A stretch of 64,000 nucleotides of DNA from a virus (lineage: Duplodnaviria > Caudoviricetes). Position 1 is the stretch's first letter, and the number at the start of each line of letters is the position of its first letter. A program made the translations under genes and the position numbers. Location of the stretch: IMG/VR virus record IMGVR_UViG_3300023178_000006; one strand, written 5' to 3'. Positions 1 to 64,000 of the stretch are shown in pieces. The notes under the pieces were generated by a model. It saw nothing but the letters and a program-made list of their open reading frames with translations, ran no database searches and was not told the DNA's origin.

Positions 1-2024
1 AAACCTGCTCTTTCGTAATTAGTTTCACCAAACATCTTTTTAAAATTTTTGGTGTGTTGACTTGGTTTTGTTTCTGCTGTAGCATCACCAGGTGCTGGTT
101 TGTATGCTTTAGGATTATCATCGTCCATCTTAGCTTGTTTCTTAAATTGAGCTTTACGTTTGTCAGCTGTTGACTTTGCTAACCCAGTGTGATATGTTGG
201 GCCTTCACTCATGCGTTGTTCTAATGTATATTCTTTATATGAGTGTTCAGCACTCTCATTTACATGTTGTAAAGCTTTACGAACTTCAGGATGCTTTGAT
301 AATCCTCTTTTAATCTTTTCGATTTCTTTAATGGCATAGTTCATGTTACCACCAAGGTCTAATGCCAATTCAATCGCTAATTTTGTCTTCTCATCTCGTG
401 CTGCTCTTTTTGCAGCAGGGTTGTCTCTATAATACTGAGAAACTTCTCGACCAGTAAGTTTTGATTTACCCATTGGAGATAACGGGTCTAATTTACCATT
501 CTTAACTCTCTCAGATAAGAAGTTCATTACTGCGTAGTCTAAAGATTCTTTCTTAAACTCTTTTGGTTTCTTTGGTCCTTTCTTCGCTGGGGAAGTATCA
601 ACCTTCATAATCTTAACCTTCTTAGGTTTCAACGGACTAGATTTCGCTTTCATTTTACTTGCTAATCTTGCACGTTCTGCCTTTTTCACTTTAGGTAAGA
701 ACCTACGCATTAAGATATCAATTCTATTCTTAGGAATCTTTTTAATTCTATCGTCAACTCTCTGTCTTGCACTATATGGCATATCACCATAATTAACTGC
801 TTTAGAGAATCTCTTCTTAAGCATTCTATATACTAAACGACGAGCACGTCTTTTAAGAACGTCGACTGTTGCAACCCTCTTCATAGCACGTCTTCTTCCC
901 ATTCTGAGTTTACTTCTCATACGCTTCATTAACATTTTGCGCTTGAGTCTTTGTTGACGTGTTAGTGCTTCACCTATTAAATCTTCAGTGAGGTTTTCGT
1001 CCATAAAGATTTCATCTAAGAATTCATCATCGAAATCTTCAAACTCTATTTCCATTGTTTCTTGGAGTCCCATTCCAACTCTTACTGCATCATATACTGT
1101 TTTTGCAGAACCTTTGAGTTTGGTTGGTAATCCTTTCTTAAAGGAAGTAAAGTCTTCATCTGCAGCTGCTTGTCTCATCTTGGACGCAGACATTCCCGTA
1201 ACGCCTTCTGAATCCGGGTCTCTTTCCCCAGCTGAGATTACTTCGATATTATTAAAAGTATAGTCTCTACCATTATATTGGTTGAGCATTCTACTAAATT
1301 CGTCTACACGGTCGGAACCTACAACAAGCACTAAATCACTATATTGACGTTGTAATTCTTTAGCAACTTCTATGATGGTGCGTGCTCGTGATTTAACAAT
1401 CACTTTATTTCCGAATGCGCGTTTAGCGAATAAGATTTTTTGGTCGTATGTGAGTGGATTTTTTTTGGAGTCCTGAGTTTGAGATAAGTAGATTAGTGGT
1501 GTTCCGCCTTTGGATAAGGCAGTGGAAACGACCTTATTGACCAATTTTTCATGACCAACTGTCACAGGGTTCATACGACCAAATGATATAACAGCAACCC
1601 CTTTGCGAGGCGCTTCGTCTACGGAAGGTTTCGTATTTACGAACTTTTTAGGATTTAACTTTTTCTTGCCAATCTTTCTTAATTGAGGATTTGTTTTAAT
1701 ATTCTCTGCATCTTTAAGTTTCTTGGCAGCATCGGCAATTCCTGCATCAATGTCACCCATCTGGTCCTGTGTTCTTTCACTGGAAAATGGGTCTTCAGGA
1801 TTTACCTTAGGTTCTGATTTAGGTTCTTCTTGGTCTATATCATCTGTGTCATCAGTTTCTGGTGTTGCATCAACTTTTCCATCAACTGGTTCTTCGTCGT
1901 CTTTTTTACCACGACGTTTTGCTTTCAACTCTTCAGGCGATTTAGGATTATCTTCTCCTGGTGTCGCTTCATCGAGTTGAGCTGACGATACACTATCCAA
2001 GAATTCTTGAAATGTTTGGCTCAT
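1..2024 (-). CDS. Cytidylyltransferase-like (HIGH-family nucleotidyltransferase) virion protein, 3'-truncated by window edge
   Basis: Absent from the ORF track. Manual translation from ATG at 2024 is open to position 1: MSQTFQEFLD...ISFGRMNPVTVGHEKL...LVVGSDRV...SAGERDPDSEGVTGMSASKMR, then an Arg/Lys-rich region. Late promoter at 2063-2070. Confidence 0.8.
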   Translation of the reverse strand, partial: MSQTFQEFLDSVSSAQLDEATPGEDNPKSPEELKAKRRGKKDDEEPVDGKVDATPETDDTDDIDQEEPKSEPKVNPEDPFSSERTQDQMGDIDAGIADAAKKLKDAENIKTNPQLRKIGKKKLNPKKFVNTKPSVDEAPRKGVAVISFGRMNPVTVGHEKLVNKVVSTALSKGGTPLIYLSQTQDSKKNPLTYDQKILFAKRAFGNKVIVKSRARTIIEVAKELQRQYSDLVLVVGSDRVDEFSRMLNQYNGRDYTFNNIEVISAGERDPDSEGVTGMSASKMRQAAADEDFTSFKKGLPTKLKGSAKTVYDAVRVGMGLQETMEIEFEDFDDEFLDEIFMDENLTEDLIGEALTRQQRLKRKMLMKRMRSKLRMGRRRAMKRVATVDVLKRRARRLVYRMLKKRFSKAVNYGDMPYSARQRVDDRIKKIPKNRIDILMRRFLPKVKKAERARLASKMKAKSSPLKPKKVKIMKVDTSPAKKGPKKPKEFKKESLDYAVMNFLSERVKNGKLDPLSPMGKSKLTGREVSQYYRDNPAAKRAARDEKTKLAIELALDLGGNMNYAIKEIEKIKRGLSKHPEVRKALQHVNESAEHSYKEYTLEQRMSEGPTYHTGLAKSTADKRKAQFKKQAKMDDDNPKAYKPAPGDATAETKPSQHTKNFKKMFGETNYERAG

Positions 2025-2061
2025 CTGTTAAGTCCTAATTAAAATTTAAATCTACTCTGGT

Positions 2062-2748
2062 TTATTTATAATATTTTGAAAAACTGGAGATAAATTCATA
2101 GTTAACGTGTGCACTATTTGCCCAAATAGTTGATTCTCTCAAATATCCTATTGCAGGTGTTGGTGACATAATACACAACGGAATATTTGTTCTACGTTGT
2201 CCTCGTATAAAATATGCATTATCAACAGCACCTAAAACACCTTTTGTTTCTATTTCATATACAAGATTTTGTGCTGTTCTCTTTGTCATCATATATGCAT
2301 GAGCACCTTCGTGGCCATCAATAGGGATTAATTCTCTAGGTTCGTTCTTAGCATCTAAAAATCTATAGTTCCAATAGTCTGGTAATTTATATCCTAAAGT
2401 AATTAAATAATTGTCTGGTACTTTAATATCAGGTTTATAATACATAATTGCATCATGTTCTAATACAATACCAACTTCGTCGTCACCCTCAGCAATCATT
2501 TTCCATATTTTACCATGTCCTGCACTACAACAATTTGCTTTTTGTGCGGGTCCTGGGTTAGGTAAATACTTTGGTGGTTCATAGAATTTCATTTTAATTC
2601 CAGTTAAACACCATGCAGCTTTACCCAACATGTTTTGATAACCTTCAACGTATTCCCAATCTAAATCAATAGCATCACATGATTCAGCACAACCTTTAGC
2701 ATACTTTATTGATAAAGGGTCGTTAATTCTTAAAATATATGCTTTCAC
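2062..2748 (-). CDS. Glycosyltransferase family 25-like
   Basis: N-terminal AYILRI, C..GH..IW, GIVLEHDA (LEDD-like), GAHAYMMT...AQNL motifs typical of GT25. Confidence 0.7.
   Translation of the reverse strand: MKAYILRINDPLSIKYAKGCAESCDAIDLDWEYVEGYQNMLGKAAWCLTGIKMKFYEPPKYLPNPGPAQKANCCSAGHGKIWKMIAEGDDEVGIVLEHDAIMYYKPDIKVPDNYLITLGYKLPDYWNYRFLDAKNEPRELIPIDGHEGAHAYMMTKRTAQNLVYEIETKGVLGAVDNAYFIRGQRRTNIPLCIMSPTPAIGYLRESTIWANSAHVNYEFISSFSKYYK
2063..2070 (-). promoter_or_regulatory. T4-type late promoter TATAAATA
   Basis: Exact TATAAATA on the minus strand, ~40 nt upstream of the ATG at 2024. Confidence 0.7.
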
Positions 2749-2918
2749 TTTGGGTCACCTTGAGGAGGAGTTACTAATTTTTGCATATAAGTATTTGCTT
2801 TGTTGAAATCATCAAAGGTTTTTGAATCACCTTTATATTCAACAATATACTCTCCTTCTCGAGGACACTTCAAAACTACTGCTGTATTTAAATAATTATT
2901 GTCGTTGTTTAAGTCCAT
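2745..2918 (-). CDS. Hypothetical protein (start probably 2918, MDLNND)
   Basis: ORF fits between co-oriented genes with a 4-nt overlap on GT25. Confidence 0.5.
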   Translation of the reverse strand: MDLNNDNNYLNTAVVLKCPREGEYIVEYKGDSKTFDDFNKANTYMQKLVTPPQGDPK

Positions 2919-3558
2919 TATACAATTCCATATCTTCTTTAAAGTGCGCATTTAAACCTTGTAGCGCTTCTATGTCGAATGATATTTCACTTGATTTATC
3001 TTTTCTTGTATCTGTTTTATGTTTAGGTAAAGGATGTTCAATTACAATTTTATTATTATAACAGAATTGGAATAGTTCTTCTTCTAAGTTTTCATATAAC
3101 CAAAAACGTCCTACTCGTTCTTCACCTATTTTTAATAAGTCTGATTGTCTAATAGCAGAATTAGCATCATTATCGAATACACCATTGTTCGTCCATGATT
3201 TATATTCTTCTAGAGATGCATCTCTTCCAGGTGTTCTAAATTTCTTATAGAAATAATAAAAGCTTTTTGCTCTATCAACTGGGTCTCTTAATAATGCGAA
3301 TACATCGTATTCACGTGCTTGTTCTTCTGTAATAACACCTTCAGCAATTAATTGATTTAAAGTAAAATGATAGAAAGCATAAGGTCGATAACGAGATACA
3401 ATACTCTCGTCTAGTGTTCCCGGCAAATTACTATCTTCTACTTCAGTGTATATAGCATCTGGGTCATCAACGTTTCGAATAAAGAAATCCGACAAACTAC
3501 TTGATGCAGTTTTCGGCGTGCGTAAAAAGAGAAATTTATATTTGTGTGATAAGTACAT
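2896..3558 (-). CDS. Sulfotransferase (Sulfotransfer_2-like)
   Basis: 5'-PSB-like FLRTPKTASSS and 3'-PB-like LLRDPVDRAKSFY motifs. Confidence 0.75.
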   Translation of the reverse strand: MYLSHKYKFLFLRTPKTASSSLSDFFIRNVDDPDAIYTEVEDSNLPGTLDESIVSRYRPYAFYHFTLNQLIAEGVITEEQAREYDVFALLRDPVDRAKSFYYFYKKFRTPGRDASLEEYKSWTNNGVFDNDANSAIRQSDLLKIGEERVGRFWLYENLEEELFQFCYNNKIVIEHPLPKHKTDTRKDKSSEISFDIEALQGLNAHFKEDMELYNGLKQRQ

Positions 3559-4217
3559 TATACTCCCTGTGAATAATCAATACAATTAAATCCCATTCCA
3601 GTACTTCCCCATTTGTGGTCAGCATATATTTTATCTGGTCCATCATATCTTTGGGCACCATTAATATAAAACTGAGGAATGAAGTAGTGCGATGGGAATA
3701 TTGTTAATTTGTGTTTAAAGCTTGGAACGAACTTCGAAAGGAATCCATTCCCTGTAGACACAAAAGGTTGTGGGTGTAATTGGTGTGGTTTTAACGTATG
3801 AAGCGTATCAATTAATAATTTAATAAACTCATTGCCAGGATTACATGCGAAAATAGGTTGAACAAAATCTGGTCGACCTTTTTCATTTTCATAACATGTA
3901 TAAGCATGGTCTTCTGGAGATTGCCATAACTCATCTGTATTCTCTAAACAAATCATATCAGCTTCAGCAATAAATCCACCATGTTCATATAATAATTCAT
4001 ATCTTATTAAATCAGATACACCACAAAAAGCTTTTGCATTATAGTAATGTTCTATTAAAGGTTGGTTATACCATCTTCTTTGTCTGAGCATAGCATCTGT
4101 AAAAATACTATATTCCCAATCAGGATGTTTATCTCTCCAAGTATACATCCACTTCAAAGGTGCTGGTCTGGGTCCAACCCAGATATGCATTAATTTCTTT
4201 TCAATGGTACAGTCCAT
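3558..4217 (-). CDS. Glycosyltransferase family 32 / DXD sugar-binding (OCH1-like)
   Basis: KLMHIWVG, W...HPDWEY, SDLIRYELLYEHGGFIAEAD. Confidence 0.75.
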   Translation of the reverse strand: MDCTIEKKLMHIWVGPRPAPLKWMYTWRDKHPDWEYSIFTDAMLRQRRWYNQPLIEHYYNAKAFCGVSDLIRYELLYEHGGFIAEADMICLENTDELWQSPEDHAYTCYENEKGRPDFVQPIFACNPGNEFIKLLIDTLHTLKPHQLHPQPFVSTGNGFLSKFVPSFKHKLTIFPSHYFIPQFYINGAQRYDGPDKIYADHKWGSTGMGFNCIDYSQGV

Positions 4218-5362
4218 TATTTTAATATCTCTAAAATTCTCTCTGCAATCTTTTTAAAGTCTTCTTTCGTTTTTCCACGAGTTGTTTCTGCTGCGGTACC
4301 GATTCGAATACCAGAAGTTTCTACAAAACTTCTTGGGTCGTTTGGAATACCATTTTTATTTACGGTAATACCATTCTCTTCTAATCTATCAGCAGCTTCT
4401 CTTCCTGAGTATTTGCATTTACTCAAGTCAAGTAATATAATATGAGAATCAGTTCCACCCGTTTGAACTGAAATCACATCCGATGTTTCAAATACTTCAC
4501 ACATTGCTTGAGCATTTTCTACAACGTTCTTAGAATATATATGGAATTCTTCAGTGTCAGCTTCGAGGAAGGCTTGTGCTTTCCCTGCAATCATATTCAT
4601 TAATGGTCCACCTTGAGTGCCTGGGAAAATACTACTATTAATCTTCTTAGTATAATCAGGATTGTTCCATAATATAATTCCACCACGAGGTCCACGTAAA
4701 GTTTTATGTGTAGTTGAAGTAACAAAATCTGCATGAGGAACGGGACTTTCGTAAGCTCCACCCGCAATTAAACCAGAATAATGCGCCATATCAACCATTA
4801 GATATGCACCAACCATATCAGCAATTTCACGGAACCTTTCCCAACGAAGTTGACGTGGGTACGCGGACGCTCCCGCGATGATAAGTTTAGGTTTTACTTT
4901 TGTTGCAATACGTTCAATTTCTTTCATACTAATCCAACCACAAGCTTCATCTACTCCATAGGAATATGCATCATAGATTTTTCCACTAATAGTAACTGGA
5001 GCACCATGTGTTAAGTGACCTCCACTTGCTAAATCCATTCCTAGGATTTTATCACCTGGTTTTAAGAAAGCATTATATATTGCGAGGTTTGCGTTTGCTC
5101 CACTGTGTGGTTGAACATTCGCAAACTCACACCCGTAAATATCTTTGAGTTTTTGAATCGCAAGAGATTCAATTTCGTCCATGTGTTCACATCCATTATA
5201 ATAACGTTTGCCAGGATAACCTTCGGCATACTTATTAGTAAATTCAGAACCACATAGTTTCATAACAGCATCTGATGCGAAATTCTCAGATGCAATGAGT
5301 TCAATTGTTGTTTGTTGACGCTTTAATTCTTTTTGATATATTCTATCAATTTCTATATGCAT
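4217..5362 (-). CDS. glyA: Serine hydroxymethyltransferase
   Basis: LIASEN, NKYAEGYPGKRYYNG, NVQPHSG, GGHLTHG, PLP-lysine motif TSTTHKTLRGPRGG. Confidence 0.97.
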   Translation of the reverse strand: MHIEIDRIYQKELKRQQTTIELIASENFASDAVMKLCGSEFTNKYAEGYPGKRYYNGCEHMDEIESLAIQKLKDIYGCEFANVQPHSGANANLAIYNAFLKPGDKILGMDLASGGHLTHGAPVTISGKIYDAYSYGVDEACGWISMKEIERIATKVKPKLIIAGASAYPRQLRWERFREIADMVGAYLMVDMAHYSGLIAGGAYESPVPHADFVTSTTHKTLRGPRGGIILWNNPDYTKKINSSIFPGTQGGPLMNMIAGKAQAFLEADTEEFHIYSKNVVENAQAMCEVFETSDVISVQTGGTDSHIILLDLSKCKYSGREAADRLEENGITVNKNGIPNDPRSFVETSGIRIGTAAETTRGKTKEDFKKIAERILEILK

Positions 5363-5371
5363 TGTTTTTCC

Positions 5372-5911
5372 TTAATGTGCGATTAGTGAAATAATATGTG
5401 TGAGTGCTTCTTCAGCTGGGTCATTAGAACCAAGTACATCGTATGAAATACCTAATCTATTAAATTGAGATATGATTTCTGTATCTATTTGGATACTTAA
5501 TTCTTTGTCTTGTGCTCTACCATTTTGTTCAAAGGTTTCTGGTCTAGTGAGCATAAAATTTATATTAGAATATTTTTCATAAATCTCAAAAGCAATTCGG
5601 TCAATTAAATCTGAGTACAAAGGACCAGAATATTTTTCTCTATATAGAGGAGACAATAATACTGGACTGTCTGTAATAATATAATCAACTTTACCTGCTA
5701 ATCTTAAAATTTTTCTATGTTGGTGAGCTAATACCCAGAGTTGGTCTTGAAGCATAGGGATGTTTCCTTCCCATACACATTCTTTGGCAAACTCATCTGT
5801 GAGTTCTACTTCATATCCCAACATTTTCATTCTATAAAATAATCCTGCGGCGGCCGTACTCTTACCAGATGATGGACCACCATAGAAATTAATCACTCTT
5901 GTTTTTGTCAT
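5372..5911 (-). CDS. P-loop NTPase/kinase, NadR/AAA_28-like
   Basis: Walker A INFYGGPSSGKST, EFAKE, IITDSP, NGR. Confidence 0.7.
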   Translation of the reverse strand: MTKTRVINFYGGPSSGKSTAAAGLFYRMKMLGYEVELTDEFAKECVWEGNIPMLQDQLWVLAHQHRKILRLAGKVDYIITDSPVLLSPLYREKYSGPLYSDLIDRIAFEIYEKYSNINFMLTRPETFEQNGRAQDKELSIQIDTEIISQFNRLGISYDVLGSNDPAEEALTHIISLIAH

Positions 5912-6474
5912 GTTTTTTCAACTAACCATAAAAAATCATCTTCTACAATATAATTACCTTCACCATATAATTCTTCAACAGCTTGTTTGACTGTTGGGAA
6001 ATGAATATCATGTCCGATAATCATACCACCTTTACGAACTTTTGGAGCCCATGCTTCAACATCTCTCATAACACCATTATAAGAATGGTCAGCATCGATA
6101 AAAACAAAATCTAAACTTTCATCTTCAATCTGCTTTGCGGCTTCAGTCGTATAATCTTTAATAATAAAAGCTCTGTCTTTGTATCCTTTACAGAAACTTA
6201 CGAGGTCATTATAGTACGCTTCATGATTCCAAGCATGACCATTTTCACCTGGTGTCCATTGTTCAGGTCCATCATAACCTGGCTGAGCTTCATATAAATC
6301 AACTCCATATAGAGTAAGATTATGACATGTTTTAACTAGGTGTTTAAATGTTTCACCTAACCAAACACCGAGTTCTGCTCCTCTTGTCCACCCATTCTTT
6401 CGAACGTATTTTTCGATTGTAAGCCATCTCCAGATGTTTCCACCATCGTGACCTCTATCCATTATTTTTCCCAT
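5908..6474 (-). CDS. Class I SAM-dependent methyltransferase (Methyltransf_24-like)
   Basis: GAELGVWLG, YGVD, DFVFIDADHSY, GGMIIGHD. Confidence 0.8.
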   Translation of the reverse strand: MGKIMDRGHDGGNIWRWLTIEKYVRKNGWTRGAELGVWLGETFKHLVKTCHNLTLYGVDLYEAQPGYDGPEQWTPGENGHAWNHEAYYNDLVSFCKGYKDRAFIIKDYTTEAAKQIEDESLDFVFIDADHSYNGVMRDVEAWAPKVRKGGMIIGHDIHFPTVKQAVEELYGEGNYIVEDDFLWLVEKT

Positions 6475-6523
6475 TGTTTTCTCCTGTTACTGTGCACAAC
6501 AAATATTCTATATAATCAAATAT

Positions 6524-6552
6524 ATTATAACACATTTGGATTGAATTGTCAA
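6524..6552 (-). promoter_or_regulatory. Sigma70-type early promoter
   Basis: TTGACA-17nt-TATAAT pointing into the methyltransferase-glyA-GT operon. Confidence 0.8.
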
Positions 6553-6589
6553 TTAATTTAAGACCAAAATATCATAATATAAGTTTGAG

Positions 6590-7498
6590 TTATTCTTCTG
6601 TCTCTTCTTTTGTATCTTCAATCAAAACTTTTTCTTCTCTATTAGGTAGTTTAAGTTTTGATTCGTCTACTGTAGGTCCTTTACCAAATATTGGACCTAT
6701 ATTGTATGGTGATGCTGTTAGGTTTTTAAATTGCAATTCCATTGTGAATTGATAACCTTGACCTGCACCTGCTTTAACATACCCTAATCTTTTTTCTGCC
6801 TGTTCCGCTTTAGTAACACCTTTAGATTGTACTCTAACACGCATTACACATGTATGACAATCGTCCCAAAGAGGAACCTTTTCTGTTCCGAACTTATCTC
6901 TATTTATTCTAGCTGGGTCACTGATTCCTAAGAGGTAAAATCCGTGAGTTGCAACATTTAAATAGTGTGTATACTTTAAATTATAATACTTTGAAATCGT
7001 ATCAGAAGGCATTTGAAAGTAAATATCTGGGCATTGTTCTTTATCTAAAATATACCTTGTACGTAAATCATATCCATAATGCACTCGAGCATTTTCCATT
7101 TTAGCAGCCCAGTCCTCAGTCTTATCTTTTTGTAATAAAGGATAGTTTAAGTGTTGGTCACTAGGATGTGTAAAGGTGCTTTTCCTTCTCCACTTGCGTT
7201 CTATAACACTAAGCATATCAACTTTTTCTGCTAGGCCTTTTAGAAATTCTTTTTCTTCATCTCCATCAGTATCACCGTATGCATACTTACCCATACCTAA
7301 GTGATGAATGACAAGAGAACCAGCTGAAGCTAAACCAAGTTTTAATTCGCATCCATATTCTTTTCCTTCAAAAAGAATGTCTAAATCTGGTCTGTCTGAT
7401 GCCGCGCCCGCGGGTGAGTACGTGGGTTTTACCCAATCGTATTTTTTGAGTGTCTTTGCAACTTCTCGTTCATAGGCAAACCCTTGTTGGGCGGCCAT
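6590..7498 (-). CDS. Putative PD-(D/E)XK nuclease-fold protein
   Basis: GFAYE helix, then RPDLDI...GCELKL, matching E...PD...(D/E)xK. Confidence 0.5.
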   Translation of the reverse strand: MAAQQGFAYEREVAKTLKKYDWVKPTYSPAGAASDRPDLDILFEGKEYGCELKLGLASAGSLVIHHLGMGKYAYGDTDGDEEKEFLKGLAEKVDMLSVIERKWRRKSTFTHPSDQHLNYPLLQKDKTEDWAAKMENARVHYGYDLRTRYILDKEQCPDIYFQMPSDTISKYYNLKYTHYLNVATHGFYLLGISDPARINRDKFGTEKVPLWDDCHTCVMRVRVQSKGVTKAEQAEKRLGYVKAGAGQGYQFTMELQFKNLTASPYNIGPIFGKGPTVDESKLKLPNREEKVLIEDTKEETEE

Positions 7499-8734
7499 TT
7501 ACTTATCCCAGCCTTTAATATACTCTGTTGAGAAGTTTGCTTTTGAGAATTCCAATCTATCAACGAGTTTAAGACTATTTCTTCCAAGGTGGTCGATAGC
7601 AACAAATCCTTCTTGACCTGTTACTTCAAATCCATCTTTTGTTTTAAGGAATGTTTTAAGTCCATCAACATGATTAAGCTTATCGATAACCATGTGTTTT
7701 GCATCAACTAAAAGATTGTATAGAGAAAAGATTGCTTCGATATGTCTCATATTCGCTTTAGAAAAATATTTCAATACATCATTACCAATTTTAATCTTAG
7801 CAGCCTTTGTTGTTGGTTGTTTAACTTTATCAGCTTGTTTCTGATAATATTCTTTAATGTATGCTTGTAAACCAATAAGGAAAGATTTTGGTTCACCAAT
7901 ACGTTCACCATCTCTTACCTTACTATTAATATAAGTGTTTACTCTTGCGTTTAATTCTGTGTTAGTACCTAATTCATTGAGTACTTTTGCTGGTATTCTT
8001 CTGAAAATTTTACCGGCATCTGAAAGAACCTTTGTTATATCAGTCGTTTCTTTTTCAGTAAAAGTTACGTTACCTGATTTATCTTCAAAGACTGCATCTA
8101 CTGCCCAGACTGATTTTGGGACTTTGAGATAAGGTACAATCTTCTTTCCAAAACTTGCTGACATTGATTCAAAATCTTTTCCTCTGTAGACTGTATGCCA
8201 GACCACACCGATTTTTGAGGCATTAATTGTTTTTCCAAGGTCACTATCTTTTGGTACCGCGTAAACAATCGTGTTAGGATGAAAAGTAATATACGTCTCT
8301 CCATCGATAGTTTCAGTTTTAAGGTCGTCGTTCGTATATAAGAAATCACCTTGTATTACTCCTTCACGTAATCCGAGTTTTGAGAACTCGGCAAGGGCAA
8401 CTTTGAATTTAGCATTCAAGTCACCTTTGATATCATTATCAATTTCTGCATTTGTTTTATAAATTTTTGGATTCTTATTAAAGACTCCTTTCTTTGCTAC
8501 AAAGAACTTACCATCAGTTGGGTCAATCCCAGCAAAGAGTGCAGGCGCGCCATCCCATTTTACAGTTAAACTGACGGGAGCGGAAGTATGTCCAGCTAAC
8601 ATATCACGTATTGCTCTAATATAAGAGAATACGTTACGTGTTCCAACTACTCCACCATCAATGACCGCATCTTCCAAATGTGTCATGTGAAGATTTTTAG
8701 CTGCTTCCGATAAGTATTGTTTAAACGTTATCAT
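7499..8734 (-). CDS. Conserved T4-like virion protein with ATP-dependent ligase/nucleotidyltransferase motifs (DUF6267-like)
   Basis: Motif I TVKWDG, III IQGDFLY, IV QEGFV, V LKLVDR; CTS-like start MITFKQYLSE. Confidence 0.6.
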   Translation of the reverse strand: MITFKQYLSEAAKNLHMTHLEDAVIDGGVVGTRNVFSYIRAIRDMLAGHTSAPVSLTVKWDGAPALFAGIDPTDGKFFVAKKGVFNKNPKIYKTNAEIDNDIKGDLNAKFKVALAEFSKLGLREGVIQGDFLYTNDDLKTETIDGETYITFHPNTIVYAVPKDSDLGKTINASKIGVVWHTVYRGKDFESMSASFGKKIVPYLKVPKSVWAVDAVFEDKSGNVTFTEKETTDITKVLSDAGKIFRRIPAKVLNELGTNTELNARVNTYINSKVRDGERIGEPKSFLIGLQAYIKEYYQKQADKVKQPTTKAAKIKIGNDVLKYFSKANMRHIEAIFSLYNLLVDAKHMVIDKLNHVDGLKTFLKTKDGFEVTGQEGFVAIDHLGRNSLKLVDRLEFSKANFSTEYIKGWDK

Positions 8735-9450
8735 GCTGGTAAATTAATCCTCAGAGGTTTGTAACCCTTTGTTTTCGCTTTCGCAATCCATTCTTTTGCT
8801 TGACGATTTTTAATTTCTTTGTTTTTAAATGCTGTGGCAAACCTATAACCTTCCATACCTGTCTTATTATAATCCATTCCTTCTGAATTGTCAAGGACTA
8901 AAAATTCTTGTTTAAAGAAAGTTTGAAATTTACCAATATTATTTTGTACTTGTTTCCAATAATCAATTACTGATTTATCAGGTAGAGAACGTGCTCTCTT
9001 TTTATTCCTGTCTAATGCAGTTTCTAAATCTGTGTTGACGTAAATCATTGCTACGTCATATCCAATACTCTTTAAGTCTTGTGCTTGATTTTTTATTTTA
9101 TCGAAGTCCTTACCTGTTCCATCGATAACTAAACCTAATCGACCTTTAACATAAGAGTTTACTTGAATTTGTGTTAATCTTTTTGCCTTTCCTCTTACTG
9201 CTTGACCCATTGTACTAAAAATACTCTTAGGGTCCATTTCCATACCAGCTTTCTGCATGGCACGTTCAAATGCAATATCTGAATTGACCATTTTAAAACC
9301 GAGTGATACAATAGAAGATTTACCAGTGATAAAGGATTTACCTGAACCTGGTCCACCTGCTAAGAAAATTGCTTTAAAGATTGCTGGGTCGTTAGGACCC
9401 TCTTCAATTGATTCTCTCCATGTTTCAAATCTTTTATACATACTCGTCAA
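8731..9450 (-). CDS. P-loop kinase (AAA_33/zeta-toxin/PNK-like)
   Basis: IFLAGGPGSGKS, VNSD, LVIDGTG, ALDRNKKRAR lid. Confidence 0.7.
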   Translation of the reverse strand: MTSMYKRFETWRESIEEGPNDPAIFKAIFLAGGPGSGKSFITGKSSIVSLGFKMVNSDIAFERAMQKAGMEMDPKSIFSTMGQAVRGKAKRLTQIQVNSYVKGRLGLVIDGTGKDFDKIKNQAQDLKSIGYDVAMIYVNTDLETALDRNKKRARSLPDKSVIDYWKQVQNNIGKFQTFFKQEFLVLDNSEGMDYNKTGMEGYRFATAFKNKEIKNRQAKEWIAKAKTKGYKPLRINLPA

Positions 9451-10819
9451 AATCTTCTGGGTCTAATCCCGCAAAACTAACTGAACCTGATACTGCTTTC
9501 TTTTCACCTTCTTTAACACCAAAGGTAACAATATTTTTACCTGTAGGTCCTACAATATTAATTGTAACTCGTCCTGCAGGTGGGTCTATTTTAATATCAG
9601 ATAAATCTAAATCTGGATGTTTAGCAATAATTTCAGATTTTTTAGCGGTCGTAATTGCCATCAACATCTTTGTTTCTTTATCATTAAAGCCCATAATATC
9701 TAAGATACGTTCACCGAGTTGTTCAGTACCTTCGAGGTCTTTAATTGTTTGATATACGAGTTCTGCAACTCGAGGGTTGATAGGTTTACGTGCTTCTCCT
9801 CTTGCGGCTTCTAATTTTGTTTGGTCAAGTTTATCAATTTGAGCATCAGTTAAACCGCGTAATCTTTTTATCTTATCACGTACTGCTTGTTGTTTTTCTG
9901 GAGTTTTAGCTTTTAATAAATCTTTGTGGTCTTGTTTAATTTTATCTAAGTTAGAAGATTTTTGAATTAAATCAATAAGTACTCTGTCTGTTTTTGCCTT
10001 TTGGTCAAATTTAGCTGCATACTTATCTCCACCTAAGTGTCCGCATAAAGCTTTTGCGGTTGTATTTGCAAGACCTACAGTTTTCTTTCCATATAATTTT
10101 AAAGAATAACCATCAAGGATTTCTTTACCTTCTTTCATGATAGCAACACGAATGTCTGCTTTGAAATCGATTCCATCTTGGAATGCGAGATTATCGAGGT
10201 AAGCTCCTATGATAGTAGCTTTTTGAGCAACAGCATTTGAAATAAGAAAGTTCGCCATATCAAGAGAACCTTTCTTAATAATGGCGATATTCTTATTGTA
10301 CTGTTTAGAATTAAAGGCTCTTAAGTCTTTATCCCATTTTTGAACTGTTTGGTTAATTGGTAATCTATACTTTTCGTAATCTTTAGATATATTAACCTGT
10401 TCACCTCTATGATTGAAGAGGAATTGACATACTAATGCTTCGTTATAGTTTCCTTTAATGGCTTCGAGTCCACCTTCAAGAAGAACATTATCATGTTGAG
10501 ATAGAATATCTTCTTTGACTTGAGCGGGAATATTGATTTCGACTTCTTTAAATAGAGGAGCTCGTTTAACCTCACGATTAAAGAGCATTGCGATACCTCT
10601 TTTTAACGCTGTCCATGTTGCTTTAAGCTTACGAACAATGTTATCACCCATCTTTTTAAGAAAGCGGATTTCTTGTAATTCTAGGTTAATTTCCTCGAAA
10701 CTTCTTACGTTCTCGCTAAATCTTTGAGGTTTAGAAACAGCAAAAGTGCTCTCATTTACTGGAGCACTTACTGTTTTTTCTTTCGAATTTTCTGACCTAA
10801 AGTCACTAAAGTTTTTCAT
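9434..10819 (-). CDS. Putative virion-internal protein with PD-(D/E)XK-like motif
   Basis: CTS-like MKNFSDFRSE; YNE...KADIRV...GYSLK; directly after a late promoter. Confidence 0.45.
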   Translation of the reverse strand: MKNFSDFRSENSKEKTVSAPVNESTFAVSKPQRFSENVRSFEEINLELQEIRFLKKMGDNIVRKLKATWTALKRGIAMLFNREVKRAPLFKEVEINIPAQVKEDILSQHDNVLLEGGLEAIKGNYNEALVCQFLFNHRGEQVNISKDYEKYRLPINQTVQKWDKDLRAFNSKQYNKNIAIIKKGSLDMANFLISNAVAQKATIIGAYLDNLAFQDGIDFKADIRVAIMKEGKEILDGYSLKLYGKKTVGLANTTAKALCGHLGGDKYAAKFDQKAKTDRVLIDLIQKSSNLDKIKQDHKDLLKAKTPEKQQAVRDKIKRLRGLTDAQIDKLDQTKLEAARGEARKPINPRVAELVYQTIKDLEGTEQLGERILDIMGFNDKETKMLMAITTAKKSEIIAKHPDLDLSDIKIDPPAGRVTINIVGPTGKNIVTFGVKEGEKKAVSGSVSFAGLDPEDFDEYV

Positions 10820-10859
10820 TGGCGCCTTATCTATAATGAATATTTAGTATGTTATGACT

Positions 10860-10867
10860 TATTTATA
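10860..10867 (-). promoter_or_regulatory. T4-type late promoter TATAAATA
   Basis: Exact match ~40 nt upstream of the ATG at 10819. Confidence 0.7.
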
Positions 10868-10869
10868 AT

Positions 10870-12303
10870 TTATGTAAGCGTTACATCTGAAAATACGCTT
10901 TTACGAGTACCTCTCATTCTTCTACCTATATCTGTTTTATCGAACATAGGTCCGTCATCATCAACTATCTTCTTTTTTCCAGAGCTACCACCGGAACTAT
11001 CATCAACATTAATATTTCTTTGAGCACTTTCTTCCAATTCGTAAATCTTCATTTTGGCTCTGTCAATACCAACGAGGAATCTTCTATAATAACCTATGTC
11101 ACCCCAACGATTCTTAAGTTGCTTAATCATAATTTGACCAAGGTCGTCAAGTTGTTCAGATGTCACGATTGCGAAGATGGCATCAGCAGTATGAGTAATA
11201 CCCATAGATTCAGAAGTGTTAGTCAAGTCAACATCAGAATTTCCATAACCGTCCCTATTGAACTGAGAGGATGTTACAACGGCGCAGTTGTATTCCATTG
11301 CCAACCCACGAACTTCTTCTGCAATAGATTTTACGAGTGTATAACTATTCGCAGCTGCTGCACCTCTTACTCTAGATGATGCACATATATTTAAGTAATC
11401 AAGGAAGATTACATCAGGTTGAAAGTTCTTTTTGAGGCTGAGTTCATTAAGTAAATGTCTGAAATGACCAGAGTGTACTGAACCAGTAGGATATTCTTTA
11501 ATAACGAGTTTACCAGGCGTTTTAGTTTTATACCTGGCCATACGTTTACCATAAACATCTCTTGGGATTTCTTGAACTTGGTCAATAGTAATATCCATAA
11601 TGTTGGCATCAATCCTACGACCAATTTCTTCTTCTGCCATTTCCATTGTAATATACAGAACATTCTTTCCATACATTAAATGATTAGCAGCCATGTGACA
11701 TTTCAATAATGATTTACCACCACCCGTTGTTGCCAATAAGACAGTCATTGATTTACGAGGTAAACCACCTTTAGTAATTTTATTAAAGATATCGATATCA
11801 AATGGAATACGTTCTTCTTTCTTGTGATAGTGTTCATATCTATCTTCAAAGTCATTTAAGAAGTCGTGACCAACACTAGTGTCGAAAGAAATACCCAATG
11901 AGTCAGATAGGAGTTTAGGTATTTCACCTTTGCCTATACTAGACTCACCATCGAGTATGTTAATTGATTTACGAATTGCGTTATATAAATCTTTGTCTTG
12001 GCAAAACTTTTCAGTTTCATCAATGAGATATTGTACATTAGTATCGACATCAATACTCAACGTATTAATGAGTTCATTTACTTGATTGTAATTATCTTCG
12101 TTTAAATCTTTACGATTATCAACAGCAATTCTCAGAGCCTCAACTGAAGGAGGCTCTTTGTATTTGTCTACGTATTCAGAGACAGTCGAAAAGACTTTAC
12201 GAAGAGCAATATCCTCAAAATATTCTTCTTTTAGATAAGGAAAAACCTTTCGGCTATAATCCTCATTCAGAATCAGATTCGATAATATCGTCTTCTCTAT
12301 CAT
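10870..12303 (-). CDS. gp41: Replicative DNA helicase (T4 gp41)
   Basis: TTGGGKS Walker A, LYITMEMAEE, IKEYPTG, LDYLNIC, SESMG, KQLKNRWG. Confidence 0.95.
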   Translation of the reverse strand: MIEKTILSNLILNEDYSRKVFPYLKEEYFEDIALRKVFSTVSEYVDKYKEPPSVEALRIAVDNRKDLNEDNYNQVNELINTLSIDVDTNVQYLIDETEKFCQDKDLYNAIRKSINILDGESSIGKGEIPKLLSDSLGISFDTSVGHDFLNDFEDRYEHYHKKEERIPFDIDIFNKITKGGLPRKSMTVLLATTGGGKSLLKCHMAANHLMYGKNVLYITMEMAEEEIGRRIDANIMDITIDQVQEIPRDVYGKRMARYKTKTPGKLVIKEYPTGSVHSGHFRHLLNELSLKKNFQPDVIFLDYLNICASSRVRGAAAANSYTLVKSIAEEVRGLAMEYNCAVVTSSQFNRDGYGNSDVDLTNTSESMGITHTADAIFAIVTSEQLDDLGQIMIKQLKNRWGDIGYYRRFLVGIDRAKMKIYELEESAQRNINVDDSSGGSSGKKKIVDDDGPMFDKTDIGRRMRGTRKSVFSDVTLT

Positions 12304-13354
12304 CTTCTACTTCCTCGCTTACACTATCAATCATAGTGAGTTTAAATTTCTTCTCAACAAAATCATTGAAACGCTTATCATCAATAAGACCTTTGAAGAA
12401 TGCTTCATCAGCTTCAATATCTTTGAGTCTACGTTTTGGTTCAATAATCTCACCTGTATCCATATTTACCAAATTGTACCAGCCTTGATTTGCTTTCGTC
12501 AAGTGACCAGATTCAAGAGCTAAGTCAAATAGACTTGAATATTTTTGGATACCTGTGTCATATAAGACTGTGAATGGTAACTTAGATTTTTCTTTAACAT
12601 ATCTTGATTTCTCAATATTAATGGTAAACTTAAACCCTTGTAGTTCAGTACCTTGCTTTTCTTGAGCTTTAGATATAATAAAGATTTGGTTAGCCGAATA
12701 GTAAATACCGGTACCACCAGACACCACGTTCTTTGGAAACAATCCAATTTCCTTATAGGTATGGTTAACAGCAATCATTGGAATATCCTTTCCAGTGAGC
12801 TTAGGTGTAACGATACGGAATAAAGATTTAAGCTGTTTAGCACGTGACATGTCAGCAACTGACTTTTCATTTTCAGCATCTTCAACTTCTTTACGAGAAG
12901 CGAGGTTACCTACTGAGTCAATCATGATGAATACTTTATCGCCCTTTTCAATTTCGTTTAACCTTTTAGTAGCATCAAACTTTAATTGTTCAACGTCTTC
13001 AATAGGAACGTGAATAACACGATTAGTATCAATATTATAGCTTTCCAAATATTCAGGCGTAATACCGTATTCTGAATCATATAAGATTGCAACACCTTCT
13101 GGATATTTTTGAAGGTATGCTTTCATACAATAAAGTCCCAATAATGTTTTGAAACTTTTAGATTCACCGGCTACAACCGTGAGACCAGGAAGTAAACCAC
13201 CTTTCAAAGAACCGCAGAATGCGATATTTACGATAGGTAGTTCTGTTTGAATTGGGTCTTTTTCGTTAAAGAACGAACTTTTACTGAGAACAGTCGACCC
13301 TTTGACTGAACCAGCTTTTAGCATTTTATCTAATAGACTCATATTATTCTCCAC
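12263..13354 (-). CDS. uvsX: RecA-like recombinase
   Basis: AGESKSFKT, YDSEYG, IDSVGNLAS, ADMSRAK, SGGTG, IEKSRYVKEKS. Confidence 0.95.
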   Translation of the reverse strand: MENNMSLLDKMLKAGSVKGSTVLSKSSFFNEKDPIQTELPIVNIAFCGSLKGGLLPGLTVVAGESKSFKTLLGLYCMKAYLQKYPEGVAILYDSEYGITPEYLESYNIDTNRVIHVPIEDVEQLKFDATKRLNEIEKGDKVFIMIDSVGNLASRKEVEDAENEKSVADMSRAKQLKSLFRIVTPKLTGKDIPMIAVNHTYKEIGLFPKNVVSGGTGIYYSANQIFIISKAQEKQGTELQGFKFTINIEKSRYVKEKSKLPFTVLYDTGIQKYSSLFDLALESGHLTKANQGWYNLVNMDTGEIIEPKRRLKDIEADEAFFKGLIDDKRFNDFVEKKFKLTMIDSVSEEVEDDREDDIIESDSE

Positions 13355-13631
13355 TTAATATTTGATATAATTTATCTGCAAAAGCGTCTAGCTTCGAATA
13401 ACGGTCGGGCCAATAGATATAATCCTTTTCAGGATTTGCCTTTAGGTTATTTAGTAATGGTACTATTGCATCATATAATAACTGAGCTTTTTCTGATGCG
13501 CTTGTTGCAGCAGCAGCTTTTGTCTCAGCTTCAAGTTTAGATTGCTGAACAACGTCGAGTTCATCAGCATCCATGGCTGTAAAACCAAAATCAAAATCAA
13601 CGATTGATTCTGTAATTTTGTTATCTGTCAT
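13344..13631 (-). CDS. Conserved hypothetical protein
   Basis: RBS GGAG; DFDFGFTA motif; co-oriented in the replication operon. Confidence 0.65.
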   Translation of the reverse strand: MTDNKITESIVDFDFGFTAMDADELDVVQQSKLEAETKAAAATSASEKAQLLYDAIVPLLNNLKANPEKDYIYWPDRYSKLDAFADKLYQILSGE

Positions 13632-13644
13632 TTGTTTCTCCTTT

Positions 13645-13676
13645 AAAAAATAGGGAGGGATTGGCTACCCTCCCAT
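13645..13676 (-). terminator. Rho-independent terminator after gp32
   Basis: GGGAGGG/CCCTCCC stem followed by a T-run on the minus strand. Confidence 0.75.
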
Positions 13677-13684
13677 ACGCATCA

Positions 13685-14608
13685 TTAACCTCTTGCGAGT
13701 TCTTTAAAGATTGACAAATCATCATCGTCATCATCAGCTTGAACACTAGGTTCTGCTGTTGGTGTCGGTTCAGGCGCTTGAGCTGTTTTAGCATCAAACG
13801 TCAAGTCATCATCACTAGTGTCTTCTTCAAATGTTGACTGAGCAACTGGTTCATCAGAAGATAAGTCAAGTACTCTGTAAAGCTTAGTCTTTAATTCCGC
13901 ATAGGACTTAAAGTTCTTAGGGTCTACAATGTCTTGTAGTGAATGTTGCGAATTCCAAACGGTTTCCAATTCTCCATCGTCTTCGAACAATGCTGATGGT
14001 GCATCAAACTCTGACTTATCATAGTTTGGATAACCTTCAAACTGACGAATTTTCAATCTGAAGTTTGCACCTTCCCATAGGTCGAAAGGATTTACTGGTT
14101 CTTCATCTTCAAAAGTAGGATTCATTAAGTCATTCAACTTATCAAAGATTTTCTTACCAAAAGCGTATAGGAAAACTTTTCCTTCGTTTTCTGGATTGCT
14201 TGGGTCTTTCACCACGTAGATATTAGAAGTATACTTCAATCTACGTTTTTGCTTACGAGCCTGGTCTTTATCAGCTTCAACACCTGAGTTCCAAAGTTTG
14301 GAGTTGTACTCAGATACTGGGTCATCTTGACCAAGAGTTGTAAGCGAGTTTTCGATATACCATAATCCTGTAGGACCTTGGAACCCGTGGTCCCATACTC
14401 GAACGAAAGGCATTTCTTCACCTTGAGGCGCAGGTAAGAAACGAATTACTGCGAATCCGTTACCGGCTTTGTCTCTAGTTGGTTTCCAAAATTTACCTTC
14501 ATTCGGGTCCGAATAAGATTTGGTAGTGATTTTCTCGAGTTGAGCATTAAGCTTATCGAGAGATTTAGAACGATTCTTCTTTAACGAAGCAAAGTTTGTA
14601 GTTGCCAT
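13685..14608 (-). CDS. gp32: Single-stranded DNA-binding protein (T4 gp32)
   Basis: KAGNGFAVIRFLP, HGFQGP, WYIENS, GKKIFDK, GANFRLK, acidic tail. Confidence 0.96.
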   Translation of the reverse strand: MATTNFASLKKNRSKSLDKLNAQLEKITTKSYSDPNEGKFWKPTRDKAGNGFAVIRFLPAPQGEEMPFVRVWDHGFQGPTGLWYIENSLTTLGQDDPVSEYNSKLWNSGVEADKDQARKQKRRLKYTSNIYVVKDPSNPENEGKVFLYAFGKKIFDKLNDLMNPTFEDEEPVNPFDLWEGANFRLKIRQFEGYPNYDKSEFDAPSALFEDDGELETVWNSQHSLQDIVDPKNFKSYAELKTKLYRVLDLSSDEPVAQSTFEEDTSDDDLTFDAKTAQAPEPTPTAEPSVQADDDDDDLSIFKELARG

Positions 14609-14654
14609 AATTTTTCTCCTTTATATAGCGTTATTTTGCGTAGTATTGCGACAA

Positions 14655-15257
14655 TCAAAAAAAGTATCCACGTGTAATGGATTTAAACTTTTCTTCATTG
14701 TAATCTAAGAAAGGCTTATATTTCTTAGACTTGTTTATTATATCACATGAGACGATTTTGTCAACTATTTTTTCACTCCAATATGAAAATATTTTCGCTT
14801 GGTGTGAGAGAATAGTGAAAGTTTCTAATGAAATTTTCTTTTGACTAAACATCGTCATTATATGAGGATGCTGTCCGTCTCGTGATACAAAGTTTTGTTG
14901 GTAGTCATCTAATAGATGAACCAACTCAGATTTGAAAACATGACTCAAAGAATCTTGTTTTCGCTTCCATTCTATATATCTATTTTGAGCTTCCTCTTCG
15001 AGGACTTCTCGTACCCAGATATCAGGTTTGTAGATTACATTCGCTAATATTAAGTTTATGTAATCGTCTCTTTTCGCCAGTTTAGCGAAAAAATATGCGT
15101 CATTGCGTGCCATGAAAGTTTCGTAGGATGCACGGACCTTTCCATTATATTTAAAAAAGTCATAATTGTCTGTACTAAAATGTTTCCTTAATGCAAGGTA
15201 TTTTACGTAAGCTTCATATGAACTATCACTTAATATGGTCGGTGATATCCGGCTCAT
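14655..15257 (-). CDS. gp59: Helicase loader (T4 gp59)
   Basis: Y..YLALRKHF...YDFFKYNGK, RNDAYFFAKLA, ISLETF. Confidence 0.9.
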   Translation of the reverse strand: MSRISPTILSDSSYEAYVKYLALRKHFSTDNYDFFKYNGKVRASYETFMARNDAYFFAKLAKRDDYINLILANVIYKPDIWVREVLEEEAQNRYIEWKRKQDSLSHVFKSELVHLLDDYQQNFVSRDGQHPHIMTMFSQKKISLETFTILSHQAKIFSYWSEKIVDKIVSCDIINKSKKYKPFLDYNEEKFKSITRGYFF

Positions 15258-15465
15258 CTTTCCTCACCATCTTGAGACCTACTGCTTCAGTACGTACTTT
15301 CTCTCGAAGTATCGAAGATTTCTTTACAATTTGAGCTACGGTTTCAATTTCAATGTTATTCTTTTCTGCAAAATCTACAAGGGCATCAATATAAGGAACG
15401 CCTCTTGATATATTTTTAGAAATTTCATGATGTACTTTATCTGGTGTCATTGCAACAACTGACAT
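15226..15465 (-). CDS. gp33: Late transcription coactivator (T4 gp33)
   Basis: YIDALVDFAEKNNIEIETVAQIV...EA; start moved to MSVVAM, which has a GGGAGA RBS. Confidence 0.85.
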   Translation of the reverse strand: MSVVAMTPDKVHHEISKNISRGVPYIDALVDFAEKNNIEIETVAQIVKKSSILREKVRTEAVGLKMVRKDEPDITDHIK

Positions 15466-15518
15466 ATCTTTTTGTTCTCCCTTATTAGGCATATAACTAT
15501 CCCAAGTTTATACAGTAT

Positions 15519-15547
15519 ATTATACTATAAAATGAACAGATTGTCAA
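15519..15547 (-). promoter_or_regulatory. Sigma70-type promoter (gp33/gp59/gp32 operon)
   Basis: AAACAG-TTGACA-17-TATAAT. Confidence 0.8.
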
Positions 15548-15614
15548 CTGTTTTTTTTAATTATTTTCAACTGTGATAAAAATCGGAGTAACAAGTTTCC
15601 TCATTACTCCGACC

Positions 15615-15643
15615 ATTATACCATAGTTTTACGTGATTGTCAA
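15615..15643 (-). promoter_or_regulatory. Second tandem sigma70-type promoter
   Basis: ACAG-TTGACA-17-TATAAT with extended -10 TG. Confidence 0.75.
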
Positions 15644-15650
15644 CTGTTAT

Positions 15651-15869
15651 TTATACAATCCAGATATCTTTTGCTTTATTGCAGGTATCTAAAACATTGT
15701 ACTTATGTAAGTCGCAGAGTTCAACATGATGCTGAACGAGAGGCATTCCATAAAGTGGGGAGTGGAATGGTTCGTAGAGGTCGGGCCAGATGATTGGAGC
15801 CAAAAAGCCTAACATGCACAACCCGAAAAAGGCCACACCCAGAGTCCAGTTTCTGATTGTTCTTAACAT
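15651..15869 (-). CDS. Small membrane protein
   Basis: One hydrophobic segment (WTLGVAFFGLCMLGFLAPIIW). Confidence 0.55.
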   Translation of the reverse strand: MLRTIRNWTLGVAFFGLCMLGFLAPIIWPDLYEPFHSPLYGMPLVQHHVELCDLHKYNVLDTCNKAKDIWIV

Positions 15870-15870
15870 T

Positions 15871-16107
15871 TTATTCTACCTCGCGTGGGTCCTTGGCCGT
15901 ATTAATAATATAACCTTTTGCTTCCCATTGTTCTAATGTTCTGCATCGTGTTTTACGTTGAGTAAGACCATTGATTCCTACGGTTTCTACTCGAGCACAG
16001 TAAAGTCCGTCATCATTCAAACGTGCTACATAATCCTTAGGTTCAGCCATTGCAACTGAACTCAATCCCATTGCTGCGAGAGACGCAGCGATAACTAACA
16101 TTCTCAT
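15871..16107 (-). CDS. Small secreted/periplasmic protein with signal peptide and two Cys
   Basis: MRMLVIAASLAAMGLSSVAMA|EPK signal; strong AAGGAG RBS. Confidence 0.65.
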   Translation of the reverse strand: MRMLVIAASLAAMGLSSVAMAEPKDYVARLNDDGLYCARVETVGINGLTQRKTRCRTLEQWEAKGYIINTAKDPREVE

Positions 16108-16257
16108 TGTTAATTTTTCTCCTTAGATTTGGTTAAGTGGTGGTGTTGAACTGTTATTCAACGGATTTATATATACGTGAAAATTGATATTTTATATTAA
16201 TTTTATGTTAAACTGCGGTATTTTATTGTATTCCAATTATGAATAGTTTGACAAAAG

Positions 16258-16947
16258 TTATACTTCTTGGAATAGTACATTCTCAACATATTGATTCTTA
16301 CGTTCTTCAGTAATACCCATTGCGAGTATTGAGGAATGAAGCATACGATTCATTTTCTGATTACGGCAATATTTGTTTTGAGCTTCATGAGTGTTGAGTC
16401 CTTCAACTTTTTGATGTACTGGGTTATCCATTTCCATACAATAGAATGATGCAAGGTTGAATGCCATATTACAAAGTTGGTCAGTTTCTTCTCCCTCGCG
16501 TATGCTACCCGCACCTACGATGTTTGGTGAAAAGATTTCTAACGCCCAATCTGGCATTTCTCTAGCCCTCGTCCATGCAAGGTCTTTTGTCTCTAATGAG
16601 AACTTATCAAGGAAAGGATGTGGTCTCTCAGTTAAAGGTGAGTAATCACAGAAACATCCTGATATCTTTTTGGGATTGGCAACGATATCTAAACCAAAGA
16701 TAGGAAGGTCGACATCAAAGTGTGGGAATATATTGATGTGCATTAACCATAGTTTATTATTACCTACGGGTTCGATTGTTTTAAGGTGTGCTTTTCTGAT
16801 TGTATCACTTGACCAAAACCAGTCACTCCAACCTTCTAAATCTGCAGTATGTTCTGGATTGTCATACTGTGTCATACTTCGGTCGAAGAGACTGATAAGT
16901 TCTTGAGATAGATTTCTCAATCTATCAAATAATTCTGATTCTATCAT
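16258..16947 (-). CDS. Ferredoxin-dependent bilin reductase (PcyA/PcyX type)
   Basis: LMHINIFP...LPIFGLDIV (His/Asp pair), CDYSP, AQNKYC..QKMN; ATGA overlap with heme oxygenase. Confidence 0.85.
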   Translation of the reverse strand: MIESELFDRLRNLSQELISLFDRSMTQYDNPEHTADLEGWSDWFWSSDTIRKAHLKTIEPVGNNKLWLMHINIFPHFDVDLPIFGLDIVANPKKISGCFCDYSPLTERPHPFLDKFSLETKDLAWTRAREMPDWALEIFSPNIVGAGSIREGEETDQLCNMAFNLASFYCMEMDNPVHQKVEGLNTHEAQNKYCRNQKMNRMLHSSILAMGITEERKNQYVENVLFQEV

Positions 16948-17558
16948 TCCCAATTATAATCTGAATTTTCTACAAGGATTGCTTCAGCAGATTTAAACTC
17001 ATCTGGGTTTGCGTGATAATCTTCCATTAGTTCATGGAATAATCTTTCAGCATACTCAAAACAAATTTTTGCTTCATCTGCCATACCATCGTGAAGCAAC
17101 TCACGAACATCTTTAATCAATCCAGCCCTATTTTCAAACTCATACATGGTACCACTACCAGGCACGTGTTTCTTAATCATCTGGCCACCGTGAGCATCTC
17201 CAAAGTGTCTTACGTATAGATGAGCAAGTAAACCATCGTTATCATCTTTTTCTAAAAGTGTTTGAATGTGAGCGTTGTATTCTGTTGTTGAGTTATAATT
17301 ATCTTCTACTTCTTCAAGGTCGAACATTGTTTCAAGTTCTTGTAAATCTTCTTCAATTAATGAAGACCTAAAGATAGGTTCAACTTCCATCGGTACACTA
17401 ACTGCGGACTCAAGCGCCATATAATTTTGAGCTTGAGCATGTAAATATAATTGATATAATCGAGGTGGAATCTCATCTGACATTAATAGTTCTGCAAACT
17501 CTGTACGTTCTGCATTGTCATGATGAGCTCTTGTTAATTCTTTAAGGTTATTTGCCAT
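16944..17558 (-). CDS. Heme oxygenase
   Basis: LKELTRAHHDNAE (proximal His), AHLYVRHFGDAHGGQMI, EAKICFEY. Confidence 0.92.
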   Translation of the reverse strand: MANNLKELTRAHHDNAERTEFAELLMSDEIPPRLYQLYLHAQAQNYMALESAVSVPMEVEPIFRSSLIEEDLQELETMFDLEEVEDNYNSTTEYNAHIQTLLEKDDNDGLLAHLYVRHFGDAHGGQMIKKHVPGSGTMYEFENRAGLIKDVRELLHDGMADEAKICFEYAERLFHELMEDYHANPDEFKSAEAILVENSDYNWE

Positions 17559-17604
17559 TGGTCACTCCTACATGAAATATAGCTGTTTCGTATATAATTC
17601 TATA

Positions 17605-17612
17605 TATAAATA
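17605..17612 (+). promoter_or_regulatory. T4-type late promoter TATAAATA
   Basis: Exact match upstream of the 17643-18909 cluster. Confidence 0.6.
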
Positions 17613-17642
17613 ATTAACGAATCCACGAGAGGAATATGTTCA

Positions 17643-17798
17643 ATGGAAAAACAGCTTGAAAAGATTGAACAATTGCTTGTTCGTCTAGAAGAAAGAATAG
17701 AAAAATTAGAGAAAGATTCTCACCCATGCAAAGAACTGCATGAGTTCGATGTATGGCCAGAATTGAATGCACGGATTGAGAGACTAGAAAATACATGA
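17643..17798 (+). CDS. Small coiled-coil hypothetical protein (51 aa)
   Basis: Manual translation MEKQLEKIEQLLVRLEERIEKLE...; GAGGA RBS; ATGA overlap with iscA. Confidence 0.55.
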   Translation: MEKQLEKIEQLLVRLEERIEKLEKDSHPCKELHEFDVWPELNARIERLENT

Positions 17799-18118
17799 TA
17801 GAGTTAACAAATGAAGCAGTATCTAAAGCGATTGAGAGAACAGCAGGCTCGAGCCCAAGTAATATCAGAGTTGGTGTTATTCCTGGTGGTTGTGCTGGTT
17901 GGGAGTATGTTATTGAATATGCTCATAATATTAATGAAGATGATAATGTCGTAGATTACGGCAATTTCAATCTCGTAGTTAATAATCAAAGTGTACCCTA
18001 TTTAGAAGGTTGTACGCTTGATTGGAAAAAAGAAGGATTAAATGAATTTTTTAACATCATTAACCCAAGAGAAGATGCTTCTTGCGGATGTGGTGTTTCA
18101 GTAAGTTTTAAGGTTTAA
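17795..18118 (+). CDS. iscA: A-type Fe-S cluster carrier (IscA/HesB)
   Basis: GGCAG, LEGCTLDW, NP...SCGCG motifs. Confidence 0.92.
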   Translation: MIELTNEAVSKAIERTAGSSPSNIRVGVIPGGCAGWEYVIEYAHNINEDDNVVDYGNFNLVVNNQSVPYLEGCTLDWKKEGLNEFFNIINPREDASCGCGVSVSFKV

Positions 18119-18119
18119 T

Positions 18120-18290
18120 ATGATTGACGGTGTTATCTTAGTTGCATTCCTTGTACCTAGCTTTATAGCAATATTCCATTTGATGATTATTGGAAGCGAA
18201 GGAACAAAGGGAATTGAAAAAGACCCTTATGTAACTAAAAGCGGTGTTCGTCACACTGCACAAAAGAGTAGGTCAGATTTTATAGTCTGA
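18120..18290 (+). CDS. Small membrane protein (56 aa)
   Basis: Manual translation MIDGVILVAFLVPSFIAIFHLMII...; fills the gap between co-oriented genes. Confidence 0.5.
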   Translation: MIDGVILVAFLVPSFIAIFHLMIIGSEGTKGIEKDPYVTKSGVRHTAQKSRSDFIV

Positions 18291-18309
18291 TTACACAAAG
18301 GAGAAATAT

Positions 18310-18513
18310 ATGTTAAATCTCGATTTAATCAAAGGTTATGTTAACCTAGGAAAAGACTGGGTTGTTTCACGTTTAGGTGAAAGAACGTCATTAGACGGTG
18401 GTGTTATCATTGCTGTTTGTGGTGGTTACTTAGTTCTAGGTGGCTTAATTGACCTTGTAGCATGGGGTGGATTACTCTATGGTGCATGGACTCTATGGAA
18501 ATCAGAGGGGTAA
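18310..18513 (+). CDS. Small two-TM membrane protein
   Basis: AAAGGAG RBS; hydrophobic Gly-rich C-terminal half. Confidence 0.65.
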   Translation: MLNLDLIKGYVNLGKDWVVSRLGERTSLDGGVIIAVCGGYLVLGGLIDLVAWGGLLYGAWTLWKSEG

Positions 18514-18516
18514 AAC

Positions 18517-18909
18517 ATGGCTAAAGAAACAGTAGACACCGGAAGAGGTGAAGCAACCATCGATATTGAAAAATATACTGAGATGGTGCTTAAGCTTGAT
18601 GAAGCTCAAGATAAAATCAAAGAAATGGAACAATTGAGTAAGGAATTACAGATTGCAACAGCAGCTGCTAAACCTGCACAAAAGTTTTCATTTGGTGCGC
18701 TGTTCCGTGACGAAAATGATATAAATGAGAAATCAATCATTGGATTTATATCCTTTGCTTTAATGACTGTTTTTGGTATCTGTGACTTAGTCACAGCATT
18801 CTGGGGACAAGATTTAGTGATTTCAGATACTATTTACACATCATTTGTTGTGGTAACATTAGGTGCTTTTGGTATATCTGAAGCTGGAAAAGCTTTCAGT
18901 AAGCAATAA
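18517..18909 (+). CDS. Coiled-coil plus two-TM membrane protein (holin-like topology possible)
   Basis: N-terminal coiled coil, then DINEKSIIGFISFALM and FVVVTLGAFGIS TM segments. Confidence 0.6.
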   Translation: MAKETVDTGRGEATIDIEKYTEMVLKLDEAQDKIKEMEQLSKELQIATAAAKPAQKFSFGALFRDENDINEKSIIGFISFALMTVFGICDLVTAFWGQDLVISDTIYTSFVVVTLGAFGISEAGKAFSKQ

Positions 18910-18913
18910 TAAG

Positions 18914-18940
18914 AAAGGGGGCGTTCAGCCCCTTTTTTTT
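18914..18940. terminator. Bidirectional intrinsic terminator
   Basis: AAAGGGGC-gttca-GCCCCTTTTTTTT between convergent genes. Confidence 0.8.
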
Positions 18941-19034
18941 AATCTGTATTTTTTAAAAGGATATACAATTCCTTTCCTACGAATCCTACCGTAACTCCGA
19001 GTATAATCCAGAATGCTATCATTTCTGGAATCAT
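18939..19034 (-). CDS. Single-TM peptide (31 aa)
   Basis: MIPEMIAFWIILGVTVGFVGKELYILLKNTD; ATGA overlap with upstream ORF. Confidence 0.4.
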   Translation of the reverse strand: MIPEMIAFWIILGVTVGFVGKELYILLKNTD

Positions 19035-19300
19035 AGTCTTTTAGCTACGTCACAAATTGTTTCTGTTTTTGTGGTGTCGTGATAGTCACCATTTCTAAAA
19101 TCTCTTACTGAAGTTTCTTTTACAAGATATCCATCACGGATTTTATAGTTAACGACTTCTTTTCTAAATACACCTTCCATCTTATCAAATACTGTTTTGA
19201 AAGGGCCTTCTGAAAGTCCATCATAGGGTTTCATCTCTCTATCTAAAATTGCTTTTTTAGAGTGAGTGAGGGTTTCAACATTACTGCCTTTGTATTTCAT
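19031..19300 (-). CDS. Conserved hypothetical protein
   Basis: Co-oriented ORF with AAGGA RBS. Confidence 0.6.
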   Translation of the reverse strand: MKYKGSNVETLTHSKKAILDREMKPYDGLSEGPFKTVFDKMEGVFRKEVVNYKIRDGYLVKETSVRDFRNGDYHDTTKTETICDVAKRL

Positions 19301-19313
19301 TTTATATTTCCTT

Positions 19314-20387
19314 TTAGAATTTGATTATTCGTTTGCCTGGGAAGTTAACGAGTTTATTACAATCGGGTTTATAACCTTCTGGCCATACTATATCCCAATC
19401 ATCTGCATTAAAAGTTTCTTCTGGTGGAGTGTAGGTATGTATCATAAGTTCTGGAATACGTTCTTCGTGCATTTTACCTGCAGCTTCTAATTCATCATAC
19501 TTATCGACAAGTACTGATAACCAAGATAACCAACCTCTTTCAAATCCACCTTCGTCTTTTTGCATTTCAACGATACCACCAATACGTGTATCATATACGT
19601 AAGTAGGATATCTGTCGAATATGTGTTTCATTACAATATTACCTTGAGCGTGTTCGTGTTTTAATTCAAAATATAATACTGTATCTTCACCCACCACGTG
19701 TGCTGGGTCAAATCTTAATCCTGTATTAATTGCTGCTTTACTAAACCATACTAAACGAGAATGAGTTTCCCAATTGTTGATGTACTTATAACAATGGTTT
19801 GCCCAAGATTTATGTACAACCGCAAGGCTCGCTGCAAAATCATCTGGGTCATTCGGACCAACTTCAACTAATCTTCCTGCACATGCATCATCCCACCACA
19901 TTTTGTCAAATTTAAAACACCTTGTGGCTTGAGTATGAAGTGTTTCTGGGTCCATTTCTGTTTCTGCAGTAACGATAGGAATATCGTGACATATAATAGG
20001 ATTATATCCTGCAGCATAGTGAACACCAATTTGATATTCAATTGCGAGTACGTCGGGTGGAGTGTCTAATGCTGCTACTTGTTTGTATGTCCAAACACCG
20101 TGATTAGTAATATAGTCATCACCATCAACTAATACCATGTAATCATTATCTGATTCTAAAAATTTTTCGAAGACAGTGTTTTTACCAGTTGCAGCAGTAC
20201 CATCACTAACTGTAATGTAATGCTCTATTCCTTCTTCAACACACCATGCAGCAGCTCTTGTTTCAAAGTCAGAATTTTGCGTATTAATAATAATACACAA
20301 ATCTTCTTTTGGAATTGTATTGATGTGACGCTTGACCGCGTAAATATTACGAGTCACTAATGCGTAAAATTTGACTGAACCGGACAT
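19314..20387 (-). CDS. GT-A fold (family 2-like) glycosyltransferase
   Basis: ATGKN.V, YMVLVDGDDY (DXD), GLRFD...VGEDTVLY. Confidence 0.6.
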   Translation of the reverse strand: MSGSVKFYALVTRNIYAVKRHINTIPKEDLCIIINTQNSDFETRAAAWCVEEGIEHYITVSDGTAATGKNTVFEKFLESDNDYMVLVDGDDYITNHGVWTYKQVAALDTPPDVLAIEYQIGVHYAAGYNPIICHDIPIVTAETEMDPETLHTQATRCFKFDKMWWDDACAGRLVEVGPNDPDDFAASLAVVHKSWANHCYKYINNWETHSRLVWFSKAAINTGLRFDPAHVVGEDTVLYFELKHEHAQGNIVMKHIFDRYPTYVYDTRIGGIVEMQKDEGGFERGWLSWLSVLVDKYDELEAAGKMHEERIPELMIHTYTPPEETFNADDWDIVWPEGYKPDCNKLVNFPGKRIIKF

Positions 20388-20388
20388 A

Positions 20389-20925
20389 TTAATCTATAGG
20401 TTCTGTGGGCCAGGTAACACTGTTTGGAAATGTCTCTTGGTCTGTAATATCTCTTAGTGCTTGACGATATTCTGCCATTTCTGTGCTTAGTGTTCTGTCT
20501 GATAATGCATAGTGGTCTGAGTGATGAAGCAATTCGTCTCTTTGCATACGAATATTTGCACCAATTTGTTGAGCATCAAGAGGAACCTTTGTCCAACCAT
20601 AAGTGATTGTTCCATCATCAGCAACAGTTTTATTTGGTTCTAATCTTTCGATTGATGGGTCCCAATCTGGTTCTGGTTCATATACTACATCTTCTAAAGT
20701 ACCACCATCACTTTCAAGTTCCATCGTTTCCATTGTTGCAGCTGCATCCCAAAAGGATACCGCTTCTTGAACTCGTTCAGCTGCTTGATTATGAATCCAC
20801 TCTTCAGTGAAGTCAATCTCACTAGTTGTAGTTGCGATATAATAATCTTCACAGTTCGTTTTACTATATCGAATCTGTGCGACTTTATTAATCCAATCTA
20901 CTTTTACAATTTTATAATCTATCAT
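20389..20925 (-). CDS. Tail fibre assembly chaperone-like protein
   Basis: C-terminal IRMQRDELL..SD.....YRQALRDITDQ..FP..VTWP. Confidence 0.75.
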   Translation of the reverse strand: MIDYKIVKVDWINKVAQIRYSKTNCEDYYIATTTSEIDFTEEWIHNQAAERVQEAVSFWDAAATMETMELESDGGTLEDVVYEPEPDWDPSIERLEPNKTVADDGTITYGWTKVPLDAQQIGANIRMQRDELLHHSDHYALSDRTLSTEMAEYRQALRDITDQETFPNSVTWPTEPID

Positions 20926-20928
20926 TTT

Positions 20929-21603
20929 TTACCTCATTCTTATGTACCAATTATGGCCATTATAATAACTATTAATAAGACCAGATGCAATTCTTGCAAT
21001 GTTATTCCATTGCCAAGATTCCCAAGACCAACTCCAAGAGTAATATGCTTGTTGCGCTGAGCTACCAAAGTTTCTTTTAAACCCTCTATACGTTCCACCA
21101 CTACCAGAACCTCTTTGAATTGTGATAGTTGTTAACGCTGAAGAGTTCCATGTTAACGGTACTTTAAAATCTAAATATGTCCACCCACTATTAGAACCAC
21201 TACGATGCGATACTGTTAAGTGTCTATGGTTTCCATAATACACCGTATGAATTCCGCCAAGTGCTGCGGTTGTTGAAATGTTAGAAGACCTTGTAGAGGA
21301 ACCAAAGGCGTTATTAGTATATCCAAATTCATAATGCCAGAACTGACTTCCATTCGCAACAGACCAACCAATCTTTCTACCAAAGACTCCATTAGAATAA
21401 TAACTATTTCCACCTCCTGAGGATAACCTTGCTGTGCGTCTTGATGAACTATAAAAGTCATTATAAGCAATTGAACCAGATGCTGGAATCGTTCCTATAT
21501 ACGGGTCTGATGCGTCTCTGTAATAACTTCCCAATGCATAACTAGACCCGAATTCATTTCGAATCTGCGACATTGAAATTGCGCCTGACGATTGCAGAGC
21601 CAT
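20929..21603 (-). CDS. Putative tail fibre/adhesin-like virion protein
   Basis: MALQSSGAISMSQIRNEFG N-terminus; Ser/Gly/Trp/Tyr-rich; late promoter; adjacent chaperone. Confidence 0.55.
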   Translation of the reverse strand: MALQSSGAISMSQIRNEFGSSYALGSYYRDASDPYIGTIPASGSIAYNDFYSSSRRTARLSSGGGNSYYSNGVFGRKIGWSVANGSQFWHYEFGYTNNAFGSSTRSSNISTTAALGGIHTVYYGNHRHLTVSHRSGSNSGWTYLDFKVPLTWNSSALTTITIQRGSGSGGTYRGFKRNFGSSAQQAYYSWSWSWESWQWNNIARIASGLINSYYNGHNWYIRMR

Positions 21604-21627
21604 ATAAGTTCCTCTAAGTTATTACTC

Positions 21628-21635
21628 TATTTATT
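21628..21635 (-). promoter_or_regulatory. Late promoter variant AATAAATA
   Basis: 25 nt upstream of the adhesin-like ATG. Confidence 0.55.
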
Positions 21636-21816
21636 AGTCTACGAGTAATTGAATTAGACCTGAGTCCCAATTGTTTGAAACATCAGTTGCAAAAGCCATG
21701 CTCTTACCTTCGAGTCTTCTTGACTCAACTAACTTATTATTTTCAAATAAGTCAACAACGTAAACTTCGCCGTCCATGCGAATTTCACTTCTTCTATTAT
21801 TTTCTGCGTTACTCAC
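21634..21816 (-). CDS. Conserved hypothetical protein
   Basis: GTG start with GGAGG RBS; overlaps the upstream gene stop. Confidence 0.55.
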   Translation of the reverse strand: MSNAENNRRSEIRMDGEVYVVDLFENNKLVESRRLEGKSMAFATDVSNNWDSGLIQLLVD

Positions 21817-22072
21817 CTAAAACCTCCCAACCTTCTACGGTATCTAATCTAAATGAACGCCATGCGTTTTTATCTAATGACCAGACAGGGAATGCCTCAG
21901 TTTCAGTAGACGAGTAATCAACTTTATTCTTGACTCCATTTGCTTCTAAAACTTCAGGATTCAGAGTGCATGGCATTACTCTCAATTCTCCTGTGTCAAT
22001 TTTACGAAAGGATACAGTAACCGTTCCTTTCTTTAATGCTTCTAGTAATTTACTTTTTTCAACTATTTCCAT
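21809..22072 (-). CDS. SH3 beta-barrel/WYL_2-like conserved T4 protein
   Basis: VTVSFRKIDTGELRVMPCTLN...VWSLDKNAWRSFR; start trimmed to MEIVEK to avoid the tRNA. Confidence 0.7.
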   Translation of the reverse strand: MEIVEKSKLLEALKKGTVTVSFRKIDTGELRVMPCTLNPEVLEANGVKNKVDYSSTETEAFPVWSLDKNAWRSFRLDTVEGWEVLGE

Positions 22073-22086
22073 AATATATCCTTGAT

Positions 22087-22163
22087 TGGCCTCCTCTGAG
22101 AGATTCGAACTCCCGGCCTTGTGGTTCGTAGCCACACGCTCTATCCAACTGAGCTAAGAGGAG
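22087..22163 (-). tRNA. tRNA-Arg(ACG)
   Basis: CTCCTCT/AGAGGAG acceptor, TGTGG-CTACGAA-CCACA anticodon arm, TTCGA, CCA. Confidence 0.93.
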
Positions 22164-22175
22164 ATGTAAAGTGTT

Positions 22176-22204
22176 ATTATAACACATTTATTTTAATTTG
22201 TCAA
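22176..22204 (-). promoter_or_regulatory. Sigma70-type promoter for tRNA-Arg(ACG)
   Basis: TTGACA-17-TATAAT just upstream of the tRNA 5' end. Confidence 0.8.
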
Positions 22205-22489
22205 CCCTAGCAATGATTGCCAAAAGTTAATCCAAAATGCACCATGGTCTTTCATAATACCCATAGCTAAAAATGAGAATCCAACACCATTCAAAAGAAT
22301 AAGTGCTCGGTCTTCCCATAAAATCGAAACCCACATCCATAGTCCAATACCAAAAAAACTAAAATATAAATCTAATAAATGGTAATCTGGACCAGATGAA
22401 CGAAAAATAATTGCTGATAATACGAGAGCTGATGCTATCCACTTAACATACCAATCTAATTTCTTTTCTCCACGCTCACTACGTATCAT
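22193..22489 (-). CDS. Three-TM membrane protein
   Basis: WYVKWIASALVL, three hydrophobic segments. Confidence 0.65.
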   Translation of the reverse strand: MIRSERGEKKLDWYVKWIASALVLSAIIFRSSGPDYHLLDLYFSFFGIGLWMWVSILWEDRALILLNGVGFSFLAMGIMKDHGAFWINFWQSLLGLTN

Positions 22490-22668
22490 TAACTTAATGT
22501 TTCCTTGTTCGTAATATTCGTAGTTGGGATATCTACAATGTATCCATCGATTCTACGAACATAGGTAGTATCACCCTCTACCTTTTCTTCGATACCTACA
22601 ACTTCTAATGTGACACCCTCTTTAACTGGGTGGTTGTAGGTGTATTTTATTCTTCCTTCTGTACTCAT
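22489..22668 (-). CDS. Hypothetical protein (59 aa)
   Basis: Manual translation MSTEGRIKYTYNHPV...; translationally coupled to neighbours. Confidence 0.5.
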   Translation of the reverse strand: MSTEGRIKYTYNHPVKEGVTLEVVGIEEKVEGDTTYVRRIDGYIVDIPTTNITNKETLS

Positions 22669-22832
22669 ACATTACACCTCTTTTTGAGTATTTCTAATTC
22701 TTTATCTTTTCTTGCTTGCCACTTTTCTTGAGTACGTTCATGACCGGCTGCATTTGTTTTAGGGAAAAATTTTGATTCCTTTAAACGCTCGTAAGCACCT
22801 AATCTTCTAGCTTCAACATTTCTTTTCTTCAT
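22665..22832 (-). CDS. Basic hypothetical protein (55 aa)
   Basis: Manual translation MKKRNVEARRLGAYERLK...; GGAGA RBS. Confidence 0.5.
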   Translation of the reverse strand: MKKRNVEARRLGAYERLKESKFFPKTNAAGHERTQEKWQARKDKELEILKKRCNV

Positions 22833-23565
22833 TTCCAATCTCCCATTTATATTTGGATATCACTTTTAGATGTTCCCAAGTTTCTTCATAATTTTCTACT
22901 TGATGGACTTCACCCATTTTACCGAGTTCAATTACTAAAGCTATTGAGTAATCGTTTCCACCATGCATTGTTCTATCACCAAAAAAGACTAACCTTTCGT
23001 ATTCTTCTTTTAAATCATAAGCAGCTTGAGACTTGTCAGCCTTTTTAGGAGATATATCTATACTTATCTCTCCACCTGCTGTTGCATGTAAATCTGTAAA
23101 CTTTCTATTTATGTCATCGCACAAATTTTTTCTTTCGAGATAATTCTTATCCCATTCAAAGTATTTTTTACGTTGTTCTTGAGTTGCAGCTCTACCGACA
23201 GTAGAAAAATTAATCATACCTGTGCGAACTTCGATATGGTTATTTGTCTTAGGTTGATATGGACTATGATGTAGTCTATTCTTGAGGTAGTGTGTGAGTT
23301 CATACGATGGCTTCCAAGGGTTTGTTTTTACTCGCCTATTTTTATACCATAACTCATTTCCGTTACATTGGTATACACCTAGCATTTGGTCGTATATCTC
23401 GAAACCAATTTGTTCGATTGTTTTTGGTCTATCACTTCCACTTACTAAATAGCAATCATTGTTTTTAGTAAAGTCTAAAAACCAATCGTGAAATTCTGGT
23501 TCGATTGTTCCGCGTGCTGGCGTGAGCGTACCATCTACATCAAATACAAAAGCTTCTTTCTTCAT
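22813..23565 (-). CDS. HAD-superfamily phosphomannomutase (eukaryote-type PMM family)
   Basis: FVFDVDGTLT, VSGSD, IEVRTGMINFS.VGR, GGEISIDI, FFGD....GGNDY. Confidence 0.88.
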   Translation of the reverse strand: MKKEAFVFDVDGTLTPARGTIEPEFHDWFLDFTKNNDCYLVSGSDRPKTIEQIGFEIYDQMLGVYQCNGNELWYKNRRVKTNPWKPSYELTHYLKNRLHHSPYQPKTNNHIEVRTGMINFSTVGRAATQEQRKKYFEWDKNYLERKNLCDDINRKFTDLHATAGGEISIDISPKKADKSQAAYDLKEEYERLVFFGDRTMHGGNDYSIALVIELGKMGEVHQVENYEETWEHLKVISKYKWEIGNEEKKC

Positions 23566-23693
23566 AGTACGTCATTTCGATATAAAACAAGTAATATCAC
23601 AATCACCGGAATCATCGCCATTAAAAAATCCGACATAGTTAAACTTCCTTTATCTTCAATTGGTACGTCTTCGTATCTTTCTTCTTTCTTCAT
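23562..23693 (-). CDS. Small single-TM protein (43 aa)
   Basis: Manual translation MKKEERYEDVPIEDKGSLTMSDFLMAMIPVIVILLVLYRNDVL; AGGA RBS. Confidence 0.45.
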   Translation of the reverse strand: MKKEERYEDVPIEDKGSLTMSDFLMAMIPVIVILLVLYRNDVL

Positions 23694-23703
23694 AATATCC
23701 TAA

Positions 23704-23779
23704 TGGTGGAGCTGACAGGGGTCGAACCTGCGACCTCCTCCGTGCAAGGGAGGCGCTCTCCCAACTGAGCTACAGCCCC
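23704..23779 (-). tRNA. tRNA-Ala(TGC)
   Basis: GGGGCTG acceptor with G3:U70, CCTCC-CTTGCAC-GGAGG, CCA. Confidence 0.96.
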
Positions 23780-23786
23780 ACGTGTT

Positions 23787-23862
23787 TGGTGCCGGATGTC
23801 GGGTTCGAACTGACGACCTACTGATTACAAATCAGTTGCTCTACCAACTGAGCTAATCCGGC
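23787..23862 (-). tRNA. tRNA-Thr(TGT)
   Basis: GCCGGAT acceptor, ACTGA-TTTGTAA-TCAGT, TTCGA, CCA. Confidence 0.96.
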
Positions 23863-24041
23863 AAACTTTCTAATTCTTTTTCTACTAAACTCTTAACCTT
23901 ATCTAAGCTGTACCACAATCCTGAGTACATAGTTGTTCTTCCATTAGGGCAATTTTCCCATTGAACAACGTATCTCTTATAACCATAAGGTCTTTCTGAA
24001 AATATTCTTACGTCTCCGTAATTAGTTTCCAATAGTCTCAT
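23853..24041 (-). CDS. Hypothetical protein (stop codon lies inside tRNA-Thr)
   Basis: 62-aa ORF coupled to the upstream ORF. Confidence 0.55.
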   Translation of the reverse strand: MRLLETNYGDVRIFSERPYGYKRYVVQWENCPNGRTTMYSGLWYSLDKVKSLVEKELESLPD

Positions 24042-24219
24042 TTAATTTACCTAACTCTGATTGAAGTTCGTGAATCCTTTTATAGGCTTCATACTTTTGT
24101 GTGTTTTCTTCTTCAACCATTTTCTTGTAGAGTTTAACATCGGCTCTAAGTTTATTTAGTTCTTTTTCTTGAACTTTAAGTTTTTCTCTATAAACTTCAA
24201 TTGTAAAGTCTTTATCCAT
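24022..24219 (-). CDS. Coiled-coil hypothetical protein
   Basis: GAGGA RBS; heptad pattern. Confidence 0.6.
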   Translation of the reverse strand: MDKDFTIEVYREKLKVQEKELNKLRADVKLYKKMVEEENTQKYEAYKRIHELQSELGKLNETIGN

Positions 24220-24349
24220 CTTCCTCTCTTATAGGATGTTTAGTATAACCGCGTTTAGCAGCCTTTTTTCTGTCTGTCATTACGACGGCTTTGTTATATT
24301 TATGACCGTATTTCGCTACTGGATTTTTCCTCTTCTCTACTTTCTTCAT
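24212..24349 (-). CDS. Small basic conserved phage protein (45 aa)
   Basis: Manual translation RKNPVAKYGHKYNKAVVMTDRKKAAKRGYTKH, a pattern recalled from T4-like phages. Confidence 0.6.
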   Translation of the reverse strand: MKKVEKRKNPVAKYGHKYNKAVVMTDRKKAAKRGYTKHPIREEDG

Positions 24350-24430
24350 TTCTCTCTAAGACCTCTTCGCAATGTGGACACTTTAAATCTATACCAAGTA
24401 GTTCACTTATTGCTTTATGCTTTTTCCACT

Positions 24431-24580
24431 CTATATCCATTTACCCGTCACGAAAGAATCAATTATCTGTATACAAGTGTACTGAACAAATAAAGCCGTC
24501 GCTATCCCAAGTGCGGGATAGATTACGTTTGCTTTCCAAGGATTCTTATTAATCCATTTTTCTAAATCTTTATCATTCAT
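24431..24580 (-). CDS. Small membrane protein (49 aa)
   Basis: Manual translation MNDKDLEKWINKNPWKANVIYPALGIATALF... Confidence 0.45.
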   Translation of the reverse strand: MNDKDLEKWINKNPWKANVIYPALGIATALFVQYTCIQIIDSFVTGKWI

Positions 24581-24597
24581 AACTTTGTATTTATCAT

Positions 24598-24674
24598 TGG
24601 TCGGAGTAATAGGATTCGAACCTATGACCCTCTGCTCCCAAAGCAGATGCGCTACCAGGCTGCGCTATACTCCG
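24598..24674 (-). tRNA. tRNA-Pro(TGG)
   Basis: CGGAGTA acceptor, TCTGC-TTTGGGA-GCAGA, CCA. Confidence 0.96.
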
Positions 24675-24678
24675 TATT

Positions 24679-24765
24679 TGGTGCCTCGAGTCGGAATCGA
24701 ACCGACAAGACCGTAAGGTCGAGGGATTTTAAGTCCCTTGTGTTTACCTATTTCACCACCGAGGC
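24679..24765 (-). tRNA. tRNA-Leu(TAA)
   Basis: 87 nt with long variable arm, AGGGA-CTTAAAA-TCCCT, CCA. Confidence 0.95.
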
Positions 24766-24771
24766 TTTATT

Positions 24772-24848
24772 TGGCGCGCCCTCCAGGACTCGAACCTGGG
24801 ACCCACAGCTTAGAAGGCTGTTGTTCTATCCAACTGAACTAAGGGCGC
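24772..24848 (-). tRNA. tRNA-Arg(TCT)
   Basis: GCGCCCT acceptor, ACAGC-CTTCTAA-GCTGT, CCA. Confidence 0.96.
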
Positions 24849-24853
24849 AATAA

Positions 24854-25276
24854 CTATTCGTATTCCTTCCTAAATTCATTTGTCAATTTGTGTTGGAGGC
24901 GCCTAGCCTCTTTTTCCCAAGGTTGATTCCAATATTCCGTATTGTGGTGGTCCTTGGTTTTCCACCGTGTTAACTGTGCATCCAATTCGCCTCTTGCAAA
25001 TTGTTTGACGTGTACCATTTCATGAGCGAGGGTACTTAACCAATCACCATAAAGTGCTACATCGATAATAAAGTTTCTCTGGTCCAGAGATTCACAAAGA
25101 CCTTCACTAGCATTGGGTGTGTCAACATATAGTTTGTGGTGAAAGTTTACTAGAATATTCGTACGCAACCGGTTGATACCAAGATTTTTTGCGAACGATT
25201 TCATTGCCAGGAGGGCATAGGCTTGAAGCCCCACATCTAGTTTACCACCTCGTGGACCAGAGAAAGAAACCATCAT
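24854..25276 (-). CDS. Zincin-like metallopeptidase domain protein
   Basis: LAHEMVHVKQF (HExxH), QPWEKEA. Confidence 0.75.
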   Translation of the reverse strand: MMVSFSGPRGGKLDVGLQAYALLAMKSFAKNLGINRLRTNILVNFHHKLYVDTPNASEGLCESLDQRNFIIDVALYGDWLSTLAHEMVHVKQFARGELDAQLTRWKTKDHHNTEYWNQPWEKEARRLQHKLTNEFRKEYE

Positions 25277-25307
25277 AGTTCATTACCTTGTTGATTAGTA
25301 TGTAGCC

Positions 25308-25336
25308 ATTCTACCATAGTTAGAGTCATTTGTCAA
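25308..25336 (-). promoter_or_regulatory. Sigma70-type early promoter
   Basis: AAAAACAG-TTGACA-17-TAGAAT. Confidence 0.8.
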
Positions 25337-25357
25337 CTGTTTTTGTATAACATTTTG

Positions 25358-25507
25358 TTATATCAATATAACAAAAAGGAATAAGAAGAAGAATATTACC
25401 CACCAATTATCCCACATAAATTCTAAGGTTCCTAGGACTGCTTTAAGTAGACCCATCATTATAAAGATGAATACAGCAAAAGCAAGGATTATACCTATAA
25501 GTTCCAT
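25358..25507 (-). CDS. Small hydrophobic membrane protein (49 aa)
   Basis: Manual translation MELIGIILAFAVFIFIMMGLL...WWVIFFFLFLFVILI. Confidence 0.45.
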   Translation of the reverse strand: MELIGIILAFAVFIFIMMGLLKAVLGTLEFMWDNWWVIFFFLFLFVILI

Positions 25508-25511
25508 TTAC

Positions 25512-25700
25512 CTAATAGTCGTCACTAAATCCTATACCAAAATCATGTCGACCAGTTACTTCGAACATATCGAACTTATCATCGTCATGATATAAAGTGA
25601 AATCATCACTTCTCATTTTTGCTAACTTCTTGTTAGCTTGCTTATTGCGCTTCATTTCTTGTTCGGCAATACGAACATCTGGGTCATCGTAATACGACAT
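25512..25700 (-). CDS. Early hypothetical protein
   Basis: GGAGG RBS; coupled to upstream ORF. Confidence 0.6.
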   Translation of the reverse strand: MSYYDDPDVRIAEQEMKRNKQANKKLAKMRSDDFTLYHDDDKFDMFEVTGRHDFGIGFSDDY

Positions 25701-26068
25701 TATGCAGCCTCCATTTTGTTTTCATAATATAGCTTCAACTGAATAGCATCCATGGAACTCATTCCACCAATGTGCCATTCATATTGACTGTTACTCATAG
25801 CAGCATAACCACCGTCATAATCTTTCCAATTATAAATGGTTACGTTACGAGTTGTTTCAAATTCTTTATCTTCAATTTTGAGTTCCCACTCAATATCAAC
25901 TTTACCGTCGCCGGAAGTTTCTGTACATTGAGGTTGACCGAAGACTTTGACTAAGTCTGCGTAAGAGGATACGAGGTATCCTTGAAGTGAGGTACTAACA
26001 AATTCAGTACGTGGTTTAACTTTCAACATAATATAATCCTTTTCCAATTTATGTTTCCATTCTAACAC
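25700..26068 (-). CDS. Early conserved hypothetical protein (true start probably MLKVK)
   Basis: SLQGY...Y.DLV..FG.P...DGKVDIEW...TIYNWK...WHIGG; the annotated start overlaps a promoter. Confidence 0.65.
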   Translation of the reverse strand: MLEWKHKLEKDYIMLKVKPRTEFVSTSLQGYLVSSYADLVKVFGQPQCTETSGDGKVDIEWELKIEDKEFETTRNVTIYNWKDYDGGYAAMSNSQYEWHIGGMSSMDAIQLKLYYENKMEAA

Positions 26069-26087
26069 AGTCTTTTGTGAATGTCAA
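26059..26087 (-). promoter_or_regulatory. Sigma70-type early promoter
   Basis: AAAAAACAG-TTGACA-17-TAGAAT, extended -10. Confidence 0.8.
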
Positions 26088-26095
26088 CTGTTTTT

Positions 26096-26323
26096 TCAAC
26101 TTTTTGTAAAAATATCCCTTGTGAGACTACCAAACATGTACGTACCGTACAGGAATAAAGGAATCGCAAGCGCGAACTTGATGGTATCATCTGAGAGATT
26201 CATCAGTTCCATAAATCCGATTAATAGAAACATAACTGCTGCAATCGAAACAACAGCACCAATACCAAATCCTAAATCTTTAAGAGCATCTTTAGGACTA
26301 TCTGAAAATAAAAATTTCTTCAT
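26096..26323 (-). CDS. Early two-TM membrane protein
   Basis: GGAG RBS, two hydrophobic helices. Confidence 0.6.
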   Translation of the reverse strand: MKKFLFSDSPKDALKDLGFGIGAVVSIAAVMFLLIGFMELMNLSDDTIKFALAIPLFLYGTYMFGSLTRDIFTKS

Positions 26324-26324
26324 T

Positions 26325-26510
26325 TTAAACTCCGTGAGTTATGTGAGAGTATGCGTCATCACATTCGTTAATAGGTTCACCGCACATACAGGTTTCTTCT
26401 TCTTCTTTAGTAGGTGCACCGACCATAGCTCTAATTTGAGCTTCAGTGTACCTTTGTTCTCCCCCTCTAATTGACTGTTCAGCCAAAATTTTAATGTACT
26501 TGTCGTCCAC
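26325..26510 (-). CDS. Early hypothetical protein, Cys/His C-terminus
   Basis: CMCG...C...Y.H; GTG start with GGAGGAG RBS. Confidence 0.55.
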   Translation of the reverse strand: MDDKYIKILAEQSIRGGEQRYTEAQIRAMVGAPTKEEEETCMCGEPINECDDAYSHITHGV

Positions 26511-26719
26511 TATTCTCCTCCCATGTTTTCAAATCTCATTTCGATAAGAGCGTCAATAAGCTCATCATCATCTTTTGTATGAGGAAGTTTCTCAGTACCG
26601 AACTCAGCGGCAATAGTATCAACTACACCACCCATTCCCCAAACACCATTTGTTTCTACCAGACTCATTACGTCAGTTGTAATGTTATCTATAACTTGGT
26701 CGTTTACCCAGTGACTCAT
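26510..26719 (-). CDS. Early hypothetical protein
   Basis: AGGAGG RBS; ATGA coupling. Confidence 0.6.
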   Translation of the reverse strand: MSHWVNDQVIDNITTDVMSLVETNGVWGMGGVVDTIAAEFGTEKLPHTKDDDELIDALIEMRFENMGGE

Positions 26720-26994
26720 ATTGCCTCCTGGGCGAACACATCAGAAATTGCGTTGTTTACGCCAGTTTTGAACATTGAAAGTTCAGTTTCGTTGAGGTCA
26801 AGTTGACCTTTGAAAAACGCTTCCGCGTTAGCAGCACCGATTGTATTTCTCAAAGCATCTCTAAAAACAGCATTTCTGTCAGATGATTGGAAACCAGCAC
26901 CTTCAGGCCAATCTGAACAAACCCATTCAGCGGCCTCTTTAATATGCCCAAATACGATAGTTGGGCCTTTCTCAAAAATATTTACCTTTTCCAT
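26716..26994 (-). CDS. Early hypothetical protein (92 aa, MEKVNIF)
   Basis: AAGGAG RBS directly after the promoter; the longer track ORF is an over-extension. Confidence 0.6.
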   Translation of the reverse strand: MEKVNIFEKGPTIVFGHIKEAAEWVCSDWPEGAGFQSSDRNAVFRDALRNTIGAANAEAFFKGQLDLNETELSMFKTGVNNAISDVFAQEAI

Positions 26995-27021
26995 ATTAAC
27001 TCCTTTTTCCATTATGTAACC

Positions 27022-27050
27022 ATTATAACAAGTTTTTTTGCATTTGTCAA
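27022..27050 (-). promoter_or_regulatory. Sigma70-type early promoter with A-tract UP element
   Basis: GCACTTTTTTCAATAAAACAG-TTGACA-17-TATAAT. Confidence 0.82.
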
Positions 27051-27079
27051 CTGTTTTATTGAAAAAAGTGCAATTATTT

Positions 27080-27268
27080 TCAATTTGAAAAAGAAATAAA
27101 GGCATGTTGTGGGTTACGGAATCCAAACATTCCAACTTCAGAAAAATCCAACAGGACCAATCCATCTTCAATAGGGTCAGTACCTTCTTCGTACTCAACC
27201 ATCTCATATCCAGCGGGGATTCCGCCCTTGAAAGTTTCCATATCAAATTTAATAAATGCAGTAGTCAT
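27080..27268 (-). CDS. Early hypothetical protein
   Basis: Coupled ORF (TAATG). Confidence 0.55.
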   Translation of the reverse strand: MTTAFIKFDMETFKGGIPAGYEMVEYEEGTDPIEDGLVLLDFSEVGMFGFRNPQHAFISFSN

Positions 27269-27420
27269 TATCGTTTAATCACCTTAATATCTTCATAACC
27301 AAACCAGAAACCAGAAGCGTCACCGTGACGCATATAATAGGTTTCGCGAGCAGCGGATTCAGACCAGGCTTTAATCAGACCTTTGCTGATACCGTGGACG
27401 TAAATCTCGTAAATGTTCAT
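27268..27420 (-). CDS. Early hypothetical protein (50 aa)
   Basis: Manual translation MNIYEIYVHGISKGLIKAWSESAARETY...; AAGGA RBS after promoter. Confidence 0.55.
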   Translation of the reverse strand: MNIYEIYVHGISKGLIKAWSESAARETYYMRHGDASGFWFGYEDIKVIKR

Positions 27421-27455
27421 TAATATATAATCCTTTTCAACCAAAATACTGTACC

Positions 27456-27484
27456 ATTCTATACTACTTCAAAGCAAATGTCAA
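27456..27484 (-). promoter_or_regulatory. Sigma70-type early promoter (leftward arm)
   Basis: TTGACA-17-TAGAAT. Confidence 0.8.
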
Positions 27485-27572
27485 TAACTTTTTTCACTTT
27501 TTTTAGACTCTTTTGGAATATCCTTATAATTAATTAGTCTAACAGGTTATACGCAATTAATGAAAAAAACAG

Positions 27573-27601
27573 TTGACATTTGACGAGAACTGTGTTAGAA
27601 T
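27573..27601 (+). promoter_or_regulatory. Sigma70-type promoter (rightward arm, topoisomerase)
   Basis: AAAAAAACAG-TTGACA-17-TAGAAT. Confidence 0.8.
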
Positions 27602-27625
27602 AACAATTCACGATGGAGATAACAC

Positions 27626-29455
27626 TTGACTAAACAGACTGAACAGTTTAGAATTCTTACCGCTCGACAGCATGTTCGAGAGCGTATCGGGATGTATATG
27701 GGTTCTAGCTCACAAGAGGAAATCGAAAGATTTTTAATTGGTGAATGGAAGACATGTACGTATGTACCAGCATTATCTAAAATGGTGGACGAGATTCTCG
27801 ATAACTCGATTGACGAAGCGATTCGTACGAATTTTAAATACGCGAACAAGATTAATGTGTCTATTGATGGTGATAAGATTATTGTCACTGATAATGGGCG
27901 AGGTATTCCACAAGACAAGATATTCGATGAAACATCTAATGAGAATATTCTCAGACCAGTTGCTGCATGGACGAAAGTAAATGCGGGTACTTCTTTTGAT
28001 GATGAACGTGTTACAATAGGAACCAATGGTGTTGGTTCTGCTGCGACAAACTTCTTATCTCAAAAGTTCGTAGGTAAAACTTGGTCTGACGGAAAGATGA
28101 TTGAAGTCACATGTTTAGATGGTGCTGACTCATTGAAAATTTCGAAAAAGCAAAAGGAAGGAAATGGTACTGAGGTATCTTTCATTCCAGACTTTGACTT
28201 ATTTGAAGTTGACTCATTAAATGAGCTTGACACAGTATCACTAATTGAAGATAGATTAATGTCTCTTCAAATGGCTTTTCCTGAGATTAGTTTTTCTTTT
28301 AATAAAAGGCGCGTACGAGTAACTGACTTGAAAAAATACGCTGCATTATTTAATGAGAGTACTATTGTTGAAAAGTCAGATAACCTTTCGTTCTTCTTCG
28401 CTCCATCTGAAGACGGGTTTAGGTCTAACTCATTCGTCAATGGTGTGAATACAAGACAAGGTGGTAACTATGTCGATTATATAATCAATGGAGTAGTCGA
28501 CGAACTCGTTACTAAGATTAAGCGTAAACATAAGATTGAAGTTGTAAAAGCTACGATTAAGAATGGTTTAACATTCGTAATGTTTGCTCGTAATTTCGTC
28601 AATCCAAAGTTTGATAGTCAAACTAAGGAAAGATTAACGAACCCTATGAGCAATGTTAAGGAACATTTAGAAGGTGCTGAAGTAAAGGACTTTGTTTTCT
28701 TTGCTAATAAGATAATGAACACACCTGAAATTATTGAACCTATTATTGAAGCTCAACTTGCGAAGAAATTAGCGGCTGACAAACGTGCTGCGACATTAGC
28801 TCAAAAGAAATTACGTAAAGTTAAAGTTGCGAAACATATTGCAGCTAATAAAGATGACGCTACACTTAAGATTGTAGAGGGTGATAGTGCTATGGGATTC
28901 TTATTGAAGGTACGTAATCCAGATACGATTGGAGCATTTCCATTACGTGGTGTGATTATGAATACTTGGGATATGAAACCCGCTGATGTATTAAAGAATA
29001 AAGAACTCAGTGAGTTGGTTGCTGTATTGGGATTAGATATTAATGACCCAGATAGCGTTACAAATATGACGTATAAACATATTGCAACACTGACTGATGC
29101 TGACCACGATGGTATTGGACATATTAGTCCTTTATTAATCGCGTTCTTCTATAAGTTCTGGCCTCGTTTATTAAATGAACGAAGAGTCAAGATTACAAGA
29201 ACACCAATTATGATTTCAACTAAGGGTGCTGATTTAAAATGGTTCTATACTTACGAAGAAGCATCTACCTTTAAAGCTGACAATGGTGATTGGAAACACA
29301 GATACATAAAAGGTCTTGGTTCATTAACTGAAGATGAGTATGATAAAATTATTAATGAGCCAGTTTATGATGTGGTTACTGTCGACGATGCTGGTATGTT
29401 CCAAATGATGTTTGGAAAAGACTCACAACTTCGTAAGGAGTTTATGTTTGGATAA
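27626..29455 (+). CDS. gp39: DNA topoisomerase II large subunit (fused gp39+gp60)
   Basis: GHKL DEILDNSIDE, DNGRGIP, GTNGVG; TOPRIM VEGDSA, PLRG, TDADHDG, RYIKGLGS; TTG start with GGAG RBS. Confidence 0.95.
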   Translation: MTKQTEQFRILTARQHVRERIGMYMGSSSQEEIERFLIGEWKTCTYVPALSKMVDEILDNSIDEAIRTNFKYANKINVSIDGDKIIVTDNGRGIPQDKIFDETSNENILRPVAAWTKVNAGTSFDDERVTIGTNGVGSAATNFLSQKFVGKTWSDGKMIEVTCLDGADSLKISKKQKEGNGTEVSFIPDFDLFEVDSLNELDTVSLIEDRLMSLQMAFPEISFSFNKRRVRVTDLKKYAALFNESTIVEKSDNLSFFFAPSEDGFRSNSFVNGVNTRQGGNYVDYIINGVVDELVTKIKRKHKIEVVKATIKNGLTFVMFARNFVNPKFDSQTKERLTNPMSNVKEHLEGAEVKDFVFFANKIMNTPEIIEPIIEAQLAKKLAADKRAATLAQKKLRKVKVAKHIAANKDDATLKIVEGDSAMGFLLKVRNPDTIGAFPLRGVIMNTWDMKPADVLKNKELSELVAVLGLDINDPDSVTNMTYKHIATLTDADHDGIGHISPLLIAFFYKFWPRLLNERRVKITRTPIMISTKGADLKWFYTYEEASTFKADNGDWKHRYIKGLGSLTEDEYDKIINEPVYDVVTVDDAGMFQMMFGKDSQLRKEFMFG

Positions 29456-29750
29456 TATATGTTTCGACTGTGGGCTTTGTTGTAATGGTACAATATTCGA
29501 TAAAGTTCGAGTTGAAGGTGGAGATGATTTAATACTACCTTGTATAAATCTTACCAATGAAAATAAATGTTCCATATATGAAAACAGACCAAAAAGGTGT
29601 AAAGCCTTTGAGTGTAAAATATTATGGGCTTACAAACAAGATAAAATAACAAGAGCAAATGCTCTACAATTAATTGATGATACTAAAAATGGTATCGTAA
29701 CTAGAGACGAATTTTTAACAGGGAAAGGAACCGAAAAATATTATGAGTGA
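29448..29750 (+). CDS. YkgJ-type Cys-cluster (CxxCxxCC) Zn/Fe-binding protein
   Basis: CFDCGLCC...C..L...CSIYENRP..CKAFEC; TTG at 29448 has an AAGGAG RBS. Confidence 0.8.
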   Translation: MDNICFDCGLCCNGTIFDKVRVEGGDDLILPCINLTNENKCSIYENRPKRCKAFECKILWAYKQDKITRANALQLIDDTKNGIVTRDEFLTGKGTEKYYE

Positions 29751-31107
29751 TTTAACGATGTTTACAGAAGAAGTTACGAGTTATCCAGAAGATAACTATC
29801 CTATTTCATCGGTAGCAGCAAATGAGTGGAAGTCTTTTGCGATGTATACCGTTGAGTCACGTGCTATTCCAAATATGATTGATGGATTAAAACCAGTACA
29901 AAGGTTCTATCTCTACTCATCTATTATTAATTCTAAACGAGACTTTAAGAAAGTTTCTGCGGTGAGTGGTATTATTAGTGACTATGGATATAATCATGGT
30001 GAGGGTTCTGCGGCAGGCTCAGGACAACTTATGGCTGCAACCTGGAATAACAACATTTGTTTAATTGAAGGTCGAGGTTCATTTGGAACACGATTAGTTC
30101 AAGAAGCTGGTGCACCTCGTTACGTTTATACGAGGTTACATGACAACTTCAATAAGTATATTAAGGATGTTGATTTAAGTCCAGTACATGATGACCCAGA
30201 ACACGAACCACCTGCATTCTATTTACCAGTCATTCCTTTAGTATTAGTGAATGGCACTAAAGGTATTGCAACTGGTTTCGCAACAAACATTTTACCTCAC
30301 TGTCCTGAAAGTATCAAAGCTGCATGTTTAGAATACTTAAAGACAGGTAATATCGAAAATTATATCGATGTTAAGTTCCCAGAGTTTAGTGGAACTGTTC
30401 AACAGAACAAAGAAGAACCAAACAAATATTCAGTGTACGGCACCTACTCAAAGCGTGGTAAAACACAACTCTCCATCACCGAGGTGCCGTACGGTTTTGA
30501 CCGTGAGAGTTATGTAAAAGTATTAGATGGTTTAGAAGATGATGGTGATATCGTATCTTATGAAGACCTATGTGATAAAGAAGGTTTTAGATTCGAAGTT
30601 AAACTCAAGCAAAACACATCTGCTAATTGGAATAAGAATAAAATTATTTCAAAGTTTAAATTGTCTAAACCATTCGCACAAAACTTAACCGTTATTGACT
30701 TCGATGGAAAATTACGAGAGTATGACGATGCTCGTGGAATCGTAAAAGACTTTGTCGATTATAAAATGAAAGTATTAGAGGAACGTATTAATAAGCGTAT
30801 CATTCAATGTACTAGGGAAGTCGATTGGTTAACTATTAAGAAAGAATTTATTGAAGCTGTGCTTGATGATAAGATTACGTTTAAAGGTAATACTAAACTC
30901 CAAGTAATTAAACAAATTCAAACCACATTAGAAAGTCATGTATCAAATGAAGATGGTGATAAGTTATTACGACTTAATATTATGAGTTTGACTAAAGAGT
31001 TGGTGACTGAACTTGAAAAACAAATCAAGCAAGCAAATAAGGAACTCAAATTCTGGAGAACAACATCTCCTAAAAAACAATTCGCATCCGACTTAGAGGA
31101 AATTTAA
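29743..31107 (+). CDS. gp52: DNA topoisomerase II medium subunit (gp52)
   Basis: RAIPNMIDGLKPVQR, YNHG, GSFG...AGAPRYV (catalytic Tyr), LVNGTKGIATG. Confidence 0.95.
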   Translation: MSDLTMFTEEVTSYPEDNYPISSVAANEWKSFAMYTVESRAIPNMIDGLKPVQRFYLYSSIINSKRDFKKVSAVSGIISDYGYNHGEGSAAGSGQLMAATWNNNICLIEGRGSFGTRLVQEAGAPRYVYTRLHDNFNKYIKDVDLSPVHDDPEHEPPAFYLPVIPLVLVNGTKGIATGFATNILPHCPESIKAACLEYLKTGNIENYIDVKFPEFSGTVQQNKEEPNKYSVYGTYSKRGKTQLSITEVPYGFDRESYVKVLDGLEDDGDIVSYEDLCDKEGFRFEVKLKQNTSANWNKNKIISKFKLSKPFAQNLTVIDFDGKLREYDDARGIVKDFVDYKMKVLEERINKRIIQCTREVDWLTIKKEFIEAVLDDKITFKGNTKLQVIKQIQTTLESHVSNEDGDKLLRLNIMSLTKELVTELEKQIKQANKELKFWRTTSPKKQFASDLEEI

Positions 31108-31108
31108 T

Positions 31109-31300
31109 ATGTTTAAAAATGTAAAAGATTTAATGATGAATACGTTCGACAACGGATTCCGTATCGTAAAAGAATCCGATGAGGACCACAAGCATTGGAT
31201 ATTAGATGAAATGGATATACAATATGGTGATATATTTGAAGTAGGACCAAATGGTTACTTTGAAAAAATTGGAAACCGATTTCAGGATTCTAATGTCTAA
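31109..31300 (+). CDS. Hypothetical protein
   Basis: Co-oriented, GAGGA RBS. Confidence 0.5.
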   Translation: MFKNVKDLMMNTFDNGFRIVKESDEDHKHWILDEMDIQYGDIFEVGPNGYFEKIGNRFQDSNV

Positions 31301-31454
31301 GTTTTGGACTATATGGAAATACGCGCTAGGAGGATTTTCCGATGATAAAACGGAACCTTATGATAATTACGTTGCAATCCTTCGTACTATTATTGTGGGT
31401 GTTAATTTTCTTACGTGCTTTTTCATAATAGCAAACGTGGTACATAACTGGTGA
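31293..31454 (+). CDS. Conserved small membrane protein of marine T4-like phages
   Basis: WKYALGGFSDDKTEPYDNYVAILRT followed by a TM segment. Confidence 0.65.
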   Translation: MSKFWTIWKYALGGFSDDKTEPYDNYVAILRTIIVGVNFLTCFFIIANVVHNW

Positions 31455-32179
31455 TTAAAAGATATCTTAACAAGAACCTAAAAGTTCCTAACATACCATT
31501 AAATGACATTAACACAATGTTTCACGAATTCTTTCATAGGAAAGATTATGAATGGTATTACGCTCCACAACCTGGTGACGTATGTGTGGATGTTGGTGCT
31601 TGTGTTGGATTCTTTACTTGTCTCGCGCTCGACGGAGGCGCACGTTCCGTGTACGCGATTGAACCTAATAGGGAACATTTAAAGACTCTATTAGATAATA
31701 CCTCAGATTATTTTATTGACCACGGAGAGACACCAGTGGTCCCTATCAATGTTGCTATTGGTAGTAAGGAAGAACATTACGAAAATATATTCGGACCTTC
31801 TGCAAAATTTCAACTCATGTCTTTTAAAGACTGTATGACACAGTATGACATTGAGTGGATTGATTATTTAAAGATTGATTGTGAAGGTGGAGAGTATGAC
31901 ATTTTTAGTTTAGAGAACGTTGAATTTTTACGAAATAACGTTCAACACATCGCGGTGGAGTTTCACCTTGACTCCTTTCCCGAAGCTCCATCGCGATGGC
32001 TTTATGTTCGTAACAATATACTAAAACATTTTGACGAAAACAAAATAAGATTTTTAGAACACGATGACCGTGAACTCGCTTTCGATGATTTAGCTTTACG
32101 TAGAAAGAATTGGGAAGAAGGTCGTTCTTTTATGATGTATATTACGAATACAATTGACTGGGACCCTACCAGTTTGTAA
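31451..32179 (+). CDS. FkbM-family methyltransferase
   Basis: PGDVCVDVGACVG, YAIEPN, IDYLKIDCEGGEY, IAVEFH. Confidence 0.85.
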   Translation: MIKRYLNKNLKVPNIPLNDINTMFHEFFHRKDYEWYYAPQPGDVCVDVGACVGFFTCLALDGGARSVYAIEPNREHLKTLLDNTSDYFIDHGETPVVPINVAIGSKEEHYENIFGPSAKFQLMSFKDCMTQYDIEWIDYLKIDCEGGEYDIFSLENVEFLRNNVQHIAVEFHLDSFPEAPSRWLYVRNNILKHFDENKIRFLEHDDRELAFDDLALRRKNWEEGRSFMMYITNTIDWDPTSL

Positions 32180-32888
32180 TGTAAATCATAAACACTCTAT
32201 TGTTTGCAATAGTTTCCTTCCAAGAATCAGATAATATTCCTTTCCCTACTTGTTCGTTTTGCCAATTCACTTTATTCTTTTTGGCAAACGGTAATAAGAA
32301 ATTTTCTCTCCATTTTGAAAATTTATCTTCACCACCATATTGACCATCTAAATAACAGCGAACTGCGATATGACGAACATTATTAGATAAGAACTCTATG
32401 TTGTCTGCAGTTAAGATATTATATTCAGCACCAGATACATCAACCTTTAAGAAATCGATTTGTTTTAATTGTTGTTCTTCACATAGTTGAAGTAAAGAAA
32501 TCAATCGAGGTTCTTCAAACTTTTCTTGTACTATTGCACTACGAAATATATTCGCGGAATCCATATCGACTTTTCCTACTGCAGCATTAATAGGAATAAC
32601 CCTTTGTATAGTGTGGTCTATAATATAATCACTTACATTTTTAATTGCAACCTTAAGTAAATCACGATTAGGTTCAATCATATAAACTTTGTCCGCACCT
32701 TTATCGAGAGATGCTGCAGCAAATAAACCAATATGAGAACCAATATCAACAACGACATCTCCTGGGAGTACTTCATACCACCAGTCAAAGTCTTTTCTTA
32801 TAAAGGTTTGCTCAAAAACTTGGTTGACTTGATGAAGTGACAGACCTGTCGTATCAAGTTCGAAATTAAGAGCTTTAGGGTTTAACAT
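32166..32888 (-). CDS. FkbM-family methyltransferase paralog (convergent)
   Basis: PGDVVVDIGSHIG, YMIEPN, IDFLKVDVSGAEY. Confidence 0.8.
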   Translation of the reverse strand: MLNPKALNFELDTTGLSLHQVNQVFEQTFIRKDFDWWYEVLPGDVVVDIGSHIGLFAAASLDKGADKVYMIEPNRDLLKVAIKNVSDYIIDHTIQRVIPINAAVGKVDMDSANIFRSAIVQEKFEEPRLISLLQLCEEQQLKQIDFLKVDVSGAEYNILTADNIEFLSNNVRHIAVRCYLDGQYGGEDKFSKWRENFLLPFAKKNKVNWQNEQVGKGILSDSWKETIANNRVFMIYITNW

Positions 32889-32907
32889 ATTATATCCTCA
32901 CACAATG

Positions 32908-32915
32908 AATAAATA
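32908..32915 (+). promoter_or_regulatory. Late promoter variant AATAAATA
   Basis: Upstream of gp3. Confidence 0.55.
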
Positions 32916-32950
32916 AACTAAAAATCAATTACAATATAGGAATTCTATAA

Positions 32951-33439
32951 GTGCCGATTAATAACTATTTATCTACTGGAGGCTTTGCAATCAAGATTGC
33001 GAGGTTGCCTAATGTGGAGTTTTTCAGTCAGAAGGTTTTAGTACCTGGTGTGACTGCAAACCCTGTTGAAACTCAAACACCTTTGAGAAAGTTCTACAGC
33101 GTGCCTGACCATTTAAATTATGCTGACTTAGATTTAACGTTTATCATTGATGAGAATATGGAAAACTATCGTGAGATTTACGAATGGTTAAAGGGCATTG
33201 GTACACCAGATAATTTAGAGCAATATGATAAATTAAAGAACAGTGTAGATGGTGACCAGTCAGATATAACTATTATGTTATTGAACTCTCATAAGAATCC
33301 TAATATAGAATTCACATTCTCAAACGCATTCCCAATAGGTTTAACACCTATATCACTTGACCTCGCTCAACAAGACGTTGTATATGCAGAAGCAACGGTT
33401 ACTATGAGATACGATGCTTTTGACATTAAGAAAATGTAA
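32951..33439 (+). CDS. gp3: Tail completion/sheath stabiliser (T4 gp3)
   Basis: NYLS..GF...I.RLPNVEFF.Q....PG, FIIDENMENY.EIYEW, F..AFP..L. Confidence 0.85.
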   Translation: MPINNYLSTGGFAIKIARLPNVEFFSQKVLVPGVTANPVETQTPLRKFYSVPDHLNYADLDLTFIIDENMENYREIYEWLKGIGTPDNLEQYDKLKNSVDGDQSDITIMLLNSHKNPNIEFTFSNAFPIGLTPISLDLAQQDVVYAEATVTMRYDAFDIKKM

Positions 33440-33450
33440 AAGGAGTTATT

Positions 33451-33699
33451 TTGCAAAAAATAATTGAATGGTGGAAGAAAGTTATTTACGAGGAGTACCA
33501 CCTTACAGTATGGTATCAAAAAGAAGCGACCATCTCAAAAGAAGGTGTAAAAACCATCACACGAAGTAAACACGAATATAAACTCAAAAAGATTACTAAG
33601 AAATCGCCTAATCATATTGTAGGTAAAGATATTAATGGTAGAGCTTTTGAGATACGTACCGTGGAACCTTTCGATTACCAAATCAGAAAAATATACTAA
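33451..33699 (+). CDS. Hypothetical protein
   Basis: TTG start with AAGGAG RBS. Confidence 0.55.
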   Translation: MQKIIEWWKKVIYEEYHLTVWYQKEATISKEGVKTITRSKHEYKLKKITKKSPNHIVGKDINGRAFEIRTVEPFDYQIRKIY

Positions 33700-33706
33700 T
33701 CAACAG

Positions 33707-33735
33707 TTGACAAATGCTATTTTTTATGGTATAAT
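33707..33735 (+). promoter_or_regulatory. Sigma70-type promoter (uvsY-uvsW)
   Basis: AACAG-TTGACA-17-TATAAT. Confidence 0.8.
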
Positions 33736-33772
33736 AGTACCGTTAATAAAAGCATAGTTGGATTTTTAAATA

Positions 33773-34210
33773 ATGGATACAAATCAAATTTCAGAAATAT
33801 GGGCAAAGGATGCTCCCATCGACGAAACAAATTTAGTTGGTGAAAGTAAGCGCATTCCTTTATTACATAGTAAATACTATAACATGTATTACAAAGAAGT
33901 TTTACGTGTTAAAAAACTCAGAGCAGAATATAAAGAACTTGAAAGATTAAAGCGTGAGTATTACGATGGTTCAATGGACCAGGAAACACTTAATGAACAG
34001 GGTTGGAAACCTTTTCAGTTAAAAGTTTTACGTAATGACTTGGATAAATATATTCAAGCGGATAAGGATATTATTAAGTTAAGTTTAACGATTGACTTTC
34101 ATTCCGCGAACGCGAACTATTTAGAAGATATTATTAAAACGATACACAGCAGAAATTTCGTTATTAAGAATATGATTGATATTCTAAAGTTCCAAGCTGG
34201 AGATTATTAA
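33773..34210 (+). CDS. uvsY: Recombination mediator
   Basis: W.KD..IDETNL..ES..IP.LHSKY, EYY.G, YIQAD.DI, R.F.IKN.I. Confidence 0.9.
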   Translation: MDTNQISEIWAKDAPIDETNLVGESKRIPLLHSKYYNMYYKEVLRVKKLRAEYKELERLKREYYDGSMDQETLNEQGWKPFQLKVLRNDLDKYIQADKDIIKLSLTIDFHSANANYLEDIIKTIHSRNFVIKNMIDILKFQAGDY

Positions 34211-34443
34211 TGATAAAGTGGTTTCAAAAATTAATTGAGAAACCTTTAGAAGAGAATAAGGTCGACCAAGCATTAATGCATAATCTTCCCGTGATGGAAG
34301 AAGAGTCAGACCCAGAAGATTTAACCTTAGAAAACGCGTATCGTACGAGATGGATTTGGTACCATACTATTCTAGCAATACTTATCTTCTTTACGAATTT
34401 AATACTATTTGGTATTTTTATTTTATTAGCAATTAAGTTATAA
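34210..34443 (+). CDS. Small membrane protein
   Basis: C-terminal TM; ENAYRTRWIWYH motif. Confidence 0.6.
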   Translation: MIKWFQKLIEKPLEENKVDQALMHNLPVMEEESDPEDLTLENAYRTRWIWYHTILAILIFFTNLILFGIFILLAIKL

Positions 34444-34446
34444 ATT

Positions 34447-35940
34447 ATGAGCGAAGTGATTAACGTCGAACACATTAATAGTGTACACATGAAAGTGACT
34501 GCCGATGGTGGTGTTCGTCAAGAAATCGCTCAACACTTTTCTTTCCGACCTGAAGGTTGGCAATTCCACCCAAAAGTTAAAATGCGAGTTTGGGATGGAT
34601 ACATTCATTTATATCAACCATTAAGACCTAAACTATACGTTGGTCTATTTCCACACCTCAAAAAATTCTGTGACGATAGAGGTTATACTCTTAATGCACC
34701 AGATAATATTGGGTTAGATGAACAGATTGATGATGATTACGGTATACAACTTGCAAAAGAAATCGATTGTAAGTTTACTCCACGTGATTATCAAAACGAA
34801 TATATCGTTAACGCTTTACGTAAAAGACGTTCACTATCATTAAGTCCTACATCTTCTGGTAAATCATTAATCATTTACTTAATTCAACAACACTACTATC
34901 AAGCATTCGGTCATCGTACTTTGATTATCGTTCCGACAATTGGATTGGTACATCAAATGGCTGGTGACTTTAAAGATTATGGATGTGACCCAGATATTAT
35001 ATACACTATTCAAGGTGGTGTTGATAAGAACACAAAAGCACCTATCGTAATTTCAACGTGGCAATCTCTCACTAAACAACCTAAGGAATGGTTTGACCAA
35101 TTTAGAGTAGTGATGGGAGATGAAGCACACACTTTCCAAGCGAAGTCACTTACGACAATTATGGAAAAACTTACGAACTGTGAGTATCGACATGGATTTA
35201 CTGGTACACTCAAATCCTCAGAATCAAAAACTCATAGGTTAGTATTAGAAGGTTGCTTTGGTCAAGTAAAGAAAATCATTAACACAAAAGAACTCATGAA
35301 CAAGGGAACAGTTGCGGACTTCAAAGTTAAAGCAATCGTTCTATCACACAACAACGATGCTCGTAAAACATTTAAGGACGCGATTAATAAGGTCAAAGAT
35401 AAAGTGAAGAAGTGGCCGGCTGAAAGAGAGTTTATCGTTAATCACGAAAAGAGAAACAATTTTATTAAGAACTTAGTACATAGTCTCGAAGGTCAGAATA
35501 ATCTCATATTATTTGATTTGGTTGAGAAACATGGTAAGGTCTTAGAACCCTTGCTTCGCAAGGACGGACGTCAATTACATTTCATCTATGGTGGAACATC
35601 AGGTGAGGAGCGCGAAAACATTCGACATCTTGTTGAGAATGACAAAGAAAAAAGACACGACATTCTCGCAAGTTATGGAGTCTTCTCCACTGGTGTGAAT
35701 TTAAAAAGATTAGATAATGTAATTTTTGCTTCAGGGTCGAAGTCTGAAATTAAGGTACTACAATCGATTGGTAGAACGTTAAGGAAAGCTGATGATTCGA
35801 AAGAAGCGACTTTATATGATATCGCGGACGACCTTTCTGTGGGAAGTTTTGAAAATTATACTTTGAAACACTTCAGGAAGAGGATTGATATCTACGGGAC
35901 GGAAGAATTCCCGTTTAAAATTTATACTGTGGAAATTTAG
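34447..35940 (+). CDS. uvsW: SF2 DNA helicase
   Basis: PRDYQ, SPTSSGKS, GDEAH, GFTGT, ASYGVFSTG, LQSIGRTLR. Confidence 0.95.
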   Translation: MSEVINVEHINSVHMKVTADGGVRQEIAQHFSFRPEGWQFHPKVKMRVWDGYIHLYQPLRPKLYVGLFPHLKKFCDDRGYTLNAPDNIGLDEQIDDDYGIQLAKEIDCKFTPRDYQNEYIVNALRKRRSLSLSPTSSGKSLIIYLIQQHYYQAFGHRTLIIVPTIGLVHQMAGDFKDYGCDPDIIYTIQGGVDKNTKAPIVISTWQSLTKQPKEWFDQFRVVMGDEAHTFQAKSLTTIMEKLTNCEYRHGFTGTLKSSESKTHRLVLEGCFGQVKKIINTKELMNKGTVADFKVKAIVLSHNNDARKTFKDAINKVKDKVKKWPAEREFIVNHEKRNNFIKNLVHSLEGQNNLILFDLVEKHGKVLEPLLRKDGRQLHFIYGGTSGEERENIRHLVENDKEKRHDILASYGVFSTGVNLKRLDNVIFASGSKSEIKVLQSIGRTLRKADDSKEATLYDIADDLSVGSFENYTLKHFRKRIDIYGTEEFPFKIYTVEI

Positions 35941-35971
35941 ATACTAATATATCTTTAAGGCTGGTAGCCTA

Positions 35972-36000
35972 ATTATACCACAGCATTTTAGAGTTGTCAA
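35972..36000 (-). promoter_or_regulatory. Sigma70-type promoter facing antisense into uvsW
   Basis: CACTTTTTTGCAAAAAACAG-TTGACA-17-TATAAT with extended -10; no minus-strand gene downstream. Confidence 0.7.
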
Positions 36001-36048
36001 CTGTTTTTTGCAAAAAAGTGAAAATAATTGCATATTTTAACAAAAAGG

Positions 36049-36077
36049 TTGACATTTCGGTCATTCTGTAATATAAT
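36049..36077 (+). promoter_or_regulatory. Sigma70-type promoter (gp55 operon)
   Basis: TTGACA-17-TATAAT. Confidence 0.8.
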
Positions 36078-36107
36078 TTACGGATATTATAACATGGAGA
36101 ACATGAC

Positions 36108-36602
36108 ATGGCAAAGAAAAGAAACTATGTCAATAACAAGGACTTATTACAAGCCTTAATTGATTATAGGGACGCTGTGAAAGAAGCGGAAGATTCTGGT
36201 GAGCCAACACCTCAAGTTCCCGAGTACATAGGTAAGTGTATCTTGTTAATATCAACGAGACTCGCAACTAAACCAAACTTCTCAGGATACTCATACAAAG
36301 AAGAGATGATTTCAGATGGAATTGAAAATTGTCTGCAGTACTTGCACAACTTCAATCCAGATAAATCTCAAAACCCATTCGCTTATTTTACGCAAATCAT
36401 TTGGTACGCATTCTTAAGACGTATTCAAAAAGAGAAAAAGCAAACTTACATCAAATTTAAAGCATCACAAAATATGTTAACTCAGGCGATTATCAATGAT
36501 AGTTCTGACCAGAACATTCAAATGCAAGAACCACCTGAATATATTAGTGAGTTTATTGATGACTTCGAAAACAAGTTAAACAAAAATAAAAAAGGAAAAT
36601 AA
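36108..36602 (+). CDS. gp55: Late sigma factor (T4 gp55)
   Basis: NYVNNKDL, YIG.C...I...L..KPNFSGYSYKEEMISDGIENC, SQNPFAYFTQI. Confidence 0.96.
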   Translation: MAKKRNYVNNKDLLQALIDYRDAVKEAEDSGEPTPQVPEYIGKCILLISTRLATKPNFSGYSYKEEMISDGIENCLQYLHNFNPDKSQNPFAYFTQIIWYAFLRRIQKEKKQTYIKFKASQNMLTQAIINDSSDQNIQMQEPPEYISEFIDDFENKLNKNKKGK

Positions 36603-37031
36603 ATGAAAGTATTAGTCTTTGGACTTCCGGGTTCAGGCAAAAGTACGTTATCAGAACCACTCGCTGAGTTGGTTGAAGGTGTCTGGTTAAATGCAGACGC
36701 AGTAAGAGAAGAATATGATGATTGGGACTTCAGTGATGAAGGTCGTATGAGACAAGCAATGAGAATGAAATATCTTTCGGATGGTGTCTCTAAAGCGGGG
36801 AAGATTGCGATTACAGATTTCGTTTGTCCGTTCCAAAAAGCACGTGACGAGTTTAAACCAGATTATACAATTTGGATGAACACAATCAAAGAGGGAAGGT
36901 TTGAAGATACAAATAAAATTTTCGAAAATCCTGAAGAAGCCGATTATATCGTTGATGCATTTAGACCTCAAGAAGAATTGAAGTTAGAACCAATCTTAGA
37001 AAGGGCATTTAGAAAATGGCAAGCTCAGTAA
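36603..37031 (+). CDS. Adenylyl-sulfate kinase-like P-loop kinase
   Basis: GLPGSGKST, LNADAVR, DFSDEGR, FVCPF, FENP..AD. Confidence 0.7.
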   Translation: MKVLVFGLPGSGKSTLSEPLAELVEGVWLNADAVREEYDDWDFSDEGRMRQAMRMKYLSDGVSKAGKIAITDFVCPFQKARDEFKPDYTIWMNTIKEGRFEDTNKIFENPEEADYIVDAFRPQEELKLEPILERAFRKWQAQ

Positions 37032-37237
37032 GTGCTAAAAGACATATTGCGAAAACACTCACGTGGAGAGTATTAGCAACCACTGATACTTTTCTTATCG
37101 CATGGTTAATTACAGGTCAATGGGATTGGGCAGCAGGGATTGCATCAATCGAAGTTGCAACCAAAATGATTCTGTATTATTGGCATGAGAGAGTTTGGTA
37201 TAAACATATAAACTATGGAGTAGAAAGGAATGATTAG
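37016..37237 (+). CDS. DUF2061-like membrane protein
   Basis: RHIAKTLTWRVLATTDT...KMILYYWHERVW. Confidence 0.8.
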   Translation: MASSVSAKRHIAKTLTWRVLATTDTFLIAWLITGQWDWAAGIASIEVATKMILYYWHERVWYKHINYGVERND

Positions 37238-37655
37238 TCCAGAAGAAGCATTCGATTATAAGAAACCAACAGTTCAAATGTTGGGTAGATGGCAGCCTTG
37301 GCACGACGGTCATACACAATTATTCAAAAAAGCCTTGACAATCACGGGACAAGTTGTTATAATGGTACGTGACGTTTTCAATTATGATGGAGATGCGGGT
37401 GCAGGACGCACAGTAACTCAAGATGATAATCCATTTGGAATGGTACAAGTCATACATGATATTGAAAAAGGATTAGCAGAACACGGTTACTTGAATGGTC
37501 GTGAGTATTTAATATTGGAAGTACCTAACATCGTCGATATATCGTATGGACGAGGAGTTGGTTACACATTTACAGAGCATGATTTAGGAGAAGAAGTACA
37601 TAATATTTCTGCGACAAAGATTAGAGCTCAAATGAGAGAAGAAGGTAAATTATGA
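37230..37655 (+). CDS. HIGH-family nucleotidyltransferase
   Basis: GRWQPWHDGH, DNPF, ISATKIR. Confidence 0.8.
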   Translation: MISPEEAFDYKKPTVQMLGRWQPWHDGHTQLFKKALTITGQVVIMVRDVFNYDGDAGAGRTVTQDDNPFGMVQVIHDIEKGLAEHGYLNGREYLILEVPNIVDISYGRGVGYTFTEHDLGEEVHNISATKIRAQMREEGKL

Positions 37656-38254
37656 AGTTAGTATATTTTCCAGACCCAATTTTGGCGAAGGAACTTGAGG
37701 AAGTCAATCTTGAGAATCCAGGATTTGATGCAGTTCAATTAAAGAAAGATATGGTCGAACTTATGATAAGCAAAAAGGGTTTAGGACTCAGTGCTTGTCA
37801 AGTTGGTTTAGACTATAAACTATTTGTTATGGGAGAAGATGCTGAGACCGCGATTATGGTAATCAATCCAGAAATCGTATCAGTCAGCGAAGAACAAGTC
37901 AACGAAGTTGAAGGATGTTTAAGTTTCCCAGATGTATTCATGCAAATTAAAAGACCATCATTCGTAATCGCAAAATGGTTTGACGAAAATATGCAAGAAC
38001 AAACAGGTAAGATTGAAGGTTATGGAGCGAGATGTTTCCTACATGAATATGAACACCTTCAAGGAATTACCTTTAATAAAGTCGTATCTCGTGTAAAGTA
38101 TGAAAGAGCACTTAAAAAGAAAAGTAAGATTGTGAAACAAAGAGGGATGTTAGCTAAGTATCTTTCTATGATGAAACAAACTGAAGACCATAGTGTAAAA
38201 GTTGAAAAGGCTGATGAAGACGTCACGTTAGATTTAAACACAGCCAAGGAGTAG
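37652..38254 (+). CDS. def: Peptide deformylase
   Basis: GLGLSACQVG, EGCLS, HEYEHLQG. Confidence 0.92.
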   Translation: MKLVYFPDPILAKELEEVNLENPGFDAVQLKKDMVELMISKKGLGLSACQVGLDYKLFVMGEDAETAIMVINPEIVSVSEEQVNEVEGCLSFPDVFMQIKRPSFVIAKWFDENMQEQTGKIEGYGARCFLHEYEHLQGITFNKVVSRVKYERALKKKSKIVKQRGMLAKYLSMMKQTEDHSVKVEKADEDVTLDLNTAKE

Positions 38255-38255
38255 T

Positions 38256-39317
38256 ATGAAAATTGCAATCGTCACCGACATTCATATCGGTGCAAGAGGA
38301 GATAGTCGTGTTTTCCACGAAGTTCAAAGAAAGTTTTTCCAAGAAGTATTTTTTCCATACTTGGACGAACATGGTATTACTACCGTATTTGATTTGGGCG
38401 ATACTTTTGATAGGCGTAAATATATTAACTATGTGAGTCTACAAAAGGGTAAGGAATTCTTATTTGACGAGTTAGCAAAAAGAAACATTGATTTCCACGC
38501 TTTAATTGGAAATCACGATACGTATTATAGTAATATGAACGATGTTAACAGCATGAACCTATTACTTAAAGAGTATCCACAATTTACATTATACCAAGAT
38601 GATGCAGAACATCTTACATTAGGTTCAACTAAGTTTTGTATGCTTCCTTGGATTACAAAAGAAAATGCTGAACGTAATCTTAAATTCGTAGAAGAATCCG
38701 ATGCTCATATTCTTATGGGTCACTTAGAAGTAAAAGGTTTCGAAATGATGAGAGGTGCTTTATGTACTCACGGTTTAGATATGAATGTGTTTAAACATTT
38801 TGAGTCTGCATACTCAGGTCACTTCCATCACCCATCACGTTATGGTAATGTAGAATACCTTGGTTCACCTTATGAAATGACTTGGTCTGATTATGGTGGT
38901 AGTAGAGGATTCCACGTTTTCGATACTGAAACTCGTGAGATGATTAAGATTGAGAATCCTAATCGTGTATTCTTCAAAATCGATTATGATGATGAAGAAT
39001 GGACAGTCGACGATGTCGCAAACTTCGATGTAGATAGATATAAAGACACCTATGTAAAAGTCATTATTAAGAATCGTACGAACGCTTACCTGTACGATAT
39101 GTTTATGAATAGGTTAAGTGAATGTGGTGCAGTTGATGTAAAAGCAATTGACGATAACTTAAACCTCGAAACAATTGGTGATGATGAAATACTTGATGAA
39201 ACAAAAGACACTGCCGAACTCCTTTCGGATTATATCGAATCTATCGATACTCAAGTTGACAAGGGTAAAGTAAAACGTGTAATAGATGATTTATATCATG
39301 AGGCGATGAATTTATAA
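38256..39317 (+). CDS. gp47: Recombination endonuclease, SbcD/Mre11-like (gp47)
   Basis: TDIHIG, LGDTFD, GNHD, GHLE, SGHFH, YLGSPY. Confidence 0.95.
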   Translation: MKIAIVTDIHIGARGDSRVFHEVQRKFFQEVFFPYLDEHGITTVFDLGDTFDRRKYINYVSLQKGKEFLFDELAKRNIDFHALIGNHDTYYSNMNDVNSMNLLLKEYPQFTLYQDDAEHLTLGSTKFCMLPWITKENAERNLKFVEESDAHILMGHLEVKGFEMMRGALCTHGLDMNVFKHFESAYSGHFHHPSRYGNVEYLGSPYEMTWSDYGGSRGFHVFDTETREMIKIENPNRVFFKIDYDDEEWTVDDVANFDVDRYKDTYVKVIIKNRTNAYLYDMFMNRLSECGAVDVKAIDDNLNLETIGDDEILDETKDTAELLSDYIESIDTQVDKGKVKRVIDDLYHEAMNL

Positions 39318-41029
39318 TGAGAATAAACTTTAAGAAAGTAAAATACAAAAACATATTATCAACAGGAAATACATTTACTGAAATCGATTTAGGTGATAAG
39401 CCTACCACATTGATTAGTGGTTCAAACGGTTCTGGTAAAAGTACATTACTCGACGCAATCACGTTTGGTCTATATGGTAAACCTTTTCGTAAAGTAAACA
39501 AAGCTCAGCTCATTAACTCTATCAATCAGAAAGGTATGTTGGTTGAGATTTACTTTACTGCAGGTGGAAATAACTTTATGGTTAAGCGTGGTATGAAACC
39601 TAACATCTTTGAGATTTATAAAGATGGTGTGATGATTAACCAGGATGCGGCCAAGAGAGATTACCAAGAACACTTGGAGAGTAATATCCTAGGGATTAAT
39701 TATAAATCCTTTAATCAGATTGTCGTGCTTGGAAGTGCAACGTATGTTCCCTTTATGGAATTACCCGCTCAACAACGTAGAGAAATCATCGAAGATTTAC
39801 TTGACATTCAAGTCTTTAGTACAATGGGCCTATTAGCAAAAGACCAAATGAATTCAAATAAAAACGATATCAATGAGAACCAATACAAATCAGAAGTTGC
39901 TGAAAGTAATATAGCACTCGTAAAAGAAAATAACGATGCTATTCGTAAGATTAAAGAAGTAGAAGTCGATAAGATTAAAGAGAAGATGGTTGTACATATT
40001 GATGCTGTCGAAGAAAAGAATAAAATCATCGATGCTCAAGATGAAATTATCAAAACTCTTTATGATGATATATCAGACAAACCCGACGAGAAACAAAAAT
40101 TCCAAGATGCTACTGACAAGAGAACAGAACTTGAACGTGATAGGTTAGCATTAGAAAAAGAATTATCTTTCTACGAACATAATGATGATTGCCCTACATG
40201 TAAACAGGGTATTGCTCACGATTTTAAAGAAGAAATTACCACGAATCGAAATACACAAAAAGTTGAGATTGAAAAAGGTTTAGTTGATATTGCTGACGTT
40301 ATTAAAACACATCAAGACAGACTGAACTCAATCTCAAAAATAGAAGAACAAATCCAACAAGTAAACTTTAAAATCTCAGAATATAGAGCTGAGATTAAGA
40401 TGTCTAAGAACGCTCTAAAGTCTATGAAGACTGAATTAGAAAATGCTGAACGTGAAGTTGAAGAGGTCGACATTACATCTCTACAAAAACATGAATCAAA
40501 ACTTGAAAAGCTCGTAGAACAACGTAAAGAATTATTAGACCATCATGAAGTATTAGGAATTGTAAGAACAATTCTACAAGACGGTGGAATCAAAGCGAGA
40601 ATCATCAGTCAATATATTCCTGTTATGAATAAACTTATCAATAAGTATTTAGCAGCATTTGACTTATTCGTTGATTTCCAACTAGACGAAAACTTTAATG
40701 AAGTGATACGCTCAAGATTCAGAGATAAATTTACCTATGCATCTTTTAGTGAAGGTGAAAAATTACGTATCACTCTATCAATTATGTTAGCATGGAGAAG
40801 TGTTGCTAAACTACGTAACTCAGTATCCACTAACTTATTAATACTCGATGAAACATTAGATGGTGCACTCGATGGTGTAGGTATCGAAAGTTTGATTGAG
40901 ACACTACACAGTCTAAACAGTGACGATAACATATTTGTTATCTCTCATCGTGGAGACCAGTTTGCAGATAAATTTGACACATCTCTCAAGTTCGATAAGA
41001 TTAAAAACTTTAGTGAACTTGCTGCATAA
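39317..41029 (+). CDS. gp46: Recombination ATPase, SbcC/Rad50-like (gp46)
   Basis: GSNGSGKS, CPTC hook, FSEGEK, LILDE, ISHR. Confidence 0.95.
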   Translation: MRINFKKVKYKNILSTGNTFTEIDLGDKPTTLISGSNGSGKSTLLDAITFGLYGKPFRKVNKAQLINSINQKGMLVEIYFTAGGNNFMVKRGMKPNIFEIYKDGVMINQDAAKRDYQEHLESNILGINYKSFNQIVVLGSATYVPFMELPAQQRREIIEDLLDIQVFSTMGLLAKDQMNSNKNDINENQYKSEVAESNIALVKENNDAIRKIKEVEVDKIKEKMVVHIDAVEEKNKIIDAQDEIIKTLYDDISDKPDEKQKFQDATDKRTELERDRLALEKELSFYEHNDDCPTCKQGIAHDFKEEITTNRNTQKVEIEKGLVDIADVIKTHQDRLNSISKIEEQIQQVNFKISEYRAEIKMSKNALKSMKTELENAEREVEEVDITSLQKHESKLEKLVEQRKELLDHHEVLGIVRTILQDGGIKARIISQYIPVMNKLINKYLAAFDLFVDFQLDENFNEVIRSRFRDKFTYASFSEGEKLRITLSIMLAWRSVAKLRNSVSTNLLILDETLDGALDGVGIESLIETLHSLNSDDNIFVISHRGDQFADKFDTSLKFDKIKNFSELAA

Positions 41030-41034
41030 AGTAG

Positions 41035-41063
41035 TTGACATTTCACGGTACCTGTGTTATAAT
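41035..41063 (+). promoter_or_regulatory. Sigma70-type promoter (gp43)
   Basis: TTGACA-17-TATAAT. Confidence 0.8.
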
Positions 41064-41086
41064 GGTACCTCTAACAAAAGTAGATT

Positions 41087-43633
41087 ATGACAATGACTTC
41101 ATTTTACACTTCCGTAGAACGCTACGGTAAGAATATTTTATGGCGAGGATATGAGAACGGTAAACGTTTCTCGTATCGTGTTCCATTTAAACCCACACTA
41201 TATCTTCATACACCAAAGAAAGGTGGTGACTTCAAGTCGTTGATTGGTGGTAAAAGTCTACATCCTCAAAAGTTTGGTGAAATGCGTGAAGCTAAAAACT
41301 TTATTGAAGAGTATAAAGGTGTCGCTGGTTTCGAAGTATTTGGTTCAACAAACTTCGTTACACAATTCATTCAAGAACATTACCCAGAAGAAGTAAGATT
41401 TAATATTGCTGATGTGAACATCGTATCTTTCGATATTGAGGTTGACATTCGTGATGGATTCGCAGATATTGAACAAGCAAATAATGAAATTACTTCTATC
41501 GCATATAAATCATCAAAGTCTAAAAAGTACTTCCTACTTGGTCGTAAAGATTATGATAAAACAAAAACGATAACTGGTATTGACCCAGATAATATCGTAT
41601 TCGCAAAATTCGATACTGAAGCTCAATTGCTCCAAGGATTTATTAAACTATGGACTGCTGACTATCCAGATATTGTAACCGGTTGGAACGTAGAATACTT
41701 TGATATACAATACATCGTAACACGTATTATAAGACTACTTGGTGAAGAATCCGCAAAGAAACTTTCTCCTTGGAAATCGATTGACCAAAAACGTAGAGAG
41801 GTATTCGGTAAAGTTCAAGCAACATACAAAATTTCTGGTATGTCTGTTATTGACTATATGGATGCGTTTAAAAAGTTTGGTTATAAGTATGGTCCACAAG
41901 AATCATATAAACTTGACCACATCGCTCATGTTATTCTTGGTGAAAAGAAACTTGATTATTCTGAATACGGTTCATTGACTGCTTTATATGACGAAAACCC
42001 ACAACTCTATCTCGACTATAACTTAAAAGATACACACCTCATTCAAAGAATGGAAGAAGAAACATCTCTTCTCGCGTTGGTAATGACTGTTGCTTATGGT
42101 GGTGGTGTAAACTATAATGATGCATTTGGTACTGTGGGTATTTGGGAATCTACAATTTATCGTAGACTCATTGCTGACAAAGTTGTTCCTCCAGTTAAAG
42201 ATTCGCCTGGTCAACGTATGGGTGAACTCGTTGGTGGTTACGTAAAAGACCCAAAACCAGGAATGTATCCTTGGGTTGTATCATTTGACTTAAACTCTCT
42301 GTATCCTCATTTAATGTTGCAATACAATATGTCACCTGAAACATATCTTCCTAATGAACGTGAAGTTGTAACACAAGACATGGTACTCAATAGTGAGTTT
42401 AAAAATACGAATACAAATATGTCGGTTGCTGCAAATGGTGTTTGTTTTAGAAACGATGAAGTTGGTATTATTCCAAGTATCATTGACGAATACTATAATA
42501 ATCGTTCTGTGATTAAGAAACAAATGATTGCAGTTGAACAACAATTCGAAGTTGAAACTGACCCTGTTGAAAAGAAAAGACTGAAACGAGAAATGAATCA
42601 ACTTCATAATTCTCAAATGTCAATCAAAATTGCTATGAACTCTCTTTATGGTGCGACAGCAAATATCTACTTCTTATACTATATTAACGAAATGGCTGAA
42701 GCAATCACTACATCTGGTCAGTTAAGTATTCGATATGCTCAAAAATCTGTAAATGATTATCTCAACAAGATACTCAACACGAAAGATAAAGATTATATCG
42801 TATACATTGATACTGATTCAATTTACGTAAACTTTGGTCCATTCATCAAAGAAGTATTCGGTACAGTAGACATTGACCGTAAGCAAGGTGAAGAATTCTT
42901 AGATAAAGTATGTTCTACTAAAATCGAACAAATCATCGAACAAGGATATGAAAAACTTGCAAATGACATGGGTGCATATCGAAACGCGATGGTTATGAAA
43001 CGTGAAAAGATTACTGACCGTTCAATCTTTATCGCAAAGAAAAGATATATCCTTAATGCTTTGAATAGTGAAGGTGTTCACTATGAAGAACCAAAAGTTT
43101 CTGTTACTGGTTTAGAATCAGTTCGCTCATCGACACCTGAAATATGTCGTGAAAAGATGAAACAAATCTTTAAGGTTATCTTGTCTGGTGATGAAACAGA
43201 AACACAACAATTTATTGCGAAGTTCCGTGATGAATTTCGTAGCTTACCTCCCGAAGATATTGCTAAAACTTCGGGCACAGACAATATCAATAAATACATG
43301 AGTAAGGAAACTCTATATAGAAAAGGATGTCCAATGCATGTTCGTGGTTGTATTCTCTACAATCACTTCCTTACACAGAAAAAACTCGATAAGAAATACG
43401 AAAAGGTTCAATCAGGTGACAAGATAAAATTCATTTATCTTAAAGTGCCTAATCCTATTCGTGAAAATATGATATCGTTCCCCGGTGTACTTCCTAAAGA
43501 ATTAGGACTCGACAAGTATATTGATTATGATACTCAATTCGATAAAGTGTTCTTAGGACCAGTCGAAAACATTATTGAACCTCTGGGTTGGAAATCCGAA
43601 AAAGTAAATACAATTGAGGACTTTTTTACATGA
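41087..43633 (+). CDS. gp43: Family B DNA polymerase (T4 gp43)
   Basis: FDIE exo I, GWNVEYFD, SFDLNSLYPH, KIAMNSLYG, YIDTDS, KKRY; no intein. Confidence 0.97.
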   Translation: MTMTSFYTSVERYGKNILWRGYENGKRFSYRVPFKPTLYLHTPKKGGDFKSLIGGKSLHPQKFGEMREAKNFIEEYKGVAGFEVFGSTNFVTQFIQEHYPEEVRFNIADVNIVSFDIEVDIRDGFADIEQANNEITSIAYKSSKSKKYFLLGRKDYDKTKTITGIDPDNIVFAKFDTEAQLLQGFIKLWTADYPDIVTGWNVEYFDIQYIVTRIIRLLGEESAKKLSPWKSIDQKRREVFGKVQATYKISGMSVIDYMDAFKKFGYKYGPQESYKLDHIAHVILGEKKLDYSEYGSLTALYDENPQLYLDYNLKDTHLIQRMEEETSLLALVMTVAYGGGVNYNDAFGTVGIWESTIYRRLIADKVVPPVKDSPGQRMGELVGGYVKDPKPGMYPWVVSFDLNSLYPHLMLQYNMSPETYLPNEREVVTQDMVLNSEFKNTNTNMSVAANGVCFRNDEVGIIPSIIDEYYNNRSVIKKQMIAVEQQFEVETDPVEKKRLKREMNQLHNSQMSIKIAMNSLYGATANIYFLYYINEMAEAITTSGQLSIRYAQKSVNDYLNKILNTKDKDYIVYIDTDSIYVNFGPFIKEVFGTVDIDRKQGEEFLDKVCSTKIEQIIEQGYEKLANDMGAYRNAMVMKREKITDRSIFIAKKRYILNALNSEGVHYEEPKVSVTGLESVRSSTPEICREKMKQIFKVILSGDETETQQFIAKFRDEFRSLPPEDIAKTSGTDNINKYMSKETLYRKGCPMHVRGCILYNHFLTQKKLDKKYEKVQSGDKIKFIYLKVPNPIRENMISFPGVLPKELGLDKYIDYDTQFDKVFLGPVENIIEPLGWKSEKVNTIEDFFT

Positions 43634-44382
43634 AAATATGTGTAGTCACAAACTTTAGAACTGGAAGTACCAGTTTTACGTTATTAAAAGCAGACGAATA
43701 TAATGCACCTTATAAAGGTGAAATGTTTACGTTCTATCCAAGACCTTATGGACTAGGTGCAGCAAAAGCACAATGGCAAATCGTAAATTACTTTGAAGAT
43801 TGTACAGACGAAGAAAAGACACGCTTACAATCAACAGAATTATTTGTTAATCAACTTGAGCAAGGACACTCATGTTGTTTTAAACTTATGCCTGGTCAAT
43901 TAGTCGATGAAGAACTCAGAGATAGAATGTTTAAATCAATGGATAAGATTTATTATCTTTATCGTGAAGATTTTGCAGCTCAAGCTAAGAGTTGGATTGC
44001 GGTAAGACAACAAGACCATTTGGATTTTGCGAGAACAGGATTCGTAAGAGATGAATGGTTAGAAAGACAATATTTAGAAAAAGCAGCAGAAAGACAAAAG
44101 GTACTTCACCTAGGAACACTAGGTAAAGGTGAAACTGTTCGACATCATATCGATTTTGGTCAAAGACCAGCAGCAGGACCAAATGAAACTGAAAAGCGCT
44201 TAATTAATCAATTAATAGAAGGATACGAATGGATGGGTGAAATGTATAAAAAGTATCCTGGTGAACTTGTAAGAATGGAAGATTATTTTACTGACGAAAA
44301 GTATAATCCTTATAATAGGGAAATCACTTGGGCAGTAGAACCAGAAATTCCAGATTTTATCCCAAGTAAATGTTTTGAATAA
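43630..44382 (+). CDS. Stf0-like sulfotransferase
   Basis: NFRTGSTS (5'-PSB-like) and LYREDFAAQAKSW (R-x-D...QAxS). Confidence 0.55.
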   Translation: MKICVVTNFRTGSTSFTLLKADEYNAPYKGEMFTFYPRPYGLGAAKAQWQIVNYFEDCTDEEKTRLQSTELFVNQLEQGHSCCFKLMPGQLVDEELRDRMFKSMDKIYYLYREDFAAQAKSWIAVRQQDHLDFARTGFVRDEWLERQYLEKAAERQKVLHLGTLGKGETVRHHIDFGQRPAAGPNETEKRLINQLIEGYEWMGEMYKKYPGELVRMEDYFTDEKYNPYNREITWAVEPEIPDFIPSKCFE

Positions 44383-44387
44383 AACAG

Positions 44388-44416
44388 TTGACAAATGCGC
44401 TATTATGTGTTATAAT
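44388..44416 (+). promoter_or_regulatory. Sigma70-type promoter
   Basis: AAAACAG-TTGACA-17-TATAAT. Confidence 0.8.
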
Positions 44417-44439
44417 AGCCAAAATTTAAGGAGAACACT

Positions 44440-44727
44440 ATGAGTGATATCAATATCGTAAGATTATCAACAGGTGAAGAAGTAGTAGCTAAAGTTTCAT
44501 ATGATAAAGGATTCTATACTTTAACAGATGCAATTCTATTAGTTCCTGCAGGTGAAGGAAAAATTGGAATGGTTCCATTTGTACCTTACGCTAAAAGAGG
44601 TCCAGTTGTAATCGGAGAAGCTCACGTAATGTTTATGGTTGAACCTTCAGATGAACTTAAGAAACAAGTTGTCGAAGTCACCAGTGGAATCGCATTACCA
44701 GGCAATTCAGGATTAAAATTAGTATAG
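44440..44727 (+). CDS. Conserved T4-like small beta-barrel protein
   Basis: IVRLSTGEEVVA...PFVPY; AAGGAG RBS. Confidence 0.65.
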   Translation: MSDINIVRLSTGEEVVAKVSYDKGFYTLTDAILLVPAGEGKIGMVPFVPYAKRGPVVIGEAHVMFMVEPSDELKKQVVEVTSGIALPGNSGLKLV

Positions 44728-44735
44728 GAGAAACT

Positions 44736-44951
44736 ATGGTAGTAATATATGGCAAAGAACAGTGTGCCTATTGTACGATGGCAAAAAATCTTTGTGAACA
44801 GAAAGGGTTGGAGTACCAATACAAAATGTTAAATGAAGATTATACTCCACCAGAATTTTTTGACTTATTCCCAGGTGCTAGAACATTCCCTCAAATTGTT
44901 GTTGATGGAAAGCACGTTGGTGGATTCAACGAACTAAAGGAAAGTTTATAA
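44736..44951 (+). CDS. Glutaredoxin
   Basis: CAYC, RTFPQI, VGGF. Confidence 0.92.
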   Translation: MVVIYGKEQCAYCTMAKNLCEQKGLEYQYKMLNEDYTPPEFFDLFPGARTFPQIVVDGKHVGGFNELKESL

Positions 44952-45259
44952 TGAAATATTTAATTGTAATTGCAGCATTACTTATCTCTAATACAGCTAA
45001 TGCTGAAGATAGATTTGCACCTATTCGTTCAACAATGAATACTTGTGCAGCTTGCCACGGACCTCAGGGTCAAGGTGGAATCGGTCCTAAATTACAAGGA
45101 CAATCTGCTGATGAAATCATTTCAAAATTATTAGCATATAAAAATAAAGAAGTTGTAGGACCACAATCTGCAATGATGTGGCCGACAGCAGGTATGCTAT
45201 CTGAAGGTGATATTGGTATGATTGGTGTTTATATTGCACAAGGATATCCAAATGAGTAG
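44951..45259 (+). CDS. Class I cytochrome c (c553/c4-like) with signal peptide
   Basis: Signal MKYLIVIAALLISNTANA; CAACH heme motif; GPKLQGQ; GPQSAMM (axial Met). Confidence 0.88.
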   Translation: MKYLIVIAALLISNTANAEDRFAPIRSTMNTCAACHGPQGQGGIGPKLQGQSADEIISKLLAYKNKEVVGPQSAMMWPTAGMLSEGDIGMIGVYIAQGYPNE

Positions 45260-45683
45260 AAACTGGGTAGAAGACATTCACAACATGCAAACGAAATATA
45301 AAACTCGTGAATGGGTTTGGGATAATCGTGATGATGTTGAGAAGCTTAAAAAGTTTTTAGAATTTAGAATTAATTTTCTTGAGGAAGAACTAACTGAAAC
45401 GAAGAAAGCGTTTAAGGAAGGAGACCCTGAAGAAATAGTCGATGGATTAATCGACCTATGTGTTGTTGCCATAGGAACACTTGATGCTTATGGCGTTAAT
45501 CCACATGAAGCATGGGATAGAGTTCTCAATGCTAATATGGCAAAAGAAGTTGGTGTGAAAGAATCTAGACCTAATCCCTTAGGTGTTCCAGATTTAGTAA
45601 AACCTGAAGGTTGGGAAGCTCCTAATCACGAAGGTAACCACGGCCTCTTCTTAAAGAATTTATTTAATGGGAGAATAGAATGA
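45252..45683 (+). CDS. All-alpha NTP pyrophosphatase (MazG/dCTPase-dUTPase-like)
   Basis: EEELTE...EEIVDGLIDL...VLNANMAK...DLVKPEGW..P. Confidence 0.8.
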   Translation: MSRNWVEDIHNMQTKYKTREWVWDNRDDVEKLKKFLEFRINFLEEELTETKKAFKEGDPEEIVDGLIDLCVVAIGTLDAYGVNPHEAWDRVLNANMAKEVGVKESRPNPLGVPDLVKPEGWEAPNHEGNHGLFLKNLFNGRIE

Positions 45684-45904
45684 AAGAGCCAATCGTAAAC
45701 GCTCTAGTAGCGAAATATAAAGCTCAAATTGCAGAGCATAAAGTAAATATTGATGTATTGTTAGAAAAACAAGTGGGTGTCGCAGAACATCCTGGTATTA
45801 TCGAAACAATCGATTTAGAAGTTACAAAACTTGCTGAAGCTGAAGATAAACTTTACATCGTTGAAAACAATTTCGTTATTAAACCACAACCAAGACTTCC
45901 GTAA
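45680..45904 (+). CDS. Conserved T4-like hypothetical protein
   Basis: L..KY..QI..H..NI.V.L...VGVAEHP...E.ID. Confidence 0.65.
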   Translation: MKEPIVNALVAKYKAQIAEHKVNIDVLLEKQVGVAEHPGIIETIDLEVTKLAEAEDKLYIVENNFVIKPQPRLP

Positions 45905-45931
45905 AAAGTTGCACTTTTTTCACAAAAACAG

Positions 45932-45960
45932 TTGACATTTACGAAAAACTATAGTATAAT
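45932..45960 (+). promoter_or_regulatory. Sigma70-type promoter with UP element; predicted TSS ~45967
   Basis: GCACTTTTTTCACAAAAACAG-TTGACA-17-TATAAT. Confidence 0.85.
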
Positions 45961-45966
45961 ATACTA

Positions 45967-46205
45967 GATTGTTGGGAATAGGCTATGACGGCGAGACGAA
46001 AGTTTAGGACCCACGACGGTAACGAACCAACAATCACCTTGGTAGAGGGAATACTGCTCCTAATATGGAACCCCTGAAACACCAACAGATATACCAAGCG
46101 ACGAAAGTTTCGAGGTATATCAACCGAGTGAAAGTAAGGAACACCAAAACGGACAACCTCTGCCGAGACCTATATGTGACCTAGTTGATGGTCATTGAAC
46201 TAACT
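45967..46205 (+). ncRNA. Candidate multi-stem structured RNA / 5' leader
   Basis: Stems 45967-75/46027-35 (9 bp perfect), 46038-48/46157-67 (11 bp, 2 GU), 46088-95/46114-21 (8 bp), 46177-81/46190-94; several GAAA/GUAA loops; GACGAAAGTTT twice. Confidence 0.6.
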
Positions 46206-46228
46206 TATAAATCGGAGTAGAAACGATT

Positions 46229-47572
46229 ATGGAATATAACGTAAAAGTAATGTCTGCGCAAGAGATTGTAGACCTTCTTAATACGGGAAAATTAAATCCC
46301 GACCCAATTGGCCAGAGACCTCCCGTCTCTTCCGGCGTAAAAAAATCAATCGCAATTATCAAAGGACTCATGTCCGGTTATGGTGCTGGAATGTTAACCA
46401 TTCGAGACATTCGCAATGATGTCGAAGCACAAAAGATTTATGGTTGTGATTATCTTGTAATTGATGGCGGACACCGCTGTCGAGCTCTTAAAGCTTACTA
46501 TACTGGAAAGATTCTCATCGATGGTGAGAAATACATTGATTCAGATTTTAATCTGAGTGATGTCGATATACCAGTTGACGTAAGAGTATGTACTTCTTCT
46601 GAAGCTTCACGTCTATTTAGAAATATCAACACGACAACACCAACCAACTTTATGGAAATGGTAATGTCTGATGAAGAATCTAAAGTGTGTGAGTATATAC
46701 GTAGAAAAACTTCGTATGTACGCGAGTATTCTAATGAACCACATCCGTTGTTCGAAAAACAAATTAAACCTGATGGTAAAGTTGTTGTGCCAAACTGGGT
46801 TGATGACCAACCCAACCCAAGACGTAGATGGGACGAGTTTGTTGCTATCGCAATAATCCGTTCTATGGGTAAAGGTTTAGTTGATGCTGGTCAAACAGAA
46901 ATCGAAACACTATGTCGTGAAGATAATGAGATTCCTAAAACTGTACAATCAAGAGTAGACGATTTCTTAGACGCTGCTTTAAAATTACGTGTATTCCGTA
47001 AGTTTGGTTTAAATGACGCAATCTTCTCGGCTTTTTCTGTGTATTACTTTGGATTGGTTGAACAATTCGATAAGTTTAAAATTGATAATGATGAGGACTT
47101 CTTTAAGTTCTTTATGAAAACTTATACACTACTTACTGGCAAAAATGATACGTCTCTCGAAAAAGAAACGATTGAATACAATGATACCACCTTCTTTGTT
47201 AAGGAATTTGTCAGAAAGTATCGAAGACACTCAGCTGCAGGTAATGCACAGAAACTTGTATATAAACAGTTTACAATTCACGGAAACTGTGATATAATAC
47301 CAGATGGAATTACAGTTTTAGATACGAAACGTTCTCTAGGTAAACTCGATAGAGAAGAAGCATTAGCAGCACAAGGTTATGTTTGTGCAATTGATGGAAA
47401 ACCTTTAGAACTTGACGATGCCGTATTTGGACATGATACTCCTTGGTCACAAGGTGGTAAGAGTGTAATTGAGAATGGTGCGATGGTAAGAAGCGAACAT
47501 AACAGAAACATGGGAACTCTTACTCTCGATGAATATAAAATGATTTTAACTATGAGGGAAACTAATGCCTAA
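46229..47572 (+). CDS. DUF262 (ParB-like) + C-terminal HNH nuclease, GmrSD-like
   Basis: GQRP and VIDGGHR (DGQQR variant) at the N-terminus; CAID...FGHDTPWSQGG...NGAMVRSEHN at the C-terminus. Confidence 0.75.
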   Translation: MEYNVKVMSAQEIVDLLNTGKLNPDPIGQRPPVSSGVKKSIAIIKGLMSGYGAGMLTIRDIRNDVEAQKIYGCDYLVIDGGHRCRALKAYYTGKILIDGEKYIDSDFNLSDVDIPVDVRVCTSSEASRLFRNINTTTPTNFMEMVMSDEESKVCEYIRRKTSYVREYSNEPHPLFEKQIKPDGKVVVPNWVDDQPNPRRRWDEFVAIAIIRSMGKGLVDAGQTEIETLCREDNEIPKTVQSRVDDFLDAALKLRVFRKFGLNDAIFSAFSVYYFGLVEQFDKFKIDNDEDFFKFFMKTYTLLTGKNDTSLEKETIEYNDTTFFVKEFVRKYRRHSAAGNAQKLVYKQFTIHGNCDIIPDGITVLDTKRSLGKLDREEALAAQGYVCAIDGKPLELDDAVFGHDTPWSQGGKSVIENGAMVRSEHNRNMGTLTLDEYKMILTMRETNA

Positions 47573-47909
47573 AAATAATAACCCCGAAGCGGTCAACGTT
47601 CTTCAAGAATGTATCGACCTTCAGTTGAAAAAATCTAGGGATTATCAGAATCCTAATTCAACTGTACAACAAGCACAATACTATCCTAATGGTATTGTAA
47701 CTATTCACGATATCATGCATGCAAAAATGCTACGTATGAAATCGGTTATGGAAGCTATGCAAAGTGATGATTATAATCCAAACTTCGAATCTCTTGAAGA
47801 TTCAGCAAAAGATTTAATTAACTATGCGAGTTTCTTTGTTTCATTTTGTCGTGGTAAAATACCAGGCCAAGATTCCCGCAATGATGCATTTAATAAGAGG
47901 ACTAAATAA
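47565..47909 (+). CDS. DUF1599-like nucleotide-modification-associated protein
   Basis: LQECIDLQLKKSRDY...KMLR...SLEDS..DLINYA. Confidence 0.6.
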   Translation: MPKNNNPEAVNVLQECIDLQLKKSRDYQNPNSTVQQAQYYPNGIVTIHDIMHAKMLRMKSVMEAMQSDDYNPNFESLEDSAKDLINYASFFVSFCRGKIPGQDSRNDAFNKRTK

Positions 47910-48163
47910 TGAGTAATGTGATTATACCTTCAAGTGATGAAGATAAGAAAAGAATTAAAGGTGCTATGGAAGAAATGAGTAATTCATTTACTAGAGTAGA
48001 AGCCGAACGTGATTTTCAAAAAGAAGCAATTAATGCCTTAGCTGACGATGTAGATATTCCTAAAAATATTCTACGTAAAATGGCTAGGATTTATCATAAA
48101 CAAAATCTACCAGCAGTTGTAGCTGAACTAGATGATATTGAAACACTATTGGAAACAATTTAA
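47909..48163 (+). CDS. dsbA: dsDNA-binding protein (T4 DsbA-like)
   Basis: E.SNS..R..AERDF..E...ILRKMARIYHKQN. Confidence 0.75.
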   Translation: MSNVIIPSSDEDKKRIKGAMEEMSNSFTRVEAERDFQKEAINALADDVDIPKNILRKMARIYHKQNLPAVVAELDDIETLLETI

Positions 48164-48834
48164 TGTTAAGAGTTAGAGATATTCGTAATCAAATCGTAAC
48201 TGATTTTCTTCAAGGTGATTGGGTTATTGATAGAACAGGTGCTAAGACTGTTGAAGTCATTGGTGCCACATTTATTGCTGATGAAGATTATGTTATTCGT
48301 AAACCAGCTTATGAATACATCAAACGTGAATTGCGTTGGTATGAAATGCAATCACTGTATGTTGATGACATCCCTGGTGAAACTCCACAAATTTGGAAAG
48401 ACATCTCATCTGAAGAAGGTAAGATTAATTCAAACTATGGTTGGTGTATCTATTCTGATGAGAATGGTAATCAATACCAAAAAGTAAAACAAGAATTAAA
48501 GTCTAATCCAAACTCAAGACGTGCGACAATGATTTATAATCGACCAAGCATGCATACTGATTTTAACAAAAATGGTATGAACGATTTTATGTGTACTTAT
48601 GCTAATACGTTCTATATCAGAAATAATAGATTAGTTTCGCATTATATTATGCGTTCAAACGATGCAGTCTTTGGTTATAATAATGATTATGCTTGGGCAA
48701 AACACGTTCAAGAAAGACTTGCAAATGACTTAGGTGTTGAAGTTGGTGAATTAATTTGGACCGCTTCTAACTTTCACGTATACGAAAGACACTTTAATTT
48801 TATACAGGAATATATTGATGGCAATAAAGGTTGA
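48163..48834 (+). CDS. gp42: dCMP hydroxymethylase (T4 gp42)
   Basis: DRTGAKTVEVIGATF, YIKRELRWY, DIPGETPQIW, INSNYGW, RPSM, DFMCT, MRSND..FG..NDYAW (Asp specifying dCMP). Confidence 0.93.
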   Translation: MLRVRDIRNQIVTDFLQGDWVIDRTGAKTVEVIGATFIADEDYVIRKPAYEYIKRELRWYEMQSLYVDDIPGETPQIWKDISSEEGKINSNYGWCIYSDENGNQYQKVKQELKSNPNSRRATMIYNRPSMHTDFNKNGMNDFMCTYANTFYIRNNRLVSHYIMRSNDAVFGYNNDYAWAKHVQERLANDLGVEVGELIWTASNFHVYERHFNFIQEYIDGNKG

Positions 48835-49036
48835 AGTTACAGATGAACAATGTGATGAAATTGTGGTTGAAAGTCTTAATAATGCAATTGAACATTTCGA
48901 AGAAGCGTTCGAAGACAGAGCAAATGACGATGGTGGTTTAAACTACGCTCATTTCTCAACTAACATTCAAGAAGATTTAGCTGAAATACAAAAACACATT
49001 GAAGCATTTAAAACAGTGAAAAGTTATTATGTATAA
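48815..49036 (+). CDS. Acidic hypothetical protein
   Basis: Coupled ORF between gp42 and cd. Confidence 0.5.
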   Translation: MMAIKVEVTDEQCDEIVVESLNNAIEHFEEAFEDRANDDGGLNYAHFSTNIQEDLAEIQKHIEAFKTVKSYYV

Positions 49037-49490
49037 ATGGGATTCAAGATTCCTTAATATAGCGAGAGAAATCTCAACTTGGAGTAAAGACCCATCTAAA
49101 AAAATTGGTGCAGTATTCGTATCTGATGAACGTAGAATATTAGCAACTGGTTATAATGGGTTTCCTCAAGGTATTGGAGATAGTGAAGATAGGTATTTAG
49201 ATAGAGATATCAAATATGCATATGTAGTACATGCTGAGAAGAACGCAATATATAATGCTACATATCACGGAATCACTTTAAAAGATTCAACGCTATATGT
49301 ATGGGGATTGCCCGTTTGTAGTGAATGCGCTAAAGGTGTTATTCAAGTAGGAACAAAACGAGTTGTAATGCCCTCAATGGATTCTATGGGATTTGTCGAT
49401 GAGACAAGAGAAAAGTGGATTCATTCTTGGGAATTAAGTCATTCGTTATTTAGAGAAGCATTAATTGATGTTGATTTTGTTGACATTTAG
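49029..49490 (+). CDS. cd: dCMP deaminase
   Basis: SKDPSKKIGAV, TGYNG.P, VHAEKNAI, P.CSECAK. Confidence 0.93.
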   Translation: MYKWDSRFLNIAREISTWSKDPSKKIGAVFVSDERRILATGYNGFPQGIGDSEDRYLDRDIKYAYVVHAEKNAIYNATYHGITLKDSTLYVWGLPVCSECAKGVIQVGTKRVVMPSMDSMGFVDETREKWIHSWELSHSLFREALIDVDFVDI

Positions 49491-49508
49491 ATAAAAGTAT
49501 GGTATAAT
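49480..49508 (+). promoter_or_regulatory. Sigma70-type promoter (GT-MTase operon)
   Basis: TTGACA-17-TATAAT. Confidence 0.75.
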
Positions 49509-49510
49509 AT

Positions 49511-50743
49511 ATGGGTATGAAAAAATCAGTTTTAGTTATTGATAATCTCACAGAAACTTTCGATGGTTCTGTAGTACGTTCTGGACTTCAAAAGAGTTCT
49601 AAACTTGATGCCAGAGCCTTCAGCAAATTAGGTTATCAAACAACTTATATGTATTGTGGGAGAGTAGTAGACCCAGGATATGAATACATGCACTATGGTG
49701 TAAACTCCCTTGGTGCAAAAGACCAAGCAATGAAAGAAGGTAAGAATCCTTCTCGTGTTAGTAGACACTATATTAAAAGATATTTAGAAAGTGTTAAGGA
49801 TATAATTGAAGACCACGATTATATCATCGCTCATTGTCATAGTGTTTCTATGATTACTACACTCAATCAACTCGTCAAGAATAAAAGAATTATGTTTATT
49901 ATTCATGATGTTATTGATTTAATGTGGTGTTATGGATTCAGTGATGTTATTCGTAGAATGAGAAAGACAGATAGGAATATGTGTTATATTGCTACGAACT
50001 CAAACTACTCAATTCAAAAGATGAATGACATTCATGAGCGTGCCATTAAAGCTGGTTATGAAGATATTCCATTAAGAGGTGATGATGCTTTTGATGGATT
50101 CATCGAACACTTTGTTTGGACTGACGAAAAAGTTACATCTGAAGATATTGAACAAGTTGAGAATAAGTCAGCAATCATAGGAAGATACTCTACAGATAAG
50201 TTCCACCACAAAGTATACGGATATAATAATCCACAAAACACGATTGTTCATTATGGTGTACGTGACCCAAGACGAGATAAGACTGGAAGATACTTTGAAA
50301 ATCTTCAAAAGAAAGCAAATGCTTATATGGAAAATCTTCCAGATGAAGAATTATTCGAAGCAATTAAAACATCTCAAAGTATTATACTACCTTGTTTTCA
50401 TGAGGGATTTGGTTATACCGCATTTGAAGCTGGAATCTATGGAGTAGTTCCAGTTATTTTAGTTAAACAATTAGACCACACACAACAAATGATACACGCA
50501 ACCTCAGAATATCTTTTACGTGCTAATGTTAAACACTATACCGCAGACTTCAACGATGCAGATGACATATATAAAGCTATAGACGAAAGTATTAAGGTGA
50601 CTCCTGAAGATAGGAGAAACATAAGCCGTAATCTTTTAAAATATTTTACTGTGACTAAATACGTCGAAGAAAGAATTTCACTATTAGATGGAATGGAAGA
50701 ACGTATTTCTAGTGAGGTTGACCTTGAGGATTTTTTTGTATGA
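49511..50743 (+). CDS. GT-B glycosyltransferase, candidate DNA (hmC) glycosyltransferase
   Basis: ILPCFHEGFGYTAFEAGIYG (GT4-like); N-terminal architecture resembles T4 alpha-gt; next to gp42. Confidence 0.7.
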   Translation: MGMKKSVLVIDNLTETFDGSVVRSGLQKSSKLDARAFSKLGYQTTYMYCGRVVDPGYEYMHYGVNSLGAKDQAMKEGKNPSRVSRHYIKRYLESVKDIIEDHDYIIAHCHSVSMITTLNQLVKNKRIMFIIHDVIDLMWCYGFSDVIRRMRKTDRNMCYIATNSNYSIQKMNDIHERAIKAGYEDIPLRGDDAFDGFIEHFVWTDEKVTSEDIEQVENKSAIIGRYSTDKFHHKVYGYNNPQNTIVHYGVRDPRRDKTGRYFENLQKKANAYMENLPDEELFEAIKTSQSIILPCFHEGFGYTAFEAGIYGVVPVILVKQLDHTQQMIHATSEYLLRANVKHYTADFNDADDIYKAIDESIKVTPEDRRNISRNLLKYFTVTKYVEERISLLDGMEERISSEVDLEDFFV

Positions 50744-51933
50744 TTAAACACGCATCTATCGTACCACTTATCGGTGGTGAAACTATTGGCTCAGAATTAG
50801 CGTTTGGTGAAAAGCCAACGTATATGATGTCATACGAGGCATTCGAAGCAAATGATGCTCATGCCCGTAATTACTATAGTGGTACTCCGTACTATGTTCT
50901 AGATAAGGGTGAGAATCCCTCTGAGAGTGTAGATGTAGTATCTTCTGTATGTCCATGTGCTGGACTATCTCAGCTATCCCACGGATTTGGTGATGATAAT
51001 CCAAATAACCAATGGATGGAAATTACCGCAAGACATGTACTTGAAAATGTAAAACCAAAAGTATTTTGGGGAGAAAATGCTCCAGGGTTTGCAGGTAAAA
51101 TTGGTGATACAGTAAGAAACAAACTAAAACAGATTGGAAAAGAAAACGGATATACTATGAGTGTATATCGAACAAGGTCACTATTACATGGTGGTCCACA
51201 AATTCGAGAGCGTTCATTCTATTTCTTTTGGAAAGACGAACGTACTCCTCTTTTAAGTTGGTACAATAAAGAACATACTAAAATCGAAGATGTTATTCGA
51301 AGTGTAGCAGGCTCAAATAGTTTTACTGACCCAATCAATCCAAAAACTCCAAGTAAAGATGACCTTTATTATAAGTTCGTATTAGACCATATACATGGTG
51401 GAATTACTCATAAAGAATTCTTTGAAATTGCTGAACCACAAAGAGTAAGAGCACAAGACATGTTTTCATATATAGAACGTAGCGGTTATGATTACAAGCA
51501 AGTCGGCGAATGGATGGAACAAAATGGATACGAAAAAGAAGTCGAGAAGTGTAATTACAAGTATGAGAAACTCAAAGCAGGCGGAAATATTATGCGACGT
51601 GGGACGATTATTCCTAAGGATTATATTGGTGCCTTTGTTGGGCACTATCCTACTTGTCTTACTCACCCTGATGATGATAGGTATATTAATTATCGCGAAG
51701 CTATGGCGATTATGGGATTACCTAACGATTTTGAATTACTCAACCCCAAAAAATCGGCGAACCACATCTGTCAAAACGTACCCGTACAAACAGCCCGAGA
51801 CATGGCTACGGAAGTAAAGAAATACTTAGAGGGTAAATTACAAATGGTTGATACTGATTACGTAGTTCAGTATAATCATCAACAGAAAAATAACTACGTA
51901 GAAAAATGCGATACACTTGAGGCTTTTATATGA
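50740..51933 (+). CDS. C5-cytosine methyltransferase-fold protein with atypical motif I
   Basis: VPLIGG (cf. FxGxG), CPCAGLS, WGENAPG, QIRERSF, THP...R....REAMAIMG.P, QNVP. Confidence 0.8.
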   Translation: MIKHASIVPLIGGETIGSELAFGEKPTYMMSYEAFEANDAHARNYYSGTPYYVLDKGENPSESVDVVSSVCPCAGLSQLSHGFGDDNPNNQWMEITARHVLENVKPKVFWGENAPGFAGKIGDTVRNKLKQIGKENGYTMSVYRTRSLLHGGPQIRERSFYFFWKDERTPLLSWYNKEHTKIEDVIRSVAGSNSFTDPINPKTPSKDDLYYKFVLDHIHGGITHKEFFEIAEPQRVRAQDMFSYIERSGYDYKQVGEWMEQNGYEKEVEKCNYKYEKLKAGGNIMRRGTIIPKDYIGAFVGHYPTCLTHPDDDRYINYREAMAIMGLPNDFELLNPKKSANHICQNVPVQTARDMATEVKKYLEGKLQMVDTDYVVQYNHQQKNNYVEKCDTLEAFI

Positions 51934-52532
51934 AACACATGATTTTTGATTTTGAGACAATGGGTACAGAACCTATTGACTGTGCGGTTGTCGATGTATC
52001 AGCATTTGTTTTTGATTGGGATAGATTCGAAACTCGTCCATATACTTTAAAAGACGTACAGAACGTTAAAAGATGGAAGCTCTCAGTAAAAGACCAAGTA
52101 GAAAATTATAACTATAAGGTTGAAAATTCTGTAATTGAATTTTGGCAACAACAAGACAAAGAAGTACGTGATAAAGTAAAACCACAACCAACAGATTTAA
52201 CAGTAAAAGAATTCGTAAATGAGTTTCACGATTTTATTATTGATTCAAACATAAAATACTGGTGGAGTCGTAGTAACGCTTTCGACCCAGTAATTTTAAC
52301 AAGACTATTCGATTCACAAGGAAAGAAACAACACTTATATGAGTATTGTAAATATTATCTCGTACGTGACACCCGTACGTGGATTGATGCAAAATTAAAC
52401 TTTCCTAAGAAAAATGGATTTACAATTCCTGAGTGGGACGAAGCGTTTAAAGCACATGATAGTTCATGGGATATACTTATTGATGTATTAAGAATGCAAC
52501 TAATTCATAGAGCAGAATTTGATTTAGATTAA
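51930..52532 (+). CDS. dexA: DEDDh 3'-5' exonuclease (T4 DexA)
   Basis: IFDFETMG, WSRSNAFD, VRDTRT, AHD...D. Confidence 0.85.
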   Translation: MKHMIFDFETMGTEPIDCAVVDVSAFVFDWDRFETRPYTLKDVQNVKRWKLSVKDQVENYNYKVENSVIEFWQQQDKEVRDKVKPQPTDLTVKEFVNEFHDFIIDSNIKYWWSRSNAFDPVILTRLFDSQGKKQHLYEYCKYYLVRDTRTWIDAKLNFPKKNGFTIPEWDEAFKAHDSSWDILIDVLRMQLIHRAEFDLD

Positions 52533-52542
52533 GGATTATATT

Positions 52543-53397
52543 ATGGAAATAAAAATACCAGTAGAAAATTTAAGAGATTATAAGTTGTTCGTTGGCGCAC
52601 CAATGTATGGTGGTCAATGTTCTGGACTATTTACAAAATCAACTAATGATTTGAGTATGTTATGTACTCAATATGGAATACCAATTAAATACTATTTCTT
52701 ATTCAATGAGAGTCTAGTACAAAGAGCTCGTAACTATGTCGTTGATGAGTTTATGAGAAGTGATTGTACTCACTTATTGTTTATTGATAGTGATATTGGT
52801 TTCAATCCTAGAGATGCTCTAGCACTTTTAGGTATTCAAACACAGGACCCAGAAAAATACGATATTGTAACAGGTCCTTATCCAAAGAAAACTATCGCTT
52901 GGGAAAAGATTGCTCAAGCAGCTGATAGAGGATTTCATAAAGAGAATCCATTTAATTTGGAACAATTCACATCAGACTTTGTCTTTAATCCTGTAAAAGG
53001 AACTAAAGAATTTAAAGTATCAGAACCCGTTGAAGTTCAAGAAGCCGGGACAGGATTTATGCTTATCCCAAGGTCAGCATTAGAAAAATATCGTGATGCT
53101 TATCCTGAACTTCAATACAAACCAGACCATGCACGTACTGATAACTTTGATGGGTCAAGAAAGATTACAGCATTCTTTGATTGTGTAATCGACCCACAAA
53201 CGAATAGGTACTTGTCAGAGGATTATTTCTTTTGTCATAAAGCAAGAGACATAGGACTCTCAGTTTGGATGTGTCCTTGGATGCAGATAAACCATGTTGG
53301 AACTTATATTTTCAAAGGTAATATGGCAGCACTAGGTCAACTAGGCGCTTCCCCTACTGCTAATGCTTCTTCTAACAAAAAAGCGTATAAAAAGTAA
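52543..53397 (+). CDS. GT-A fold glycosyltransferase-like protein
   Basis: P.YGG, ESLVQRARN, THLLFIDSDI, GTGFMLI, YLSEDYFFC. Confidence 0.7.
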   Translation: MEIKIPVENLRDYKLFVGAPMYGGQCSGLFTKSTNDLSMLCTQYGIPIKYYFLFNESLVQRARNYVVDEFMRSDCTHLLFIDSDIGFNPRDALALLGIQTQDPEKYDIVTGPYPKKTIAWEKIAQAADRGFHKENPFNLEQFTSDFVFNPVKGTKEFKVSEPVEVQEAGTGFMLIPRSALEKYRDAYPELQYKPDHARTDNFDGSRKITAFFDCVIDPQTNRYLSEDYFFCHKARDIGLSVWMCPWMQINHVGTYIFKGNMAALGQLGASPTANASSNKKAYKK

Positions 53398-53405
53398 AAT
53401 AACAG

Positions 53406-53434
53406 TTGACAACGCAACCAACTTGGTATATAAT
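53406..53434 (+). promoter_or_regulatory. Sigma70-type promoter (gp45)
   Basis: AACAG-TTGACA-17-TATAAT. Confidence 0.8.
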
Positions 53435-53468
53435 ATACCAGTAATATTAACATCGGAGAATCTATATT

Positions 53469-54131
53469 ATGAAATTTTCGAATGAAACATTGAGTGTTCT
53501 CAAAAGTTTTACCGCAATCAACAAATCAATTTTGATGAAAGAAGGTAATATTTTGAAAACCATCACTCCAGAAAAGACTTTGATTGCTATTGCAGAAATC
53601 CCAGATGAGATTCCAAGCGAAGCTTGTGTATATGACTTATCAAGATTTCTTTCAATTTTAAGTCTTTATAATGACCCAGACGTTGAGTTTGGAGATAAAT
53701 ACTTTATTATCTCTGAAGGTAAACGTAGAACTAAGTACGTCTACGCCGATATCTCTATGATACATACCCCGCCGGAAAAAGAAATTTCTCTTCCTTCGGC
53801 AGATGTTCAAGTGAGTGTATCAAACGGAGACTTGTCTTCTGTATTGAAGGCAGCAGGGGTACTCCAATTTTCAGAAATCGCATTTGTTGGCGAAAGTGGC
53901 AAGTGTTATCTGAAAGCAATCGACAGTACGAACGAAAACGCAGATGACTTTGGCGTTGAAATCGGTGAGACTGACGATGACTTCAAGATTATTATCAAAA
54001 CTGATAACTTGAAGTTAATGCCTTTAGATTATGAGGTTACACTTTGTTCAAAAGGTATCTCAGAATTTAAAGGTCAAGGTGTCACATATTATGTGGCTAT
54101 TGATTCAAAGTCGACTTATAATAAAAGGTGA
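53469..54131 (+). CDS. gp45: Sliding clamp (T4 gp45)
   Basis: MKFSNETLSVLKSF..IN.SI, YDL..FL, Y.YAD, YYVAI. Confidence 0.93.
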   Translation: MKFSNETLSVLKSFTAINKSILMKEGNILKTITPEKTLIAIAEIPDEIPSEACVYDLSRFLSILSLYNDPDVEFGDKYFIISEGKRRTKYVYADISMIHTPPEKEISLPSADVQVSVSNGDLSSVLKAAGVLQFSEIAFVGESGKCYLKAIDSTNENADDFGVEIGETDDDFKIIIKTDNLKLMPLDYEVTLCSKGISEFKGQGVTYYVAIDSKSTYNKR

Positions 54132-54427
54132 TTAATATGAATGAACCAGTAAATGGAAACTTTGGTGGCCAACAGCCCCAACAGCAACAAGAAGTTAAGA
54201 TTACTCTTAATGACTTGTCTACCGTCTTACAATTGATTGACATTGTCTCTCAACGTGGCGGGTTCCAAGGAAACGAACTGGCAGGTGTAGGTATGCTAAG
54301 AAATAAAATCGAAGCATTCTTACGTCAAAATGCACCACAACAAGAGCAACTCGACGGTGTCGGCGCTCAAGAAGTGGATGTAGATTTGCCAGCTGAAGGT
54401 CCCTTGGCTGATAAAGTAGTTGATTAA
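54128..54427 (+). CDS. Hypothetical protein
   Basis: ITLNDL...LQLID..SQRG.FQG.EL..VG.LR. Confidence 0.6.
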   Translation: MINMNEPVNGNFGGQQPQQQQEVKITLNDLSTVLQLIDIVSQRGGFQGNELAGVGMLRNKIEAFLRQNAPQQEQLDGVGAQEVDVDLPAEGPLADKVVD

Positions 54428-54520
54428 TAACAACTACGCTCTTTCTCGAGAACAGGGGACTTGGCCATAAACCAGTCCCCGCCCTTTATCTCAACTTTTA
54501 TATTATGAATATGGTGACCT

Positions 54521-55471
54521 ATGGAAACAAAAACAAATGAAGTACTTTGGGTAGAAAAGTATCGTCCTCAAAATATTGAGGATACTATTCTTCCTGAAAC
54601 TATGAAAAACACTTTTCGCAAATTTGTATCAGACGAAAGTGTTCCCAATCTCTTATTAACTGGTGGACCAGGTGTAGGTAAAACAACAATTGCAAAAGCA
54701 ATGCTTGAAGAACTTGGTTGTGATTACATTATTAAAAATGGTTCGCTTAACGTTAACATCGATTCTATTCGATATGACATTTCAACTTTCGCATCTGCCG
54801 TATCTCTCACAGGTACAGGTCGAAAGTATGTAATATTTGATGAAGCAGATTATTTGAACGCAGCAAATGTTCAACCTGCTCTTCGTAATTTTATTGAAGA
54901 ATACTCCGCTAACTGTGGATTTATCTTTACTTGTAATTTTAAGAATAGAATCATCTCTCCACTTCGCTCTCGTCTTTCTGAAGTGGACTTTACAATTGCA
55001 CAAGAAGAAAGACCACAACTCGCAATGCAGTTCTTTAAGCGAGTTATCAATATTCTCGAAAACGAAAATGTACAATATGACAAAGCTGTCGTAGCAAAAG
55101 TTATTGAAAAACATTTCCCAGATTTTCGTAGAGTATTAACTGAATTACAATCCTATGCAGCATCAGGTAAAATTGACGAAGGTATCTTTGTTAATTTAAA
55201 ACAAGAATCTATTGACGAACTCTTTACATTCTTAAAAGCTAAAAACTTTACTGAAATGCGCAAATGGGTTGCAAGAAATTCTGACCAAGACATGAATGAA
55301 ATGTTTCGTAGATTTTATGACATGGCATCAGATAAAGTAGAATTTAGAACGCAACCAGGTTTTATCGTCACCCTTGCAGATTACATGTATAAAAGTAATT
55401 TTGTAGCTGACCAAGAAATTAACATGGTTGCCTTTTTAACAGAGGTAATGATTGAATCGGAATTCGTCTAA
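54521..55471 (+). CDS. gp44: Clamp loader AAA+ subunit (T4 gp44)
   Basis: LWVEKYRP, GPGVGKTT, FDEAD, LRNFIE, PLRSR, FPDFRR. Confidence 0.95.
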   Translation: METKTNEVLWVEKYRPQNIEDTILPETMKNTFRKFVSDESVPNLLLTGGPGVGKTTIAKAMLEELGCDYIIKNGSLNVNIDSIRYDISTFASAVSLTGTGRKYVIFDEADYLNAANVQPALRNFIEEYSANCGFIFTCNFKNRIISPLRSRLSEVDFTIAQEERPQLAMQFFKRVINILENENVQYDKAVVAKVIEKHFPDFRRVLTELQSYAASGKIDEGIFVNLKQESIDELFTFLKAKNFTEMRKWVARNSDQDMNEMFRRFYDMASDKVEFRTQPGFIVTLADYMYKSNFVADQEINMVAFLTEVMIESEFV

Positions 55472-55671
55472 TGGCACTCAACATATTAAGTAACGGAAAG
55501 AAATGTTTTAACTGTGCTTGTCGTATAAAAGGAGGTGAAGAATATACGATAAAGCTGGAAACATTAGAAGGACCACATCAGGTTTTAATGTGTGAAGAAT
55601 GTGCTAAAGACTTTGACAAAATCATGATTGAATTAGAGGACGTAATAAGTGAAAGAAATAAGTCCGTTTGA
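55471..55671 (+). CDS. Small zinc-finger protein
   Basis: CFNC...CEEC. Confidence 0.6.
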   Translation: MALNILSNGKKCFNCACRIKGGEEYTIKLETLEGPHQVLMCEECAKDFDKIMIELEDVISERNKSV

Positions 55672-56041
55672 TTTTATGAATGCAGCTTCTTTCAGTAAGG
55701 AAGATGTAATTCGTAATAGTGAAAATCCAGATATAACTGAAAAACAATATAACGCATACATCGTCAATCGAGGTTTCGCAAACTTCGAAGATACTATATT
55801 ACACGCAAATGAAATGAATCAACGTCATGAATTGTTCCTTGGTGCTCAATTCGATTATTACCGCTCTGTACTAAGAAAAAGAAAAAGATTTTCAAAATGG
55901 CATAAAGCAGAAAAGAGTAATGACCTTGATGCGATACAAGAAGTGTATCAGTGTAATAGGACTGTAGCAAAGCAATATTTGAAAGTGTTATCTAAAGAAG
56001 AACTTCAAACGGTACATGATAAGCTTATCACTGGTGGCTAA
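55649..56041 (+). CDS. gp62: Clamp loader small subunit (T4 gp62)
   Basis: Y..YIVNR, ANEMN, FDYY...LRKRKRFSKW, A..YL..L. Confidence 0.92.
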   Translation: MKEISPFDFMNAASFSKEDVIRNSENPDITEKQYNAYIVNRGFANFEDTILHANEMNQRHELFLGAQFDYYRSVLRKRKRFSKWHKAEKSNDLDAIQEVYQCNRTVAKQYLKVLSKEELQTVHDKLITGG

Positions 56042-56119
56042 GTTTCCTTATTAATAAATAAGGTTATAATATGGTTATATACCATGCCACAAGTAAAATT
56101 ATAAAGGTGAATATAAATC

Positions 56120-56524
56120 ATGGAAAACGAAGACATTTTCAGAGGAGTGGGTGTAGAAGTTACTTTACCAACACCAGACTCCTTTCTAAAAATCAAAGAG
56201 ACACTAACTCGTATTGGAATCTCTTCTCGTAAAGAAAAGAAGTTATTTCAGTCATGCCATATTCTTCATAAGCAAGGTAGATATTCGATTCTACATTTTA
56301 AAGAATTGTTTATCTTAGATGGTAAGCATAATACGTTTACAGAAGAAGACCACGCAAGACGTAATACGATTGTTAACCTATTAGAAGAGTGGGAATTAAT
56401 TAAAATTGTCGACCCTTCTAAAACTAAAGAGCCCGTTGCTTCTCTTAATCAGATAAAGATTATCGCTTTTAAAGAGAAAGACGAATGGGACCTTACAGTA
56501 AAATATAATATTGGTAAGAAATAG
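56120..56524 (+). CDS. regA: Translational repressor
   Basis: FLKIKETLTRIGI, LFQSCHILHKQGRY.I.HFKELF.LDG, RRNTI..LL..W. Confidence 0.96.
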   Translation: MENEDIFRGVGVEVTLPTPDSFLKIKETLTRIGISSRKEKKLFQSCHILHKQGRYSILHFKELFILDGKHNTFTEEDHARRNTIVNLLEEWELIKIVDPSKTKEPVASLNQIKIIAFKEKDEWDLTVKYNIGKK

Positions 56525-56553
56525 TTGACATTCTAAATAGAATGTGTTATAAT
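56525..56553 (+). promoter_or_regulatory. Sigma70-type promoter (dut)
   Basis: TTGACA-17-TATAAT. Confidence 0.75.
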
Positions 56554-56662
56554 ATAATGATTAGGCAGGTGCAACAACCTTCTACTTCAGAAAAAGAAAA
56601 GAAGGAAAGAATAAAACAGGCACAGAATCCTAGAAACGGTTGAATAGGAATTTGAATACATA

Positions 56663-57178
56663 ATGAGTTTATTATCAGTTTATAGAAAGAACTCTCAAAT
56701 CGATATCCCTACCCTCGCTACTGAAGGGTCAGCATGTTTTGACATTAAATCTTATTTTAAATCAGGACAAAAGATTCGTTGCTTCAATCCAGTCAATAAA
56801 GAGGTTGAAGTATTAACAAAAGAAATTCAACAAGAAGTATCATTCCTTCTTCATCCAGCTCATAGAGCATTTATACCAACAGGTTTAATATTCGACATTC
56901 CCGAAAATCACGTATTGAAAATGTATATTCGTAGTAGTGTGGCAGCTAAAAAGGGATTAGCATTAACAAATGGTGTTGGTATTATTGATAGTGATTACGT
57001 AGACGAAACACATATTTTAGTGACTAATATTTCAGATGCTATTGTACGTATTAATAGTGGTGAAAGGTTAGCGCAGTGTAAGTTGGAAAGAAATTTAGAA
57101 ACAGAAATATGGGAGACCGATAAACCACCTTCTCAGAAAACTGATAGAGAAGGTGGGATAGGAAGTACTGGAGATTAA
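56663..57178 (+). CDS. dut: Trimeric dUTPase
   Basis: ACFD, RSS...KKG, GIIDSDY, GERLAQ, REGGIGSTG. Confidence 0.92.
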   Translation: MSLLSVYRKNSQIDIPTLATEGSACFDIKSYFKSGQKIRCFNPVNKEVEVLTKEIQQEVSFLLHPAHRAFIPTGLIFDIPENHVLKMYIRSSVAAKKGLALTNGVGIIDSDYVDETHILVTNISDAIVRINSGERLAQCKLERNLETEIWETDKPPSQKTDREGGIGSTGD

Positions 57179-57258
57179 GCCAAGAACTTTTCAGAGACTG
57201 TTAATAAATCGCCAGACTTCATTAATTCGTCGAATTTTTTAAATAAATCGTATAGCAT
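57175..57258 (-). CDS. Putative 27-aa late peptide
   Basis: MLYDLFKKFDELMKSGDLLTVSEKFLA; AGGAG RBS; own TATAAATA at 57292-57299. Confidence 0.45.
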   Translation of the reverse strand: MLYDLFKKFDELMKSGDLLTVSEKFLA

Positions 57259-57269
57259 TGTATTTCTCC

Positions 57270-57299
57270 TATAAATATTTTGTATATACTTTATTTATA
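57270..57299. promoter_or_regulatory. Face-to-face late promoters (TATAAATA + at 57270-77, - at 57292-99)
   Basis: Two exact late boxes on opposite strands. Confidence 0.6.
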
Positions 57300-57336
57300 T
57301 CAAATGTTACATGTGTGTGACAAAAAGGTGACAAAA

Positions 57337-57486
57337 ATGAAAAAAGATGACACGTTAATCATTAAGATTAACAAAGAACAAAAGAAAGAATTCATACAGA
57401 TATGCAAAGATGATGACACATCTGCATCGCGTGAAGTACGTAATTTTATTAAAAACTTTATTAAAACACACGCAGAAGCTGTATAA
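57337..57486 (+). CDS. Ribbon-helix-helix DNA-binding protein (CopG/Arc-like)
   Basis: TLIIKI strand, then NKEQKKEFIQIC and SASREVRNFIKNFI helices; 49 aa. Confidence 0.7.
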   Translation: MKKDDTLIIKINKEQKKEFIQICKDDDTSASREVRNFIKNFIKTHAEAV

Positions 57487-57489
57487 ATA
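57482..57489 (+). promoter_or_regulatory. Late promoter for hsp20
   Basis: Exact TATAAATA. Confidence 0.65.
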
Positions 57490-57491
57490 AG

Positions 57492-57580
57492 TTTTGTATA
57501 CGCCGAGAGGGTATACGAAAATGGTGGCGCGCTAACTAGCGGCCGAATAATAATATCTAGCTTAATAGGAGATAAAAATG
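57492..57580 (+). promoter_or_regulatory. Structured hsp20 leader, ROSE-like thermometer candidate
   Basis: GAGA-capped 5' hairpin; SD AGGAG sequestered in UAUCUAGCU-UAAU-AGGAGAUA with a bulged G. Confidence 0.45.
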
Positions 57581-58024
57581 ACTGGATTAAATATAAACCA
57601 CTTAACCCCTTTTGCTGTCGGATTCGATAGAGTGTTTGACAGATTAGTTGAATTCCCACAAACTCACGCAGCAACAGGATTCCCACCTTATAATATCAGA
57701 AGAAATAAAGACGGTGATAAGTTCTCTATTGAACTTGCATTGGCTGGTCTCGATATTAATGATGTGGATATTGAAGTTAAAGAAGATGTACTTACAGTAA
57801 AATCTACTTGGGACGAAAAACCAGAAGATAATACTTTAGTAATACACAAAGGAATTTCTCAAAAGAAATTTACTCGTAGCTTTACATTAGCTGACGACTT
57901 AAAAGTAGTTGGTGCTAACTTCAAAAATGGTTTGTTGGTCATTGGACTCGAAAGGATTATTCCTGAAGATAAAAGACCACAAAAAATCAAAATTGACAAC
58001 AAGAAAGAATTCTTGGTAGGTTAA
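57578..58024 (+). CDS. hsp20: Small heat shock protein
   Basis: VGFDR.F, FPPYNI, IELALAG, HKGIS...F.RSFTL, A.FKNGLL.I.L. Confidence 0.95.
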   Translation: MTGLNINHLTPFAVGFDRVFDRLVEFPQTHAATGFPPYNIRRNKDGDKFSIELALAGLDINDVDIEVKEDVLTVKSTWDEKPEDNTLVIHKGISQKKFTRSFTLADDLKVVGANFKNGLLVIGLERIIPEDKRPQKIKIDNKKEFLVG

Positions 58025-58029
58025 TTTTT

Positions 58030-58061
58030 AATCCGGGAGGGCGCAATGCTCTCCCGATTTT
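58030..58061 (+). terminator. Intrinsic terminator after hsp20
   Basis: GGGAGGGC-GCAAT-GCTCTCCC then TTTT. Confidence 0.7.
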
Positions 58062-58091
58062 ATAACATGTTATTGAAAGGAAATTTAAATT

Positions 58092-58625
58092 ATGACTATT
58101 GAAGGAAATAAGGTACCTAACGTTACCTTTAAAGTTAGGGAACTCAATAAGGAAACTGCAGAATACGAATGGACTCACCCAAATACCGATTGGTACTTTG
58201 CTGGTAAGCGAGTAATTGTATTCTCACTACCTGGTGCATTCACACCAACTTGCTCAACTTTCCAAGTGCCTGGATTTGAAGCTCGTTATGATGATTTCGT
58301 AAAAGAAGGAATTGATGATATATATTGTATGTCTTGTAATGATTCTTTTGTTATGAATGCTTGGGCAAAAGACCAAGGAGTGAAAAAAGTAAAATTCATT
58401 CCAGATGGTTCATGTGAATTTACCGCAGGTATGGATATGTTAGTTGCGAAAGACAATGTAGGATTCGGTAAAAGGTCTTGGAGATATGCTATGATTGTAA
58501 ATGATGGTGTAGTTGAAAAGGTTTTTGAAGAGCCTGGCAAATCTGATGATTGTGCAGATGACCCTTATGGAGAAACTTCGCCTGGAAATATTCTTGCATT
58601 TTTACAAGGTACTCTAGAAAATTAA
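58092..58625 (+). CDS. Peroxiredoxin (Prx5-like)
   Basis: FSLPGAFTPTCS, ND.FVM.AW, PDG..EF, RSWRYAM. Confidence 0.93.
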   Translation: MTIEGNKVPNVTFKVRELNKETAEYEWTHPNTDWYFAGKRVIVFSLPGAFTPTCSTFQVPGFEARYDDFVKEGIDDIYCMSCNDSFVMNAWAKDQGVKKVKFIPDGSCEFTAGMDMLVAKDNVGFGKRSWRYAMIVNDGVVEKVFEEPGKSDDCADDPYGETSPGNILAFLQGTLEN

Positions 58626-58650
58626 AAACTTCGTGACATCGAGGTTTTTG

Positions 58651-58676
58651 AGGGGACAAGGACGTCCCCTTTTTTT
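58651..58676 (+). terminator. Intrinsic terminator
   Basis: AGGGGAC/GTCCCCT then T-run, between convergent genes. Confidence 0.75.
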
Positions 58677-60522
58677 ATCCTACTAAACCAGGGATTGCTA
58701 TGCCGAATCCTGACTTATCACCACTACCATAACCAACTGCATAAGAAGTTACAGATGACATGTTCTGAGCACTTGATGACGCGATATTATAAACAATAGG
58801 TGCACCAGAATTATTTACATACGAGAATCCATTATTACCACCACTCATACCAAACATATTAGACAGGTCTATCATTTCAGGAGTCATTGTATCTTGGTAT
58901 TGTTTATCAATTAATTCTTGTTGTCTTTGTGCTTCTGCTACTCTCTTATTATAATCTTCTAATGATTCATTACGTCTCTGTAATATATTTGAAGATGTAT
59001 CAACTTGGCGTTGAAGAAGGTCTCTATCTTCTTCGGCTTCTGCAATCATTCTTTCTAAACGTCTCTTAGTAACTGACCTACCATTTACTGTATAAGTTCC
59101 AGTAGCATTAGGTTCTGCGTCTAGAATTGCTTGTAAACTATTGACTTCTTCTATAGAAGTGTTAAGTGCTTCTGTGTTATCATCGACGAATTTTTTCGCT
59201 GCATCTCTAACGGCGGTTAGTGCAGCAAGTTGTTCTTCAACACTTCCACCTATAGCATCTTGTTCTGCTCTTAGTGCATCTTCAACTGAGTTAGGTAATT
59301 CGTCAATACCTTCACCAGAATCTTCGAACCATCTCTTAACTCCTAATAACGCTGAAGTACCAAATCCCCATGCAGCACCTGATATAGCACCTGCTAATGC
59401 GCCGGGTCCAGCACCAACTCCCATTCCCAATGCACCGACTGCGGCACCTGTACCAGCACCAACTCCAGCACTAATTACTGTATCAGTTACTAAATCACTA
59501 ATACCCGTATCACGTGCTTCAATTGCTGCTAATAAATCTGCTTCTGCGGTATTTGCTGCCTCTAACTCTTGTTCATCTATTAAACCAATCACAGTTGCTG
59601 CAGTTATCCCCGCACCTACCATTCCTGGCTTTTTACTTCTTAATAAGGAGTTTTTAGTTCTATTCCACCAAGAATTTGCAGCTCTGTCACCGGCAGCTGT
59701 TCTTAGTGCAGTTTCTCTAGCACCACCTGTTAATAATTGTCCTGTTCTATTACTTCTTGGATTACCGTCATCATCTATTGTAAAGTTTCTTGGAGGAGTT
59801 CTAGGAGGTGGTTGATTTCTACCTCCGCCTGCACCTGCAGTTCCTGGATTAACTACGGGTGGAGTTCCACCTCGTCCAAGTAGACTTTTAAGTCCTAATA
59901 TACCTAAAGCTGCTGAACCTACCCCAGCGAGAATTTTTCCTAAAACTACAAGTGATGCTATTGTTGCGAATCCTGCAGCAACTTTATCCCATTCAACTTT
60001 TCCTAAGAAATCTACGAGTTTTCGAAAGCCATCTGCTATTGTTGGTATCTCTACACCAAACTGTTCTTCAATCATACCAGCGATGAATTCATAAGCGAAT
60101 GCACCACCAACTAATAAATTACCCCACCTTTTGAAGAAACCAGCGATACCACCAAAAATGCTTTTCATCGATTTAATTAAGGAGTTATTATTTCTGTCTG
60201 CTTTCTTTTGTGCTTTTAAATCAGCAATAGATTTACGCTTCGCAGTCTCTTGGTCTCTCTTAGCGTTTTCAGCTTCAACTTCATAATACTTCTGACGTTC
60301 TTCATCAGACAATGCTCGAAGTTTTGCTTCTTGTTCAGCTAGTGAAGCGGCCGCCGCAGACGATTGACTAATTCCCTTAAATGCCTGAGACATCTCATTG
60401 AATACGCCATTAAATTTCGCAAGTTCAACCTTGACTTCTTTAATAGAGTCAGGTCCTTTGGAGCGAAGTGCTTCACCCTCTTCTTTTAACTGATTGACAA
60501 TAGCTTCTGTTTCTGGTGACAT
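58675..60522 (-). CDS. Tape-measure-like / baseplate hub protein (gp29 position)
   Basis: Coiled coils, hydrophobic Gly-zipper stretches, located directly after gp26/gp51. Confidence 0.55.
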   Translation of the reverse strand: MSPETEAIVNQLKEEGEALRSKGPDSIKEVKVELAKFNGVFNEMSQAFKGISQSSAAAASLAEQEAKLRALSDEERQKYYEVEAENAKRDQETAKRKSIADLKAQKKADRNNNSLIKSMKSIFGGIAGFFKRWGNLLVGGAFAYEFIAGMIEEQFGVEIPTIADGFRKLVDFLGKVEWDKVAAGFATIASLVVLGKILAGVGSAALGILGLKSLLGRGGTPPVVNPGTAGAGGGRNQPPPRTPPRNFTIDDDGNPRSNRTGQLLTGGARETALRTAAGDRAANSWWNRTKNSLLRSKKPGMVGAGITAATVIGLIDEQELEAANTAEADLLAAIEARDTGISDLVTDTVISAGVGAGTGAAVGALGMGVGAGPGALAGAISGAAWGFGTSALLGVKRWFEDSGEGIDELPNSVEDALRAEQDAIGGSVEEQLAALTAVRDAAKKFVDDNTEALNTSIEEVNSLQAILDAEPNATGTYTVNGRSVTKRRLERMIAEAEEDRDLLQRQVDTSSNILQRRNESLEDYNKRVAEAQRQQELIDKQYQDTMTPEMIDLSNMFGMSGGNNGFSYVNNSGAPIVYNIASSSAQNMSSVTSYAVGYGSGDKSGFGIAIPGLVG

Positions 60523-60702
60523 TTATCGTGCCTTTGCTTTCTCGTTTTCTTGTTCTATCCAATTAATTAACATTTGGAAATATAAATCCCTTTCATAAGG
60601 AATCAATCTTTCTATTTCATCTATACTGTATTTATGGTGCTGGGCCAAACTGAAGACAATTTGATAATAGTCTTCAAGCCTCAAATGGACCAGCGCTAGG
60701 TA
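60523..60702 (-). CDS. gp51: gp51-like C-terminal segment, no ATG; probably reached by -1 frameshift from gp26
   Basis: YLALVHLRLEDYYQIVFSLAQHHKYSIDEIERLIPYERDLYFQMLINWIEQ...; begins at the T TTT TTT heptamer. Confidence 0.75.
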   Translation of the reverse strand, partial: YLALVHLRLEDYYQIVFSLAQHHKYSIDEIERLIPYERDLYFQMLINWIEQENEKAKAR

Positions 60703-61397
60703 AAAAAAGCGCGCATCCCCTCAATTACAAATGTTTTTTCGTCTCCGTTCTTATTTGTATAAGGTAATTCGTGCCTCAATTTTGGAGAAGTCTCAAAGAA
60801 TTTTTGTATGTCTTTAACTACTTCACCACTCAAATCGTCCATAAATGCGTCAATTTGTTCTTGGTCGTACTCTTTAAAATAATGTACTTCATCTTCTGAA
60901 GCTACAAAATCTAAACATGTACATAATGATAAGTAATCCGTTAACGGGTCATCTTCTTCAATAGTAGAAATCTTAATGAATTCGTCTATTGTTGGATACT
61001 TTAAGAAGAGTGTATACTCGTCATTAATTTTAATTTCTTTACTATGCTCTTCGTTTTTCGTTATCGATACATTGTCAATATCAAGCGTCAATGTAATTTG
61101 TTCTTCAGTATCTGAATCTTTAATATTAAACTCAACAATATTGTTTACAGACCTTGCACGTAATACTAATAGAACGTACTCAAGGTCAAATACTGCAAGT
61201 TCAGATACATCAACATCAATTAAACAATTATTAATAACTTGTTTTGCCGCGAGCATTTCTTGCATTGGGTCTTCTGAAGCTTGACCAATCAAAAGAATTT
61301 TTTCTTCTTTTACAGTGAAAGGTCGGTACTTCACTTTTTCACCTGATGAAGGAAGCGTAAGCTCCAAAATCGGCAAATCAATTTTTGGCAGTGCCAT
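60696..61397 (-). CDS. gp26: Baseplate hub assembly protein (T4 gp26)
   Basis: MALPKI..P..EL.LPS.G.KVKYRPFTVKEEKILL, FDLEY..L.LRARSV, LKYP, IEGMRAFF. Confidence 0.9.
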   Translation of the reverse strand: MALPKIDLPILELTLPSSGEKVKYRPFTVKEEKILLIGQASEDPMQEMLAAKQVINNCLIDVDVSELAVFDLEYVLLVLRARSVNNIVEFNIKDSDTEEQITLTLDIDNVSITKNEEHSKEIKINDEYTLFLKYPTIDEFIKISTIEEDDPLTDYLSLCTCLDFVASEDEVHYFKEYDQEQIDAFMDDLSGEVVKDIQKFFETSPKLRHELPYTNKNGDEKTFVIEGMRAFFT

Positions 61398-61422
61398 AAT
61401 ATATTTCTCCTATAATATAAAT

Positions 61423-62205
61423 TTAATCGCCAGTCAATCTATCCCAAGAATTTCTTACTCTTGTTAATCGATTAACCGCATCTTGTATAGATGTAGGTCT
61501 TCCGGCGTCTTTTGTCTGTTTTAAAACATCAACCACTCCAGCTAAATTAGATAGAGTTTCTAAGAATCCACCATTGGTTCTTCTTGATGGTTTACCAGTT
61601 TTATCACCACTATACCATATTCTGTCGTATGCAAAAGTTACTGGCATCGTTAAGAATGAATTTTGACTATCCCAGTCTAATGCTAAATCTCCAATGCTAT
61701 ATGGATAAACATTTTCTAAAACAACTTCATAATACTTATCGTCATTACTAAAACTTTCAGTGGAATAATGTCTTATTGTAATACGACATGCATAGTCGTC
61801 TTTATATCCCATTTCAAAAGGCATTTGGCCTTGAGTTGCAAATTCTCCGTCGATTGCAGAAAAAGAACCTTCTTTTGTACTAAAGTTTAAAACTCTTTGA
61901 ATCCAGTTATGAAAAAACTGTAAAACTTGGTGGTCTGAGTCAACCATAAAATTTGCAGTAATAGGTGAGCTTGACATCTCTAATGGGAATTGAGTTGTAA
62001 GTTGAGCGACCGCAGTAAACTGTCCGTTCTCAATATTAATGCCTGGGAAGTTTACACTACTACAAAACAATCTAATATCTCGTTCTGTTAAACCAGAACC
62101 TGTTTCAACTGGAAATTGGTCAATACGTACTTCAAATAACGAAGTACGAGCTAGTCCGCCATATTTGTCTAATGTTGTTTTAAAGTCACTAATTTTAAAT
62201 GGCAT
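61423..62205 (-). CDS. gp54: Baseplate tail-tube initiator (gp54-like)
   Basis: GGLAR..LFEV, LFC.SV.FPG, FF..W, L.NVYP..IG.L.L, VTFAY. Confidence 0.7.
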   Translation of the reverse strand: MPFKISDFKTTLDKYGGLARTSLFEVRIDQFPVETGSGLTERDIRLFCSSVNFPGINIENGQFTAVAQLTTQFPLEMSSSPITANFMVDSDHQVLQFFHNWIQRVLNFSTKEGSFSAIDGEFATQGQMPFEMGYKDDYACRITIRHYSTESFSNDDKYYEVVLENVYPYSIGDLALDWDSQNSFLTMPVTFAYDRIWYSGDKTGKPSRRTNGGFLETLSNLAGVVDVLKQTKDAGRPTSIQDAVNRLTRVRNSWDRLTGD

Positions 62206-62209
62206 TTAA

Positions 62210-62908
62210 TTATCCTTTTAGTATTGCTTTACGTGAGTCTGCATATACTTTCTGTTTAGATGCACCTTGGAACATTGCTGTTGGTAAGAACAATGCAATA
62301 TCCCACTCAGACGGATTAATGTAAATAAATCTTGACCTAATTTGTTTATTTAAATAATGCTTTATTGCTGGTTTAAAGAACCTATATTTAGAAGCACTAT
62401 TTAATAATTCGTAATTAGCAATAACTCTTGTTGTTTCGTCGTATTTTTTATTATTGACGATTCCATACAAAGCATCCATTAGTTGACCTCTCATCACTGG
62501 AGGTAAGTAATGGAAGTTAATTCCTAAAAATCCACCTTTAGCTTTATTTATTGGGAATATCAAAGGGAACCTATCATAATATGGAAGCGTATCTTTATGT
62601 TTAGCATCGTATTCAAAGGTATACATACTTCCCATCATCATACGACTTTGTGCAACGGCACGTATTCTTTCTTGACCTGCTGATTGAATGAATGTTTCAC
62701 CGGTGATACCGGTTGCAGCTGAACCTGCACGTGTTACTTTCATTGCAGCATTTCTATACCATTCACGTGCGGCCTTCGAACGTGCGGGTACCTCACCCGC
62801 GCGGATGCCTTTTGCTAAAATATCAGTAAATACTTGTGCACCTCGTGCTGTACCACTTGGTTGCTTTTCTGCTTCACTTAATACTTGTTCAAATGATTTT
62901 GCTGCCAA
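62210..62908 (-). CDS. gp2: DNA end protector protein (T4 gp2)
   Basis: G.MY.F.YDAKHKDTLPYYDRFPLI, GFLGINFHYLP, PAIKHYL, W..A.FLP..F. Confidence 0.92.
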   Translation of the reverse strand: MAAKSFEQVLSEAEKQPSGTARGAQVFTDILAKGIRAGEVPARSKAAREWYRNAAMKVTRAGSAATGITGETFIQSAGQERIRAVAQSRMMMGSMYTFEYDAKHKDTLPYYDRFPLIFPINKAKGGFLGINFHYLPPVMRGQLMDALYGIVNNKKYDETTRVIANYELLNSASKYRFFKPAIKHYLNKQIRSRFIYINPSEWDIALFLPTAMFQGASKQKVYADSRKAILKG

Positions 62909-62909
62909 C

Positions 62910-63368
62910 TTATCTGACTCCTAATTCTTTTTCGGTCATGATTACAAATTCCCACCCTCGGTCAGCACAATATTGTCTTGCTGCTTTCCATTTAGCACTA
63001 TTGATACCATAATTCTTAACTTCATTAAGATATCTTCTCGATACTCTTCCAGATGGTGTGTTATTTTTCTTAGAAGGGTCTGGAGGTAACGTTTGCTTAT
63101 ATGGTTTAATTTCTATCATAATAGTCTGTATTTTACCTTCTGGACTCTTCTTATGCACTATTACATCAGGAAAGTATCTGTGTACTCTACTATCTATAGG
63201 ACTCCTATAAGGAACTATCACTTCTTCGCTTTGCCACCATATAACATCAGGATGTTCATCAACAAATCTGAAGAATTTAAATTCCCAAAGTGACCTATAA
63301 ATTATCTTCGTCGGGTCTCCTTTGTATTTAGCTGGATTCTTTGGACGAAAACGACCCTTGTATGCCAT
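62910..63368 (-). CDS. gp4: Head completion nuclease (T4 gp4)
   Basis: MAYKGRFRPKNP.KYKGD...IIYRSLWE, W.SEE..VPY, RYFPD, EIKP, N..KW.AA. Confidence 0.93.
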   Translation of the reverse strand: MAYKGRFRPKNPAKYKGDPTKIIYRSLWEFKFFRFVDEHPDVIWWQSEEVIVPYRSPIDSRVHRYFPDVIVHKKSPEGKIQTIMIEIKPYKQTLPPDPSKKNNTPSGRVSRRYLNEVKNYGINSAKWKAARQYCADRGWEFVIMTEKELGVR

Positions 63369-63389
63369 AATATTCTCTTCACTACTCCA

Positions 63390-63424
63390 TATAAATAATT
63401 GAAAGATATCCACAGTTATTTATT
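63390..63424. promoter_or_regulatory. Face-to-face late promoters for gp48 (+, 63390-97) and gp4 (-, 63417-24)
   Basis: TATAAATA and AATAAATA. Confidence 0.65.
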
Positions 63425-63465
63425 AAAACTGTATGGAAAACAATTTTACTTAAAAAGAGACTCTT

Positions 63466-64000
63466 ATGGCCAGACCCGAACAGCTTAGGTATATTAGAAG
63501 CAATGACTCTCGTGTAACGACTTATTCGTTTCCTTCTAAACCTTTACCTCATAGTTTTCAAATGATTTTTCATGATTATGATTTTAGTAAGTTTGCTGCA
63601 TCTACAACAATCGAAAGAGCTGATGAAGATGTTCCTGTATTCAGCGCAAATCAGCGTTTAGGATTAATACCTGAAAGAAATCCAGTACAAGAAAATTCTA
63701 CATCTTCAGTAGAGTTACCATTCCCAAGAAGTTTAAGAGATGCAACTGGTACTCAGGTTACTGCATTTGAAAGAGATTTCTTAACTGAAAAATTCGCATC
63801 AGTAATAGCAGGTGCTTCAAACACAGGGAATCTAGATGCAATTGGTAAACTCGCAGAAGAGGCATTAGGTGTTGCAAAGGATGCAGGTAAAGCGGCAATG
63901 GGTAATAATGAAGCACGTCAGAAACTTATTGAGGGAATTCAAGGATTAGAAGGAAATTCATCTGATGCTATGACTGCAGGTACTTACCTTGCAAAAAAAT
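63466..64000 (+). CDS. gp48: Baseplate tail-tube cap (gp48-like), truncated by window end
   Basis: Manual translation MARPEQLRY...YSFP...SVELPFPRSLRDATG; open to the end; late promoter; synteny. Confidence 0.65.
   Translation, partial: MARPEQLRYIRSNDSRVTTYSFPSKPLPHSFQMIFHDYDFSKFAASTTIERADEDVPVFSANQRLGLIPERNPVQENSTSSVELPFPRSLRDATGTQVTAFERDFLTEKFASVIAGASNTGNLDAIGKLAEEALGVAKDAGKAAMGNNEARQKLIEGIQGLEGNSSDAMTAGTYLAKK

Follow-up and report, generated by a model that had tools for sequence, protein, structure and literature searches.

A promoter-proximal structured RNA in the early leader of a phage nuclease gene, very probably a split member of a new family that is not nuclease-specific

Phage-encoded structured RNAs with the size and conservation of the one described here are, to our knowledge, few, and most of the known ones turned out to be riboswitches, ribozymes or RNP components once they were studied. 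The put RNA of phage HK022 is a cis-acting antitermination RNA of ~70 nt, made up of two stem-loops, that modifies polymerase. A large structured RNA directly 5′ of an HNH-containing nuclease gene calls to mind the omega RNA (HEARO) that pairs with IscB-type (RuvC + HNH) proteins, as well as the abiF RNA, and a preliminary description of the locus studied here had taken these two as precedents for an RNA that would be a dedicated partner, antitoxin or guide scaffold of the adjacent nuclease, with a cis-regulator as its other reading. On a larger scale, 8,495 unnamed candidate structured RNAs of 29-151 nt were reported from IMG/VR by Fremin et al. 2023 (PMC10690425), drawn, as in the present analysis, from uncultured viral contigs and backed by covariation. 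The RNA in our locus is real, conserved, present once per phage record, promoter-proximal and co-transcribed with the downstream gene, and it is independent of which gene that is.

The window, by which we mean the whole stretch of 64,000 nt that was analysed, derives from an uncultured T4-like phage of marine or estuarine origin. The DNA polymerase encoded upstream of the locus (41087-43633) is of the T4 gp43 type and at most 45% identical to that of any GenBank phage, six tRNA genes were found in an Rfam 15 search of the whole window, and the DNA of this phage occurs mainly in salt-marsh sequencing runs. An identical 12-kb IMG/VR fragment has a completeness rating of 7%, which implies a genome of ~170 kb. 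The G+C content of the window is 35.6%, and that of the leader RNA is 44-48%.

Between the stop of the upstream ORF at 45904 and the start of the 447-aa ORF at 46229 no ORF exceeds 52 aa, and the leader is, as the preliminary description had claimed for its 262-nt gap, free of coding sequence up to that start; the small ORFs within it are not conserved and were rejected as genes. The consensus promoter reported in front of it was confirmed at every position (Table 1). The window holds 21 exact matches to TTGACA-N16-18-TANAAT, where chance alone would give 0.41; the leaders behind the other 20 early promoters are mostly ~23-50 nt long, and none of them is a structured leader of a comparable kind. 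The leader stretch was found in six metatranscriptome runs. Contigs from three salt-marsh RNA runs start at 45898 or 45921 and continue through the leader into the ORF, which places the leader and the nuclease gene on one RNA, and word depth in the salt-marsh RNA contigs is 0-4 for the upstream gene and 7-19 downstream of the promoter, a step that argues for transcription from this promoter. An RNA made in front of the nuclease gene, as had been proposed, is supported by metatranscriptome contigs that argue for a start at the promoter and show co-transcription, exact RNA ends or a discrete small RNA not being visible in contigs of this type.

Table 1. Coordinates of the promoter, leader RNA elements and nuclease gene in the window
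Feature	Location	Strand	Description
Sigma-70-type early promoter	45932..45960	+	-35 TTGACA 45932-37, 17-nt spacer, -10 TATAAT 45955-60; 12/12 consensus
Domain 1	45967..46035	+	Closing helix P1 45967-75 / 46027-35 around module 1
Module 1, domain 1			Junction GAAUA; Pa 45983-84/46018-19; symmetric loop AUGAC / CACGAC
Module 1 helices Pb, P2			Pb 45990-92/46008,46010-11; P2 45994-97/46002-05, GAAA cap
Domain 2	46038..46167	+	Own closing helix P1b 46038-48 / 46157-67 (two G-U) around module 2
Module 2 helices P4, P5			P4 46058-60/46151-53; P5 46080-83/46126,46128-30
Optional arm P6, module 2			46088-95/46114-21; tip 46098-102/46107-11 with GAAA cap
Leader hairpin	46176..46195	+	Stem 46176-81 / 46190-95, 8-nt loop; common to nuclease-gene relatives
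Shine-Dalgarno hairpin	46210..46228	+	GGAG 46214-17 in loop; ends at start codon
447-aa ParB-like (DGGHR) + HNH-like protein	46229..47572	+	First gene of transcription unit; stop overlaps next start 47565

The predicted minimum free energy of the leader is −66.8 kcal/mol, compared with −52.6 ± 4.3 kcal/mol for dinucleotide shuffles (z = −3.3), and none of 200 shuffles folds as well, which disposes of the concern raised at the outset that the fold might be no better than that of shuffled controls. Several structural details of the preliminary description were recovered: the first stem, now P1, begins 7 nt past the −10 box, and an 11-bp stem, now P1b, encloses the 8-bp stem of arm P6 (Table 1). 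The 11-mer GACGAAAGTTT likewise occurs in exactly two copies, at 45995 and 46100, each forming a helix cap with a GAAA loop. Covariation of P1 is seen among nuclease leaders, and Pa, Pb and P2 have family-wide support. The hairpin at 46176-46195 is present in all eight close leaders, with compensatory changes at 46178/46193 (G-C, U-A, A-U) and 46179/46192 (A-U, G-C). The Shine-Dalgarno hairpin is invariant in close relatives, and its stem recurs in distant homologues with arms that, judged by eye, co-vary (AUCG/CGAU, UUAG/CUAA, UACG/CGUA, UAAG/CUUA). What did not survive comparison was the H-type pseudoknot between TAGTT (46182-86) and AACTA (46198-202), which can be drawn in the window but is not kept in seven related leaders; in L066, two of its five pairs are retained. 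Other candidate interactions were also discarded. A hairpin of the form CGG-loop-CYG after module 1, drawn by eye, clashes with the better-supported Pa and fails in L149; an 11-bp alternative pairing between the 5′ arm of P1 and the 3′ strand of P5 is lost in members with other P1 sequences and is ascribed to chance; and a GAAA-receptor look-alike (CCUAA-UAUGG, 46059-68) has both its parts on one strand, which makes a receptor impossible.

Relatives of the RNA were reached through a 17-nt word from the middle domain, which occurs in contig L126, where a 195-nt RNA comes after a consensus promoter and ahead of genes for a 138-aa protein and a DNA ligase. This RNA has blocks in common with both window domains, and a 25-nt stretch of its P6 is identical to the window. 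A two-block pattern from domain 1 matched 28 viral contigs; patterns from the 5′ end of domain 2 gave chance matches only. The family now comprises 30 distinct full-length members of 130-200 nt, all on contigs of uncultured marine and estuarine phages. Alignment with MAFFT and folding with RNAalifold of 25 distinct sequences yielded Pa, Pb, P2, P4, a 2-bp helix and P5, with compensatory changes, and these helices, with the closing helix P1 added, constitute model R1, which was built without the window. When the 30 members were aligned to R1, in an alignment that is fitted to the model and hence leans towards it (the inner helices having been found before fitting), 98.7% of cells were paired and 19 of 31 pairs showed changes on both sides. 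The covariation score was 0.392, against 0.126 ± 0.010 for shuffled alignments, none of 500 reaching it, and it fell to 0.083 or less when partners were slid by 1-3 columns. One pair of P4 occurs as GC, CG, UA and AU, and another as UA, CG, AU and UG, and conserved G-U pairs (present, for example, in 26 and in 24 of the 30 members) mean that only the strand of the promoter fits.

In module 1 of the family, two helices are separated by a symmetric AYGAC/CAYGAC loop and followed by a variable arm with a GNRA cap; module 2 consists of P4 and P5 with conserved junctions and the optional GNRA-capped arm P6. P2 and P6 differ in length between members and are missing from some, GNRA loops being their usual caps; the junctions are near-invariant. 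The element is not coding: its arms differ in length by numbers of nucleotides that three does not divide, and some members have ACG or GAG in place of the AUG of module 1. Near-invariant unpaired nucleotides in 30 members and three genomic contexts, together with compensatory changes in the helices, argue for selection on a precise fold, and the original claim of a large structured RNA is upheld by a conserved, covarying fold in the 30 family members.

A single helix closes around both modules in all 30 other full-length members but is absent from the window, where P1 holds module 1 alone and a separate 11-bp helix closes module 2. R1 matches 45964-46044 end to end with module 2 skipped (43 bits, E = 1.1e-11), while R2, a model of module 2 that was also built without the window, matches 46053-46157 over its full length (69.8 bits, E = 1.1e-15); the GAAUA junction that follows the closing helix is kept in each domain. 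Judged by these models, the two window domains are two different halves of one family RNA, with every family element present. The tetranucleotide ACCT is found as a direct repeat on either side of domain 2. The natural rearrangements of non-coding RNAs treated in PMC10085705 are similar in that conserved parts of an RNA are joined otherwise in some members; the window differs in that no order is permuted and a single closed domain has become two, arranged in tandem. The split form amounts to a natural dissection into two modules, and leaders with module 1 alone provide a second such dissection.

The RNA occurs in three genomic contexts, of which the first, before a gene for a ParB-like/HNH nuclease, is that of the window, L066 and L103. 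In the second, it lies between a gene for phage ribosomal protein S21 (Pfam E = 5.9e-14) and the gene for the 138-aa protein, neither of which is found within the window; among the loci collected with the 138-aa protein, it is present in every case where identity reaches 66% or more, and homologues further away have a short plain leader. Distant GenBank relatives of the 138-aa protein occur in Methylophilales phage Melnitz and Delftia phage PhiW-14. In the third context, reached via a pattern from module 2, the RNA stands behind an epimerase gene and a window-like promoter and ahead of a gene for a 69-aa membrane protein. In all cases the RNA is sense to the next ORF and 20-60 nt ahead of it, and in the window and most members it lies within ~10 nt downstream of an early sigma-70-type promoter, exceptions being L127, where it precedes the promoter of the next gene, and L174 and L177, where no promoter stands ahead of it. 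Five records of 23-156 kb contain exactly one copy each, and no nuclease homologue was found in them, an absence that is unproven at their completeness of 11-73%. A narrow pattern scan of 185,579 prokaryote genomes gave 67 matches, all in high-G+C organisms, which we regard as chance because none passes R1, and blastn and tblastn searches of GenBank phages with the leader, the nuclease and the family RNA gave no match. The RNA, expressed at the start of infection and with a fold under clear selection, moves between early transcription units, and all its known carriers so far are uncultured salt-marsh, estuarine and marine phages.

The leaders of the nuclease gene itself show how loosely it is tied to this RNA. 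Among 235 nuclease homologues, of which ~90 loci were read, nearly every locus read has a promoter-like site, one or two hairpins and a Shine-Dalgarno sequence. Within the clade of 74-78% identity, the leader opens with the P1 hairpin, right where the transcript starts; a U-rich spacer comes next, then another hairpin, and finally a small one whose loop carries GGAG. Compensatory changes are seen both in P1 and in the hairpin that follows the spacer. P1 encloses a loop of 5-8 nt in L100, L016 and L098, ~40 nt in the L012 group and L103, and ~50 nt in L066 and the window; the extra 130-nt domain at 46038-46167, between P1 and the spacer, was seen in the window only among the nuclease leaders compared, and close nuclease relatives (74-76% identity) have only a plain hairpin where the window has the RNA modules. 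Because the content of P1 varies and domain 2 is limited to the window, the large RNA is not a general property of the nuclease gene. Over 85 nuclease loci, L066 and L103 are, apart from the window, the only ones in which R1 detects the RNA, and there it has module 1 alone.

The label DUF262-HNH under which the 447-aa protein had been introduced is roughly right, in that the modelled N-terminal fold appears ParB/DUF262-like and the C-terminal fold HNH-like, although the window protein itself has no match in Pfam even at E = 10, DUF262 included. Twelve of 25 homologues weakly match GmrSD_N (PF03235; best 1e-5), and PADLOC REase_II matches the C-terminus (residues 368-424, 1.1e-5). Across homologues the DGGHR motif is invariant, H402 and D403 are conserved, and H424 and N425 are near-invariant. 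The AF2 model is confident (pLDDT 86.7); its top Foldseek matches are the ParB N-domain (prob 0.98, E = 0.012) and Cas9 HNH domains (prob 0.95-0.97 but with E above 0.2), and BrxU and SspE match weakly. PDB sequences searched with a profile of the nuclease family gave no match.

The preliminary description had been unable to assign the RNA to a known class, and a search with the 4,227 models of Rfam 15 agrees. At gathering thresholds the window yielded only the six tRNAs, all elsewhere, and at E up to 10 the leader gave two matches and the relative L126 one, all at chance level; there was no match to abiF RNA, riboswitches, self-cleaving ribozymes, group I or II introns, tmRNA, RNase P, 6S or SRP RNA. 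A literature search with conserved words of the RNA returned unrelated primers only, further searches gave no description of the family RNA, and the text of PMC10690425 makes no mention of S21, HNH or promoter-proximal elements. We describe the family as new in the sense that it has no match in Rfam, GenBank phages or the searched literature; it may sit unnamed among the 8,495 candidates of PMC10690425. That the leader RNA belongs to such a family, and is not specific to the nuclease, we hold with high confidence.

These results also bear on the idea that the leader RNA is the partner of the adjacent nuclease, as guide, antitoxin or scaffold, by analogy with the IscB omega RNA and abiF RNA. 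In the window the two do adjoin and are co-transcribed, and no member of the nuclease clade at 74-100% identity lacks a structured leader. Yet the same RNA stands before unrelated genes and in records of 100-156 kb in which no nuclease was found, neither of the two further nuclease loci with the RNA carries module 2, and L100, L016 and L098 have only their short loop in place of the modules. HEARO differs further in that no Rfam model of it matches the leader at E up to 10 and in being paired with an IscB-type protein, whereas the window protein combines its HNH-like fold with a ParB-like N-domain and has no RuvC or IscB architecture; the abiF precedent fared no better in Rfam. The distribution of the RNA across relatives, together with the absence of any Rfam match to a nuclease-associated RNA, makes a guide, antitoxin or scaffold role very unlikely, and we attach hardly any weight to it. 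Adjacency of an RNA and a nuclease gene is thus weak evidence for partnership, and here it was overturned by the distribution among relatives.

The precise conservation, single copy and early expression of the RNA point to a specific function. We suggest that the 262-nt stretch is the 5′ untranslated leader of an early mRNA, on which host RNA polymerase would start ~7 nt past the −10 box, the first nucleotides forming the 5′ arm of P1. This leader very probably carries one copy of the family RNA, its modules closed separately as tandem domains, followed by the hairpin at 46176-46195 and the Shine-Dalgarno hairpin, which belong to the nuclease gene's own leader. The RNA itself would function as a unit in its own right, produced as infection begins, and would act on its own transcript, as a leader that binds a factor or ligand and sets the read-through, stability or translation of the early unit. 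This full account, cis action included, we favour tentatively and at somewhat less than even confidence; the cis-regulator of the preliminary description is in this sense possible. Its sense orientation just upstream of an ORF in every case speaks for action in cis, as does the terminator-like P1 with U-rich tail of some relatives, whereas the unrelated downstream genes, the single copy per genome, the position of the L127 RNA before the next promoter and the promoterless L174 and L177 speak against it. The architecture is reminiscent of a riboswitch aptamer, with a closing P1 around a multi-helix core, near-invariant junctions, variable GNRA-capped arms and a 5′ leader position; however, no known class matches, no pathway links the downstream genes, each genome has a single copy, and no expression platform is evident in the window. 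Cis action nevertheless appears slightly more likely than that of a released RNA acting in trans. Such an autonomous early non-coding RNA, which might, for instance, soak up a host factor or defence protein as a sponge or decoy, or scaffold an RNP, is a serious possibility; it would account for one copy per record at places that differ by lineage and before unrelated genes, for the L127 arrangement, and for highly conserved loops and junctions alongside optional GNRA-capped peripheral arms, the 5′ leader then being merely a convenient place from which to be made first. On the other side, the window has no clear terminator for such an RNA, the element is invariably sense and 20-60 nt before an ORF, the contigs cannot show a discrete species, and neither a likeness to a known host RNA family nor, in the narrow pattern scan, a bacterial copy was found.

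A more specific form of cis action, in which P1 and the U-rich tract stop transcripts as an attenuator or the RNA modifies the polymerase as an anti-terminator, seems unlikely to us. The position directly behind early promoters fits, the plain P1 hairpin and tail of L016 meet terminator-like criteria, and members in the 138-aa context have a run of 5-6 U 2-4 nt past P1. In the window, however, domain 2 separates P1 from the U-rich tract and the leader yielded no terminator-like site, while the U run of the third context lies 8-10 nt from P1, and U-rich spacers are expected anyway in DNA of 35% G+C. The likeness to the put RNA is that of a phage element just past early promoters whose action would not depend on the genes that follow; against this, no likeness in sequence or structure has been established, and the family RNA is 130-200 nt long. 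Decidedly improbable, in our view, is a plain 5′ stem-loop stabiliser on which neutral or selfish insertions have accreted without specific function. What nuclease leaders have in common is the P1 hairpin at the 5′ end, modules are gained or lost between close relatives, and the ACCT repeat around domain 2 would suit an insertion, but near-invariant unpaired nucleotides and compensatory changes across 30 members do not, and the RNA is single-copy and not dispersed. Returning to an RNA with a function of its own, we put it forward as a tentative proposal, at somewhat less than even confidence, that the family represents a new RNA class specific to large marine myophages, complex in fold, early, single-copy and autonomous (a ligand sensor, a ribozyme, or a decoy for a host factor or defence), with modules independent enough to survive the splitting seen in the window.

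A naturally shortened form of the leader was also seen. In a close variant from one seawater RNA run, six letters stand in for 46088-46127, the exact loss of arm P6, and this P6-less variant corresponds to the short form of the family.

The structured leader upstream of the nuclease gene occurs in near-identical form on a contig from a seawater metatranscriptome (X20), on which the sequence TACTGC stands in place of the P6 arm (window 46088-46127), an optional element of the second domain. The X20 leader has the short form, and at least two variants of the two-domain arrangement therefore exist; the short form lacking P6 makes up half of the RNA family. Immediately 5′ of the family RNA in large marine phages lies a gene for a homologue of ribosomal protein S21, encoded at L162:1018-1302 (Pfam E = 5.9e-14) and at the equivalent position in loci of the L126-L177 type, with no promoter between the S21 gene and the RNA at L174 and L177.

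In the leader of the nuclease gene, the start codon adjoins the 3′ arm of a hairpin that presents the Shine-Dalgarno sequence, the stem of which carries compensatory substitutions among distant homologues. This hairpin could set the efficiency of translation, or it could mark a site of nuclease cleavage. Two near-identical hairpins, GTCTC-CATTGT-GAGAC and GTCAC-CATTGT-GTGAC, precede the nuclease homologue in loci of higher G+C content, where they are found right before the ribosome-binding site, and could represent either an operator or an RNA element separate from the family RNA.

Locations of features in the window and at loci of nuclease homologues (the L-numbers listed here)
Feature	Location	Strand	Detail
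ORFs downstream of nuclease gene	window 47565-48834		8-nt overlap of nuclease gene with next ORF
Shine-Dalgarno hairpin	window 46210-46228 and homologous leaders		GGAG in 9-nt loop, stem 4-5 bp
Hairpin pair	L028, L029, L032-L035, L038, L042, L045		upstream of nuclease homologue
Double consensus early promoter	window 15643-15519	minus	spacing 96 nt
Six clustered tRNA genes	window 22090-24848	minus	

Behind the nuclease gene lie genes for a DsbA-like transcription factor and for a thymidylate-synthase-family protein of 223 aa; relatives additionally possess a dCMP deaminase. Elsewhere in the window, the first promoter of the double early promoter is directly followed by a terminator-like 9-bp hairpin and U run, after which the second promoter is found, and one of the clustered tRNA genes lies directly 3′ of a consensus early promoter at 22204-22176.

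Follow-up and report, generated by a model that had tools for sequence, protein, structure and literature searches.

The question raised by this locus is how a phage uses a gene that ends in a run of T's together with a second reading frame that opens at that run and has no ATG at its head. The locus lies on the minus strand of the window (the whole stretch of viral DNA that was analysed, 64,000 nt in length), and its anatomy is read directly from the letters. A gp26-like ORF of 233 aa (60696..61397) ends with the codons GCT TTT TTT ACC TAG, in which the slippery heptamer T_TTT_TTT (60702..60708) stands in the X_XXY_YYZ register of the gp26 frame and the 0-frame stop TAG (60696..60698) lies one codon past the heptamer. 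The -1 frame is then open for 59 codons (60526..60702) and closes at a TAA (60523..60525), giving the order of elements seen in loci of the G/GT type, a slippery site followed by an open -1 frame. (The slippery site of lambda is G_GGA_AAG, which differs from T_TTT_TTT.) Upstream, the -1 frame is limited by a TGA five codons 5' of the T-run; because of this TGA on one side and the 0-frame stop on the other, the stretch in which the two frames could be joined is only about 7 codons long, and the heptamer is the sole slippery motif within it. The trans-frame product predicted from a slip at this site has 232 + 59 = 291 aa.

The first-pass annotation had suggested such a slip, and direct reading confirms the in-register heptamer that it placed at the 3' end of gp26 as well as the 59 open codons; its product lengths of 233 aa and about 290 aa agree with the computed 233 aa and the predicted 291 aa. 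In two details it is corrected. The stop of the extension had been placed 1 nt before the next ATG, but the gap is 0 nt, since the TAA abuts that ATG (60520-60522). The extension had also been described as having no ATG start, which is true of its head but not of its whole length, because an ATG stands at codon 44, as well as a start-like TTG at codon 7.

The protein families of the two parts are well defined. The gp26-like ORF matches the Pfam family PF12322 (T4_baseplate) over residues 11-232, with 168.6 bits against a cut-off of 24.5 (2.2e-49), and the baseplate hub family phrog_150 with 2.1e-57; T4 gp26 and T4 gp51 both match the same Pfam model, placing the ORF in the gp26/gp51 family. 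According to papers that cite Vladimirov, Gautam & Davidson (Virology 2022), that work names gp26 and gp51 as the tail assembly chaperones of T4-like phages (TAC-N and TAC-NC), and the ORF corresponds to TAC-N, the short form. (Leiman et al. 2010 describe gp26 and gp51 as hub assembly chaperones and gp51 as absent from the particle.) The extension, for which no Pfam family was found, matches phrog_634, the baseplate hub assembly catalyst family that is gp51, over profile positions 58-114 (3.3e-22), and it has 492 database relatives at E<=1e-3.

The layout of the T4 proteins indicates how the two parts belong together. T4 gp26 (208 aa) is covered by PF12322 over its whole length, whereas T4 gp51 (249 aa) has PF12322 at residues 1-201 and then a phrog_634-type tail, its residues 147-246 matching profile positions 2-103. 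The C-terminal ~48 residues of gp51 are homologous to the extension in the window; by BLASTP, residues 12-45 of the extension align with gp51 212-244 (E 2e-5). The PF12322 match ends at residue 232 of the window protein and at residue 201 of T4 gp51, and the alignment of the extension extrapolates back to this same point. Because the join is collinear, the predicted long product has the architecture of T4 gp51, and a collinear phrog_634 tail after the PF12322 domain is obtained only when both frames are joined. The first-pass annotation had named a gp26-like N-terminus (KPFTV) and an extension-like C-terminus in T4 gp51, and had equated the longer product with full-length gp51. KPFTV is indeed present, the C-terminal motif is one letter off, and the fusion, as a predicted product, is collinear with T4 gp51 in the alignment.

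Some database proteins already hold both parts in a single frame. P0064 (294 aa, 67% identical) switches from one to the other exactly at Phe-Phe, and P0138 and P0144 likewise have the gp26 C-terminal part and the gp51-like extension in one frame; all three could be either homopolymer assembly errors or real fused variants. The family may extend further still. T4 gp26 has a weak match (E 9e-4) to phrog_1140, the 'baseplate hub distal subunit' family of gp28, and in the GenBank entry for Acinetobacter phage Octan all three of gp26, gp51, and gp28 are called 'tape measure protein assembly chaperone'. Perhaps gp28 is the third paralogue, a more remote one, beside gp26 and gp51.

Whether the T-run is more than a pair of Phe codons can be judged from related loci. 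The set comprises 83 such loci: 80 from a scan of viral contigs (60-76% protein identity) and three from the isolates P-SSM4, S-H68, and Methylophilales phage Melnitz. T_TTT_TTY is present in the same register in 80 of the 83, and the remaining 3 have G_TTT_TTT. The 0-frame stop lies one codon past the heptamer in 79 of the 80 heptamer loci; in Melnitz it follows the heptamer directly. (The three exceptions, L036, L040, and L042, with the junction near 2190, read ACG TTT TTT in place of NNT TTT TTT and keep the stop spacing; at least L036 also retains an intact -1 extension. G_TTT_TTT is a natural variant in which P-site re-pairing is weakened.) The Phe-Phe residues are conserved at the protein level, in T4 gp26 as well, so that part of the T-run reflects a constraint on the protein. 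The synonymous positions within it are nevertheless fixed beyond what the protein needs. The first Phe codon is TTT in 68/68 distinct genes, against a background of 78% TTT and 22% TTC among Phe codons elsewhere in these genes, and in 67/68 the preceding codon has T as its last letter, against 38% of Ser/Thr/Ala codons, counts that take no account of shared ancestry; given a protein identity of 60-76%, though, good mixing of synonymous sites is to be expected. The second Phe codon, at which the heptamer rule permits both forms, is TTT in 57 of these genes and TTC in 11.

The shifted frame is conserved along with the site. In the related loci, conservation of the -1 frame peptide begins immediately after the slip, at its first residue, and the extension is open and conserved as a protein in every complete relative examined. 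The combination of heptamer, stop spacing, and homologous extension is also found in four of five distant phages, namely Vibrio nt-1, Aeromonas 65.2, Delftia PhiW-14, and Desulfovibrio 7757. The fifth, Vibrio phage K444, lacks a canonical heptamer; an ATG overlaps the stop there. (Its junction reads CTT TTT GCG TAA TG ATG and its gp51-like small ORF, L089 3190-3410, is kept; coupling or reinitiation in place of frameshifting is possible in this phage.) The first-pass annotation had proposed heptamer conservation across gp26 3' ends as a check, and had held that the lack of a conserved slippery site in relatives would count against a frameshift; no such lack is seen. As judged from these comparisons, the pattern at the slip site is more than chance.

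These same observations bear on the idea that the extension is a dead, decaying piece of an old gp51 gene and that the T-run is nothing but a Phe-Phe codon pair. The low AlphaFold2 confidence of the extension (see below) agrees with such decay, and nothing further does. A remnant would not be expected to stay open and protein-conserved in every complete relative, or to have relatives in the hundreds in the database, and we regard this explanation as extremely improbable.

A different alternative is that two separate proteins are made and no fusion, the small gp51-like ORF being translated alone, either from the TTG at codon 7 or by termination-reinitiation. GenBank annotation is on the side of this view. 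The extension appears as a separate small 'gp51' or hypothetical ORF in P-SSM4, S-H68, nt-1, PhiW-14, and K444, and as a truncated ORF that begins 19 codons into the conserved part in Melnitz (L003 3694-3893), so that 6 of the 7 annotated single-gene records inspected list a separate small ORF; in the seventh, that of Aeromonas phage 65.2, the gp51-like extension (L086 3209-3390) is wholly unannotated, and a joined CDS is given in none of the seven. In addition, an ATG or GTG overlaps the gp26 stop (as TAATG, TGATG, or TAGTG) in 37 of 61 distinct relatives, and because of this overlap the small ORF could come from termination-reinitiation there.

The distribution of starts across the family argues against separate translation, however. 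The overlapping start is absent in the other 24 of the 61 relatives, where the first start falls at codon index 1 to 19; in 12 of these 24 it falls at index 14-19, inside the conserved part. Residues ahead of any start are conserved. In the window there is no start codon in the extension before the TTG at codon 7 and no Shine-Dalgarno sequence ahead of that TTG, and in Melnitz and 65.2 the conserved head of the extension has no usable start codon. Gene callers place the start of the small ORF at many different points: among the best 150 of the 492 relatives of the extension, 67 starts lie at residues 1-4, 13 at 5-9, 13 at 10-15, and 30 at 16-22, and 27 lie upstream, where the -1 frame is poorly conserved. 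Conservation of a protein whose start is not itself conserved is the pattern that a frameshift extension gives. Separate translation also leaves unexplained the fixed TTT and the fixed T that precedes it, the existence of T4 gp51 as a covalent fusion of both parts, and the loss of the heptamer exactly where a full-length gp51 gene exists (see below). We consider it quite unlikely that the small ORF is translated on its own in place of a fusion.

A subgroup of relatives (P0146, P0152, P0154, P0162, and similar ones) has an ATG 13-15 codons upstream in the -1 frame, giving predicted proteins of 78-83 aa that begin MW... and continue with a poorly conserved basic stretch ahead of Phe-Phe. This upstream N-terminus seems to arise from the overlapping frame as an artefact and not to be genuine.

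The loss of the heptamer follows the number of genes. None of the five gp26 genes from phages with a separate full-length gp51 (T4, Octan, KFS-EC, 44RR, and RB16) has an in-register heptamer with an extension, and the -1 frames at these five gp26 ends close at once. In T4 itself, unlike in the window, gp26 ends GAG TTC TTT GAG TTA CTA TAA, with neither a slippery site nor a -1 extension, and genes 26 and 51 are two divergently transcribed genes. When PF12322 copies are counted per whole record, 5/5 heptamer phages have one and 4/4 T4-type phages have two; the 64-kb window itself contains a single copy, and a 12-kb fragment, the nearest record searched, has no match. In an unrooted maximum-likelihood tree of PF12322 domains, all 13 single-gene rows fall on one side of a branch with support 92/97, and the gp51 N-domains form one clade with support 100/99. 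The tree agrees with a duplication having occurred in the T4-type lineage and the frameshift being the older arrangement, an order that it does not prove.

Sequences around the heptamer contain candidate stimulators of a slip. In E. coli dnaX, the heptamer is accompanied by an upstream Shine-Dalgarno-like element and a downstream stem, and the window has a candidate for each. In dnaX, however, the gene is unrelated, the shifted frame stops almost at once, and the stimulators are proven, while here they are inferred. The upstream candidate is a GAGGGG (60717..60722) located 8 nt 5' of the heptamer; GARGG, 8-9 nt before the heptamer, is invariant in all rows of alignment A1. The same letters also encode a conserved Glu-Gly, and a role of GAGGGG in the RNA as a stimulator, in addition to its role as codons, is conjectural.

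The downstream candidate is a stem whose 5' arm (60686..60695) begins 6-7 nt past the heptamer and whose 3' arm lies at 60638..60647, the arms GCUG...CAGC being about 40 nt apart. The 90 nt after the heptamer in the window fold into a structure starting 7 nt downstream (MFE -21.4 kcal/mol, z -2.2, with 8/200 shuffles as good). The stem was derived from the consensus and then tested as a named structure; as such, its 9 bp (A1 columns 38-46 with 87-95) are paired in 87% of cells over 54 aligned junctions. A single pair of the stem, 43-90, covaries (UA 19, AU 13, UG 9, GC 3, unpaired 10). Codon use within the arms is also skewed. A Leu codon in the 5' arm is CTG in 60/64 distinct sequences, compared with 4.4% of Leu codons elsewhere, and a Gln codon in the 3' arm is CAG in 61/64, compared with a background of 22.8%. 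RNAalifold predicted no consensus structure for the 54 aligned junctions, and folds of distant relatives share no structure, the stem being absent there. (An inner hairpin of the window, A1 58-63 with 76-81, was dropped with only 59% of cells paired.)

The same 291-aa protein could be reached without any slip by the ribosome if RNA polymerase added an extra U on the T-run in some transcripts, which would then be translated normally. The run is a homopolymer of 7 T's in the window and of 6 to 8 in relatives, and the title of Vladimirov et al. 2022 refers to some mechanism that is not translational frameshifting. An inserted U would give a product identical to that of a -1 ribosomal slip, so that the two are distinguished by features of the site. 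Only six T's are present in 12 of 62 distinct junctions (10 with T6 then C, 2 with G then T6), and six is short for efficient polymerase slippage. A conserved stem at the canonical spacing of 6-7 nt and a stop one codon on are features of ribosomal sites, and it is because of the downstream structure at this spacing that a ribosomal slip is favored. Contigs of two seawater metatranscriptome libraries show T7 without indels; these contigs are short and blind to minority variants, and can neither reveal rare slippage products nor prove transcription. Taking the evidence on both sides, we think polymerase slippage unlikely.

A possible further reading has two parts: in this uncultured marine clade, a clade-specific, long-range RNA stem, kept by rare codons (CTG, CAG) in spite of the AT bias of the genome, would tune the slip, and the single-gene frameshift would be the ancestral route to both chaperone forms in T4-like phages, T4 genes 26 and 51 being a later duplication that froze both forms. 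We put this forward tentatively, as an idea that has a real chance of being right but may well fail in one of its parts. To our knowledge, neither the tuning by the stem nor the ancestral frameshift has been documented so far.

A model of the gp26 domain brings in the tail assembly chaperones of other phages. An AlphaFold model was made for P0064, the relative of the window protein with 67% identity, using a 60-row alignment. Its mean pLDDT is 72.8; the gp26 domain is moderately confident and the extension is poor, with values below 50 over residues 229-278. A structural search against representative chains ranked three of them highest, each matching within residues 1-93 of the model: 3fgx (Z 8.5 over 84 aligned residues), the HK97 tail assembly chaperone 2ob9 (Z 7.1 over 83), and YqbN 3klu (Z 6.0 over 82), Z values in a range that unrelated models often reach. 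A Foldseek search of the model against the PDB gave nothing at E<=0.001, and PDB sequence searches with the window gp26 and T4 gp51 gave nothing at E<=1. The three top matches do agree on one small domain, an agreement that is suggestive, without being proof, of a tail-assembly-chaperone-like fold in the N-terminal ~90 residues. Unlike the classical chaperones, the gp26 domain is about twice their size, and only its first ~90 residues match them.

The genes on either side place the locus in a tail module. Directly downstream is an ORF of 615 aa (58675..60522, minus strand) that is tape-measure-like in its position, size, and composition. It has no significant match to a Pfam or PHROG family; BLASTP against T4 gp29 gives E 0.064, there is also a weak match to nt-1 ORF206, and an Atlas lead points to the PF25671 T4_Tape_measure cluster (score 0.91, rank 16). 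The stop of the extension abuts the ATG of this ORF, and the position of the extension would be of the G/GT type if the ORF is a tape measure gene, as its size, its position, and the weak Atlas lead suggest. In T4, by contrast, genes 27 and 28 sit between gene 51 and the tape measure gene 29. Upstream of the gp26-like ORF, Pfam and PHROG identify a tail tube-like protein, gp2, and gp4. The last of these, a head completion homologue (62910-63413, minus strand), matches phrog_218 at 1.7e-56 and, in addition, a Pfam TnsA-like endonuclease N-terminal domain at 3.6e-21. On the opposite strand beside the tail module (56663-58625, plus strand), Pfam identifies a dUTPase/dCTP-deaminase-like protein, an Hsp20 small heat-shock protein, and a Redoxin/AhpC-type peroxiredoxin, three host-like genes that are typical auxiliary genes of marine T4-like phages.

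Compared with lambda G/GT and P2 E/E+E', the locus has in common two products (predicted here) with a shared N-domain and an extension that ends at the tape measure gene (here a tape-measure-like one), but there is no detectable sequence similarity to either system. Compared with the T4-like chaperones attributed to Vladimirov et al. 2022, it has in common the PF12322 family, short and long forms, and a poly-T slippery site at the end of the TAC-N gene. It differs from them in its source, a salt-marsh or marine lineage, uncultured, whose identity to isolates is 40% at most (the locus is found in several public salt-marsh DNA runs, which may be where it comes from).

Taken together, these comparisons argue that a ribosomal -1 frameshift, with expression like that of lambda G/GT, probably operates at this tail assembly chaperone locus of a T4-like phage. 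The reading first proposed for the locus is in this respect borne out, as far as sequences can do so, by the heptamer, the conservation of the -1 frame, the homology to gp51, and the co-variation with gene number. The mechanism that we infer, from the occurrence and efficiency of the slip to the production of the long form and its binding partners, would run as follows. Most ribosomes would stop at the gp26-like TAG and release the 233-aa short form (TAC-N). A minority would slip back by one base as two Phe-tRNAs re-pair on T_TTT_TTT, and these would read 59 further codons in the -1 frame to yield the long form (TAC-NC) of 291 aa, its domains arranged as in T4 gp51. The slip would likely be aided by the stop one codon downstream and by the conserved RNA stem 6-7 nt past the heptamer, and perhaps also by the GAGGGG located 8 nt upstream, which resembles a Shine-Dalgarno sequence. 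If lambda and T4 are a guide, the common N-domain would coat the tape measure protein encoded next, the extension would bring in a further component of the tail or hub, and the finished virion would contain neither form.

The principle of such a frameshift in T4-like phages is not new. Searches of the literature for gp26/gp51 together with frameshift, slippery-site, or baseplate-hub terms brought up nothing on this locus, and the prior art came to light via a reference in the PRFect paper. Vladimirov et al. 2022 is cited by two papers; poly-T slippery sequences that end TAC-N genes are credited to it, and the PRFect paper cites it for some T4-like phages that have, in place of a frameshift, one short gene and one long fusion gene. 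Atkins et al. 2016 describe G-T frameshifting as conserved in long-tailed phages 'except T4'. With the principle in print since 2022, going by the papers that cite that report, the locus in the window is a clear new example and not a discovery, and its biology is no surprise. Three points may go beyond the literature: the evidence at the codon level, the clade-specific stem downstream, and the co-variation of heptamer and gene number.

The frameshift also accounts for an old oddity. Sullivan et al. 2010 give the gp51 of cyanophages and of marine vibriophages as ~20% of the T4 length, without the first ~200 residues, and in the passages concerned do not explain this by a frameshift. The same paper describes gp51 as 'missing only in Aeh1', and this absence may have the same cause as the unannotated extension in 65.2 and the late-start ORF in Melnitz. 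Public annotation thus lags behind, and in T4-like marine phages one gene with ribosomal slippage should be called. The locus also provides a natural series for studying how the ratio of short to long chaperone is set, some phages using a frameshift for this and others a pair of genes.
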